The notes under the pieces are model-generated. The model saw only the letters and a program-made list of their open reading frames with translations, made no database searches and was not told the DNA's origin. A stretch of DNA of 63,944 nucleotides, the filler included, from Reclinomonas americana ATCC 50394 (taxonomy: Eukaryota): assembly GCA_048213135.1 (NCBI GenBank). It is 10 parts of 10 records of this genome, joined end to end, with 100 filler letters (N's around TTAATTAATTAA, not from the genome) between each part and the next. Parts side by side here need not be neighbours in the genome. Positions count along the whole stretch, not along the records: positions 1 to 7,849 come from AFZH01020809.1; 9 more parts are not named here. One strand, 5' to 3'. This document shows, piece by piece, positions 1 to 63,944 of this stretch. Position numbers and translations under genes: made by a program. Each line of letters begins with the position of its first letter. Position 1 is the first letter of the stretch.

Positions 1-2841
1 CCCGTCACATAGGCATCCGTGAAATCCGCCTCCCTCGCAAACGCCATGCACACATTCACCCCTCGCAGATCCGCCCCCCTCCACACCGTCCTGTGCATCA
101 CCGCATCCCTCAAATCCGCACCCCTCACTCGCACACCCGACAGATCTCGCCCACTGAACGACACTTGTGCCACACACAACACCGTCGCTGCATTTGCTGC
201 TGCTGTCACCACTCGCTCCTCATCCATCTCCCTCGACAACTCAATCACCTCCCACAGCCTCGCTTGCAGTCGAGGAGACCGTCGCACCACCTCCGCCATC
301 TGCTCCACCAATGATGGTCTGTCGTTCAGCAGTCGCACAGCCAACACATGCTGCTGCACATTTTGCACTGTCAACCTCCTCTCTTCATCCCATGTCTCCC
401 ACGCAAACACATGCCGTGCCACACAGTGTTCCAGCAACGACAGATGAACGAATCCCCACTGCATCGTCCCATACCGTCGCACAATCGGACAGCACGCTCG
501 TACATGCTGGTTCTTGGGGCTGAGGAACTTGTCAATCGGTCCCTCATCCACTCGTCGCATGGCAAGCGGTGCACCACCGAAGTCATCCTCCTCTTCCTCC
601 CGATCACGTGCTCGATTCTCCATCACAGACACACGCACTAGATTCTTCTCATGCATCAACCGCGCCAGTCCCTCGCAGAACGAGAGACACGTCTCCTCAC
701 TCGGCACACGCTCCGCACCGAGACGCGTCTGCCTCTCCTGCTCCCTCACAATCCACTGTCGAATGAATCGGTCAAACACATCACATCGAGTTGGTCGCTG
801 TACGCCACTCGCCACCAATTGCGGCAACACGCGAGCCACCACTGCCAGCAGGAACGGATTCGACACCAGTGCATCCAGTCCATGCACACTCCTCAGTGCA
901 TGAATGTACTTTTCGGCAGTCGACCACCGCACTTCACCATCATCATCACGATCACCCACTTGCACCAGTCGCTCAATGTACTCCTCAATCTGCACCTGGT
1001 TAAACGGTGCAATGTGTCGCTCCATCAGCTGTTGCATGCACAACTGTCCTCGTGCATCCACCGGTGCAAAGTACCGTCGATACTGCGTCACACCGCCCAG
1101 TGCCGTCAGAGCGTAGTCGCCTCGGCAGGTGATAATCACCTTCACATCACGACATACATCCAGCTGATTCTTGACAAACAGATTCACACCACGGTACAGC
1201 TCGTCGTATCCGTCAAGCAACAATAGCAGTGGTTCCTCCTTCAATTGCCGCACATCCGACTCACTGAATCCCAACTCGGGAGACAGTCGCTCCAGTGCCT
1301 CCTCCAACAATCGCTCATCGGCATTGCGCAGCGCACCAAGAGGCACACGCACTGGCACTCGTCTGCTCTCTCTCGTCTGCCACCGTCGCCATGCTCGCTC
1401 AGCCAGCATAGACATGGTGGTGGTCTTGCCGGCTCCGCTGTTGCCAAAGAGCACCAACACATGCTGCGAGGTGTTGGTGTCGGAGAGGAAAGTATCCACC
1501 TCCGTCAACAGATCCGTCATCTTGTCTCTTGAGGAGACGTCACGCTCATGGGAGCACATCAGTGGCACATACATCTGCATGTCCTTGCGCACACTCTCGT
1601 CGCTCTGATAGAATGAGAGCTCACGCACCGCCAGTCGATGCAGTCGTTCCTCGAAAGTGCTGATGATGTGCTGGACGTGACGCGCCTCGCTGACACGAGT
1701 GGAGAATCGAGCATGCTCGTCAGCCGTCAATTGCAGTCGTGAGAGGATGGAGAGGAAGACACCACCGTCACGAAGGTAATGCTGCACCGTGTCAAGTGTC
1801 AACAGAAGCTCATCGTGTCTCAGCTTGTTCCTGATGCAGTGCAGTTCCTCCACTGCCTTCCGTTCAGCAGCATCGTCAATCAGCAGCAGCTTGCGACCGT
1901 CATCTTCAACAAAGCCACCATACAGCATGATGGAGGCGAGAGCCGTCGTGTCGAAACCGTCACACGAAGGGTCGGACAACGGATCGGCGTCGAAGGCAGC
2001 ACGCCAGGTCAACAACACCGGCTGCTTCTCCTCAAACAACTTGACTCGAGAGGGATGGAGTGGAGCATGTCGCTCACGCCATGCCTTAACAGCCGCCGCA
2101 TCCATGCCAGCAGGCGTGAAACTCGGCACCCACGCCCGCACATCAAAGTCGGGATGATCGCGACTGAACTGTGCCAGTGCGCGTCGACAGCGGAGACGCA
2201 CAGCCTCCTCCACCACCTCAAAGGCCATGTTGATGCGCTGCGAGTTGATCATGCTGCGCGTGCACACACACATAGTCAGCACAGACTTGCATCGCACGAA
2301 AAACAACCAGGGGAGACAAGGACGAAGGCAAGAAACAAACCGAGTCACTCGCTCCGAGTTGCTGTGCGTTGGCATGAGAGTGAGATGCATGTTGTGCACA
2401 GAGGTGATCCAACACATCCCAAGCACACACCTTCCACTCTCACTCCCACTTGCTCCACTCGACTGCAGCGCCACACCAAGCGTCACACGGACAACAAGAT
2501 GAGTGCATGAGTTGATGCCGAGTGATTTCAACTTTGCTCCGCTCATGTCGTCAGTGTCGAATGCCATTGGCTTCTCCACTCCCACAATCTCCATCCCCCC
2601 ATCTCCACTCTTCTCACGCAGCAAGCGAGTGGCCTCACGCAGCAAGTCCGCGAGAGTGGACATGCCCGACATGTCCTCCACCACCACCGACAGCGATGAA
2701 TCATGCGCCGCGCTCACATTCACAGAGAACTGCGACACACACAAGGACGGTAAGTGACAAGCGATGAGTGAGAAAGAGAAGCGAGGGAGAAGCGTGCGAA
2801 CAACAAGCGTCCCCCACTCAATCAATACAACTCACCGACAT
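1..2841 (-). CDS. NLR-like STAND protein: ubiquitin-like - HEPN - NACHT - winged helix - pentapeptide repeats (3' truncated at window edge)
   Basis: Manual minus-strand translation. ATG at 2841; 6-nt first exon (MS); GT-AG intron 2835-2730; then one stop-free frame from 2729 to 1 (probable in-frame introns 2430-2362 and 2340-2254). Motifs: FDTTALASIM...IRNKLRH (HEPN), YVPL, Walker A GNSGAGKT (1445-1422), Walker B LLLLLDGYDE, KVIITCR, APFNQVQIEEYI, LVSNPFLL, FVHLSLLEH, TAAANAATVL, then SGRDLSGVRVRGADLRDA pentapeptide repeats. Absent from the ORF track because it has no stop in the window. Confidence 0.9.
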
Positions 2842-3163
2842 GTTCTCGTCGCAGTTCTTGGCTTCTTTTCTCGCTCCTCAGGTTGATGTACCTGTTACAC
2901 ACACGTCTCACACACACAGTCGGCTTGTTCTTGTGGCGGTGTACGTTGTGCTGTGCGTGTGATCAATGTCATGCAGGACTCGACGTCTCTTTCTTTTTGC
3001 AGCACGCACGTGTTTGATGGTCACCTGTGTCATGTATGAGAGAGGAAGAGAGTGCGAGGTGAGCGAAAGAGGGGCGCGAGCGAGGGAGAGAGGGACGCGG
3101 GAGCGAAAGGACTCATGTTCGATTCGTTGTTGCACTGAATGTATGTTGTGTGTGTTTGTGCGG

Positions 3164-3210
<47 letters not shown>

Positions 3211-4263
3211 TGAGCGAGAGGAAAGAGTTCTTCTCGCGTGTGTGTATTGATCGCAGAGATGATTCTTATCTCTCCTCTCTCTCCTCTCTTCTCATCGACA
3301 CAAGCAAGGTGAAAATGCAACGTATGCATCTGCTCTCCCCACACACAAAGAGAGAGACCATTGTTTTCACACACCTGCTTCCACACTCTCACTCACACAC
3401 GCCCACACAACATGCGTGCATTCTCTCTCTCCGTTCTCCCCTTTCCTCCTCCCCCCCCCCGCTTCTCCTCCCCGCCCTTCCCCTTCATCCCCCCTCACCG
3501 CCGGCTTCTCCTTCGACGATTCCAAACAGCAACCTCTCCCATTTCTCCGCGAGGAAATCCCCCGCCATCGGTGTCCCTTTTCCCCACCACAACGTGAGCC
3601 ACATGCATACGCTCCCACCACAGCACCACGCACACACACCATCTCGCCAATGCCGATGAAGCCAATCACCGCGCACATGCTAACGTGAGAGATAGGAATC
3701 AAAAGTGTCCTGCACGTACTCTCTCCTGCCTCTCTTCCCTTCCGCCGTGCTCTCCGTGCTCCAATCGCCGTTTACGAATCACTCGGCTTCCGCGTGCTCT
3801 TTGCAGACAGCGACGGAGACGAGGCCAAGAACGCGTGTCTGTCACGCAACAGCATAGAGATACACGTTTTGTGGCACGACAAGTTCGTCGGCAGTCAGAT
3901 CCGCATGGTGCGCGTCTCTCTCCCTCTCCCTCTCCCTCCCTCCCTTCCTCTCTCCCTCCCCTTCTCTCTCTCTCTTCTCTTTCACTTCTTTCTTCCCCCT
4001 CATTCTTTGTCACTTTCCTTCCTTCTGTTCTCCCTTCTCTTCTCCCTCATTCTTTATCTCTCTCCTCCCATCTCTCTCTGCTCTTCTCCTCTCTCTTCTC
4101 TTCTCTCCCCCACTTTACGCATCCCTTCCATGTTGATAATCGACTTCATTCACCAACACAAAAAACAACATCTCAGCTTCACTGAATCAGAACAAAACGC
4201 AAAAAAGCATACTCATCTCCCTTGTCCCTCATTCTCCTTCTCCTTCTTTCCCCCTCCTCCCCT

Positions 4264-7200
4264 CTACTCATCCGTCTCAAAACACGTACTTCCCACCAAA
4301 ACTATAGTGACCGGAAGGGTCCCACTCGCCGCAATAACCACAGGCATCTCGGCCGCCACCGCCACCGCGCCCCAGAAGATGATAGGATACTTTGTCGCCA
4401 ATTTCGTCGTCTTCCACGTCGCGCCACCATCGGTCGACCGCTGGATGTTGGTGGCCTTCGAGCCGTCGAGCCGCGCATACGTCGCATACAGTGAACCGTC
4501 GGCAGCGCTGAGGGTGATGTCGGTGTATAAACTGGCCAGTGCGGAATTGTCGACTCTCGTCCACGTCCGCGCGCCGTCGAAACTCGCGCGAATTCCACTC
4601 GCAAGCGCAGCAGCCAAGACAGTCGATCCCGTACGATCGACCTGCAGCCTGAGAAACTGCGTCACATCAGCCGGCCCGCCAAGAGCGGTCCACGTGACAC
4701 CCAGGTCGGCGGACACGAAGTTCTGGTTGGTGTTGACTTGCGAGGCGTACAACAACCGTCCGTCACCGCTCAGCTGCACGGCGCTCGCGAACGCAAACAC
4801 GCCCACGGGCAAGCTGCGCTGCGCCCACGTGTGACCGCCATCCGTCGACACGGCAATGTCGTCGTCGACGGCGACAGCAGAGACGACAACTGTCGTGCCA
4901 TCCTCGCTCATCGTTATCGACTGAAAAGAGACGTTGGAACCGGTCGACACGCCAGTCCATGTCGCCCCTCCATTCTCGGAGATCCGGACGTCCACCGGCT
5001 TGGCAGTGGTGATGGCGACCAGCTTCCTACCGTCGGCACTCATCACCACGCCGCGCACACGGAGAGAAGCGGTGTTGCTGAGGACTTTTGTCCACGTCGC
5101 GCCCAGGTCTTGCGAAGTGAATACGCCACCGGCTGTATTTGCATACGACGCAGCAAGGTTTCGACCACTGCGGCTCGCGGCAACAGTGGGAACGAAGCCG
5201 CTGAGGAGACCAACCAGTGGGCTCACGCGCTTGATACAAGAATCCGCGCAGATAGCCACAGTTGCCGTCTGCTGCAGGCACACTTGTCCACCAGTGCACG
5301 CCTCCGTCATCGGCGTGCCGGTGCAGGAGAGCACGCTCATGCCGTCGGACGAGCACACGGACTCGCCGACGCCCAGCTGACACTGGCTGCAGTCTGACCC
5401 GAAGAAGCCAGCGGGGCACTGCGGCGGCGCACCGACAGTGACTCGGCCGACGGCAGTCCACGTGACAAGCGTCGTGTTGCCGGCTCCCGGGTCCTCCGTG
5501 GCGAAAGTAAAGCCGCTCACAAACGTCTCGCCGCCGACCACGTGCGTCTGCAACGCCAGCGAGCTGTTCAATACGTGGTGGCTGATCACGGCTCCGCCAC
5601 TGGACTTGGATTTCCAGCCACGCAAGAACAGCTGCGTCGTCAAGGTGGCAGCGAGGAGTCCATTCGGCGCGTCAACCGAAATCAAGCTGACCGCAGCCGT
5701 GAGCGCGTCAGAGGTGTGCGTGGTCTCTGTTTTGGTGGACAGGTGTGAGATGCTTCTCATTACACAGAAAGAGAAAAGGGAGCAGCACACGCACCACCAG
5801 CTCGCATAACAAAGCCCGTGCGGTTGGAAGCATCTTCACGAGCCGGGCCAATGGCAACTCGCGCATATATACAGGCGCTCTACTTGTGCGTCGCCGGTGA
5901 CAACGCCGTTGACGTCGCCATCTGTGCGGCTGACGGATCCGTGTGACAGCACAAAGTTGTCGGAGAGTGTGGCCCCAGTAGCGTCAGGCGATGCCCGTCG
6001 TCTGGCGCGCACGCCAGTCAGTGCGACGGCCAGTGTTGGCACGGATGCAAAGGGATACAAGGCCGACACATTGCGTCGCTTCATTGACCAAGGTAAGTAA
6101 AACACCGCGTTGTATAATGAATACCTGATCTCACTCACCACCAGCACAGACTTGTTGGTGGCTGCACTGAGCCAACCCTTGCTGCTGAGTTGAACAGTGC
6201 GCGAGAGGGTGAAGGCGTCCGAATGATGCACGTAGTACGCGAGGTACGCTGCACGAATATGAATGACGATTGTGAGCACAAAGCATTATCGAGGGGAGTT
6301 ACACCACACACAGACACTCTGTCTTTCCCTCTCTCTCATTCTCTCTCTCTCTCCCTCTCCCTCCGCCTCTGTCTCTCTCATTCTCTCTCAGACTCTCTCA
6401 GTCTCCCATCTCTCTCACTCTCAGTCTCCCATCTCTCTCACTCTCAGTCTTTCTCTCCCTCATTTTCTCTCAGTCTCTCTCAGTCTCTTTTACTCTCTCA
6501 CTCTCTCTTCCATCTCTCTCTCTCTCTCCCATCTCTCTCTCTCTCTCTATCTCTTCTCTTGCATACATACACCAAGCACGAAGACGCACTCAATTCAATC
6601 TGCGACACGTTGGCAGCGTCGACACTGGAGGTCACCACACATGAGACCACCACCTTCTTGTTCGTCACCGCCGGCTCGCCACACAGCACACTGGTGTCGC
6701 CCACAACGTCACTTGCGTCAACACTCGTGTACCCAGTGAGACCGACAAGTACTTGCGGTGTGGCGTAGAACGCACGCGCAAAGGTGAAACTGGTGGTCGT
6801 GCGGGTCGACACCACGCCGACAATCGGCGTCGCCATGGTGTTGAATGCGGATTGCTGCTGCGAATCTGTGCCACCGGTGGTGACAGTCGACTGGGTGGTG
6901 CCCATGGCGGATAGCTGAAGTGCAGCCGACGCCAGGATGCTACCAGTCATCGGCACTTGTCCGACCAACACCGAGTAGCCCGACACCAGCAACTGGCCAG
7001 TCGATGTGTACGGTCCGTTGTTGATGGCGACGCACAGGTTGGCGGCGGCACCGCCCGTCGGTGAATTGGGAGTCACCGACAGGCTGAAGAGGGAACAGCC
7101 ACCGCCCGAGGTCGACTTGCACAGCAATGGACCGAGCACCGTCAACGAAGCACCGACGCCGGTGACCACCGAGTCGTAGACCGGCGTGTCGCTACACTGC

Positions 7201-7815
7201 TGCCCGATGGCCACCAGCTTGAACACCGTGCACGAGTTGAAGCCGTTGGTGATCGAGCCAACGTGGACAATGTTGGCACGCCCAAACGCAAGCACATGCG
7301 GGTTAACAAACGACACGGTTGATGCTGACGACGAAGGCGGATCCACGAGCACAATGGAGCTGTTGGAGAGGAGGAGCAGCGGCGAAGTGGCGGAGGTGGG
7401 ATGGAATCTAGCCAAATAACCGACGGGCCAGTGAGTGAGTGTGTGTCCAGAGACAGCTCAGGCCGGCAACATCAACAAACCGTCCACACAAGTGGTACAC
7501 GCCAGCGGGGGCCACCAAACACGTGCCTGAAGCTGAGGCACCGAGCGACGGAGAGCCAATGTACGTCGCCGTTTCCACCGAGAAGATGACGGTGGTTTCG
7601 GTTACGCCCGCCGGGCCAAGGCTGACGGAAGTGGCTACCACGGGCGAGCCGCTGCAATCGCTGGCGGCATACAGACCGAACACGCCAAGGTCGGGGTTCC
7701 AGGTGACGGACGGAGGAAAGTTGTTGCCCTGAACCGTCAGCACCAGCTGCGACGCTTGGCCGGTGTACAGCGCGGTTGGGGAGCCGTCGGACTCGGCCAG
7801 CGTGACTGCATTCAC
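4264..7815 (-). CDS. Large multi-exon, probably extracellular protein with H-type-lectin-like segments, EGF-like/Cys-rich region and C-terminal BNR/Asp-box beta-propeller (5' end in gap)
   Basis: Six Asp-box motifs in ORF 4264-5790 (TSQDLGATW, ISENGGATW, VSTDGGHTW, VSADLGVTW, ASFDGARTW, RSTDGGATW); CPAGFFGSDC EGF-like motif; FTFARAFYATPQVLVGLTG and FASVPTLAVALTG segments; successive same-strand ORFs 7815-7408, 7415-6498 and 6279-5836. Confidence 0.7.
6320..6560. repeat. CT/GA-rich low-complexity intronic repeat
   Basis: Near-continuous ctctct/ctcagtct runs inside the BNR-protein gene. Confidence 0.8.
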
Positions 7816-7849
7816 AAAGGAAAGGCAACAGTGAGGGGGGGAGCAGGGG

Positions 7850-7949
7850 NNNNNNNNNNNNNNNNNNNNNNNNNNNNNNNNNNNNNNNNNNNNTTAATTA
7901 ATTAANNNNNNNNNNNNNNNNNNNNNNNNNNNNNNNNNNNNNNNNNNNN
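7850..7949. other. Artificial assembly gap linker
   Basis: N44-TTAATTAATTAA-N44 (stops in all six frames). Identical linkers at 11498-11597, 19981-20080, 23730-23829, 36520-36619, 40638-40737, 50196-50295, 55552-55651 and 62781-62880. Confidence 0.99.
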
Positions 7950-7985
7950 GGCGAGCGTTCACTGTTGTTGTTTGTGTGCGGTCAG

Positions 7986-9874
7986 AGTTCTCCATGTCGT
8001 TGTACACGCCCGAGCGCACGTGGTTCCTGCAGTTGCCGGATGTGGAGACGCGACGGCGATGGGTGGAGGCGATTGAGCGAGCCAAGGTGCGCCTGTCTTT
8101 CTGTGCCTCCCTCTCTCTCTCTATCTGGAGGCGCTGAGTGAGGAGCGTGCAGATCGTCCATCGTGCTCGGGATGCGCGGACGGCACATGATCACAGCCTG
8201 TTGGAGCTGGCGTCGCGAGTGAATGAGCTGTTTGACTCGTCGGTGACCATTGGGGTGCGTGTGACCTTGTGTGCGTGCGGCTACTGTGTTGCCTCTTGTT
8301 CTTATGTGCGACGCAGGTGGACTGGGAGAGCTTCCAGAACGCGAGTACGGTGTTGTCTGAGGGTCCGGGAGTGGTCTCCTTTGTGGAGAACGACATTGTC
8401 AAGCCCAGTTGCGCGTGTGTGTGTTTTTGTGTCATTCGCTTCGGTTGTGCTGCTGCTCAGTGGTGCTGTAGTCCTGTCGATGGGTCGGTCGGGCAATGAT
8501 GTACTGTCGGCGTGGCAGGTGAGTGGCTCCTGTTCGTCATTATTCGCATGCTCGGCAAACACACATTTGCGCCATCCACACACAGCGTGAGCTCGACGCC
8601 AAGGTCGTACAAGGTGAGCGCAAGCATCTCTCCGCCCTCATGCGGCTGTCGTGCTCATGGTTGTCCGGCCGTGGTAGGGGTGTATCGTGTCATGGTGCAG
8701 CATCGTGACACGGTCGGCGAGGCGCATCTGACGAGTACGTTTTCACCCGGCACGCGGACCCTCTGCTGCATGTATCCGGAGGCAGAACTCGGTCGCAAGG
8801 TGCTGTTCGAGCTGCGATCCAAGGCGCCAGCGGTGCAGGTGCGTCGATGGGAACACATCTGTAACTTTTGAAAGCCTCAAGTGCCTGAATGGTTGGGCGT
8901 GCAGACGTCGGTGAATGTGGCGGAAAAGGCCATTATCGACAGCGTACAAGACTTTTCTTCCTGCGTCGGTGTGCCGCTCTGCAAGGGAAGGGGGGAGAGA
9001 GTGGAACGGGACACTCATTTTCATGATTCGCATGTGCAGTCAATTTCCCGGTGACTGTGGATCGACCGTCGGTGCTCGACGCCGATGCACCAACACGCGC
9101 CGCTATTGTGCTCACCAATTTGGTCGTGCCGGCCTTGTTCGCTGCCATTGGCAGCTTTTGTGAATCACACCAGGAACTGGCGGTGCTCTTTTTCCGTGAC
9201 ACGCTCAAGGCGCTCAGGTGCGACTCCACGCTTCCGTGAGTGTACATAGATGCAGAGCTAACCCTTGTCTATTTTTGTGTGTGCGTGCGTGCTCGTCAGC
9301 ATTCGGCATGTGCAACTCCAAAGCATGCAGGCAGACGTGCCGTACCGCATGTCACCGGATTACCGCGTGGAGATTCGCTACACCAGCGACGGTGCCGATC
9401 AGAATCGCATGGTTCCAGCGCAGGATGAGCTCGCGGCGTTTTTCGTACAGCAAGCCAGCAAGGTGTGGTCCATCTTACTCGTCGCGCCACATTCGCACGT
9501 GCGCTCCCTCACATGTGCACCGGTGCATGCAGGCGACGCTGCGTCCTGCGGAGCCGTCTTCGCCGATAGTGTCCCCGTCGGGGTCGCGTCGCGAGTCGAC
9601 CTCGCTCGACAGACGGCGCGACGAGCGGATATCACAGCTGGAGGCGCAAGTGAGCACGCTCACCTCCCAGTTGGAGGCGCAGGCGCGTGCCATTCAGGAG
9701 ATGCACGAGGCCATGGCGTCGCTGCTGGCGCGACATGATTCGCGACCGTCGTCGAACGACTTTGGCAGCACGGAGGAGACGACGGCGGGCGAGTGCTCCA
9801 CCAACCCACCAAGACCTCCAACGACCGACACTGCCGCCGCGGCATCTGCCGAGGACGCTGGCGAGTCGCCATGA
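7986..9874 (+). CDS. PH-domain-containing protein with C-terminal coiled coil (5' end in gap)
   Basis: First exon FSMSLYTPERTWFLQLPDVETRRRWVEAIERAK matches the PH C-terminal strands and Trp helix; multiple GT-AG introns; last exon RISQLEAQVSTLTSQLEAQARAIQEM; stop at 9874. Confidence 0.6.
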
Positions 9875-9953
9875 GCGGGGTGAAAAATGTGTGTCGAGAA
9901 AGAAAAAATAAGGGGAAAGAATGGTTTGGGTGAGGCGGCCAAGTGTACAATCG

Positions 9954-11076
9954 TCAATCGTTGAGTCGCAAATGCCTCGCCATCAGCCGATCCTCCTCCC
10001 GCAGCGCACGCCCGCGCCTGTGCAACAATGCAATCATGTCCACGGTGGCCGCAATGGTGAGCGTGCCGCCGAATACACACGCCGCCAGGTCGCTGCCATT
10101 CATCAGCAGACCCTGCACACGGCATGGTCACCACCCGGAAAAACAACGACAGCGACAATATAATACATATACGAACCATGACAGCCACCAACACATGCAA
10201 CGCCGTGGGCGCCAGGAACGCCACATACCACCTCCTGCACTTGGTCATCATCTCAAACGTGAGCAGCGTCAGTCGCACATTGGCCAGCGCAAAGCCCAGC
10301 GCATTGAGCGACGCCGGAACAAGGAACGGCATGACCTGGTAGGGGGTGTAAAGTGAGACCCGTGATCGAACGAGAAGAGAAGGGGGTAAGATGAGGAAGG
10401 AAAAGGGTGAGTGAGCGAGAGGAGCAAGGGATACGCAGGAACGGGATAAAGGAGAGAGTGGTGCTGGAAGAGAAGGAGCAGTGTAACAGAACACGCAACA
10501 GCCCCCGCAACCACCGGTGCCGCTCGGTAGTAGACGCCAGGACCAATCGCCGAGTCAAAGAGCACCGAGCCAAACATGCACAGACTGTGCGCAGCGCCAA
10601 AGCCCACACCCGCAGCCATGGCCGGCATTAGCGGATCGCCCAAGTCCGATCGATGCAGCGCCACTCCAAATCCCTTTTCCGTGCGCCTGACCACACAGAC
10701 ACAGAGACAGACAGAGACAGAGAGAGCAGTGTCAACAAAGAGCACTGTCTCTCGCGCTTGTCACCACTTAGTCACCGGTACAAGACCACAAAGACAACAC
10801 GCATGAGTTCTTGCAAGACAGCGCCAATGATGAGCAGAGCAATGACCGAGGGAATGCCGGCCCACAGCACAGCCGAGGCCAGCACAGCCAGTGTGGCACA
10901 GAATGCACTGTGCACACAATGAGTACACGTGCATGACAGAGCGCAAGCACAAGAGAGACGCACCCACTGACACACACAATGACCATGGGTGGAAACGGCA
11001 AGACAAAGCCAAGAAAGAGCGCGATGAGCGGTCCATAGGCGATGAGACCGGCGCCAATGAGAAGCGCCCACGCCAT
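9954..11076 (-). CDS. APH1: Gamma-secretase subunit APH-1
   Basis: Spliced: MAWALLIGAGLIAYGPLIALF..., AVLQELMRVVF, AAGVGFGAAHS, GPGVYY, ALHVLVAVM; ~7 hydrophobic segments; TGA at 9956-9954. Confidence 0.85.
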
Positions 11077-11413
11077 CTAGTCGTCTTTTGATACGAATTT
11101 CATCGATTCATCATGCGTTTTCATTCGTGTTTCGTGCAATGGCGTCGGGCAGTGGCGCCGTCGCGGAGGAGTCGCATGGACTGTTGGCGGTGCCGTCGGT
11201 GCCAACGCGACTGTACTTGACGCGTCGTTGAGTATATGTCTATGTCTATGTGTGTGTGCTTGGTATTTCCGCACACGCAGAGGGAGAAGGAGAAGGGATA
11301 AAGTCGACGCCTGGATGACTTTAGGTGCAGGATAGAGGCGATGGAACCTCCCCATCTCTCCAGAACACACACACGCACACAGAACACATGCACAAATCGT
11401 CTCATGCACACTT

Positions 11414-11474
<61 letters not shown>

Positions 11475-11597
11475 ACCTCACCTCTACCTCCGTTCTCNNN
11501 NNNNNNNNNNNNNNNNNNNNNNNNNNNNNNNNNNNNNNNNNTTAATTAATTAANNNNNNNNNNNNNNNNNNNNNNNNNNNNNNNNNNNNNNNNNNNN

Positions 11598-14500
11598 CCC
11601 CCCTGTGGTGTCGTTGTCCTTTGCTCATGCGATAGAGAACAGTCGCCACCGGCGACGCGGCCCGCTGGTGGATCCGGGTTGACAGTGTCGACAGACTTTC
11701 CCATGTCGCCCATGTCGCGGCCGCGCAGCAGCAGTACGCACTCGATTGGGAGTTTCACTGCGCCGCACACGCCCAAGATCCACTACTACCTGGAGCCGAC
11801 GGTGCCGGACTCACCCAGTTGAGTCTCTCTCTCTCTCCCATCCTTCGCCATCTCTCGCTTGTCTCTGACTCGAGTGGCCACGCAGAGACGGTGGTGCGTG
11901 TGTCGATGAGGAATGGTGAGCTGTTGGGCGGCGTGGTGGACCAGGGTGGGCTCGGCGACTCGTCGTTTGAGAGTGGAGCCATGCGGTTCGGCTCCGAGAG
12001 TGGCGACTTGATGAGTCCGCCGCCCGTCGGCGACGATGGCGAAGGACCAGTTGCGTGTCTTTGATCCCCGACTGACTTTACGTTGTCCGCTCATCCCCTC
12101 CTGATCTCCCACAGCGAGGAGTGGGTCGTGGAGCCACGGACCGTAGTACGTGGTTGGCGCGAGCCATGAAGAAGCATCCGGACATGTTGCTGCTCCGCGA
12201 ACGGCTGAGACCCATCAGTCGGCATCCATCGTTCACGGTTGCGCCGTCGCTGCTGCAACCGCCAAAGCACGCACACCATCTCGATGCGGAGGTGGGCGGA
12301 GCGTCGGGGAGTGGTGTGGGCGAGTTTCGTGCGCGCCTCCCAAACTGCCAAGGAGAATCGTGTTGTTCTTCTTATCCTTATTCTCATCGGCGGCTCTGCG
12401 TAGTTTTGATGCGTCGCCCACGGAGGTGGCAGGACCGCCGGTGATCAGACCACCGCAGCGTTGCGTCGTGCATGTTCGTGGTGGTGGCACGCGCACACAC
12501 GTACCAAGCCTCATGTGTTTTGCGCCATGTGCAGAACGCGGTCTGACCGAGGTGCCGAATTACTTGAACCAGCGCACCCTTCTGCAGCTCATCATGGACC
12601 ACTTGTCGGTGTGCAACCACAATACCACGCGCAAGGTCCTGGAGGAGGAGAGCGGCATGAAATGTGCGTGGCAACTCTGTCGTCGATGCGTGTCCATTCG
12701 GTGTCCAACCGCTCTCCCTGTAGTTGAGACGAGCACCACGGTGGCCAACATCAGTCCACTGAAGCTGCTGCTGCAAATGGGCGTTCCCGACGTCAACTCG
12801 ATCTTTGATCCCAGCAAGGGTTCCACTGGTTTGACCATTTTTGGTGCCTCTTGCTTACTCACTCGATCCGCGCCACTCATGTCGGTCCGCAGATCCCACG
12901 CTGCAGCGCAATGTGCCGCTGCTGGCCGGTGGCGGTGTGGAGGGCGAGATTCGTGATGGCTTGGTGATCACGAGTTCGGTGTTGTCGCGTGGAAGCGAGG
13001 AGGCGGAAGACGAACGATTGGAGGACATGGAGGAGGCGCAACGCGACGAGCTGCGACCGTTCTGGGACGAAGAGTTGAACGACGACAGTGGTATCTGCTA
13101 CATGGAGAATGCGCCGGCGAGCGCCGACGGTCAGCCCGTCAAGGGCGGCTCGCTCAACAAGCTGGTGGAGAAGCTCACCTCCCCCGGCAAACCCGGTGCG
13201 TGTGTGATGTGATGATGGTCTCGCTGTTTTTCGAGGTCCCAACCACTCACTGCCTTGTCGCTGTCCACAGAACCGAAATACGTCAAGGTGTTGTCGCCTC
13301 GCATTCTGTCGACCTGCTCTTGTCTCTCGCTCATGTTTCTTTGTGGTTGTCTCTCCTTGCCAGACTTTCCTAGTCACCTACCGCTCGTTCTGCACACCAG
13401 AACGCCTGTTGCAGAAGCTCATTGAGCGGTGCGTGAGGAACTGGGATTTCTCTTGCTTACAACCCGTGCTCATGTTTTTTCCAGCTTCAATGTGCCCGAC
13501 TGGCACCCGGCGATGAAGGTGTCGGTGGACGATTACAACAGCCACCGACAGCACATTCAGCTGCGTGTCGGCAGCGTGTTGAAACAGTGGATGGACAATT
13601 TTGCGGCTGATTTTAATCAGAGTCTTGTTGCGTCGCACTTTTCCCACCTGTCTCCCTCTCTACCTGCCTCTATTGACCTGTGCCCTCCGTTTTGATCCCT
13701 GCAGGCCAAGACGCTGAGCATCTTTATCGACACGACTCTGTCGCAAGTGGATTCTGTGAAGACACTGGCCAAGTCTCTGCGCGGGCTCCTCGACAAGAAG
13801 CTGCTGGGCCAGTCGCGCAACATTTCCGAGACGCACTTCTCGCAGACGCCACCCGATCCAATCATTCCACGCAACATCTTCTCGCCGACGCTCTCCATCT
13901 GGGATCTTGACGACGAAGAGCTGGCGCGTCAGATCACGCTCTCCGAGTCCGAGTACTTTAGGCGCATTCAGGTGAGTCGCTCGCTCGTCCTCGAATGATA
14001 TCTCCACGGTACCTAAAAATCCCCCACTCGACACGCGCAGGCTTCCGAGCTGCTGAACCAGGCGTGGAACAAGCCAAAGCTGCGCCATCGCTCGCCGAAC
14101 GTGCTGTCCATGATCGACCGCTTCAATCGCATCTCGAACTGGGTGGCGCGCTCCATTCTCGAACACGAGACTCTGCGGCAACGCCGTCCGAAGCTGCACC
14201 TCTTTATTCGCTTGTTGGGAGTTGCGTGTGTGTGTGTGTGTGTCATGTGACGTTGCGTGCGCTCACTGCCGCACAGCATTTGCGTGCCCTCAACAACTAC
14301 AACTCGGTGCTGTCGGTGCTCGCCGGCTTGCAAATGTCGTCGGTGCATCGACTGAAGCACACGTGGGACGACATGCCGAAGAATCTCACCAAGGTACAGC
14401 AGTGGAAAAGCTATGCTTCTTGTGTATGCCCTCGTGCTCACGCAGCATGCAGATCTACGAGGAGATTTGCACATTGATGAACGCCCACCAGTCCTTCAAG

Positions 14501-15105
14501 AACTACCGTGAGAGCATTCACGGCATCAATCCACCATGTGTGCCCTACCTGTTGCGTTTGTTTCATACCGTGTATCTCTGACCGTGGTTGGGAGGCGGTG
14601 CTGACTGGCACTCACCACGCAGCGGCGTGTACCTTACCGATCTGACATTCATCGAGGACGGCAATCCCGACTTTGTCAAGTTTGGCGAGCGCACTCTAAT
14701 CAACTGGGTACGCCTCGTGATGTGTGTACCACGTATGGGAGGCGTCCAACTCACTCACTCCGCGGTCGTGCAGGTGAAGCGCAGTCTGCTGGTCAATGTC
14801 ATTGTCGAAATCAAGCTGGTTTGTCGTCTCCCCACCGCCCTCCTCCCCCCTCCTCCCCACCACTCACTGCTGCGCGCACCCACAGTACCAAGACAAGCCC
14901 TACTCGCTGCTCCGCATTCACCAAATCCAACAAGTTCTCGAATCCACCGTCATGCAAGACTGCCTCAACGAGGACATGCTGTACACTACATCACTCAAGC
15001 GCGAACCAGTTTCGTTTGTTTCCCCCGCAGCGCGCCCTTCCCTGGTTTCCTCTACTCACTTGCACACCTCAACAGCGTGGCGCACCGCGAGAAAATATCC
15101 TGTAA
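11598..15105 (+). CDS. Ras guanine-nucleotide exchange factor with LisH, REM and CDC25 domains (5' end in gap)
   Basis: LisH NQRTLLQLIMDHLS..TRKVLEEESG; REM VKGGSLNKLVEKLT, FLVTYRSFCTPERLLQKLIER, QLRVGSVLKQW; CDC25 [67 protein letters not shown]; TAA at 15105. Confidence 0.92.
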
Positions 15106-15201
15106 GACTGCAGAGACAAGCACAAAACAAAGTGAAGCTTGGGAGGGTTGAGATGCGGAAATTCCCTTCTTTTCATTCTTGTTGTTGTGCGTTTGTGCAA
15201 A

Positions 15202-16016
15202 ATGTTTGCTGGTCTCTGGCGCGCCTATGCTCAATTCACCGAGCGCAATCCACTCGGAAGCAAGATGGTCTTGTCTGGCACTCTGTGGGTGCTCGGCGAC
15301 ACCATCTCGCAGTCTCTGGAGCGTGCCTATGCGCCCCCCAGGTGTGAGCAAGAGAGAGACACGCGGAGAAATGATGACATTGTGTTGCTCACTGTGTTGC
15401 CTCTTGCCTGCGTGCGCTCTCTCCCTCGTGCAGTGAGACACAAGGTGAGCTTTCTCACAGCACATGCACTCACATACACTCTCTCTCACGCTCCTCTCGC
15501 GCGTGTCAAAGGGTTCGATTTCATGCGGACTCTGCGCTCGGCCTTCTTTGGTGCTTGTGTGTGGGCACCTCTCGGTCACAAGTGGTACGGCCTGCTTGAT
15601 CGATGGGTAAAGGGCGCTCCGCATCTCAACACTGTGCAATCACTGATCTTGGACCAGGTGCTGCTGCTTCCTGTTGTTGTTGTCTTTTTTTGAGTTGTTC
15701 CGACCCTGATGATGACCATTGCCTGTGTGTGTAGGGTGCTTTCGCGCCTTTCTTCTTGGCGACTCTGTTCACTGTCATGACGCTGCTGCAAGGCGGCTCG
15801 CCTAGTGATGCCGCCAACAAGGTCAAAAGCGATCTCGTGCCGACTGTGCTCACCAACTGGACCGTGTGGATTCCCGTGCAAATTCTCAATCTCACCAAGG
15901 TCCCCGTGCAGCAGCGTGTGGCCGTCATCAATGTGGTCGCTGTGCCGTGGAATGCCTTCCTTTGCTGGAAGAGTAATCGCTCTCGTACCACCGAGAAGCA
16001 GCCGCCAGCTGAATAA
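15202..16016 (+). CDS. Mpv17/PMP22 (SYM1-like) family membrane protein
   Basis: MFAGLWRAYAQFTERNPLGSKMVLSGTLWVLGDTISQ, FDFMRTLRSAFFG, PLGHKWYGLLD, LILDQ, NWTVWIPVQILN..VP, WNAFLCW. Confidence 0.88.
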
Positions 16017-16390
16017 GCGCGAAGTAATGGAATGTGGTGGCATGGTTTTCTTTTTTTGTCTGAACGGAATGAGTGTATCAATGCCCAGAGACAACCGCTG
16101 TCCCCGTCCACCTCACAACACACGCACTCGCACCATCTCAAAAAAGAAACAGCGAAGGGGAGTCACGACACGGAACAGAGACAAGGCCGAAAATTAAGAA
16201 ATGGGAGGACACCAAAAAAAGCAGCACTCACAACACGACCAGATGCACACATACACACACGTACACACACGGAGGGAAAGAGGTGAAAAGGGGAGCAAAA
16301 AGAAAAAGAGAAGAAAGATTGCGGCCGGCTCAAGCACAGCAGGTGGCGAGGCGGCTGGGCGTGTTCAGCGAAGAGGTGTTGTCGCTTGGA

Positions 16391-19300
16391 TTAGAACACG
16401 TCACCGGTGCTGGCAATCTTGACTGTGGTTGTGCACACACACACACATCACGAGGAGTGAGAAGACCTGTGCGCGCGACAGAGCAAATCAAGAACAATGC
16501 AAAACGCAACTGGGCGGATCGCCAGTCTGCGGGCTGCGTTCATGGGGAAAATCACAACTGGTGAGCGAATGCGCGCCGACAGAGAAGAGACGACGATGAC
16601 GACAACAACAACAACAACAACAACGCACCGGTGCTGGAAGGCCAAGTAGCGGCCAGCAGCCCAGGTGCCACCCTCCAGAAGCCTGCGATGGAGCGGGTTG
16701 TTTTTTTTGAGTGTGCGGGAGACGCGACATACTGGAGGAGAACGACAGAAACGCAACTTGGGCAGCGGCAGCTCGTGCTGGCTCACACCCAGACGCTGGT
16801 GCACAATCTTCTCGAGCTCGTCGAGCAGGGCAATGGTCAGCGCACGCCACTCCACCACCAACTCGTCACCAGTGTTGTAGGTCTTGTTCAGGACCTCGCG
16901 CGGGTTCTTCGGGATGAGCACGCCGGCATCGATGAACAAACCACCGTTGCTGCAAGGGTAGCACACAGTCAGCCATCAATCACTTCACACGCCACAGACA
17001 CGACGGACGGACGGACGGACGGCAGGCCAGCCAACTCACCGGTACTCCGGCAGGCCAGTGAGCTGCCACCTGTTGTTGGAAACGAATGCAGCAGTCAGCA
17101 ACGGGTGAGACACACAGTGTGTGCGATTGTGTGACTCACGTGTCGACCAGACGCACGCCAAATCCGTTGAGGATCTCCAGCAGCGAGTAGGTCACCCACT
17201 GCGTGAGCTTGTGGAACGGCACGTACGAGTCGGGCGAGCCAGGCGGGCCCAGCGCAGAGTGCGTCCACTGCGTGCAACAGTGAGCCACAGCGCCATGGAT
17301 TGAGAGTGGGTGAGACGAGGAGAAGGAGAAGACGCAACGGTGTCGCCGAGGTGAGTGCCAGTCGGGTCTGCCGTCGTACGCCACGAGTGAGCAACAGGGG
17401 AGGGTGCACCACGCTAACCATACAATGCCTACTCACCAGGGAACACGTCGCCAAAGCCCTCCACGACGGCGGCCCACAGGACCTTGACCGAGGCGTAGCG
17501 CTTCTGCGAGTCGGTGACCTGCAAGCACGAGGCATTTAACACACCCGGAAAAACAGCACTGGAGTGCGTGCACACACAGACGCAACATGGTGCAGAATGT
17601 AATCGAGCAGGTAGCCCGGGCGGCACACGCCACTGCCCTGACCACTGAAGATCTCCGGCTTGGACTCAAGAGCCTGGCCGAGGCGGCGCAGCATGTTCAC
17701 ACGGCCCTCCACGCCAATCAGCGGGTTCTCGGCGGTGACCTGGTAGGCGCGCTCGAGATCCTCGACCGTGATGGTCTTCAGGCGCTTCGAGTCCGCAATC
17801 TGTCGCCCGCGGAGAGCACACGTGAGTAGGTGGAACCGACTGGGAGATGGTGTACACACACACACACACAGAACACACCTGCGAGCCGTCAGACGACAGG
17901 CCACCGTGGCGGAACCAGTCGTACGAGGCAATGCCGAGACCCTCCGAGCTGTCAAAAACAGTGGTGGTGAGTGGCAAGACAAGGCGAGAAAATCGAATCA
18001 ACAACCCGAACCGAGTAAAGAAGCGACCGCCAGCGTACTCCTTGTCTTGGTAAGCCCACTTGGCGCCGGCACCGGCGTCAGTCAGCACCGACGGCACGAC
18101 GAGGTCGATCAGGCGACGGGTTTGCTCCAGCGACGGGATCTGCGTGTTGCACAGATAGTGCGTGAGAGGAATACTCAGTGAAACTCTTCCCGACTGCAAC
18201 AAAACGCACGCGCTGGGATCGCCAGGTGGCCTCGAGCTCGCCGACACGGTTCACGCCACCAGCCTCAAACTGGCGGAAGCGCGAGTGCAGCGGGATGTTG
18301 GTGATCGGACCAGGGTAACGACGGGCAGTGACCTGCAGCACCAGCGAGGCCACATCCTCCATCCTGCACACACATTGAGTGAACAGCGTCTCGTGCCCTT
18401 TGGCGCATCGGCAGCACGCAACTTGCTCATGTCGATCGAAAAGTGCGTCAGCTTGTCCTGCATGGCCAGGTCGAAGAGCTTGTGCGAGCGGGCGCGCACG
18501 TTCTGCGCCGCACAGAGAGTCAGAGGGAGAAAGCGGGGCGAAATGACACCGCGATAGAGACACACCTCGAGCTTCCACAGATCGCGGACAAGGGCGTCCT
18601 CGGTCTTCGGAGCAAAGCCGGCGTAGCCCTGCACACACGCCATTATTAGCAAGCGATTCGAGAAAAGCTCACAACAGCAGAGGTGACGACGAAACACTGG
18701 CAATCTTGGCGGAGATCTCGACAAAGGCACCCGGCGGCACCAGCTCCTCTGGGAGACTCTCGCGATTCACCACCTCAATACCAGCGCCCACGATAGCCTC
18801 GTACCTGCAAGCAAGTAAAGATGAGAAAAAGAGGCTGCGGAGAGTCGGATAGGATGAGGTGCACGTACTTGTCCTTGGACATGGACAGCAGACGATCGCT
18901 GCACATCGAGAACAAAAGAGCCATACATGAGCGTGCGCCGAGATCAGCAAATACACAAGACACGAAACATCTTCTTGACTCCTGCAAGCAGGTGCCATCG
19001 AAAATGAAACGGGCAGTGAGCAACGAGTACTTCACGTGTGCTGAGTACACAGCAGGAGGCAAACTCACCGAGCCACAGCAGCGGGTCGGGCATCAGCTCC
19101 TGCACACGGGCGTCGACGACACCAGCAATGTTCTCGGTCTGCTGGAAGTACCTGCGCGCATTCGCCAAGGTACACGGCGAGTCAGTCATTCTGTCACGAT
19201 CGCCAAGAACCCCACACACAGGCTTATTGTTACGCAACGACTCCGGACGGTCACCGCCCTTCTGGTAGCGGCGGCTGTTGTACACGCTGTGCAAGAGAAG

Positions 19301-19980
19301 AAAAGAGCGTTTGAGATCGCACTGCTCAGCGTCATCGTATGGCAGAAACACACACGTGTACGTACCGGAACTTGCTGCGCGGTGGCGATGGATCAAGAAA
19401 ACAGCAAATATTAGCACTGGGCGACAAACAACGGCAATTTCATGCACTTGTTGCTTACTCACGTGACCTACAAAAGTGCAGGATGAGCAACACGGAAAAC
19501 AGTGCAAGAGATCAGCACACAAACAACAAACCTCGCCGAGAGCACGGCCCTCCTTGCGGTAGCTGCACATAAAATCAATGTAAGCACAAGCACCACGACT
19601 CGTCCACTTTCTCGCGCAACAAGTGGCGCAACTAGGCAATCAAACCGACACCACCGGCCTGGGCAGTCTCCACGCACTTCTCAATGGCAAACGTCAGGTA
19701 CGGACTGCATAAAAAAGAGACGAGCTCGTGAGGGTGGATGGAAAAGAAAAGAGACGGTCACCAGGCCGACGACGCACCGGCACGTGCAAATGTCCGTGCC
19801 CATCACTACGCCACGCAAAAGCCACAGTGAGACATCATACGAACGACAAGCATGGGCAACTGCGAAAGAGCCAGCGAACCGTCACTTCCTGCGAAATGAA
19901 CAAACAGGGTGAGCAACTCGTAGCAGATGAATCAAGGGAGGGTCTAGTGCTCCACGCAACCACTGCACTCGTCATGCGGA
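16391..19980 (-). CDS. URC1 (GTP cyclohydrolase II-like) - URC4/DUF1688 fusion protein, uracil catabolism (5' end in gap)
   Basis: URC1 motifs: HDECSGSDVMGTDICTCRPYL, YRKEGRALGEVTKFRVYNSR, YFQQTENIAGVVDARVQELMPDPLLWLG, VEISAKIASGY. In-frame continuation into URC4 motifs: NVRARSHKLF, IPLHSRFRQF, LIDLVVPSVLTDAGAGAKWAY, SEGLGIAS, NPLIGVEGR, YVPFHKLTQWVTYSL, LTGLPEYRNGGLFID, VEWRALTIALLD, LEGGTWAAGR, IASTGDVF*. Confidence 0.88.
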
Positions 19981-20080
19981 NNNNNNNNNNNNNNNNNNNN
20001 NNNNNNNNNNNNNNNNNNNNNNNNTTAATTAATTAANNNNNNNNNNNNNNNNNNNNNNNNNNNNNNNNNNNNNNNNNNNN

Positions 20081-21469
20081 GCACAACAATCACGCGACTC
20101 GAGTGAGTAGACTGTACACGGTGGCAGCAGTGCGACATAAGAGATTGAAAAGTTCACCTTGCCCGACGGCAGAATGCAGTCCAGCACGTCCGTGTGCTCG
20201 GCACCGGCAAACTGGTCCCACACAGGCCTTCGCAGGCGCAGGCCGTGCACGCCGAGGCAGTCGCGAATCACATACATGTAGGCATCCCATGCACGCTCCA
20301 AATTGTCGATCGCCTCCTCCTGCGTGGCGTGACATGTGTGCGCCTCGTTCCAGTGAATCTCGCGGGCACGAATCAGCGGCATCGTGTCCTTGGTCTCGTA
20401 GCGGTACACGGCGCATGTTTGGTGCACCTGTCGATGAATGTGCGCAATGTGAGAAACAGACGGGCAGGGCAAGTGAGACCGGGGGGAAACCAGCGGCACA
20501 CCTTGATGGGCAGGTCGCGGAACGACTGCACCCACTTCGAGAAGAGCGAGTACATGGCGGTCTCCGACGTGGGGCGCACAGCAGCTGGCGCCTCCAGGTC
20601 CTTGTCACCACCCTTGGTCACCCAAAAGACCTCCTTGGAGAAGCTGGCCAGGCGAGACACACAATGAGCGACGCTGCACGACAACAACAACAACAACCAG
20701 AGACAAGTCGACAGACGCACCCGGCGATGTGGTCGGCCTCACGCTCCAAAAACTCCATCGGAATGAGCACAGGGAATTGCACCTGGCGAGGGGGTGAGCA
20801 CGGGACAGGGAAGGGAGAAAAGTGAGAGACTGCAGCACACCTTGTCAATGTTCTGCTCCGACCAGCACTTCTCCAAAATGTTCATAATCTCATTGTGCAT
20901 GAAGAAGCCGTACGCAGTGAACACGGGCATGCCCTTGACTGGGTACCGCTTGTCCATGATATCTACCAAGAGACCGTGGTGAGAAGGAGGCACAGGTAAG
21001 GAAGCACCACACACGCGATTCCTCAATCACACACACCAGCCATGCGCTGCGCACACACCATCAATCAATGCGTCAGTCACGCAAGCATCGCAGACACAGA
21101 CGCAAAGCAACGAGGCAGGCTCTCACCAGAATGTTGTCGTACCACGTGGGGAAGTCATTCAGCTTGTCATAGTCAAAGTGCGACTCCTCCAACTGTTGCG
21201 CTGCGAGTGGGAGGTGAGACAGATGCGACATTTCCACCACCCACACCCCTCGCAAACCCCTCCCCCCATCACAAAGTGCAAAAAAACTCACATTGCGCTG
21301 CAGCACCGCTCGACGCCTCTCCACCAGCAGCAGCAGCACCACTGCCGCCAGCCGCCGCCGCCTTGGGCTTCTTCTCCCTTCCGGACTTCTTGGGCTTGGC
21401 CTGCTCAGGAGCCGCCGCCGCCGCCTCTGCAGCCACCACCGCCTTGCCTGCCTCTTGTTCACTTGACAT
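20081..21469 (-). CDS. proS: Prolyl-tRNA synthetase, archaeal-type (3' end in gap)
   Basis: [116 protein letters not shown]. Confidence 0.93.
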
Positions 21470-21919
21470 GCTGCACACACACACGCGCGCGCGACTGTGA
21501 GCGTCCGACCAACAGAGAGACAAGTGCAAGATGCTCAAACACGACAACACATCACAGTGACGCAGAGAGCGAGAGACAGACAACAAAAGACAGAGAGAGG
21601 TGTCGGGCGCACTGTGCATGCTGCTGCTCACGGGGCGCAGCACCGCGGACCGCCTCATGTGCAAGCGCCATGAGCACAGGCGCCAAGCCCACAATCACCG
21701 CCGCAGACGCCTCCAACACATCACGCGATGACATCTCACCACACAGACACACACGCACGCACGCCACAAAGAGAAGGAAGAAAGGGACGAAGAGATGGTT
21801 TCCGCGTTTTACCTTGCGCTTGCAAATTTTCGTGCATGTTCGTCGGTCGGCCAATCGGACACACTTTCACCGCCAACGTTCATATTTTGCGTGTGAGCGA
21901 GTGATTGTTTGTTGGCATC

Positions 21920-24005
21920 ATGAGCGCCGAGTGTGTCCGCGTCATTGTCCGGTGAGTTGCTCTCTTTGTGTGTGTGTGCGCGCGCTCGTGGTTGTGTTGT
22001 TTGCTCACTTGTCTCTCTGTCTCTCTCGCAGATGCCGACCCATGTCGGATAAGGTTCTCTCTTGCTCTCTTGTGTGTGTGTCTGCGTGTGTGTGTGCGTG
22101 CTGACCTGTGTGTGTGTGTGCGTGTCTGCGACAAACAGGAATTCGCAAAGGGTGAGTGATCAAACACACATTGTCTGTGTTTGCGTGTCTGCGCCCGTGC
22201 ATGCGTGTGTGCATGATGCAAGAGAGCGTGAACTGACTGGTGTTCTTCTTCTTCTTCTTCTTCGCGACGCTCAGGATGCCAGCGCATTGTGGAGATGAAC
22301 GACGCGGTGTGTGCTCGCTCAACCTCCTCCTCCTCCTTCTCCCTCCTCTCTCTCTCCTGTTCCTCTCACTCTCTCTCTCTCTCTCTCTGTCTCTCTCCAC
22401 CTCTCCCTCTTTTCTCGGTGTCGTGATACTTGCATGTGTGTTTTTCTGCGTGTGGTCGTTGACATCCTCCTCATTTTCTGCGGAGACGGACTCCGACCGA
22501 AATCGCTCATTGCTCTCGTTCGTCGCAGACCAATGAGGTCTACGTCACCAATCCCAAGGTGTGTGTGTGCGCGCGCATGCTCAGAGTACTGTGTGTGTTT
22601 TTTCAGAAAAAGGGGTGTTGACTCCGATTATTTCCGTCGCAGGAACTGACCGAGTTGCCGAAAGTGTTCACCTTTGATCGCGTCTACGACTGGGAGTTGC
22701 GTATTGAGCGTTTGTGTCTTTTGTCGCCGCTGCTCTCTCGGCGGAGCCTGACATGGTGCTTTCCGTGTCAGGTCGCGACAGCGTGTCGTGTTCGACGAGA
22801 CGGCGCGTCCGATTGTGGAGAGCGTGTTCGAGGGCTATAATGGCACGATTTTCGCGTACGGCCAAACAGGTGCCGGTAAGACGTACACCATGGAGGGCAC
22901 GGCTGGCGATCCCGAGGAGGCCGGTATCATTCCCAACACGTTCCAGTGGATTTTCGATCGGATCTCGAATCAGTCGGAGGAGAAGCAGTTCTTGGTGCGC
23001 GCCTCGTACCTCGAAATCTACAACGAGGACATTCGCGACCTGCTCAGCCCCAACACCGAGGCTCGCCTCGAGCTCAAGGAGAGCGCCGAGAAGGGCATCT
23101 TTGTCAAGGTCTCGTCTTGTCTTCTCCCTTCACGCGGTATTGTCACGTTTGCTCACCCAAGCGCAGGATCTGAAAACGGTGGTGGTCACCAACGAGGACG
23201 AGATGCAGCAGGTGCTGCGCACCGGCAAGAAGAACCGCAAGGTCGGCGCCACGGCCATGAATGCCACATCGTCACGGTCGCACGCCATCTTCACCGTGTG
23301 CATTGAGGTGTCGGAGAAGGGCGAGGACGGCCAGCAGCACATTCGCATGGGCAAGCTGAACCTGGTCGATTTGGCCGGTTCCGAGCGTGCCTCCAAGACA
23401 CAGGCCACCGGCACGCGTCTGCAGGAGGGCTGCAAGATCAATCTGTCGCTGTCGGCTCTCGGCAATGTCATTTCCGCTCTGGTCGACAAGAAGGCGTTGC
23501 ACGTGCCGTATCGTGACTCGAAGCTCACTCGTCTTCTGCAAGACTCGCTCGGCGGCAACACCAAGACCTGCATGTTTGCCAACATGGGACCCGCCGACTA
23601 CAACTACGAGGAGACCATGAGCACTCTGCGCTACGCCAACCGCGCCAAGCAGATTCAGAACAAGCCCAAGGTGCTCTCTTTTCCACACCTCCTTTTTTTT
23701 CTGTGTGTATCTGACACTCGTTCAACCGTNNNNNNNNNNNNNNNNNNNNNNNNNNNNNNNNNNNNNNNNNNNNTTAATTAATTAANNNNNNNNNNNNNNN
23801 NNNNNNNNNNNNNNNNNNNNNNNNNNNNNATGAAACGCACAGCATGCCGAATGTGTACTACTCGTACAAGCCGACTGACTCGAGCCTGGCGCGGCCGCGC
23901 TCGCAGAAGAAGAAGAAGTCGGCACGCAAGGAGACACCACCGACCGCCGCCGAAGCCTTCCCGCAATCACGTGGCCTCGTGTCGTCCTCGAAGCGTTTTA
24001 TCTGA
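21920..24005 (+). CDS. Kinesin-2 motor subunit (KIF3/FLA10-like); middle part lost in gap 23730-23829
   Basis: [132 protein letters not shown]. After the gap, the terminal exon MPNVYYSY...[15 protein letters not shown] has the kinesin-2 tail motif. Confidence 0.92.
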
Positions 24006-24122
24006 GGGCGCGCCGAGTGCACCACCACCACGAGCGCAGACACATTCCAGGCAACGAGAAGCAGAAGAACAAGAAGAAGAAAAAAGCGAAGCAAATGTAT
24101 GTACCAGAAAGAGCTGTTTGGT

Positions 24123-27100
24123 TTATCGTAATCTGCGTGGCTGTGCAGTGGGGGCCTGCGTGGCAGCGGCTACGGCCGACACTCGACGCAGCGGCGCATT
24201 CGAGGTGGCCGCCTCTCGCAGTGGCGGTAGCGACTGCGGTGCTGTGACTCGACTCGATGAGGAGGAGGGTGGCGGCAGAGAGGCAGAGCGCCCGCGCGAA
24301 GCGTCGGCAGAGACTGGTCGTCGCAGAATCTCCACTGGCGGGAAGTCTTCAACGTCGTTGCCTCGTCCCTTGTCAACTTCGTCATCATAGTCGTCGTCTT
24401 CGCCGTCATCTTCGTCGTCGTCGTCGTCATCATCGACGTCGGCATTCCCACCGGCAGCGACTCGACGCCGACGATGGCGCGGCCGGCTTCGTCCGCGCTT
24501 CCCGGGCTTCTTGCGTCGCAGCGGTTCCGACGATCGACTCCACGGTGACGGAGGTGAGTTCAAATTTACGCGAAGGGCGGCCATGGGTGCCGCCGCCGCC
24601 GCAGCAGTTGCGGCCGCTGTTGTTGCCGACGACACAGCGGTCCAGTCCTCGGGCCGACGCAGTATATCAGTCAACATCTGCTCGGCCGACTTGCTGCTTC
24701 CAGCCGTCTGCTTGTACTGTGGTTGCTGCTGTGTTTGTTGTTGTTGTTGTTGTTGTTGTTGTTGAGAGGACAGCAGTGCATCCAATCGACGCCAGTCTGT
24801 GACAGAAGACGACGTGCCCGTGGTGGTGGTCGTGGTGGCGGTGGTGGCGGCGGAGCGATCAGGCGGCGGCGATGGATCTCGTCGACGTGCATCACTCGCA
24901 GGCGTCAGTGCCACTGCGATGGGACGGTGGCGTTGCTGGCGATGCAACCGGGTTCCATCCTCTTCACCACGCGACGACGGCACAGACGACGGCGGCTGCG
25001 GTGGCGGCGGATTGCTGAACGGCATCAGAGGAAGCACCGGTGGCAAGCCGACCGCATGCTCACTGGTCTCTGAAGCCGGTGTCGGTGGCAGTGGTGGAGG
25101 TAGCACCACAGCATTGGGTGCACGATGTACTCGGTCAGCCGGACGCAGTCGAGGCGACTCGGAGGCGTCTGGACTCGATCGCCGACCGACTACGTGGAAC
25201 GTGGCCGGTATTGGAGGCTCGGCAGGAATGGAAACCTGCCGCTCCGGAAGGTGCCACGGAGTTGCGGCTTGCACCTCAAGCTTGGCGGTGCCACGACGGT
25301 CAAGCGTGTCGGCTACTGCGACGCGATGCGACGACAGCGAGAGTACACGCGCCAGCAGCTCGGCGGTGGCGGCGCCGACGGCTAGATCCACGGCCGTATA
25401 CTGTGGGGATTCCAGTCAGCGACGATTCTCTGGTTGCAGCATGAGGCACACACACCTCGTGGACACCGCTCTTTTCCGCAAAGTACAAGACACCGAGCAT
25501 GTCACCGACGCCGCTGACCACTGGAATGCCCATGACTGCGGCAGAGTCGGAATCAGTCACACAGGCGTACAAGAGCACACACAAAACAGGAGAGAATGGC
25601 GCACCCATACGCGGAGCAACAGACGATGCACCACCTCCAAATGTGCCGTCGGCGTCGGCAGACGGCGACGCGGGTCTCGAGTGCATCATCGACGTCAGTA
25701 CCGAAGTGTGCGTGATCATCGCTCGCCGTGCCACCGACTCCATGGCCTCGGCCGCTTCGTTGCCACCGTTCTCCGTCATCGCTGGTGTCGCCGGTCGTCC
25801 CTTGTGCCGGTGCCCGACGGCCGCCATGGTGGTGGAGATTGTGCTGTCATCGCTGTCGGCTTGCAGGAAGAAGCATCCACTCGCGCTGCACTCTCGCCGG
25901 CCCCACTCGCACACAGCATGCATCAGTACCTCCAGCGGTGACCATGAAGGCGGCGGAGTAAAGTCGTCGGGAGTCGGCGAACGATGTACAGCAGTGACAG
26001 ACTCGACGTCGCCCTCGGCCGACAAGTCGGTCTCCGAGCATGTGTCGATAGGGGGTGGTTCTGGACGAACCGCGGGTTGTTTCGAGACCACCGACTCGGG
26101 TCGCGTGGCCGGACGTGGTGGATCGGGTCGCCCGCTGGCGCTGGCCCGCAGGTCGGCGGCAGTGCGCATCACATTGTGTTCGAGCTGCAGCGAGGCGTGT
26201 GCGGCAACTGGCGACGGAGACGGCGCCGCATGCTTGCTGGGCGACGGCGGCAGCACTGCCGGTGGTGGGATCCACGACTCGCGACGCTTGATAGTTTCCG
26301 CCGCTTGCTCCAGCTCTCGCAGTACCGCAGCCAACTGCTCCTTCAGTGCATCGATTTGATGCTGTGGTTGTGTGAGAGGGGGGATGAGCGGTAGTGTGAG
26401 GCTGGAGCAATCGAATCGACGCAACTTGGCTGGCACTCTGCAGCGCCTCCAACTTGTCCAACAGTTCGGCGACACGAGCCTCCAGTTCCTTGGTCTGCGC
26501 CTCGAGATCGGCCGCCGTGGCGAGCAGTGCGGCCTCTCTCGCGCGCGCGGCATTCGCTGTCTCCATGAGCGCCTGCGACGACGCAGTGGCTTGAGAAGCA
26601 GTAGGGTAAGAGAGGCTTTTGGTGCGATGACATCCACACCTTGCGCAATCCAGGCAGCGCCTTCAACTCTTCTTGCATCGCCGACTCGCGCGCAGCACTC
26701 TGCTCCAACAGCTGCATCAACTCTTGCACTCGGCGATTCAGTGCGTCCACTCTCAGTTGCGCCTGCATGCACAATCGTTGAGAACACGGAAGAGGCTGAG
26801 AGAGGCACTCGTCCACCATCAGCCACACCTGTCTCTCCGACGCCATTAGTTTCTCGGCCATCTCTGCCCGCAGAGCGTCACGCTCCGCAGCCCACTCGGC
26901 TCGCTCACTCTCCAGCAGACGATGACACTGTGCCAGCAGCTCACTCTCCTCCAGCACCTGCGGCTCGGTCTGCGTGTTGCGATGTACCTGTGCACAGAAA
27001 ACAATGAGCAATTGACAACAACACCAGCGTGACGACGGCACGCAACCCAGTCGTGCAGGATGTTGATAGGCGGATCAATGTACTCGTATTCGAAGCGATC

Positions 27101-29042
27101 GGCCACCTTGTAGTCGCGATCGCGCAGCCGAATGTACAATGTTCGCATCTGTTCCACTTCCATGCTCAGTGTGGCCACTTGCCTGCAAGCACCGTCCGTG
27201 AGTAGGTGGCAGTGAGGCAAGTGCTTTTGGGTGCGAATATTGCTCACCGACGCAGGTTTTCCTCCAGAGCCACGGACCTCGCATGAATAGCGTCACGCTG
27301 CCGCAGAGACTCGTTTGCCTATTGTGCCTCTGACTGTGAGCGCGCACGTACGTGTGACCACAGTGAACAAAGGGCTCACCTGCCGCACAGCATGTTCACG
27401 CGATTTCTGCGCCACGTCCTTCCACCCTGCGATCTCCGCCACTGCCTCCTCCACACGCGCTTCCAGCTGCCGAATCAATGCCAGCTGTAACCGCGTCAAC
27501 TGCTGCTCTTCGGCAAGTTGCACACGAACGGCCTGTGTGCACACACACGCACGCATTGGCGTGAGACCACAAAACACCAATGAACATGGACAGGAGACCA
27601 GAATTGCAACACAACAGCGGCATTCCCGGTGGGGCTGCCAGTCACCGACGTGCGGGCAGTGGTTGCGCTCGACGTGACCGCCGACTCGCTCAACTCCTTC
27701 ACTGTTCCACTAATCTCGTGCATCATGGCATCTGCCGCGTGCATGTAACAGATGGGTACGTGAGGAAGACGGAGCGACGACGAGATACGCACCTCGATCG
27801 TGTGAGACCTGCTCGATTTCGTCAGTGAGCAGCTGAATCACCTCACGCCGACTCAACACCGGCGTCGGTGTGCCAAGTCGCAGCACAGAACTCGTCATAC
27901 CACCAATAGCACTACCGCCACCGGCACCATCAACATCCAGCAAATCGCCGTGTTCGGTCGTCGTCGCCGTCGTCGTCGTCGTCACTCCGGCAGCATGGCG
28001 ACTTTCGGCCTCGGCCAATTGCTGCGCCATCGCCACCAGCCGAAGCAAGTAATGCCGGCGCTCTTCAGCGAAGGCCGCCTTGCGAATGGCCCACTGCTGC
28101 TTCTCCACTTGCGTCAGTGAGAGGTTTTCGAGCAGCTGACACCGGTCGCGCTCCTGTTGCACCAGATCGGTGAGGCGATTGATTTTGCGCTCCTTGGTCG
28201 CCACCTCTGCTATGAGCGAGCGAATCTGCGCCTCCTGCGCCGTGGCCGCCACCCGCATGTCGGCGGCCTCCAGTCGCGCCGTTGAGTCGGCATTCTTCAG
28301 CTTGTACTTGAGAAAGGCGATTTCATCGTCGAGCTGCGCAATGTGCTGCAACAGCGTCTGTGTGTCGCTAGTGGCCAGATCTCGCCGCGCAAGCTGCTCC
28401 CGCAGACTGTCGAAACGAGTGTGAGTGCGGGAAGAGAGAGAGACAGAGACCCCACAACAACAACAACAACAACCGGACATACCGATTCAGTTCCTCCTCC
28501 CGCTGCAGCGCCTGTGCCGGATCGAGCCACCAGATGCCTCGCTGCACAAACTTGGCGACGCCTGAGCGTCGCGCCACCAGTCCATGCGACGGCGCATGAA
28601 CAGGCGAGGATCCGCTTTCCTCCACTTCCTCCTCCTCGCTCTCCTCCACGCCTCTCACCGCCCTCGCGCGCATCGAAGGCGACATGACACTCTCCGCGTG
28701 CGGTGCTGCAGGCGACGTTGGTGACGTGGGAGCGACTGCGTGAGGTGGCGGAGACGCGCGCTTGCCCGCGGGTGGCGGAGAAAAAATCTCCACGCGCTTG
28801 CTCTGCTCATCAACATGAGAGAGAGAGAGAAAGATAGAGAGAGGCAGCTGCACACTACGACACGCAACACTGCCGAGGAGCTGAAACATGCTGGCGCCCT
28901 TCATTACGCCCGCTCGTGTGAGCGAGGCCGACGCATGCAAGAGTCGCTCTCCACTGCTTCGACTGCCACTGGCAACAATGGGCGGCAACACCGACAGTCG
29001 GTTGCTGTCCGTTGCCGCCTCATCAACCGCCGCGTGGTGCAT
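24123..29042 (-). CDS. Large multi-exon coiled-coil / low-complexity protein of unknown function
   Basis: Heptad-rich exons (LLQHIAQLDDEIAFLKYKLK, EAQIRSLIAEVATKERKINRLTDLVQQERDRC) followed by a long Pro/Ser/Gln-rich last ORF 25391-24123; GT-AG introns; start codon uncertain. Confidence 0.6.
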
Positions 29043-29127
29043 GTGTTTGCTTGCGCGCGCGCGCGTGGGCGCAATCGTGACAAACACACAATACAAACGC
29101 TGCTGGTGTCGCTGGCGTCCATCACCA

Positions 29128-30461
29128 TCACATCTCGAGCAAGCCGCGCTCGTCGAGAAAGTCGAGCACGGCGGGCATGCTTTCGGCATTGGACAGCTCG
29201 GTGAGCTCGCCAGCGTTGAGCAGCGGACCAAGCATGTGCGCAATGTGCTGGCGGAACACCAGCGAGCTCATGTCGCCGGTGCTCAGTGTCAGGTCGACGA
29301 AATCGGCGAGACAGGCCAGTGGCAGCGAGTCGTGACCGGCAAAGAGCGCCGGGTTCTCCAGCAGACCGCGCGCGCTCATGGCTCCCTGCACGCCGGTTTT
29401 ACGCTGGAATTCCTGCGCGTCGGCCAGCGTGCGCACGTCTCCGTTGTGCACGCATGGAATGGTGAGGTGCTCACGGAGCAGCTTCACGGCCTCCCAGTTG
29501 ACGGGCACGTGGGAACGAGTGGTGCGCGTGCGACCGTGCACGGTGATAATCGCGGCGCCGGCGGCCTCCAGTTGTCGCACCATGTCCACACTGTGCCTGT
29601 GGTGCGGGATGTGCGTTGTCAGGAGGAAGGCGCGCATGCATGCAACAACAGCAGCACCGCGAACCGGAGGTCAGGCAGGATACGGATCTTGATCGACACG
29701 GGGAGGGAGCAGCGGTTGCGCGTCTGCACCACCGCGTCGCGAATGATCTCCGGGTTCGACAGCAACGCCGCACCGTATCCTCTGCGCAGCGAGGCAACAA
29801 TGAGGCTGTGACACACAGAGCAGGGAGTCGGAGAAACCCGCACCGACTGGTGTGAGCCTTCTGAGGACTGCTCAGTAGTGGCGGCGGTGTACGGTGAGTG
29901 ACGGAGCGACAGAGGGAGAAAGAGAGAGAAAGAGAAAGGTCCGCACCAGCCACAGTTCAGGTCGACCATGTCACAGTGTGGCGCCACCTGTGATTGTATA
30001 TGTGTGTCAATCAACCACACACAAGCACACGCTCATTGACAACATTGCGTACCATTTCCGCGGCAGTGGCAAACACCACGCCATCGCGCGCAGCAAACTG
30101 CACCACCAGTGGTCGATCATCTGCATGCACACATGCACACAAACATGAGTGTCTCTCGTGTGCGTTAGGTTGTCACGCGTCCACCACTTGCCTGCTGCAG
30201 TGACAAAGTTGGTGTCGCGGGCCGACTGTGCACGGATAAAGGTGTTGGCCTCGATCATGTGTGTGTAGGTCACATCGCAACCCCTGCATTGTCGCAGCAG
30301 TGTGAGTGATGAGCGATCAGAAACACACGAGTGGAGCATACATACCACTTGCGGCAGAGAGCGCGGAACGGGAGGCGGGAGAAGCGAACCATGGGCGCCT
30401 GGATGCATACGAGCTCCTTTTGCGCAAACAGCGAGAGAATGGCGTTGCTCTCCGCGTCCAT
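29128..30461 (-). CDS. DUS4: tRNA-dihydrouridine synthase, DUS4-like
   Basis: QAPMVRFSRLPFRALCR, YTHMIEA, ARDTNF, DRPLVVQFAA, VDLNCGCPQ, GYGAALL, VSIKIR, ITVHGRT, NGDV, GAMSARGLLENPALF. Confidence 0.88.
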
Positions 30462-30546
30462 GATCGATGAGCGAGAATGGAGGACAACTGTGATTGGTTG
30501 TGCTTCTCTCGTACTTCATTCTTATCGTGCTGGACATATTACAGGT

Positions 30547-32434
30547 TTAGCAGTCGCCATAGTCACCCCTGGCACCGCCGTCATCATCGTCATCGTCATC
30601 GTCGTCGTCGAGGAGCACGTCAATGTCAATGTCGACGTCGTCGTCGTCGTCGCGCTTGTCGCCTGTAGCGGCCGCAGCGGCAGCTGCTGCTGCGGCTGCC
30701 GCAGCTCGAGCACGCTTGGCAGCCGTGCGACCTCGACCGCCACGGCAGCTGCGTCGCGACTTGCGGCGACGACGGATCTCGCCAGTGACCGGGTCGACGA
30801 TCAGGATTGTGCGCGACGCCGAGGTGGACTTGGACGGGCTGCCACTGGCCGGTGTGCCAGCGCCGCTACTGCCGGCGCTACTGTACTTGGATCCAGTGCT
30901 GGATCCGTCGGCATCGCTGCCGCTGAGGCTCGCCGGGCCGACACTGTCAAAGACATCGACTTCGCGCTCTGCGGGGCCAGTGGCGCCGGCAGTCGCCGTT
31001 GCCGACAGCGTCGGCTGCACGGGACGCACACCAGCGCGGTGGCTCATGGCGGCCGAGTCGATGTGGAGGGCGGCCAGCGACTGTCGCAGGGTCCGCAGTC
31101 GGGCGTTCTCGACCTCCATTTGCGCAAACGACTTGTCCATGGCATCGGAGAGCACGCCGGACGGTGCCAGGTGCTCAAACACCGCCAGTCGCTCGCGACG
31201 GCGCCCGAGCTCCTGCACGTTGCAGCTGACCACGTCGGCGTGGTTCTGCGGAGGAGGAGAGTGAGTGATCATGAATGAATCGTGTGGGTGAAGGAAGCAT
31301 GCAAACACTCACCGCGCGCTTGAGGACGTGCAGAAACCAGCACTTGGTGCCTGCAGACGAATCACGAGTTGTGTCAGCGCGTGGTGGGATACGAGGTCAA
31401 CAACAAAGGCAACAACACACCATACGGGCAGTATCCGTCCTCTTGGAAGAACCGGCACGGACTGCACACGAGGAGCGAACAGTGAGTGGAGACGTCCAGA
31501 GGTCGAGCACGCGCATCCACATACAACACGCACCTCGTCTTGGCCGTCGCACTGCGCATGCGGAGCACGGCCACGGTCCGAATCTCCTGCACATGGAAAA
31601 AAACATCAGAAAACGGACTTCGAACAACAATCACACGACGACAACCCCACCACTCACCGCCTCGCCGTGCGCGAACCGACACTCGCGGCCGTACCGACAG
31701 TTGCCCAGCCGCTCAAACTCCTTGCACAACTGGTCACGAATGAGTGAGCAAGGAGCAAAGAGCAAAAAAACGTCGGTCGGGCAAGTCAAAACTGTACCTG
31801 CGTCTTGTGAAACATGACGGCATTGCGCTGCGCCGCCGCCAGCGCCTGCGTCGGCGACGTGCACGACACACGCGAGTCCTCCGACGAGTCCGACGCAATG
31901 GACACTGGCGATGTCGACACAGCTGGCGGCGGTGCTCGAGTGCGCACAGGCGGCGGCGGCGGCGGCGGCGGCTCCACTGCACACACACACACACGCTCAG
32001 TGATCACGATGCACACACACACTCACTGCGACACACACGCACCTCGCGACACTGGTTGAGTGCGCGCCGACTGCAAACCACCAGCAGGCACTTTGATCAG
32101 CCACGCACTTTGACGACACGCAAACACAAACACACACACTCTCTCTCTCTTGCTCCCGCACCTGTGTCGCCCACGCCGACGCAGGCCGCACCCTCATCAT
32201 CTGCTGCGGTCGCTGCATCACCACCACCGACGAGGGATACTGCACGTGCACATGATGATGATGATGATGCACACTGGCAATCGACCACCACTGCTGCTCA
32301 GCAGTCGCCTGCTGCTGCTGCGCATGCTGCTGATGATAGTGGCGCTGTTGCTGTTGTTGTTGTTGAGCATGCGGGTGTCGGAGGTGAGGAAACACACCAG
32401 CGGGAACATGCGGCTCTGCGCGCGCGCGCGTCAT
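30547..32434 (-). CDS. Tandem CCCH zinc-finger (TIS11/ZFP36-like) RNA-binding protein
   Basis: [27 protein letters not shown] and [24 protein letters not shown] fingers split by introns; Q/H-rich N-terminus; acidic C-terminus; start approximate. Confidence 0.82.
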
Positions 32435-32638
32435 GATCTTCAGTCACACACACAGACACACACACACAACAGAGAGTGCATGCAAGTCACCAGTCATCAA
32501 CATCGACACGCGTTGTTTGTTGCGTTTTGCCTTTGCCTTTGCTCTCACACGCGAGTTGAAGTTGTCGATCAAAGTGACTTTATTGCGGGAAAGTTACGTC
32601 ATGCGCATCAATTGTCCCCGCGTCGATATCGACTTCCG
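32435..32638. promoter_or_regulatory. Putative bidirectional promoter between the CCCH gene and NUDT1
   Basis: About 200 nt between divergent start codons; no specific element identified. Confidence 0.35.
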
Positions 32639-34008
32639 ATGTCTGCAACACCGCACACACTGCTCACACTGGTGCTTGTGCGACAAGGCGAGCGCATTCT
32701 GTTGGCGCGAAAGAAGCGCGGGTTTGGAGAAGGAAAGTGGAATGGATTTGGTGGAAAAGGTTTGTGACTGTGACTCTTCTCTCACAGAGAGTTGTCTCTG
32801 TGAGTGACTGTCTGTGCACACACACACAGTGGAACGCGGAGAGAGTGTGCTGGAGGCTGCACAGCGGGAACTGCAAGAGGAGAGTGGCATCACTGCTGAT
32901 GCATTGAGTGTGAGTGTTTATCTGTCTGTCTTTCTCTCTCACACACACACGCTCATTCGTGATGCTCTGTGCGCAGCATGTTGGTGCGTGGAAAAAGGCG
33001 GCAAGCTTGTTGTTGCACTGCTCACAGACAACTGCACACACAGGTCATCTCGTGTTCACCTTTGATCCGGCAGTCGATAAGCGCATCATGGATGTTGTGT
33101 ACACATGCACAGAGGAAAAGAGAGAGAGTGTGTGTGACTTGTCGACTGAGAGTGAGCGTGCCTCTGACAGGTGTACGTATTCACTGCCGATGCCTTTACC
33201 GGAACGGTCACGGAGACGGAAGAAATGGCACCGAGTTGGTTCGACATTGACAAGAGTTACCTTTCTGCACCTGTGTTGACCTGCTGCAGCTGCTCATTGT
33301 GCGTGCGCGCATGCAGTCCCGTTTGACGACATGTGGCTGGTAACGATCATACGCATGATGCTTCCTCCTCAGCTGCATCCTAGCTCTTTTTCTTTGTCAT
33401 GTTTCTTCCTTTCTCCCATCCTTCCCTCCTGTGCTTCGAATTCCTCCTCACTGCCTCACTCATTCTGTTGGTCCTGTTCCTTTCTTTCTCCCATCCTTCC
33501 CTCCTGCGCTTCCTCCTTACCTGCATCACTCATTCTCTTGATCCTGTTCCCTTCTTTCCCTCATTCTGTTGATCCTGTTCCCTTCTTTCCCTCCTGGGCT
33601 TCCTCCTCAGCTGCATCCCAACTCATTCTGTCGATCCTGTTCCATCCTCCCCTCCTGCGCTTACTCCTCGGCTCATCTCACTCATTATGTTGGTCCTGTT
33701 CCTTTCTTTCCCTCCTGCGCTCACTCCTAAGCTGCATCTCACTCATTCTGTGGATCCTGTTCCTTTCTTTCCCTCCTTGCATCCCACCTCGTACATCCAC
33801 TCGACTTTCATCCTTTACTCCCTCGCACGACGTACAATTCCATTGTGTGTGTGTGTGTGTGCAGGATGATCGCTATTGGTTCCCGCTAATGCTCGCCGGC
33901 AAGTGCTTCGAAGGCGTGTTTGAGTTTGGCGACTTTTCACACATTGTCGCGCACACGCTGCGGGAGGTCGCTGCGCATGAGTTGTCCTTGCCACCGGCAC
34001 CACAATGA
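32639..34008 (+). CDS. NUDT1: Oxidized purine nucleoside triphosphate hydrolase (MTH1/NUDT1)
   Basis: [53 protein letters not shown] (Nudix box), [36 protein letters not shown]. Confidence 0.92.
33340..33863 (+). repeat. Pyrimidine-rich ~60-nt minisatellite inside an enlarged NUDT1 intron
   Basis: Recurrent ctcattctgt(t/g)gatcctgttcc(c/t)ttctttccctcctg...gctgcatc units within a 524-nt GT-AG intron. Confidence 0.8.
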
Positions 34009-34235
34009 AAATCGCCAGACATGAGAAAGAGGGAAGGCACATTGGTTGTGGAAGCATGCCAGAGTGCTTGCAACGTTGTCAGGCGATGCTCATATAGATT
34101 GTTGCTGTTCTGCAGACCAGGATTAGCTGAGAAAGTGCCGTGAGTTTGGCATGCACTTCGCGAAGTCAGTCGCCCCTCTGTCCTTGCAATCACGTGTGTT
34201 GTGTTATCGCGTGTGTGTGAGAGAGCGCGCGAGAG

Positions 34236-36519
34236 ATGGATGGCGGGTACGTACACACACGCTCTCTCTCTCTCTCTCTGTGCTGCTGCTGTGTTACACA
34301 CACACACACACAGACTGATGATACCATCAATGCATGCATCCAACTCTCTCTCTCACACACGCACACTCACAGTGATGACGATGGACGCGACTCGCCGACC
34401 TTCTCTGCACACCCTCTACAGCCGCTTCTGCGAGGCAGTGCGTCTACATTAGGCGGAAGCAGTGAGCATCATCATCACCATCATCATCATCATCATCATC
34501 ATCATCGGCGACCAGTGGACGACGAGAAGGCGGGTTATGAGTTGCTGGAGCGACTGGTGAAGCAGATTGTGCGGGCGTTCTTTCGACCGGAGCAGATGGT
34601 GTTGGTGGATGCGTTGCTGAGGAGGAAACGGTGGGTGGCGAGGGAGGGGAGGGGAAAGAGAGGGATTCCGTCTGACAGAGGAGAGAGAGCTGTCTTCTTT
34701 TGTTTCGAAGCAATGCTGCAGGGTACGACCGAAGGAGAGGCAAGAGAGTCGCAGTGTCTCCGTCGCGCAGAGGCGATGAGAGGGGAGAAGGAGCGCAGAG
34801 AACGACCCGAGGAATGAGTAACGAGAGGGGGAATCACAGTCTCTCGCTCGCGCAGAGGCGATGAGAGGGGAGACAGAGCGCAGAGAACGACCGGAGGAAG
34901 CGAGTGAGAGACAGAAGAGAGTTGCAGCGTCTCCCTCGCGCGGAGGCGATGAGAGATGGGAGAGAGACGCCAGCCTTTTATAGCTCTTGCGGAAGCAATG
35001 CTGCAGGGTACGACCAGAGGAAGAGAGTCACAGTGTCTCCCTCGCGCGGAGGCGATGAGAGATGGGAGAGAGACGCAGGCTTCTCTTGCTCTTGCGGAAG
35101 CAGCGCCGCAGTATACGACCGAAGGAGAGGCAAGAGAATCGCAGTTTCTCTCTCGCGCAGAGGCGATGAGAGGGGAGAGAGAGCGCAGAGAACGGCCGGA
35201 GGAAGCGAGTGACGAGAGGGGGAATCACAGTTTCTCTCTCGCGCAGAGGCGATGAGAGGGGAGACAGAGCGCAGAGAACGACCGGAGGAAGCGAGTGACG
35301 AGACAGAAGAGAGTTGCAGCGTCTCCCTCGCGCGGAGGCGATGAGAGGGGAGACAGAGCGCAGAGAACGACCGGAGGAAGCAAGTGACGAGACAGAAGGG
35401 AGTTGCAGCGTCTTGCTCGCGCAGAGGCGATGAGAGAAAGGAGAGAGACGCCAGCCTTTTCTTGCTCTTGCGGAAGCAGCGCCGCAGTACACGACCGAAG
35501 GAGAGGCAAGAGAGTCGCAGTTTCTCTCTCGCGCAGAGGCGATGAGAGGGGAGAAAGAGCGCAGAGAACGACCCGAGGAGTGAGTGGCGATCTTCTTTTT
35601 TTCCTCCTCTGTCTCTCACAACCCGGCAGAGCATGGGAGTGAGTAACGAAACTGGCGAGGAGGAGCAAGTGCAATGCAGTCTTCTCACGCTCTGTCGAAT
35701 CGCTCTGCTCTTCTTTTGACAATAATTGCGCACGCAGGGCAACCACTGGTGAGCTGGCTACCGCGGTGGGCCTGTCGGACGAACGGCACGCTGAGCGGGC
35801 ACTGAATGAGCTCGATCATGCGCGGCTGCTAGTCAAGTTGCGTGCTTCCCCGTCTCCTTTTCTCTCTTTCGCTCCGGATATTGAACCGTTGTCATTCATG
35901 CAGAAAATCACGGCGCATCGAAGGTCGCAGTCACGGCATGACGGTGAAGGAGGAGAGTGTGTGGAACATCAACTTTCAGAACTTTGTCGACTTGGCCAAC
36001 CTGCGTATGCACAAGATGGAGGACGAATTGAAGCAGCGTCTCAAGGTGGCCGAGAGCGATCAGGTGCGTAATTTTTCACCCACCTCGACTGTGTCAGGGT
36101 CGGTCCTCACCATTCGTTTCATTTTTTGTGATACAGAGATATGTGTGTCGCAACTGTGGGTCCGAGTATGAGACGTTTCAGTTTCTCGACCTGGTGGATC
36201 AGATGACGGGCGAGACGCGATGTGTGCGCTGCCGGACGGATGCCATCGACAGCAAAGACAACCGTGCGGTGCGAGAGGAGGCGCAGCGGAAACTTGACCG
36301 TTTCCAGGAACAACTGCGACCAATCTTCCGCACACTGCAGCAGATTGCAGAGCAGGAGCTGTCCATTGACATTGCGCAGGAGGACAGCGCCAATCATGTG
36401 ATGACGCGAGAACAGGTGGTCAGTTCACGAAGCAAACACGGTGGTCTGCGATGGAATGCAGAGTTGCGCGATGCTTCACTTGCGTGTGTGTGTGTGTGTG
36501 TGCACATTTATTGACGCCC
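34236..36519 (+). CDS. GTF2E1: General transcription factor TFIIE alpha subunit (3' end in gap)
   Basis: LLERLVKQIVRAFF..EQMVLVDALLR; winged helix ELATAVGL..ERALNELDHARLL; WNINFQNFVDLANLRMHKM; zinc ribbon YVCRNCGSEY..LDLVD..RCVRC; LDRFQEQLRPIFRTLQQI. Confidence 0.88.
34680..35590 (+). repeat. Higher-order minisatellite in the 1.1-kb TFIIE-alpha intron (34631-35737)
   Basis: Nine copies of core CGCGC(A/G)GAGGCGATGAGAG at ~34764, 34849, 34937, 35043, 35154, 35240, 35329, 35418 and 35530; periods fall into ~85-89 nt and ~106-112 nt classes. Confidence 0.88.
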
Positions 36520-36619
36520 NNNNNNNNNNNNNNNNNNNNNNNNNNNNNNNNNNNNNNNNNNNNTTAATTAATTAANNNNNNNNNNNNNNNNNNNNNNNNN
36601 NNNNNNNNNNNNNNNNNNN

Positions 36620-36929
36620 CACACAAAGAGAGTCAGTCTCTCTCTCTCTCTCAGAGTGTCCGCATTCACGAGTGAGACCTTGAGAGCGCGCACAAGGCTC
36701 TTCTTTCCACATTGGCGGTCGCCGACAACACCGACTTTGATGCTGTTTGAGTGTGTGAGCAAGAGAGAGAGTGTGAGTGTCCCAAGCACGTGCCGTTCAC
36801 AACTAATGTGTGTCTGTGTTTTGTTTGTGTGTGTTTGACTCACCGCCACACTGATGCCTCGCGTCTTGTCTGCGATGAGGCAGTGGAGAGTGCGGATGGT
36901 GGGTCGCCTAATGAGGGACCTGCCTCCAT
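36620..36929 (-). CDS. Small-GTPase-like P-loop protein, N-terminal fragment (3' end in gap)
   Basis: MEAGPSLG...VWR|IKVGVVGDRQCGKKSLVRALK resembles a Ras-family beta1-G1 motif. Confidence 0.5.
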
Positions 36930-37581
36930 TTGCGCTCAACAAAACAAACAAACAAACTGTGCGGACAAATCATCGCGAGTGAACGTCGCGGAAGAAGGAG
37001 GTGACAGCTTGGTTTATGTTGACCAGAGTTCCCTTTATGTTCTATCAAGGGAGGAAGAGTTGTCGATGCAGCGAGCGGTGAAGTGTTGTTGTCGAGGGGA
37101 TTTGAATTACACCGTCAAGTAATTGCAAGAGAATTCGACCCCAGGCTGTCAGGTAGCCAACCTCACTTCTCTTTCGTACACATGTGCGAGTGAGAGACGT
37201 CGATGTACAGTAGTGGCGGTTGCAGCTTCTTCGCTCACGTGCTGCTGGCTCAGGGAATGCGAAGCTTCGTCGACGTCGACGCTGCTCCAGGCCTGCAGGT
37301 TGCCGTGCTGCTTTGCGCACTGGATTCCCGTCACACAGCAGCGCACAGTAACACCCACAAGCGCCTTTGCCGACCATGGCCATGCACGTGCACACCGAAA
37401 AAAGCAATTGCAATTGACGTCGTCGATCTCCAAATGCAGCACTTCGCAGGTCCATATCGCGCCTCTCAGCGACTATCCACTTGACCCGTGGCTTCCCACT
37501 TGCACCTCTTCGCCCTTTACCCTCGGACCATGCACCAAAAGAGCCACAGGACATTGTAACGCCCCGTCCTCTTTGACGAGT

Positions 37582-38199
37582 ATGGCGAGTGGAAGCGCGC
37601 CACCCCGTCCACCCGCTCTCTCCTCCTCCTCTTCCTCCTCTTCAACCGACGCCTACGCCGCACTACTTCAGCTTCGCGACAGTGATGACGATCACCTCGG
37701 CGAGGAGGAGGACAGTGAGTTGTCACCGCGCCTGATCGCCAAGCAAATGGTGAGCAGTACACACAGAGAAGCAGTCAGTGCGATCCACACACACATACAC
37801 TTACGCTCTCATATCATTGCAGCTATTCACGCTGTTGACCACGCACAAGCACGTGGCGGCACTGGAGCAAGCTGAGCAAGGTGTTGTCGTTTTTCGCGCG
37901 CGCGCACACTGCTCTCACTCTCTGCGCTCACTTGTCGTGTGTGTGTGTGTGTGCGTGCGCCAGTGCTGAGATACGATCCCGATGACGAGACCATTCAACA
38001 GCTGCGCGATCTGTTGCGCATCAAGGTGGAGAACACAGAGTATGACTCCAACGGTGACGAGGTGGAGGCGGAAGACGAGGAAGGAGAAGAAGACGATGAA
38101 GAGGAGGAGGATGACGAGGAAGATGAGGATGAGGAGGAAGGAGAAGAAGACGACAGTGCCGGCGAGGAGCCGAGCGGTGGCAGTGCAAGTGGGGTGTAG
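37582..38199 (+). CDS. Small acidic protein with a TPR-like helix pair (ERICH2-like, tentative)
   Basis: Three exons: LSPRLIAKQM|LFTLLTTHKHVAALEQAEQ|VLRYDPDDETIQQLRDLL, followed by a poly-E/D tail. Confidence 0.45.
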
Positions 38200-39261
38200 A
38201 GTACGGGAAGTTGTGTTGTGTTGGGCAGTCCACGTGAAGCAGTCGCAGCAACATGTTTTTTCGTGTTGATGGCCCTCAACAAGCAGGCGGTGGGAGAGAC
38301 ACCCACTCGATACTCATACGTTGTTCGACGCAAGCGGGAGACTCTGTGGACCGTCTAGGACGAGTCTTCTGCAGTGGAGTGTTTGAGAGAGGCAGACTCT
38401 CCCCCTCACGTTCTCCAGTGGCCTGGGCTTCCTTGTGTTTCGATGTTTATCACGCAGGTATCTTGCAATTGGAGAGGCGCACTCGTCAGGCGATACTCGT
38501 ACGTTGCTCCACGCACTCGCGACCAAGAAGCAAGGCGGATGTATCGCTGTGGATAACAACAACAACAACACAACTTTACTAATCCAAACAGCAACACAGC
38601 TGCATGATGTTCACCATCTGGAGTGAGCTCGAGCACCAGAAACGCAGACATTACGGAAAAAACGAGGAAAAAAGTCGATCGCGAGATGGCATGCTGGCGT
38701 TTCTGCATTCAGTTTGCTGAAGTGGAGTGTGAGAGACCTCTCTCTATCTATCTCTCTCTCTCTCTCCCTATCTCTCTATCTCTCTATCTCTTTCCCTCGC
38801 AGCGGACTTCCTTTTGTCTTTGCCGATATTAATCACTCAGCAGTACCTTCTTGTTTGTCAGTCATTGAATCGAACACCAAAAGAAGCAAAAGAGCTGCTT
38901 GCAACACACCACGTATACCAGTGCACCGTCCTCTTTTGTTTGGCTGGCGGGTACGTGCCGTTGCGCGTTTGTCAATACATGACGATGGCGACTCGCGATT
39001 TCGCCTCACCCATCTCTGTGTGTATCATCCGTCGTGACAGAGTGACGCCTGCCTCGCATCGGCAGTTTGTGCGCCTTGCACTCCGCGGCACATGGGCGCC
39101 AAAGCGTCCACCTCTCCACGAGTCAAGCCAGGCACGTGTGCGAAAAAAGAAAAAGAGTGCCCTCACGCTCCTCCTCTGATCTCCTCTCTCACACAGGCCA
39201 CGAGGACGAGACACCAGCGCAATGGTCGACCGCCAGTGTGCCCGACAATGGAGGAGAGGTA

Positions 39262-40637
39262 ATGGCTGTTGCGCAACGTCGTGCGCCTCTCAACAGGCCG
39301 GCATCGACGCGCAGGCCATTGCACCAAAATCGCATGCATCACAATCATCATCATCACAATCTCAATCATCACTTGCATGGTGCGCTGGATGCGGGTCACT
39401 CTCCACTCTATCAGCAGCAGTCTGCCACGCTCGCGCGCTCTTCGTCTCCGCCGTCAATGGCGGCCGCCACCACTGTCATGAGTGCCGCTGCGCCGCGCAT
39501 GTCGTCGGTCATGGTCGCCAATGGTGCCGCGGCGGCCGCCGAGGTCGTGTTGCCGTATCGACGACGTCTGCAGCGGCAGCACACAATCACGTCGTTGCGG
39601 ACGCTGGAGGTCCACTCGGAACAGCAGCTACAGCAGCAGCAGCAGCAGCAGCACCAGCTGGAGCAGCAGGAGCCGGTGGCTCAGCAACTGCATGTGGCGT
39701 CGCTGCCGACCATGCCGTCGCCGACTCGACGACATTCACGGACACCGCCTCGTCGTGGCCGGCACTCACCGTCGCCGCCGTTGCCGCCGCAGTCGCCAAC
39801 TGGCTCCGGACGGCCGAACCGCAATCAGCGTCGGCCTGCGCACGGACCTGACAGTCTCACACTTATTCAGCGGCGGCACTCGTCACGCTCCTCGCTATCG
39901 TCGACTTCGTCGCGCTCCACTGCCGTTGTGCACGGAAATGCGCCGCCGGCGGCGTTGCATGCAGGCGTGACCGACATTGTCAATTCGGCGTATCGCAGCT
40001 CCGTGTTGCCCATGTCGCCGAGCGTGCTGTCGCCCTCCAGCTTTCAGGTGGATATGACGCCGGCGGTGTCGCGCTTCCCCTCTGCGGCCACCACTGGCGA
40101 CTGCGCAGATGTTCGCACGGCCAACAAGATGGACACCACTGGCGACGCGTTGTTCGACGAAGTGTACGAGCACACGATTGACGACGCCGACGACGTTGGC
40201 TATGTGACCAAGTCGGCCAGCACGCCAACGCCGCCTACCGGCCGTGCAACTTCTTCTTCGTCGGGACATGGTCAGCACGCGGCGCCGGTGCCGCTGTCGC
40301 CGCAAATGTCTCACCCTGCGTTTTCGCACTACGATTACGCCACGGGCACCATGTCGATGGCGCCGACCGCCCCACCCCTCGTGGCCTCACCGTCGCATCA
40401 CACAGTGGTGATGTCGCAGTCGTCGCCTCGTTCAATGTCGCCACCACTACCACTACAGCAGCAGCAGCAGCAACAGCAGTATGCCATGGATCCGGCCATG
40501 GCGTTTTTCATGATGCAACAACAGCAGCAGCAGCAACAGCAACAACAGTTTGGCGGCCTGGCGTATGCGTCGCCGCATTCGCCCTCGCTGGCTGCCGCTT
40601 CCTTTTCAGCGTCGTTGTCAGCACAGCTGACGCAATT
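39262..40637 (+). CDS. Gln/Ser/Pro-rich low-complexity coding region, open into the gap
   Basis: Stop-free >450-codon frame with poly-Q tracts running into linker 40638; start uncertain. Confidence 0.55.
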
Positions 40638-40801
40638 NNNNNNNNNNNNNNNNNNNNNNNNNNNNNNNNNNNNNNNNNNNNTTAATTAATTAANNNNNNN
40701 NNNNNNNNNNNNNNNNNNNNNNNNNNNNNNNNNNNNNTGTATGTGTGTGTGTGTGTGTGCACGCATGCAATCACCACGCGCAACTGAGCATGTGCGTGCA
40801 G

Positions 40802-43800
40802 ACGTTGCTCGTGTCGGGAACTCTCGGCTGCGGCAAGACGCACTACGCGATGCATGTGGTCGCCGACGAATGGCTGTTCAAGCCGAGTGCCTCGAATGCA
40901 AAGCGCCCCGGTCGCCTGCTCTGCTATGTACACGCTGCATGCGTGCCGCAGCAAGTGTGGGCCTCCGGTGGACTTGTCGCCCATTTGCTCGAGCAGAACG
41001 GATTCACGGCAGCTGATGTTGAGCTGCGATTGCGTTCTTGTGTGGTCCCTGCTGATAGCTGACCACGGCTTGTTGTTCCTCCGCGTGCACAGTACGCCGT
41101 CTTGCGCGAGAATTACATGATACTCATCATTGTCGACGGGTACGACGAACAGAGGACCATCCCAGGCGGTACTCTGGTACAATCGTTTGCACTATCAGTT
41201 GCGATTGGTGGTGCCCGTTCATGCACATTGTCGCGTTTGCGCACCGCACTCACCATTCGCGATAGGAATGGAACGCGTCGCTGGTGGTGTGCTGCGGAGG
41301 CGAGTATCTGGAGAATCTCAGTATCGGAGATCTGACCACCGTGTTTTCCGCTACCGGGGAGCCCGGTGGCTTCACCCAGTGTGTCCTCCTGCCGTTCTCT
41401 AACGCCCAGATCGATGACTTTCTGGCCAAGTTTCGTGTCGGGTTGGAAATGGTCTCTGCTCGCGTCGGTCCTCCGCTGATACGCGACAATGCTGTAGACT
41501 TCTTCAAACACCAACGATCACACCGTGGCCTTTCTCCACGGTTGCCGAATTCCGTGGTCATTTTGAGCAGTGTGGTCCACTCAACGACCTCATCTCGACG
41601 GTACGCCTGTACGCATTATTTCTGTCTCTGGCGATGTCCTCATCGACTACCTGCAGCCTCTCGCCTTGACCATGATGACATGCTGCGCACCACAAGTGGT
41701 GACATCGAGACCAGCCCTGCTGAAACAATATGTTGACTGGTGGTCTCGCCACGCGCTGACTGTCCACTCGCCGCTCAGCGCAGTTCAGTCACGCACTGTG
41801 CTACTATTCAGTGTTCGTGTTCTCTGCCCTGGTGATGTTGTTCTCTGATTATCAGATCATTGTAGGCTCTGGAAACGATTGGCGCCAGTGGGCAAACTGT
41901 GCTGGCAGCAAGTCGGCATGTGGCCGCCCAGATGCTTCTGGAGCACTCTTTAGTGTGCGACCGAAACAGCGCAGCGCTGCAGCCAGTGTTCGCTGTGCTA
42001 TCCCCGGATTCGCTCGACCCAACGCTTCGTGACGAGCTTGTTTATACGGTTCGTCGCTTCAAGTGATGGTGTGGTGGTGCATGCTGACTTACCGCTCGGC
42101 TGCAGTCCATTTTGGTTCCTCTCGACAACACTCACCTGGCTTACCGCCACCGTGTCATCCGCGACTACATGGCCGCTGCTGAGTGTGTGGAAACCGTGCA
42201 ACGCTGGTCAGTCAACTCCATGCGACTACGTCGGAACGACGACGCGGCCATGAGCGAGGTGGGCTTCACTCTGTCGCCAACGGCGACGATATATTGTGCA
42301 CCGCCTGACACGATTATTATTATTTTACATGCCAGATGTTGGCTTCAATACGTGAACGTGCGTGGTGCAAGCGCTTGCTAGCAGACGAGGTACGCGTAAT
42401 TTCGCTTGTGTCGTCGTTTACCACCGTCGCTCACCTGGCACATCTCCGGTTGACAACGGATCACAGCCTGCCGTGCTGCAGCTGCTCATCGAATGGACCG
42501 CGATGGATCATGAGTTCCTCTCATCTCTCATGGCCATGCGACACGCCGCGGAACGTTCACCTCAGCTCATCACCGCTGCGGCAAATTCGCATTTCGGTAA
42601 TCGCTTCTTATTCGATCCCTGCTGTACACCGATTGTGCCACTGAATTTATCCTACCATGGGCACGCATACGCACAGTCCTGGGTGTTTCGGGTCATGCCT
42701 ATAGACCACGTCCCACCCACCAGCCAGACGTGTGTTCGCATGATTGTTTGTGTATATGTATTGTTGCTGGTGTGTGCGTCTCACATTTCCCCGGTGTGCA
42801 GTTGGCTGTTCCTGTCGTGCGACATCCATTTGTCGTTGCATTGTACGAGCGACAGCCGTCCACGCAACTCGAACTGCCCATGTGTGTGGGCCAAGTGTTC
42901 CGCGTGCTGAAGGAGGATGAATCAGGGTGGTGGGTGGTGCAAAACGAAACAAGCAACAGGGGCATAGTGCCTCACAACTACATTCGACCAATCGTGCCTG
43001 TTGGTGTGTGCAGTCTGTTGTGTCATGAGCCTGCGCTCCTTGTCTGTGTTAACTGTGTCTCTGTGTTGTGAACAGCGGAGACTCAAGTGCAGGCACAATC
43101 AGTCCCGTCACCGAGGAGCAGTACTCCGCGCGCACGCTCAGACTTCCAAGAGGTATCACTCTGCGTGCTTCTTGTTCTGTCTTAACTGCATGCCAACGCG
43201 ACGCGCGTCACTCGCAGCTTTTCGTTCCAGAAGAACTGACAGAGACGCACAGCATTGCTTCTTCCAGAGTTGCGTACTGTGGGCGTGGTCTTTCGGGGAC
43301 TGCAACTGCTGGATACTTAACGGATGTTATTCGTGTGTACACAAAGGGCTCTGTGGATGACCCTGCAGTCGAACCGAGCGACGTGGCGGTCACAGTCGAT
43401 GCACATGGACCACAGCTGAGCGACACTGCTGCAGCTGGTAGCGGCGTAGTTGCGTCGCTGTGCAATTTGTCACCGTGCGGACACTTGACAGTACTCAAAT
43501 AGATTGCGGTGTTGCAGGAGAAGCCAAGTCCAGTGCCATCCTCTCGTACGCTGCGTGACGAAACAACGGCTTCTGTGGACCGCAACGGTGCACTGCAGAT
43601 GATTCGCAATGCTACCCCGATGCGAGTTTCAGTCCCGCCGTTTGTTCCACGACTAGCAATGGGTGGGTATGCGTGATTCCGTGTGGAAGCCGCTTGTTCG
43701 TGGTTTCTGATTGTTTTTGTTGTGCAGATCGATTGCATGGTGACTCCAGCGGAGATGGTCATCAAGCAGTTTACCCAATATCTGAAGCGCCGTTGAGTGT

Positions 43801-46800
43801 CAATTCAGACGCTCAGAACCAGTCCAAGCACGGGTCTCTTCCCAAGTCAGACAACCGCGACATTTTCACACGAGACGCTCCAGCCGCCGGTGGGCGTCCC
43901 GCTGTCGCCGCCGACATATCAGCTGCTGCGCCTGCGGCAGTGACAGCACCACCTCGCAAGCCGGAGGATCTCCGGCAGTCGACCGGTCCAGCGACAGCAC
44001 CCTCAGCTGCGGCTCCTGCGGCAGTGACAGCGCCACCTGTAGTTGTCGATGCAGCTGGTGCTCTGGATGCCATCCGACGTGCATCACCACCGCTACGCAG
44101 TCCGATGCCGGAGGATCTCAGGCAGTCGGCTGGTGCTCCAGCAGCTCCCTCAGCTGCAGCTCCTGCGGCAGTAGCAGCACCACCTCGCAAGCCGGAGGAC
44201 CTCAGGCAGTCGACTGGTGTTCTGGCAGCGCCCTCAGCTGCTGCTCCTATGGCAGTGACAGCACCACCTGCAGTCGTCGACGCGGCTGGCGCACTGGATG
44301 CCATCCGACGTGCCTCACCATCACCACGCAGTCCGAAAGCAGGAGATAGCGGGCACTCGACCGGTCCAGCGACAGCGCCCTCAGCTGCAGCTCCTGCGGT
44401 TGTGGCAGCACCGCCTCACAAGCCGGAGGACCTCAGGCATTCGACCGGTGCTCCAGCAACACCCTCTGCTACCGCTCCTGCGACAGTGACACCACCACCT
44501 GCTGTTGTGGACGCAGCTGGTGCACTGGATGCCATTCGACGTGCCTCACCATCACCACGCAGTCTGAAAGCAGGAGACAATGGGCACTCGACCGGTCCAG
44601 CGACAGCGCCCTCAGCTGCAGCTCCTGCGGTAGTGGCAGCACCAGCTCATAAGCCGGAGGACCTCAGACAGTCGACCGGTGCAGCAGCAGCGCCCACAGC
44701 TGCAGTTCCTGCGGCAGTGACACCACCACCTGCTGTCGTCGACGCGGCTGGCGCACTGGATGCCATCCGACGTGCCTCACCATCTCCACGCAGTCCGAAA
44801 TCAGGAGACAATGGGCACTCGACAGCACCCTCAGGTGCAGCTCCTGCGGTAGTGGCAGCACCACCTCACAAGCCGGAGGACCTCAGGCATTCGACCAGTG
44901 CAGCAGCAATACCCTCTGCTGCCGCTCCTGCGGCAGTGACACCACCACCTGCTGTTGTCGATGTAGCTGGTGCGCTGGATGCCATCCGACGTGCCTCACC
45001 ATCTCCACGCAGTCCGAAATCAGGAGACAGTGGGCACTCGACCGATCCAGCGACACCGCCCTCAGTTGCAGCTCCTGCGGTAGTGGCAGCACCGCCTCGC
45101 AAGCCGGAGGACCTCAGGCATTCGACCAGTGCAGCAGCAACACCTTCTGCTGCCGCTCCTGCGGCAGTGACACCACCACCTGCTGTTGTCGATGTAGCTG
45201 GTGCGCTGGATGCCATCCGACGTGCCTCACCATCTCCACGCAGTCCGAAATCAGGAGACAGTGGGCACTCGACCAGTCCAGCGACGGCGCCCTCAGTTGC
45301 AGCTCCTGCGGTAGTGGCAGCACCGCCTCGCAAGCCGGAGGATCTCAGACAGTCGACCGGTGCAGCAGCAGCGCCCTCAGCTGCCGCTCCTGTGGCAGTG
45401 ACACCACCACCTGCTGTTGTGGACGCGGCTGGTGCGCTGGATGCCATCCGACGTGCCTCACCATCTCCACGCAGTCCGAAATCAGGAGACAATGGACACT
45501 CGACGGCGCCCTCAGCTGCAGCTCCTGCGGTAGTGGCAGCACCACCTCACAAGCCGGAGGACCTCAGGCATTTGACCGGTGCAGCAGCAACACCCTCTGC
45601 TGCCGCTCCTGCGGCAGTGACACCACCACCTGCTGTTGTCGATGCAGCTGGTGCACTGGATGCCATTCGACGTGCATCGCCTCCGCCACGCAAGCCAGAG
45701 GATCTCAGGCAGTCGACCGGTGCTCCCGCAGTGCCCTCAGCTGCCGCTCCTGCGACAGTGATACCGCCACCTGCTGTTGTAGATGCAGCTGGTGCCCTGG
45801 ATGCCATCCGACGGGCATCGCCCCCTCCGAGGAGTCCGAAGGCACAACACCCTGCACACGACGGAGTTGCACCACTCGTGCAACCAGCAGGTGCTGCTGC
45901 TGCCGCCGACGTTGTCGCCCGCGAGAATCACAGTACTTCGCTATATCCACCGTTGGTTGCTGTCGTTCCACCGTCAGTAGCACCTGGTGATGCAGCCACC
46001 CGCGTCCCACCACCGGCTCTGCGGAGGCAACCTTCTGACCTGTCGTCGCCACGATCACCGGCATTGGGCGCCTTCAGCAGTGGCCTCGGACTTTTTGGTG
46101 GCTCGCCGGTCGAGGTATCGCATACACGTGCTTGTCTCTATGTGACTTCATTCTGACCTGCTGGTTCTTTGTCTCTGCTCTGCGTAGCCGCAAGTCGTCT
46201 CTCCCGGCTCAGCCAGTGGCGGGACAGCATCGCCTCGTCGCCCTACAGTTGCGGTGTTGATGCAGTGTATTCTGACACGAGACCAAGTGCATCGTATTGC
46301 TCACTGGCTGGCAATGCATGACTATCAGCCGGGCTCACGTGCTGCACTGGCCGCCGTTGCTGCTGCCGGCCTCGGCAACGTCATCGGGCACGCTGCCGCC
46401 ACTGGTTCACGAGGGAAAGGAAAGAAGCTTGTGCGGACCAAGAGCGAAGTTTCGAAGTCTGTTGGTGCGCCATCTTGTGCTGCGACACCTAACAGTCACC
46501 TATCCATGTGTACAGGATGCGGGAACGTCGCCGCAGCCGGAGGCTGCTCGCAACACGCGCCACGCTACAACAAAATCGGTGCGTTGCGACAAACAGTTCC
46601 TCTTCCACACCTCGCCTACACAAAAAACGCAAGCTTCTCACTGTGTATTGCACTCGTCTCGCAGCTTGTCTACGACACCCAGCTGCCAACAGAGACAAGG
46701 GTTTGGATGTCGTTTCACTCCTTTAACTCGCACTCTCATCGTACTCACTCTCGGCCCTTGCGTGCAGACGGAAAACGAAAATGGCGCCTCGAAAGCGACT

Positions 46801-49800
46801 TCCGAAGCGCCTGTTACGTACATAGGACGTGAGAGAGGCTGTGTACAATGCCGGCGCTAACACCCGTTGACGCGACAGTCTTCGATACCGTCGGCCTCCG
46901 CGTCGACCGTCACCGCCAATGCCGCGGTAAGTCTCGCAACAGCTAGACTGGGTCCATACAATCACGTTGATTCGCTCACATGAGTGCACGCAGCCGCCGG
47001 AGTCAGCCTCCAGCGCTTCTCGAACTCACAAGCCAACAGCAGTGCGTTGTTAATACCCTGCATTCGCTTCTGTGCTACTGCACCACACTAACTGCATCCT
47101 GTTTGCTGCAGTCGGTGGATGCAGACGCAGTTGCGTTATGTTAATTCACAGAACCCTTGAGAGCCGCTTACAGCTACTTATTTCAATTGTGGCTAGGCAC
47201 ACCGGGATCACCGAGTGCGAGTCTCATTCCACCTGGATGCCACCCAACCCGCTGCTACCGAAGTGAGAAAAAACTCGTCTTGCGACACTGCTTCATGCTT
47301 CTGTTGCCTCACTGTTTGTGTGCCTTGTAGTCGGAGGCAGAGAAGGATGCGTTGACAATCCCACCACCATCCACAGTCGCCGAGGTTCGTTGCCGTCGGC
47401 ATTGTTTGGCCCTGTGTGTGAACGACGACCCCCTAAAGATTGCTGCGTGCTGGTGTTTTGTGCGTAGACTGACCGTCCGGCCGTTCTCCCAACGTCAACA
47501 CCGGCATTGCTCTTCCGCGATTCACCTGCGGTAAGCTCTGTCATTTTCGTTTCAGCTACTAGTGGGACAACTGTTGATCAATGCGAAATCAACCAGGCAC
47601 TGGTGGAGAAGGACGACGGTGGCGACGAGGACGTTTCGTGCCGCGGTTGTGCTCTGTTTTGGTCTCCCAAATGTGTTCGCTGAATATTACTGATGCATTA
47701 GGACTCTGTTCGTGTGTACACCGATAATGACGAGGACGACGAGGCAACCTCGACTGACGACATGGTGCGAGCTGCTAGCGAAACACAACTAACTGTTCAC
47801 GGCAACGAAATTAACCAGCACGTCTTGCACAGCGCTCTGAAGCCTCATCCCGTAACAAGCACGTGGTGTCTGTGAATCCTGTCCCTGTTGCGGTTCGCTC
47901 ATTGTTTCTGCTGCCCATTCGCCTATATTCGTTGCTGACAATACGGCAGCCTGTGCAGCATTCCTCCGTGTCAGCTCCTCCAAGCAGAGTGGTTTGTGTA
48001 TCCTGCTGTCTGTGTGTGTGTACGTGTGTGTTGGCTCTTCCGGCATTCACTGCTACTTCGCAGCCGTCGCCGCCGCCTCGCTCCGTTCATCCGCCATCCC
48101 CGCCCGTGCGTTGTTGCAATCAGTGTGCATTTTGATTGGGTCAGTGTGTGACGTGGAAGTTGCTGAATGCAGACAACGGCGCACGTTCCTCCACCACATG
48201 TTCAAGTAACACCGGTTGCGGTTGTGGAACCCGTGTCGGCTGCACGGGTTGCCGATCATGTCCCAGACAGCATCAGTGCCGTGGTCCACGAAGCGCACCA
48301 CGAGCCTCAATCGACAGACGCTATCGGTACTCGACCGGAAACACCGCCTCCTGCAGTACACGCCATCAAGGAGGAAGTGGCTGCGAAAGAGAGCGCACCG
48401 CCAGAGGTGAGCGGAGTGCGTCATTTTGCTGAACGGCGTGCGTATGTTCGTCGGTGTGCTCAACATGCAACTGTGTAGCCGGTGGTGCTGTTGGCTCCTG
48501 GCGATGTGGTCGCCGTGTACGAGGGAGACCGACTCGACCGAGACGCTTCACAGCCGGAGGCCCTCGGCGGTGCACTTGTGGTGCTTAATATGCTCGCAAA
48601 CGGTATGTGGATTCGCACGCGCCGCCTGTGCTGACCGATGGATTGCTTACCGCCGAGTGTACCGCAGGTGGACGGCGGGTTCTCGTTGGTGCCTCTGATG
48701 GCGAGCTGGTTGATCGAGTTCGAGTGCGCCATCACGGTCCAGCCGCCAATTTAGTGGGGTGCTTGGTCACTGCGGAGGGGTGCACGGAAGGAATCGGTCG
48801 TGTGTACGAGCCCGCCCACCATGTGCACCCACAACTCGTGTGCGGTCGCATCATTCACGTACACGCCAGCGACGAGGACGAGTTGCCAGCCCGTGCGGTA
48901 CGTGGCCGGAAGGGCTTCTCCTTCCTGGCCGCCACGTCGTTGTTCACATGAGTATTTCTACATATGTGTGGCGCAGGAATCGGAGCGTGTGTCGATAGTG
49001 TCCGCAATTGCGATGCTCAGCCTGGAGCCACCACCCGGTGCGTCAGCTTGGACCACGCGTGTGCATGTTCATGTATTTTGTGTGTGTTTTGCTTCATGCT
49101 GACATTGCCAGTGTAGCGCCGTTCTCTCGCGATTGCGTGGTGGGAGCGTATCCGTTCCCACCTCGCTGGCTCTATCCGAGCCACGGAGCCGCTCTGAGTG
49201 AGGTCTTGGCCGTGCTTCGAGAGGAACTGCGCAGTTGCATGTCCAGTCACTCTCGTGTTGGTCCTTGCGTACCGTTGACCTCACCGTGTACACGTACACC
49301 CTGCAGCACCGTCTCCTGGATGCTTTGTTGTTATTGAGGGTCCTGAAGGCGTGGGCAAGAGCAGTTGTGCTGCGGCATTGCAGGTGGCGTGTCATCTGCA
49401 ATCCGCTGATCTGCATCTCGTAACCTCACCACTGCCGGTACTCAGGTGGCACTCTCCGGACCACCATTTAATGTCCTTGGACCCGTCACCAGCGTGGATC
49501 TGACCGATGCACTGACGCACGAGTCGGCAGAGTCCATGTCGCTGTCGACTGTTGTCGCACATCTGCATGGACTGTACGATCGTACGGTCTCCAGTCATGT
49601 CATGTCGAGAGATGCCGATTTGGCCTCGCGTATCGACGCTCTTGACGACGAATTGTACGCATTGCTACCGAATCGACGCAAGTTGCTCCTCCTGGAGAAT
49701 GTGACTGACGTGGCGCAATTGGCGTCGTTTCTGCCCCGTGTCCACCTTTCGCAAGGTAAGCTGCATGCGTTATGCATGTGTTGCGTGCGATACTCACATG

Positions 49801-51662
49801 GATGTCTGCCGTGGCGTAGCACAATCATACGGCCCGGTGGTCGTGGTCACCACCAGGCAGATGCTCGGTGAGCAGGTGCGACTGATGTTCCCTTTGATGC
49901 GCACGGTCGTGTTGCCGCTCGGCTTTCTGGACGAGGGCGATGTTTCGTTTTTCTTGGAGAAGACTGGCTCCTCCGAGGCCATGCGAGCAGCAGCCGATGT
50001 GTGCATCAACAGATCGGCGCTGGAATTGGCCTTGGCCAACTGGTAGACTCTCCTCCAGTCGTCGTGTGTGTGCATCCACGGCGCGACAACAACTTACGGG
50101 TACTTTTTGCGTGCAGGACGTTGCAGAGAGCGCCGAATGTTACAGACGTTCGAGCGCAAGTCATGATGGGTCGAGATGCAACCAGTATTCTCGATNNNNN
50201 NNNNNNNNNNNNNNNNNNNNNNNNNNNNNNNNNNNNNNNTTAATTAATTAANNNNNNNNNNNNNNNNNNNNNNNNNNNNNNNNNNNNNNNNNNNNCTTTT
50301 GCAAGCAGCGAAATCTCACCATTACTCCACGTCTGCAGCCTGGCATCGTTGGCAGACATGCCCAGTGTTTCATTCGCTATGCTGGCGGAACTGTTGCCGC
50401 TGGTTCCCGACCCGCGACACGGTGGTACCCTGCCATTGGGCACCAGCGCTGCGCTCGCCAGCAAGGGCTTGATCGACGGGAGAGCGCCGGTCGCCTCTTC
50501 ACGTGTGGATTCGAGTGCGTTGACCGAGGCCCTGACACCACTTGTGCAACTGGGGCTGGTGCAGTGCACGGCCATGGAGAGTGCTGCCGGTGTTTGCTTG
50601 GCATCTCCCCGACACGGCCGCGTCACGCGACATTCGACGTACACGTTGCATCGCATGTGGAGTGTGCATCTGCAGCAGCGTCTGCGACGACTGTGCCTGA
50701 GTGTGCGTGCATCGTGTTGCCGCGTGTTTGTTCGATGGGTCGAACAACTCGCATCACCGTTGCCGTGGGTTGAGCACTCTCGGTTGCTGCCACATCTGGA
50801 CTTTGTGTGGCGGCAGTTCGAGGTCGGCGAGCTGCAATCGGCAGTGTGTCGTACGTTGAGCACTGATGAGTTGCAGCGCTTTGTGGAGGCGTTTTGCTGC
50901 CTGGCCGAGGATGTGCCGCCAGTGTACGAAGCGCACGCTGCGCGCTTCATCCGCCTTCTGCACACTGAGGAGCGCACACGGAGAAATGCGACCACTCCAC
51001 CCACCGGACTGTTTGGCAGCCAGCTCCCACGTCTGTACAGATTAGCACGCATGGTTCCTCCGCCACAGCCAACAACAACAGCGACTGCCGGTGGGAGTGG
51101 TGGTGGTGGTGGTGGTGGTGGCCATGGGAGTGGCGTGTTGAGCGGCGCATCACCATCGACACGGCACACCACTACTCAGGCGCTGCTGAACCAAGTGGGT
51201 GCCACGGGGAGCACGCTGTCGGGCGCCCCCATTGTTCCTTCACACAGTGCGCTACTGTATGTGGAGCAGCAGCAACAGCAGCAGGCGGCAGCAGCGGCAC
51301 AGCGCGGAAGCGCATCGCCGACGCCAACTGCGCCACCGCCGCTGGAGCTCTCTGCAGCGTCGGCGTTGGACACCTCGGCCGAGTTGGCGCGATGCGAACT
51401 GTACGCCAGTGCATTGCAGCACGCCAGAGAGGTGATGGCGGAGAGTCGCTTGCTGGCGAATGATCTCAACCACGTCTCCTTCGGCGTGTCGGTGCTGGAG
51501 TCTGTGGTCGCCGGACAAATGGCACAAGCCCTCGCATTGTTGGCTGGCTACTTGGAGGTACTGCCCTCGCACTTCCATGGCGGCGCGCCCCCTGTCGGCG
51601 TCCGTTTCCTTCGTCAATTGTACGAGGCGCTGGCTCGCACTCACCAGCGAAAAAAACTGTAA
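40802..51662 (+). CDS. Giant dual-STAND protein: NACHT - SH3 - Pro/Ala repeats - linker - NB-ARC - winged helix/helical C-terminus (spans gap 50196-50295; 5' end in gap)
   Basis: NACHT: GTLGCGKT (40817-40840), ILIIVDGYDE (41120-41149), PFSNAQIDDFL, YRHRVIRDYMAA, TAAANSHFVL. SH3: VALYERQP..ELPMCVGQVFRVLKEDESGWW..GIVPHNYI (~42830-42990). NB-ARC: FVVIEGPEGVGKS (P-loop 49339-49362), KLLLLENVTDVAQLASFLP, VVVVTTR, LGFLDEGD. After the gap: LTPLVQLGLVQ..YTLHRM. A frame-preserving GT-AG exon chain can be traced from the end of the NACHT region (~42470) to the gap at 50195 with no stop; splicing inside the NACHT region was checked only partly. Confidence 0.75.
43930..45845 (+). repeat. Coding tandem repeat, 231-nt (77-aa) unit with 222-nt variants
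   Basis: Nine copies of PPAVVD(A/V)AGALDAIRRASP within ORF 43673-46156, interleaved with KPEDLR(Q/H)ST and Ala/Pro spacers. Confidence 0.95.
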
Positions 51663-52106
51663 TACCGCGCCAAGCATGTAATAAAGTCGTGTGCTGTGTA
51701 ATGAACATGCCATTGCACATGATAGAAACTTCAGTTCGAGTTGGGGACTGTACTTGTGGACCGAGCAACGAAGTTACACACCACCATTCGTACTCGAACA
51801 CTGCATGATGTGTCTAGCCGAAGAAGTTCAGGTCAGATGCAACGAAAAGTAGCCGAACTTTTCCGGCTGGCGCACCTGCGCAGCGAAATCAGCGATTTTG
51901 TGCTCGACAATTTTCACTGTCGAGTTGTACAAGTCCACCGACTGCTGTTTTAAGGTCTACAAAGCTTGGGTCTGTGGTTCAGTAGGTACATGAACATGGG
52001 CAGCCTGCCGGCTGGCGCTGGAAACGCGTCTGACACGCGCTGCAGAAACCTGTTGGATCTCGCGTGTCCGACGGGTCGACCGATTTTCATCGAATCATCG
52101 TGCATC

Positions 52107-52668
52107 ATGGGCGCCGGCAAGAAGAAGAAGGAGGTGTGTGACGATCTTGTTGTGTGTTGCACGTGGCGGATTGCGTCCCAGATGCATCACTACGCCTTTG
52201 GCGTTCTCCCTGTCGCGTTCTGTGTCGTGTGTGTCGTGTGTGTTTTGATGTGGCATGACCACCCTTCTCCTCCGCCTGTCTCACGTACCACAATAGGGCG
52301 AGACTCCGGGTGCACCAGCGCCAGCGGCTCCCGCGGGATCGTCATCTCACCGCTCAGCGGCAGGACCGTCGTCGGAGCCTGCGCTGTTCACGGCGCGCGA
52401 TGCTGTCGAGTGCATTGTGAAGGCGTTCCTGACGGGTCTTCTCACTGGTGCGGGATCGGTGTTGGGTGCCACGGTGATGCGATGGGCTCTGGCCGACAAG
52501 TTTAGCACTGCGTCGCCCCCTGCGTCGCCGCCAGCATCACCACCGGCCTCGCCTCCGCCCTCACCTCGTGGCGGCGAATCCTCCGCAGCACCGCCACCGT
52601 CATCCTCATCGTCCTCGTCAACTACCACCACCACCACCACCACACGGACTGCCGCTGCACCCAAGTGA
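52107..52668 (+). CDS. Small putative membrane protein (MGAGKKKKE N-terminus, one hydrophobic segment)
   Basis: Two exons; AFLTGLLTGAGSVLGATVMRWAL Gly-rich hydrophobic helix; Ser/Pro/Thr tail. Confidence 0.5.
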
Positions 52669-52952
52669 CAACCGCACGCAGTGTGGCTGGCCACCACCGG
52701 CGCTGACTGCAATGAACAATCACAACAAAAAACCACGCGCCTATGGATCTCTCTTTTCTGTTTTACACTTCTGTGCGCCGTGGCGATGGAGGTAGTGGAT
52801 GGAATGGTGAGGCAGGCGAGTGCACGAGTGGAGGGGCCGATGGATGCGGTTGGGCAGTGGCGACCGGGTCAGTGGTCGACGTGGGCGAGTGCGGTCGCGA
52901 TGACTGCGTGCTGCTGTGGATGCTGCTGCCGCCGGAGCCGCCAGCAGCGCGC

Positions 52953-55914
52953 TCACGACGCAGTTTTTGGAGTTTTCCCATGCGCGCCACCAGCTGCGCC
53001 CGCGAGGCTGTCGGGTCTGACGAGCCGGGCGACAAGTCGGCGCCCACCAGCGACGCCTGTGTTGTTTGCATTCAGACGACGGAAGCTCACGCTTCGATGT
53101 CCATCATCACGTACCGCCAGTGCCGCTGCCGGCGCCACAAGTCGCGGCGAGGACAGAGGAGCTGAGAATGTGCTACCGGTGCCACCGAGGCCGAGACCGC
53201 CACCACCGTTCTCTGCGGCGTTGCGTAGCGCTGCTGCTTTCCGATCCAACTCCATTGCTCGTTCAGTCTGCAATCTTTCGCGTCTCTCCACCGCCTCCTC
53301 GCGGCGAGCGAGCTGAGGTACGAGGCAGATGGTCGACGACGATCAGGCATGTTGTGCACGAGGGGTGGAGCGACGAGTGGCACATGCACGCAACTGCCTC
53401 GGTTTTCACCACCAGGTCGTTTTTCGATATCTCCAGCTGGTTGGTCAACAGCTCCACTTCGCGTTGTCGTCGTGTCAACTCCGCAAAGACAACCTCACGC
53501 TCGGAGAGTACCTGTCGCTGCCGCATGATTTCCTTCTCTTGCTCACGCAGCTGGAGAGCAGCAGTAACAGCATGAGTAGGCAGGCATCCGGGGAGAAACA
53601 CGCACACAAACATCAAGCCCACCGTGGTTGCAAGCTGCTCCAACTCGGTGCTCTGTTTGTTCAGCTGCGCAGAGCGTGCGTCAAGTTGCTGCTTGGCGAC
53701 TGCTGAGCGGCTTTCTGCTGATTGCACGTCGGCTAGTCGTTGGCGCAACGCTGCTTCTTGTCGCTCCAGTGCATGTGCACGCGCATCGTGTAGTTCCCAC
53801 GACGTAGAGACGTCCTTTTCTGCCTCTGCCACCTGCAAGTTGAATTGAGAAGACATGGTGGTGGTGGTGGTGGTGGGGGTGAGAACCAAGTCAACGGAGA
53901 AAAACCGACCTTGGCAGACCGAATGTCGAGTGCCGCCGCGGCATGTCGTAGCGTCTCCTCGCGCTGCTCCAGTTCCACTTGACGAGACTTCACCTCGGTC
54001 TCCAACGTTGACGCCTGTGTGTGTGTGTGTGTGACGGGAATAAATCAGCCTTTGCATACTTCGGTTCGCGGCAAGTCAGCACGCAGTACCGCTTGCATCC
54101 GCGTGAGTACGTCCTGATGGTCGGATCCCAGCGAATGTGCCAGCGGCCGTACCTGTCGCTCACGCTCCGCGACACGCTTTTCACGCCCTTCAACCTGCAG
54201 CAAACGAGAGAGAGTATACAGGTTGAGGAATGAGTGTGAGGCAATGTGGGCGCCGAGATCACGTCTTCGTACCTCCAGCATTCGTTGCGTGGTGGACTTC
54301 TCAGTCAGCTCGCTCGCGTACTCCCGTGCGCGAACAGTGGCCTCCCGCTCGGCCACCACTGCTTCTCGTTGCTGGCACTCACTCTCTCGCTTCTCGACTT
54401 GGTGGAGACGCGCCTGTAGTGCGGTGAGCAGCTGGTCGGCGTGCTCCTTTTGTTGTGCCACATGGCGGCCACGCTTGGAGAGCTCGCCGAGAATGTCTTC
54501 CACTGCGCGCACTGCGTCCGACTGCCCAATTCACCACACAGTCAACGGGCGACGACTCTTACACAGTGCCCCATGCGATCAACGACAAGCACACGGAACT
54601 CGAGTTTGGGCCGAGTACCGAGGAGACACGGGATCTGGCGGTCGGCTGGTCGGTGTAGCCAGTGCGCCCGTCGTTGGCGGTACTGGTGCGGAAACAAACA
54701 AGAAAACGGCGTCAACGGAGACAACAAGGAGCACGACGCCACACATGCACATGCACGAGGCGCAACTGTTGGCCTGTGCCGCCAAGCCACCAGTGTCCGA
54801 GTACGAGAGGAGCGACTCCAGTGTCGAGCGAGTACCACGCAGTTCGCGCTCCATGGCTTGCACCTGAACGCACACACACCCGCACACACTGTGTGAGCCG
54901 CATGTACGACATGCCACGCACAAGCAAGCACATACCGTGGCCTGCAGGGTCACTACGTCTGTTTCAAAGTTGTCCAGCTCCTGCTTCCTGGCGTTGAGTT
55001 CGTCCTCAGCCACACGCACGGCACGCTCCCGTTGCTCCACGCGCACGGCGGTCTCCGTCAACTCGGCCAGCTGCTTCTCCAGCTGCTCGTGCAACTCTCG
55101 CAGCATGTCATACTCCATCGAAGCGACGCCACTGGATCGCGACAGTTCTGCATCACGCGGCATGCGCGTGCGAAGGTCGATGATATCGCGGATCCACACA
55201 GGCGGCTCCGCTTCGGAAGGATCTCTTGGCGCCGACGGCACCGCCGCGGCAGTCGCATCCAACCGCAGTGGAGGCACACGCACAGCTGCAATCTGTGAAG
55301 ACGGCAGCAACTCATCGCCGAGGACTGCAGTAGGAGTACACAAAAGTGAGTGCGGTGGATCAACACAGAATCAGCAAGGCTGCTCAGCCGACACACACGA
55401 ACCCGACGGTGGCCGACTGAACGCCAGCTCCGCAGGCGACACTCGTCCAGACGATCCACCAGAGAGCGGCACTATGGCGGGCGACTGCTGCTGTGCCGCT
55501 GCAGCATTGGACAAGCCCGCCGGCTCACCACCGTTCACGGTGAGGCGCGGTNNNNNNNNNNNNNNNNNNNNNNNNNNNNNNNNNNNNNNNNNNNNTTAAT
55601 TAATTAANNNNNNNNNNNNNNNNNNNNNNNNNNNNNNNNNNNNNNNNNNNNGGTTGCTGTTGTTGTTGCTGTTGCAATCGCAGGGCGCGCTGCTGGTGAT
55701 CGTAATGCCTCCGCTCTCGTGGTGACACCAACACTGTCGGCATCAGCGACGATATCGAGGACACGGTGGAGGCGGTGGCGGTGGCGGACGGTAATGAGAA
55801 CGAAGGAGAAGAGGAGGACACAAAGCGCGGTGTCAGCCAGGTGAGCGACACGCTCGAGGCGGCCGGTGCGGCAGGGCCTTGATGCCGTGGAGGCGAGTAC
55901 ACTGGTACTGACAT
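52953..55914 (-). CDS. Multi-exon long coiled-coil protein of unknown function (spans gap 55552-55651)
   Basis: Heptad-rich exons (LRELHEQLEKQLAELTE, LHQVEKRESECQQREAVVAERE, LREQEKEIMRQRQVLSERE); probable first exon MSVPVYSPPR at 55914 is open into the gap. Confidence 0.55.
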
Positions 55915-56117
55915 GCAAGCACAGAGATACACACACAGAGAGAGAGAAAGAGACAAGGAAACAGACACACACTAAGAGAGGAGCGTAGGTGCACACCCAC
56001 GCGCGCGGCACAGAGTGTGTGCGTGGGCGTTGTATGTGTGTGTCAGCGAGTGCGCGTGCGGTCCACCAATCGACGAAAGAGGGACCTCTCCTTCTATTCC
56101 ATCGTCATGAGAGCAGC

Positions 56118-57330
56118 ATGAGGTTGCACTTGTTCTCGCTTCTCCTCCTGCTTGTGCACCTGTGTGTGCTGAGTGCAGGGTCGCCTGTTCAGCAGCGGAT
56201 TGCAGGCGGCACAGCGGTCGCCGAGAACACAGAGTTCGTGTCGTATGTGGCCTTTGAGGTGTGTGCACGCTCTCTCCTTGTTCACCTCTGTCTCTCCCAC
56301 TGACGCTCGTTTCCCCACAGCGTGTTGGCACACAACGGATCCGTTGCGGTGGTGTGCTGATTGCACCTGATGCGGTGTTGACAGCCGCACACTGCTTCTC
56401 CAACGAGGCAGTCGCCGGTGCGCCGGGCTCGCTCAGTGCCTACACTGCGCGCCTGCAGTCCATGAACAACACGAGCACGCTGCGCGAGTTCACTCCACAT
56501 CCAGACAGCTCTTTCGACATTGGTGTGTGTATCTTTGATAATGTTGCTGTTGGTGCTGAGCATGCGTTGCTGACCGCCTTTTGTGCAGCCATTGTGCGTT
56601 TGACAGAGTCTCTGGTACCACCAGAGCAAGACGCGCATCTGGCCAACTTGAATGCTCCCGGTACTCTGCTGCCTCCACGTCTCGACGACATGCACAGTGA
56701 CGCGGTGAATGTGGTGGCGATTGGGCGCGGCTTCACCAGCGATCCTGTTGCGTCTCCATGTGCCTCTTGCATCTCACTGTGCGTGCACCTTGCGCTCACT
56801 GAGTGCTGCGCGCAGGATTTGCCCGGGAGCGAGCCCTCGTTGCATTTGCTGCGGCTCGACCACTTGCACTTGCTTCCAGTGGCTGGTTGCAGCTACCAAG
56901 AGGTGCGTGTATGTGTATGGATGTACGTGCGTCTAACACGCTGATTCACATGTCGCAGTACTACTTTTGTGTGGCCATGACCGGTGGCCACTCGACGTGC
57001 TCGGGCGACAGCGGAGGTCCGCTGTGGGCGCAGCAAGCTGGGCGCGCCGACGTAGTTCTCGGTGTTGCCTCTCGTGCCGACACATCGTGCGGTGTTCGAG
57101 ACGGGGTGGCCATCTATACGCGCGTGGACGACGTGGCCGAGTGGATCGCCGCGTCGGTGCCAACTGCGCGTTTCCGACACTGGCTGACTGGTGAACAGTG
57201 GTCGCCACTCCGACCGCAAGAATCGACGCCGATGCTGCCGCGGTGGCTGGCACTCACGCTAGTTGTTATTCTCTCGGCTGTGCCATTCACGGCCGTGGTC
57301 GCGCTGATCCGCGCGGTGCGAAGAAAGTAA
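56118..57330 (+). CDS. S1 (chymotrypsin-fold) serine protease with signal peptide and C-terminal transmembrane anchor
   Basis: Signal MRLHLFSLLLLLVHLCVLSAG; activation site R|IAGG; CGGVLIAPDAVLTAAHC; FDIAIVRL; TCSGDSGGPL; YTRV..VAEWI; hydrophobic tail WLALTLVVILSAVPFTAVVALI. Confidence 0.9.
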
Positions 57331-57392
57331 ATCCCGCCGTCCCGGACATAACACACATTGTCGGTGATCTCGTCGAAAGTCGCGCGGAGAGC

Positions 57393-58743
57393 ATGAAACC
57401 GTCGTTTGGTTCAGGGCGCGGTCTTGCAGTGGCCTCTGGTGGCGATTCCGACGACGATGAAGACGAGCAACACGCGGGTGGCGGTATTCATGTGACCGCG
57501 AGTGGAAGACAAGTGACTGCCACTGGCCTTCGTGTGAATGCGGCCAACGATGACAGTGCCGGAATCGGGGCCTCCAGCATGACTTCTGCGCTGAGGAAAC
57601 CTCGGCATCGTATACACAGCAGATTAAGCGCGTGTGTGTGCTCGGCGTTGGTGCGCGCGTGTGAGTTGTCGAGAGGCATTCATGTTGATTGATTGATTGA
57701 TTGCTTGCTTGCTTGTGTCTGCAGCCCTTGCTTGCCAGTGCACTGCTCTTTGTGGGTATCTGCATTGTTGGGTTCGGCTGTGCAGTTGCGCCAAACCCAC
57801 AGCCTTCTTGCGGCACCGCCCACTCTGTTCTGCTCCGCTGACACTGCGCGCTGTGTGCGTGCGCGCGTATGTGTGTGTACAGCGATTGATCACAGCAGAC
57901 ACCGCGGCCATTGTTCTTGGCGCTATCGCCTGTGGACTGGCTATCGGCGGCAATGCAATCGAGTGGCGAGCCATGCTTCATTCGGTGAGCAACAGTAGTC
58001 TTCCTTCTGCGGGGTCGGTGCCGAGCGGCACTCATACTTTCTTTGCAGGTGCGGCCGGTTGTGTTCGAGTCGAGAGCCATGACTGTGGCGTGGAGGTTTG
58101 TCGCGGCGCCTCCTCTCCCCTCCCTCCGTAGCTATGTACATCTCACGCCTGCTCAACGATGCTGTGCAGCATCATTCTGGTGGCCGCCGTCTGCAATGCA
58201 ACTGCTGCCATATTATTCAGTGTCGACCACGAACACTGGTGAAGATCGCGTGGACGGCTACGTGTCTCCTTCTCTGTCCGAAGAACACTCACTCGCTGAG
58301 CACGCGCAGCACCGTGTGGGCCCCTCTGCTGCTTCTATGGACATCGGCGATCATGTACGTGGTGCACATTTGCATCCGGGCGGCCTCGTGGCTCACCTCC
58401 GACGGACTCGCCAGTGCCCAGTTCCGCAGCTGGAATCCCACCTCCCTCGCCTATCGGTTTGTGTGTATATGTTGCGCACTTGTGAAGGGCTGATCGCTCC
58501 TCACTCTCCTCATTCATTGCGTACAGTTATCAGAGCGACTATCGTGTGGTGGCCACACAACAACTGAACGCCTCTGCACGGACCATCGCTACCGCTGGAG
58601 GCGCCGTTGCATCTGAGGCGTCGCCTCTCGGCGCTGCACCAGCCGCAGCAGATCGACTTGGCACGCCTGCTGGCACCGGCGGCACCACAAGGACATGGAT
58701 GAAGCCGCCAGCAGCCGCGGCAAAATCACCAACAGCGCGCTAG
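57393..58743 (+). CDS. Multi-pass membrane protein of unknown function
   Basis: Spliced exons with hydrophobic segments (LLASALLFVGICIVGFGCA, AAIVLGAIACGLAIGG, IILVAAVCNATAAILF, WAPLLLLWTSAIMYVVHI); stop at 58743; exon boundaries approximate. Confidence 0.5.
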
Positions 58744-58764
58744 TAAATCACCGCACATGTTGTC

Positions 58765-61700
58765 TTACGTGCGAAGCATGGTGTCGCCGCCGAGGCGTTC
58801 GCGCAGGAGTTCCAGTGTGGCACCAGCCACCATGCGACACTCGTCTTGTGCATCGTCCGTGGCACGCAGACGGAGCGCCACGACGAGTGGCTCCAGCAGG
58901 TGATCCCAGTCTTGGGCGAGAAGGGCACGAGGTTTCGCATCCACGGCGCAGTGTAGCGCAGTGAGGCCTGCCAGTCGCACAGAGACGCGCTTATCGGCAA
59001 GCAAGAACAAGGCAAACTGCAGTCACACGCCGGTGAGAACACAGTCGACCACCAACACACACACATCTCACTGGCCGCGCGCACCTCGGCCAACTGATCG
59101 CACATGACGGACACGTTCGGTGCGTTGATGCAGCAGGCAACAAAGCATGTAAGCAAGCTGACAAGACGACTCAGCATGAGTCCGTCGTCGTCAAACGCCA
59201 CGCTCCGATGATTGCTCTGATTCAAGAACTTGAAGAAGAGCACTGGCGCAATGCCGGCAAACTGATTGCGGAACACGGCCACCTCCTGGGGTCGGTGGAC
59301 GCGGCGCATCGTCGTACGTCCGGTACTCGGTGCGCGCACTGCGCAGCGACACCCACGTTACGAAGACGAGTAAAAGAAAATGATGGAGGAATGCGCGACG
59401 CACATGCTGCGGAAACATGCTTCGGCTGCTCGACTCGCGTGCTGGCCAGTGCGGTGGCCGCCTCGGCCAGCACGGCGACAATGTCGAGCCTGTCTCCAGC
59501 ATGCACCGACCGGGTGAAGAACTCGTCGGCCAGAAACCTACGAATGCACAACCGGGACCACGATGAGCACACGATCGCGCACCAGCAGGTCACACAGAGT
59601 GACAACTTACGCAACACCATAACACTGGCTGGGGCGGCAATGGCCAGTTCGACAAGAGCAGCGTGCTTGAGGGACGCAAACTCTTCGATGCCGAGATCCT
59701 CACGCACATGAATCAGGCGACGTGCGACACTGACGCCCATTTCCACGGCCTGATGTGTGTGTGCGTGGATAATATCAGGCAGCGCTTCCAGTGCCTGCTG
59801 CAGGCGATCGGCATCCTTGGTCTCTGCGAGCGCCTCCAGTGCATCGCCCAGGTATCTAAGGCGACACAAGTGAATGTGAGCGACTCAACGCGGGCACAGG
59901 ATGCGCGGGGGAGAAGCGGTCACGTACCGAAGTGGCGCAAGCCGACGCCTCGGATTGAGTGGATCCTCCGGCTCGCCGGTCACAGTCTCCGACAAGGGCA
60001 GTGCATACGCCTCCAAGCTGTCCGTGTCGTCGTCATCATCGTCGTCACCACCATCGTCGGCACGCCTCCTACCCTCCTCAGCATCATCATCATCATCATC
60101 TTCGTCATCGTCATCATCATCATCGTCGTCATCGTCATCATCGAACGGCTGCACCGAGTGGGGATCGTAGAGAGCGGACGGGTCGGCCAGCAAATCATCC
60201 AGTCTCGAAGCAAGGGCCTTGCGGACCCGGGCTACCGGCGGCGCAGCGGCGACCTCTGCCACCTGCGCGGCAGCTGGCGACGGAGCTCGTGCAGTCGCAT
60301 CTTTTTGCAGCAGAGCGAGTGTCGCATGAAACTCCTGCCACGCACTGTCGCCATCGGTCGCACCGCCGGAGGCGTGAAACTGCAGTGGCTGGGACGGGTT
60401 GACAAGCACGGAAAACAGCTCCGCAACAGCCATGGCATCCCCTCGACACGCCGTCAACGGGCTCTGCAGTCGAATGTGCACTCCCTCCAAAATGCCCTGC
60501 AGCGCACCGCCGACAGCATCCAGTTGCTTCCGCGTGATGCGAGTAAGCAGTGCACGGAGCAGGTGTACAAGTTCTGCAAGGCACGTGGGGTGAATCGCAG
60601 AGCGCGGACGAAAGCCTCCAATTTTCATGCGCGTGCTTACGTTGTGAGGCGGTCGCAGAAGCGTGGCGAAGGAACTGAGCGTCGGCCCATGCTCGACAGA
60701 TATTCGCCAATGCCGTCGACAGCAAGTCGCCGCCGTCCGACTCTGGTGCGAACAGGAGGACGTGGGCGAGGAACGCCCGCTGTTCGACCACGGGCAGCGA
60801 GCGATGTGCGACAAGGCGACTGGCCAGCAGGTCGCTAACAACGGAGCTACTGCGCGCGAGCGAACGCAGAAACCGCGGCGCCACTGCATGCACGCACACG
60901 CGAGGAAAGTCAGTGATGCGGAAGGAAAAAACGAGTTGCGGTCGCTCGCAACGATTGCATCGGACGTGCGGTGGGTGAGGTGAGTCACTGCGCACGCAGA
61001 CCACTGTGTGAGAGAGTACACACGATCACACGGAAACACGCGCAGCACACGAACGAAAGCACACATACCGATGACTCGCGAGTGTCAGCAGTTGCACGAC
61101 AAAGCTCTCCAGCGCCGCCTCACGCATCCGCACCACTCCGGCACACACAGTGAGGGGGTGTTCCAGTGTCGGAAGGAGTGCCATACACACTCTAGCAACT
61201 TCAGTGGCCGCCCCACGCAAGCACAGGCGACTGAGAAGCAGCACGACTTGCACTGCACGGTCACGCTCGTCTGCGGTGTCCAACAGGAGGAGACACTGGC
61301 GAGCGACACGCTCGAACAGCTGAGCTTCGCTAAGAGGCTCCGAGATGGCATGACGCACGGCTACCGCGCGAACTCGATCGACCACGCCCAACAGCGCCGA
61401 CACAACCGGGTGATCGCCACCACCCACCCACAATTCCTGATCCAACAGCAGATGAGAGTGCGGCACCAGGCCGGGCAGTGGCACAGCAACAACTGCAGCG
61501 TCTTCGTACCTCTCGTTCCACCAGCGCCTGTACCACCGCGCGCGTGTCCATCAGCTTGAGCAAGCAGGCGGCCAGGAATGCACACACTGCGCGAGGCCGA
61601 CTCGTCGTTTGACTCTCCTTCTCTGCTCGCTCGCCACCCTCCCCCTCGCCGTCGTCGTCATCGTCGTCAACATTGTCACCTTCCAGTTCGAGAAGATCGG

Positions 61701-62202
61701 GAGGCAGCTTGTCTGTGTCGCTCATCGTCGCCGCCAACTCGCCAAACAACTGCAATCCACATGAGACTCCGCCTCTCGCTCTCTCTCTCTCTCTCTGTTT
61801 GACGGACGGCGGTTCTCACCGCGGGATCCGTGAGACACGCGACACTCTCCACCAGCCACTCATCACGCGCAAGACGCACAAAGAAGCGCGCAAGACGATT
61901 GCGCAAACGCACTTGTCTCACGGCCACCGAGGTGCACGCGCGCAAAACAAGCCGACCCACGCGCAGGTACTGCTCGCGGCTCGCGTTCTCGGCCTACCGT
62001 CACCGCAGCAACAGAGGGAAAAAGTCAGCACACAGCACAGCGCTTTCTTTCATCGTCACCATGAACTGACCAGTGGCGTGCATGCCACCACGCACTCTTC
62101 CGCAGCGCGCAGTGCCTCCAAGCTCAGTGTGGTGGTGTGCGCTGCCTCCTTGGTCGCCAGCAGCGCGCGTTGGCAAGCCGCAATCGCCGCTGTCGCATCC
62201 AT
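58765..62202 (-). CDS. TELO2: Telomere length regulation protein TEL2 (TTT complex)
   Basis: GILEGVHIRLQSP...AMAVAELFS; acidic loop DDDDDTDSLEAYAL; PLRYLGDALEAL..ALEALPDII; FASLKHAALVELAIAAP; FLADEFFT..GDRLDIVAVLAEAATAL; NQFAGIAPVLFF; C-terminal DAQDECRMVA. Confidence 0.85.
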
Positions 62203-62287
62203 CAACGAAACTCAAAAAGTGTGTGTATGCAGGACGCGCGTCGTCTCTGTTGTTTTTGAAGTGTTCATTCTCTCCGTCTCTGTCTCT

Positions 62288-62652
62288 CTACAGCTCCATG
62301 CCGGGTTGTTGTGTGAGGAGCACACCAAAGCGACGCTTGTTGGCCACACGCGCGGCGCTCCATCGATCATCAGGGCTGAAGCGAGCTGCGCGTGTTTCTC
62401 AGTGACATATGGAGGGGAGGCAAAGACAGGGAGGAGACAACGAATGGCGAGACACGCAACCGGGGTGTGCTGACTTGGTGGGTGTGCCATCGGGCGCCAC
62501 TTTCTGCGTGTGCAGGCCATGGACATCACATCAACAACAGACACGCGCACGGGAGAGCGGAGGAGAGGGAGAGAAGTGGAGGGGGAGAGTTAGTTAACCT
62601 TCAGTGTGTAGACGCGTTCGCCTTGCGGCCCCAGATAGTACATCAAGTGCAT
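62288..62652 (-). CDS. NOP10: H/ACA snoRNP subunit NOP10
   Basis: Three exons giving [64 protein letters not shown]. Confidence 0.95.
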
Positions 62653-62990
62653 TTCTCTTTCCGTCTCGCTCTGTCAAAAAATGCAACGAAAGGACCGACG
62701 TCGACGATCGACGGCGAGGTGGCTCTTTTTACCATCGTCGTCTCTAGTTGCTACCTGCCTCCCTGCCTGCCTGCCTGCTTNNNNNNNNNNNNNNNNNNNN
62801 NNNNNNNNNNNNNNNNNNNNNNNNTTAATTAATTAANNNNNNNNNNNNNNNNNNNNNNNNNNNNNNNNNNNNNNNNNNNNAGATCTCTCTCTTCTTCTCT
62901 CTCTCTCTCTCTCTCTCTTCCTTTCCTTCTCTCTCTCTCTTCCTCCTCTCTCTCTCTCCACCAATCTCACCCTTGTATCTCGTTCCACAG

Positions 62991-63598
62991 AGGAAGAGAG
63001 CGCAGACTTGGGCGCCGCAGAGCGGGAACACCGACAAACGGTGCTATTCCTGCTGCTGGATCAGTTGCACGTGCTGGCCATGCGACACGAGGAGATGCGC
63101 GAGTGGAGGGCGCGCGTGTTGAAGCAGCGCCACTGGAATGCGTTTGAGCAGCAGCAGAAGCGGAGATCGGTCGCGGCGGCGGTCGCGGGCAAGAAGGGAC
63201 CGACGTCGACGACTGCTGCTGCTTCGGGGGCGACCACGGCGGCGCCGAGGGGACCGATTCTGATCAAGTCGGTGCAGCATGAGACGACGAGCAGGGAGGT
63301 GGAGGAGATGGCGCCGGCGCGTGGTGGGTCGCGCTCGCAGATGATGATGTTGGAGGACGAGAACCAGCAGCTGCACCATGAGCTCGACTGCTTGCAGGAT
63401 CAAGTCAGGTGTGTGTGCCCTCCCTCGTTCCTCTCTCGCTCTATGCGGCAGCTCACACGCTCGCGCAGGGAAGCGAATCGGAAGATGCAAGAGCTGCACT
63501 CGATGTCCACCTTCCTGAGCGCCAAGGTCGCCGAGCAGGCCGACCTGATTGATGAGATTCATGCCAACGCCATGCACAGCACGGCGAATGTGGATCAG
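62991..63598 (+). CDS. STX18: Syntaxin-18/Ufe1-like Qa-SNARE, internal fragment
   Basis: EHRQTVLFLLLDQL; MMMLEDENQQLHHELDCLQDQVR|EANRKMQELHSMSTFLSAKVAEQADLIDEIH...TANVDQ (Q-SNARE motif). Confidence 0.75.
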
Positions 63599-63689
63599 GT
63601 GAGGGGCGAGGGAGAGAGGGGGGAAGGGAGGGAGAAAGGGAGAAAGGGGAAGTGGGCGGCAACAGTGGAGAAGAGCAAGTGAGAGAGGA

Positions 63690-63944
63690 GCGAGTGAAAG
63701 CGAGTGGGGGAGGTGTGACAGCGAGTGAGGGGAGCGAGGGAGCGATTGGGGGAACGGGTGGCAGCGAGTGCTGGGAGGAGCGAGTGGCAGCGAGTGGGGA
63801 GGGGAGAATGAGTGACAGCGAGTGGGGGGAGACAGCGAGTGTGGAACGAGTGACAGCGAGTGGGGGGAACGAGTGACAGCGAGTGGGGGAACGAGTGACA
63901 GCGAGTGGGGAACGAGTGACAGCGAGTGGGGAAACGGAGAAAAG
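63690..63944 (+). repeat. Purine-rich ~20-24 nt tandem repeat in a syntaxin intron
   Basis: Repeated GAGTGACAGCGAGTGGGG(G)n(AAC) units downstream of the donor at 63599. Confidence 0.8.

Follow-up and report, generated by a model that had tools for sequence, protein, structure and literature searches.

The left end of the window (the whole stretch of DNA analysed here, 63,944 nucleotides from Reclinomonas americana ATCC 50394, assembly GCA_048213135.1, in ten joined parts) carries a long minus-strand reading frame. A first-pass annotation had proposed that it encodes an NLR-like receptor with, in order, a ubiquitin-like header, a HEPN ribonuclease effector, a NACHT domain and pentapeptide repeats. 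The question raised by this locus is how much of that architecture holds, and in particular whether a protist gene places a HEPN nuclease in front of a NACHT switch.

The frame comprises 941 codons and is open from position 2825 to the left window edge (ORF 3..2825, 3′ end open). All peptide strings quoted at first pass were recovered on the minus strand in this single frame, with FSVNVS starting at 2729, HLVVRV at 2501, FDTTAL at 1955 and CIRNKLRH at 1838; in the last of these, R332 corresponds to 1832-1830 and H337 to 1817-1815. The proposed N-terminus needed amendment, in that FSVNVS lies in the open frame but the initial 'MS' requires an ATG-TCG (2841-2836) spliced over 2835-2730 to position 2729. 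A tblastn search found no paralogues of the gene within the window. The features discussed below are the following:

3..2841, minus strand: visible portion of the gene; the coding sequence leaves the window at its left end, within the pentapeptide repeats
2839..2841, minus strand: putative start codon ATG (2841-2839)
2836..2841, minus strand: putative exon 1 (ATG TCG), placed by ATGTCG followed by GTGAGT
2730..2835, minus strand: putative intron 1, 106 nt, GTGAGT...TCGCAG, with splice-like ends
2431..2729, minus strand: putative exon 2, ubiquitin-like candidate plus Gly/Ser-rich tail, from codon usage and Atlas leads
2475..2729, minus strand: ubiquitin-like candidate core, residues 33-117, within exon 2
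2254..2430, minus strand: putative intron 2, 177 nt, AAG/GTGTGT...CGCAG/C, in frame and without stops
1716..2228, minus strand: HEPN-like domain, apparently of Swt1 type, residues 200-370, from profile, alignment, Atlas neighbours and shuffles
1950..1952, minus strand: D292, candidate for the acidic active-site residue in HEPN helix 2, from alignment to Swt1-like domains
1815..1832, minus strand: R-N-K-L-R-H, candidate Rx4H RNase motif (R332, N333, H337), from translation and alignment
1461..1715, minus strand: helical linker ahead of the NACHT, residues 371-455; core homology starts at residue 388
1116..1460, minus strand: NACHT P-loop NTPase core, from Pfam PF05729 and invariant motif residues
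1422-1445, minus strand: Walker A GNSGAGKT, residues 461-468, in the NACHT
1200-1229, minus strand: Walker B LLLLLDGYDE, residues 533-542, in the NACHT
1122-1124, minus strand: R568, the TCR arginine, in the NACHT
174..1115, minus strand: post-NACHT helical region, residues 571-884, common to the NACHT-pentapeptide-WD40 family
3..173, minus strand: pentapeptide repeats, residues 885-941, cut by the window edge, from Pfam PF00805; aligns to the pentapeptide part of the fungal protein P0002

The NACHT-pentapeptide core and its relatives

NACHT domains are marked by a Walker A motif (GxxGxGK[ST]), a Walker B motif (hhhhDGxDE) and a conserved arginine after strand 4 (sensor 1). A complete NACHT with these elements, followed by pentapeptide repeats, had been read in the frame at first pass, and both parts proved sound: the Pfam NACHT family (PF05729) matches residues 456-570 with 37.6 bits against a cut-off of 26.7, and the pentapeptide family (PF00805) matches residues 888-922 with 22.9 bits, above its cut-off of 20.2. 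In a five-sequence alignment of the gene with four fungal homologues, neither the Walker A and Walker B residues nor R568 vary, and the NACHT NTPase is intact.

Relatives of this core were found in both fungi and bacteria. The Mortierellaceae protein P0002 is 27% identical over residues 388-938 (BLASTP, E 1e-48), and an alignment-based genome scan recovered 31 matching loci in bacterial MAG records, the best with an E-value of 4e-56; the same prokaryote scan with a single-protein query returned no loci. Overall, the relatives share 25-30% identity from residue 388 to the window edge. A scan of NCBIfam gave no model close to any cut-off, and a PADLOC scan gave no defence-model match beyond weak P-loop hits. 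On the strength of these alignments, the core can clearly be assigned to a NACHT-pentapeptide-WD40 family of the type found in Mortierellaceae and intracellular bacteria. In a quick FastTree phylogeny the gene forms an isolated long branch, without a well-supported sister.

The expectation that proteins of this type continue into WD40 sensors was borne out among the relatives, in which WD40 repeats follow the core in all 10 bacterial-MAG loci examined and in three of the four fungal homologues scanned, P0002 being the one without a listed WD40. The opposite end of the protein is far more variable. Across 19 loci scanned, the N-terminal module was ARM_5 in 11, with a calcineurin-like phosphoesterase, a PARP catalytic domain and SMEK_N found once each; one further locus had only sub-threshold TPR hits, two gave nothing beyond weak sub-threshold matches, and the last two gave no hit. 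HEPN was found in none of these 19 N-termini. Because the modules vary in this way among relatives, the N-terminus of the family is an interchangeable slot, and enzymatic effectors occur in it.

The HEPN-like region ahead of the NACHT

The R-N-x3-H motif reported at first pass is present at 1832-1815 as RNKLRH. According to the part of PMC3710099 drawn on here, HEPN active sites carry Rx4-6H with a polar N, D or H after the arginine, together with an acidic residue in helix 2; the gene reads R332-N-K-L-R-H337, with N as the polar residue. Taken alone the motif is weak evidence, and the 941 amino acids contain the pattern R[NDH]xxxH three times, where 0.34 occurrences would be expected. We therefore evaluated the region around it with several kinds of sequence comparison.

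First, when short fragments spanning the motif were scanned, HEPN_Swt1 (PF18731) was the one Pfam family to appear. Its matches (E 0.073 and 0.12, 13.1-13.8 bits against a cut-off of 27.5) cover profile positions 73-101 of 115 and were seen in only two of the seven fragments scanned; longer pieces (residues 192-440 and 33-125) gave nothing at E<=10. The helix-1 region of a Swt1 profile also gave a weak match to residues 155-171, within putative intron 2 (E 0.26), which we judged to be chance. The DZIP3 family (PF18738) was absent at E<=10 from all six fragments spanning the HEPN-like region, so that the assignment to the DZIP3/hRUL138 family made at first pass found no support there.

Second, we used a custom profile of 41 bacterial Swt1-like HEPN domains, which matched residues 319-347 with an E-value of 3.5e-5 when searched against this one sequence (Z=1). 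A comparison with the Swt1-like profile in hhalign gave P 4.8e-4 and a probability of 32% over 55 columns, including the D-T-T-A-L helix and D292. None of 5000 shuffled sequences reached the custom-profile score, and only seven of 5000 did so when R, N and H were held fixed, which suggests that residues flanking the motif contribute. When all 1221 six-frame segments of the window were scored, the gene came only second on this profile (E 0.24 at that size), behind an unrelated segment that lacks the catalytic R; the profile score thus carries weight only insofar as region and hypothesis had been chosen in advance.

Third, a MAFFT alignment placed residues 200-370 collinear throughout with the 41 Swt1-like domains. 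The gene is identical at nine of the 19 columns that are at least 85% conserved (L217, W249, D292, R322, E327, R332, N333, H337 and D345). At the motif columns the family has R in 40, N in 36 and H in all 41 of its members, and the column of D292 is D in 37 of 41. Three family-conserved positions beside the motif differ in the gene (W to L335, A to R336 and R to L342). From this alignment, and the helix-2 acidic residue described in PMC3710099, D292 is a candidate for the catalytic acidic residue.

Lastly, protein-language-model neighbours of the region in the Atlas score 0.91-0.92 and are mostly HEPN clusters, with 12 hits in the HEPN_Swt1 set and seven in the HEPN_DZIP3 set; nine of the ten best named hits belong to one clan. 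The HEPN_DZIP3 set, in whose best cluster PF18738 is carried by 11% of the members, is the only lead towards DZIP3. In these comparisons the domain resembles the Swt1 type more than the DZIP3 type, and a HEPN effector ahead of the NACHT receives moderate support from them. The HEPN identity claimed at first pass thus finds moderate support in the Swt1-profile, shuffle and Atlas signals and in the sole Pfam match, although all Pfam HEPN scores are sub-threshold. What the comparisons show is a sequence-level resemblance between the N-terminus and HEPN domains of the Swt1 type, and from it we infer the HEPN fold.

Direct homology searches and fold matches count among the points against the HEPN reading. 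A phmmer search of 1.84 billion representatives with residues 192-400 (209 aa) gave no homologue at E<=0.001, and residues 200-400 had no match at E<=10 in a word-indexed search. PDB sequence searches with the HEPN region and with a profile of its HEPN-family alignment gave nothing significant, the best matches of the latter including HepS (E 0.32). An AF2 model of residues 200-420 from the single sequence had a pLDDT of 46, and one using the HEPN-family alignment, which makes it partly circular, had 61.6. Both models, low in confidence, put the motif where one helix finishes and another begins, which is the position that PMC3710099 describes for it in HEPN domains. Foldseek with the alignment-based model found no match at E<=0.001, and VIA-align returned only generic helical matches with Z of 5-7, placing the yeast Swt1 C-terminal domain (4pqz) at rank 28 (Z 5.2), AbiF at 38 and Csm6 at 50, within the noise band of helical bundles. 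The expectation that the region would model as a HEPN bundle was thus unsupported as stated.

These results bear on an alternative in which residues 200-370 form a lineage-specific helical domain outside HEPN, such as an adaptor or another effector, with the motif and the weak Swt1 similarity coincidental; this would leave a NACHT-pentapeptide(-WD40) receptor with some other output. Such a domain would be consistent with sub-threshold HEPN scores throughout, an unrelated window segment outscoring the gene on the same profile, the threefold occurrence of R[NDH]xxxH, the lack of homologues and of a standout fold match, and the non-HEPN N-termini of the 19 relatives. We nevertheless regard it as unlikely, given that the sole Pfam match, the custom profile and hhalign with their shuffles, and the language-model neighbours agree on the clan and on the residues, that flanking positions appear to contribute to the score beyond the motif itself, and that the domain aligns in order with the family from end to end, helix-2 aspartate included.

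A second alternative retains the HEPN fold and removes its RNase function, the domain acting as a dimerisation or regulatory module like the eukaryotic Swt1 HEPN. In Table 1 of PMC3710099 the PIN-fused HEPN of Swt1 is entered as 'Inactive', and the three altered positions beside the motif would also be in keeping with lost activity. This reading seems improbable to us, since R332, N333, H337 and D292, all linked to catalysis in the account of PMC3710099, are present and aligned to conserved columns, and since the domain occupies the effector slot in which relatives have phosphoesterase or PARP enzymes.

A candidate ubiquitin-like header

The stretch upstream of the HEPN-like region had been described at first pass as a ubiquitin-like header; it has weak leads in the Atlas, and sequence searches of Pfam and the PDB matched nothing to it. 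Codon usage across 2431-2729 points to the ORF frame as the coding one (log-odds +0.15, against -0.44 and -0.71 in the other two), as it does in the HEPN part (+0.34 against -0.38 and -0.59), and no ORF-frame preference was seen in the flanking putative introns or in upstream DNA. The Atlas neighbours of the header score 0.88-0.89, with few shared features and a recognition value of 2809, and ubiquitin or Rad60-SLD makes up four of the five named neighbour sets. Judged by eye, the pattern of hydrophobic residues would fit a beta-beta-alpha-beta-beta-beta grasp. No ubiquitin-like Pfam family was found at E<=10 in seven fragments, and a sequence search returned no ubiquitin-like PDB chain at E<=10.

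The header depends on a particular gene structure. The candidate intron 1 has negative codon-usage log-odds in all three frames, and its acceptor is similar to the acceptors of a kinesin gene elsewhere in the window. The ubiquitin-like and HEPN-like stretches are separated by some 60 codons (residues 133-191) whose sequence is odd and Cys-rich; this segment would fit a putative in-frame GT..AG intron of 177 nt (2430-2254). This candidate is the best of 37 frame-keeping GT..AG pairs, and it scores -0.12 in ORF-frame codon log-odds; alternatively, 2254..2430 may encode an odd Cys-rich linker. The ubiquitin-like header, which requires both putative introns, is a plausible candidate.

It is nearly an even question whether the header is absent altogether, with translation starting at M192 or M200 and 2825-2253 being 5′ UTR or a chance open run, although we lean slightly against this. 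The proposed 85-aa piece has no family or structure match by sequence, and the first of the two introns would leave an exon of two codons. An open run of 167 codons has a chance of about 3% at the stop frequency of the window, where 99 of 2605 stop-to-stop runs reach that length, and the family alignment starts at residue 210, near M200. Against a headerless protein stand the codon preference of 2431-2729, which resembles that of the known coding part, the recognition value and predominantly ubiquitin or Rad60-SLD neighbour sets in the Atlas, and the apparently grasp-like hydrophobic pattern. A later start would affect no part but the header and would leave the HEPN-NACHT-repeat reading intact.

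Proposed function and comparison with known systems

Taken together, we consider it probable that this is an intron-bearing eukaryotic gene for a STAND/NLR-like receptor, most likely combining a diverged Swt1-type HEPN effector with a NACHT and repeats. The C-terminal sensor would consist of repeat modules, of which the pentapeptides are seen and WD40 propellers would be expected past the window edge; the intact NACHT NTPase would be the central switch; and a highly diverged Swt1-type HEPN, with its R-N-x3-H site and helix-2 aspartate intact, would be the N-terminal effector. In this scheme, a non-self or altered-self ligand bound by the repeats would release the NACHT, which would exchange nucleotide and oligomerise, and oligomerisation would bring the N-terminal HEPN domains together. 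The Rx4H sites, now paired, could act as a metal-independent RNase on RNA of the cell or of an invader, leading to growth arrest, cell death or virus restriction.

A more specific proposal is that a receptor of a free-living flagellate joins a NACHT-pentapeptide-WD40 chassis circulating between eukaryotic hosts and their intracellular bacteria to an orphan Swt1-type HEPN RNase and a ubiquitin-like N-terminal cap. We hold this full combination to be rather doubtful. The capped arrangement occurs in none of the 19 N-termini of relatives examined; such a cap might restrain the RNase, or couple its activation to the ubiquitin system.

If the HEPN reading is true, nuclease-armed NLR-like receptors, documented so far in bivalves, cnidarians, other animals, Capsaspora and bacteria, reach a flagellated protist. 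Elsewhere the chassis is known from Mortierellaceae fungi and from intracellular or endosymbiotic bacteria, a distribution consistent with effector-swapping and with host-symbiont gene exchange shaping eukaryotic innate immunity. The candidate HEPN domain is compact and would lie in a single exon, which suits it to tests of RNase-mediated cell death in a unicellular eukaryote. The gene reveals no new principle.

The closest known designs are the HEPN-NACHT proteins of bivalves, anthozoans and other animals, for which the portions of PMC9646362 and PMC8260672 used here give more than 50 in the pearl oyster and 17-83 in anthozoans; PMC3710099 likewise notes that the DZIP3 family has expanded in Capsaspora. 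Like the gene as read here, these animal proteins are described with an N-terminal HEPN bearing Rx4H (N after R), a central NACHT and C-terminal repeats, the last being LRR, TPR or WD40. Theirs, however, is a DZIP3/hRUL138-like HEPN, whereas the HEPN-like domain of the gene is unrecognised by PF18738 and has a weak affinity to Swt1-like domains; in addition, the gene's NACHT core comes from the pentapeptide-WD40 family of Mortierellaceae and intracellular bacteria, and its host, whose assembly has a kinesin-2 gene with a best match at ~74% identity, appears to be a flagellated protist rather than an animal.

With the Swt1-like HEPN family (PF18731, yeast Swt1 4pqz), the gene shares a collinear domain with nine of 19 conserved columns, including D292 and R-N-x3-H, and an N-terminal position of the HEPN, which is also seen in many bacterial loci with open frames of 1031-1179 aa; it differs in scoring only 13-14 bits, far under the cut-off of 27.5. 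With the NACHT-pentapeptide-WD40 proteins (Mortierellaceae; MAG records of Mycoavidus, Legionellales, Coxiellaceae and Chlamydiae; HET-E-like NLR relatives), it shares a NACHT followed by pentapeptides and a variable N-terminus, but among the 19 examined none has a HEPN N-terminus, and the gene stands apart on its long branch. Antiphage bNACHT proteins follow a like logic, in which sensing repeats and a NACHT switch are joined to an enzymatic effector, with HEPN RNases among the NACHT-fused effectors of bacteria in the part of bioRxiv 10.1101/2022.07.19.500537 consulted; unlike them, the gene is eukaryotic with putative introns, and PADLOC finds only weak P-loop hits in it. The HEPN-NACHT design is thus already known from oysters, corals and bacteria, and this gene would be a fresh example of it.

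The open frame and its genomic setting

The gene occupies a minus-strand frame of 941 stop-free codons that extends from 2825 to base 3, where it leaves the window at its left end; all strings quoted in the first-pass annotation lie in this frame, at the places it named. The window also contains nine identical spacers (44 N + TTAATTAATTAA + 44 N, with a stop in all six frames), and it is therefore made of ten separate contigs, across whose spacers gene order is not real. The gene's own contig spans only 1-7849, and genes beyond it tell of the assembly, not of the gene's neighbourhood.

Spacers and other genes in the window
7850-7949, 11498-11597, 19981-20080, 23730-23829, 36520-36619, 40638-40737, 50196-50295, 55552-55651, 62781-62880: spacers
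4264-5790, minus strand: ORF with BNR/Asp-box and Sortilin-Vps10-like matches, sharing the gene's contig piece
22634-23685, plus strand: kinesin-2 (KIF3/17-type) motor gene, cut by the spacer at 23730

The kinesin-2 gene, whose best database matches have about 70-74% identity, is broken by short GT..AG interruptions of roughly 60-80 nt ending in CAG, and short GT..AG introns are present in R. americana. The searched collection returned no near-identical match for host proteins (best kinesin ~74%). The kinesin-2 gene and its distant matches suggest a flagellated host with a proteome absent from that collection. The assembly also encodes TELO2.

For the gene itself we infer an exon model with two putative introns. 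The first concerns the N-terminal string proposed previously, most of which lies in frame while its initial 'MS' falls outside; these two residues would need ATG-TCG (2841-2836) to be spliced over GTGAGT...TCGCAG (2835-2730) to 2729. Some 60 odd, Cys-rich codons lie between the candidate ubiquitin-like stretch (residues 33-117) and the next recognisable part (from M192/M200); here the second putative intron, 2430-2254 (177 nt, AAG/GTGTGT...CGCAG/C), has the best splice-like ends among 37 frame-keeping GT..AG intervals. When codon usage was scored as log-odds, with the NACHT part of the gene as training set, 2431-2729 looked coding-like in the ORF frame only (+0.15 versus -0.44 and -0.71), the same signature as in the HEPN-like part (+0.34, -0.38, -0.59); it was absent from both putative introns and from upstream DNA. 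The upstream stretch 2842-3700 has many (CT)n/(GA)n and (TG)n microsatellites and no codon-usage frame preference, and looks like a eukaryotic intergenic region.

Whether the product begins with a ubiquitin-like header is evenly balanced in our judgement. Counting in its favour are the codon signature of 2431-2729, which favours the ORF frame, and the long open frame, a run that would arise by chance in ~3% of cases. The residue pattern is, by eye, compatible with a beta-grasp, and in the Atlas, a protein-language-model neighbour map, the segment had a recognition value of 2809, with four of its five named neighbour sets being ubiquitin or Rad60-SLD (0.88-0.89, few shared features, and thus leads only). 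Counting against it are the required first exon of two codons and the HEPN family alignment, which starts directly beside M200. Pfam searches with seven header fragments and one PDB sequence search gave no match.

The NACHT-pentapeptide core and its relatives

The core bears out the domain calls made earlier: Pfam recognised NACHT at residues 456-570 (37.6 bits, cut-off 26.7) and Pentapeptide at 888-922 (22.9 bits, cut-off 20.2), and the Walker A and Walker B motifs and the sensor-1 arginine, R568, reported as intact, show no variation when the protein is aligned with four homologues from fungi. The closest relatives of the core, among five matches in all from a 5.8-billion-protein collection, are Mortierellaceae proteins (27% identity, E 1e-48, alignment from residue 388). 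One of the four homologues, P0002, combines ARM_5, NACHT and Pentapeptide; the others (P0003 to P0005) carry NACHT, Pentapeptide and WD40.

An alignment-based scan of prokaryote genomes found a further 31 core-matching loci, in records titled Mycoavidus, Tatlockia, Coxiellaceae, Chlamydiae, Myxococcales, Nitrospirae and Gammaproteobacteria MAGs. WD40 lay downstream of the core match in all ten loci examined. The N-terminal parts of 19 relatives were varied, with ARM_5 in 11, a calcineurin-like phosphoesterase, a PARP catalytic domain and SMEK_N in one each, only sub-threshold TPR in one, only weak sub-threshold matches in two and nothing in two; none of the 19 had HEPN. Because WD40 is consistently downstream and the N-terminal modules vary, the NACHT-pentapeptide-WD40 family is built like a classic NLR whose N-terminal module can be exchanged. 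In a quick FastTree phylogeny of 25 rows, the gene formed an isolated long branch without a well-supported sister.

The family is common to Mortierellaceae fungi and to Mycoavidus, Legionellaceae, Coxiellaceae and Chlamydiae MAG records; Mycoavidus is described as an endosymbiont of such fungi. Some MAG contigs of ~0.5 GC bear an ARM_5 head like the fungal proteins, and these could be host contamination of bins.

The HEPN-like N-terminal domain

The proposed R-N-x3-H motif is present, with R332 at 1832-1830, H337 at 1817-1815 and a polar N directly after R. By itself it proves little, since the protein has three R[NDH]xxxH matches (0.34 expected). A search of 1.84 billion representatives with the 200-residue domain yielded no homologue at E<=0.001; a word-indexed search, taken to E<=10, was also empty, and no paralogue turned up inside the window. 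A Pfam scan of long N-terminal pieces gave nothing even at E<=10. With short fragments around the motif, HEPN_Swt1 alone of 24,736 families was reported; its matches had E-values of 0.073 and 0.12, covered profile positions 73-101 of 115 and lay below the family cut-off.

Profiles were built from bacterial Swt1-like HEPN domains, found in 45/401 genomes of one phylum sample and 12/401 of another. The first sample returned 30 loci, of which 29 entered the profile (one was left out for a wrong frame at a contig end); every one of the 12 loci of the second sample was used. The 29-sequence profile matched residues 319-346, and the 41-sequence profile gave a stronger match there (E 3.5e-5, single-sequence search); with hhalign (P 4.8e-4, probability 32%) the matched stretch grew to 55 columns and took in the D-T-T-A-L helix. 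Shuffles of residues 200-400 reached the real 41-sequence score in 0/5000 cases, or 7/5000 with R, N and H held in place (29-sequence profile: 0/2000 free, 3/2000 motif-fixed), and the reversed sequence scored 1.5 against 9.8. In a window-wide control the gene ranked second of 1221 six-frame segments (101,203 aa), with E 0.24 at that search size, behind one segment:

17518-17826, plus strand: unrelated open segment that scores slightly above the gene with the Swt1-HEPN profile (8.7 bits), without the catalytic arginine

We take this segment as a chance match because that arginine is missing, and its score is a reminder of the profile's noise level. For a region specified in advance, the profile evidence therefore amounts to about one in a thousand; in a blind search it would not hold up.

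Residues 200-370 are collinear with the Swt1-like family in a MAFFT alignment, and they share the family residue in nine of the 19 columns that reach >=85% conservation across the 41 domains (L217, W249, D292, R322, E327, R332, N333, H337, D345); beside the motif, three family-conserved positions differ (W->L335, A->R336, R->L342). The DZIP3/hRUL138-like assignment made initially was not upheld, as its Pfam model, PF18738, was never reported at E<=10 for six fragments from this region and both profile methods led to Swt1-like HEPN; in this protein the 'FD-T-T-x-L' feature cited for it is the counterpart of the D-[VIL]-[SA]-A-L-L helix of Swt1-like domains. Atlas neighbours (0.91-0.92, 174-179 shared features) included both the HEPN_Swt1 set (12 tallied) and the HEPN_DZIP3 set (7), with one clan holding nine of the ten best named matches. 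The domain may be equidistant from the two families.

The AF2 model of this region made from the single sequence had a pLDDT of 46, and the one made with the HEPN-family alignment had 61.6; the latter is partly circular because it was built on that alignment. Both low-confidence models place the motif where one helix ends and the next starts, the position given for HEPN in a section of PMC3710099. Foldseek found no match to the predicted structure, and VIA-align against 48,161 chains gave helical matches only (Z 5-7), all inside the tool's helical-bundle noise band; they include the C-terminal domain of yeast Swt1 (4pqz) at rank 28, with Z 5.2 over 112 aligned residues, AbiF at rank 38 and Csm6 at rank 50. 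Taken together, we consider that the N-terminal domain probably has a HEPN fold, and that it is a reasonable, somewhat less secure candidate for an active RNase.

Possible mechanism and comparison with known systems

The analysis shows only the domain content of the gene product; its trigger, oligomerisation, dimerisation and catalysis are proposed on the model of NLR/STAND proteins and HEPN RNases, as treated in parts of PMC3710099 and bioRxiv 10.1101/2022.07.19.500537. A ligand would be sensed by the repeats, upon which NACHT would oligomerise and bring the N-terminal HEPN domains together, and the paired Rx4H sites could then cut RNA, resulting in arrest, death or virus restriction.

N-terminal HEPN domains on NACHT proteins are abundant in bivalves and anthozoans according to passages of PMC9646362 and PMC8260672, a section of PMC3710099 lists HEPN-NACHT for animals and Capsaspora, and bioRxiv 10.1101/2022.07.19.500537 names HEPN among bacterial NACHT protein effectors. 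As the combination already occurs in these groups, the gene is a further case of a known design. Its particular features are an orphan, Swt1-leaning HEPN-like domain, a pentapeptide(-WD40) chassis common to Mortierellaceae and intracellular bacteria, an intron-bearing eukaryotic host and, possibly, a ubiquitin-like cap.
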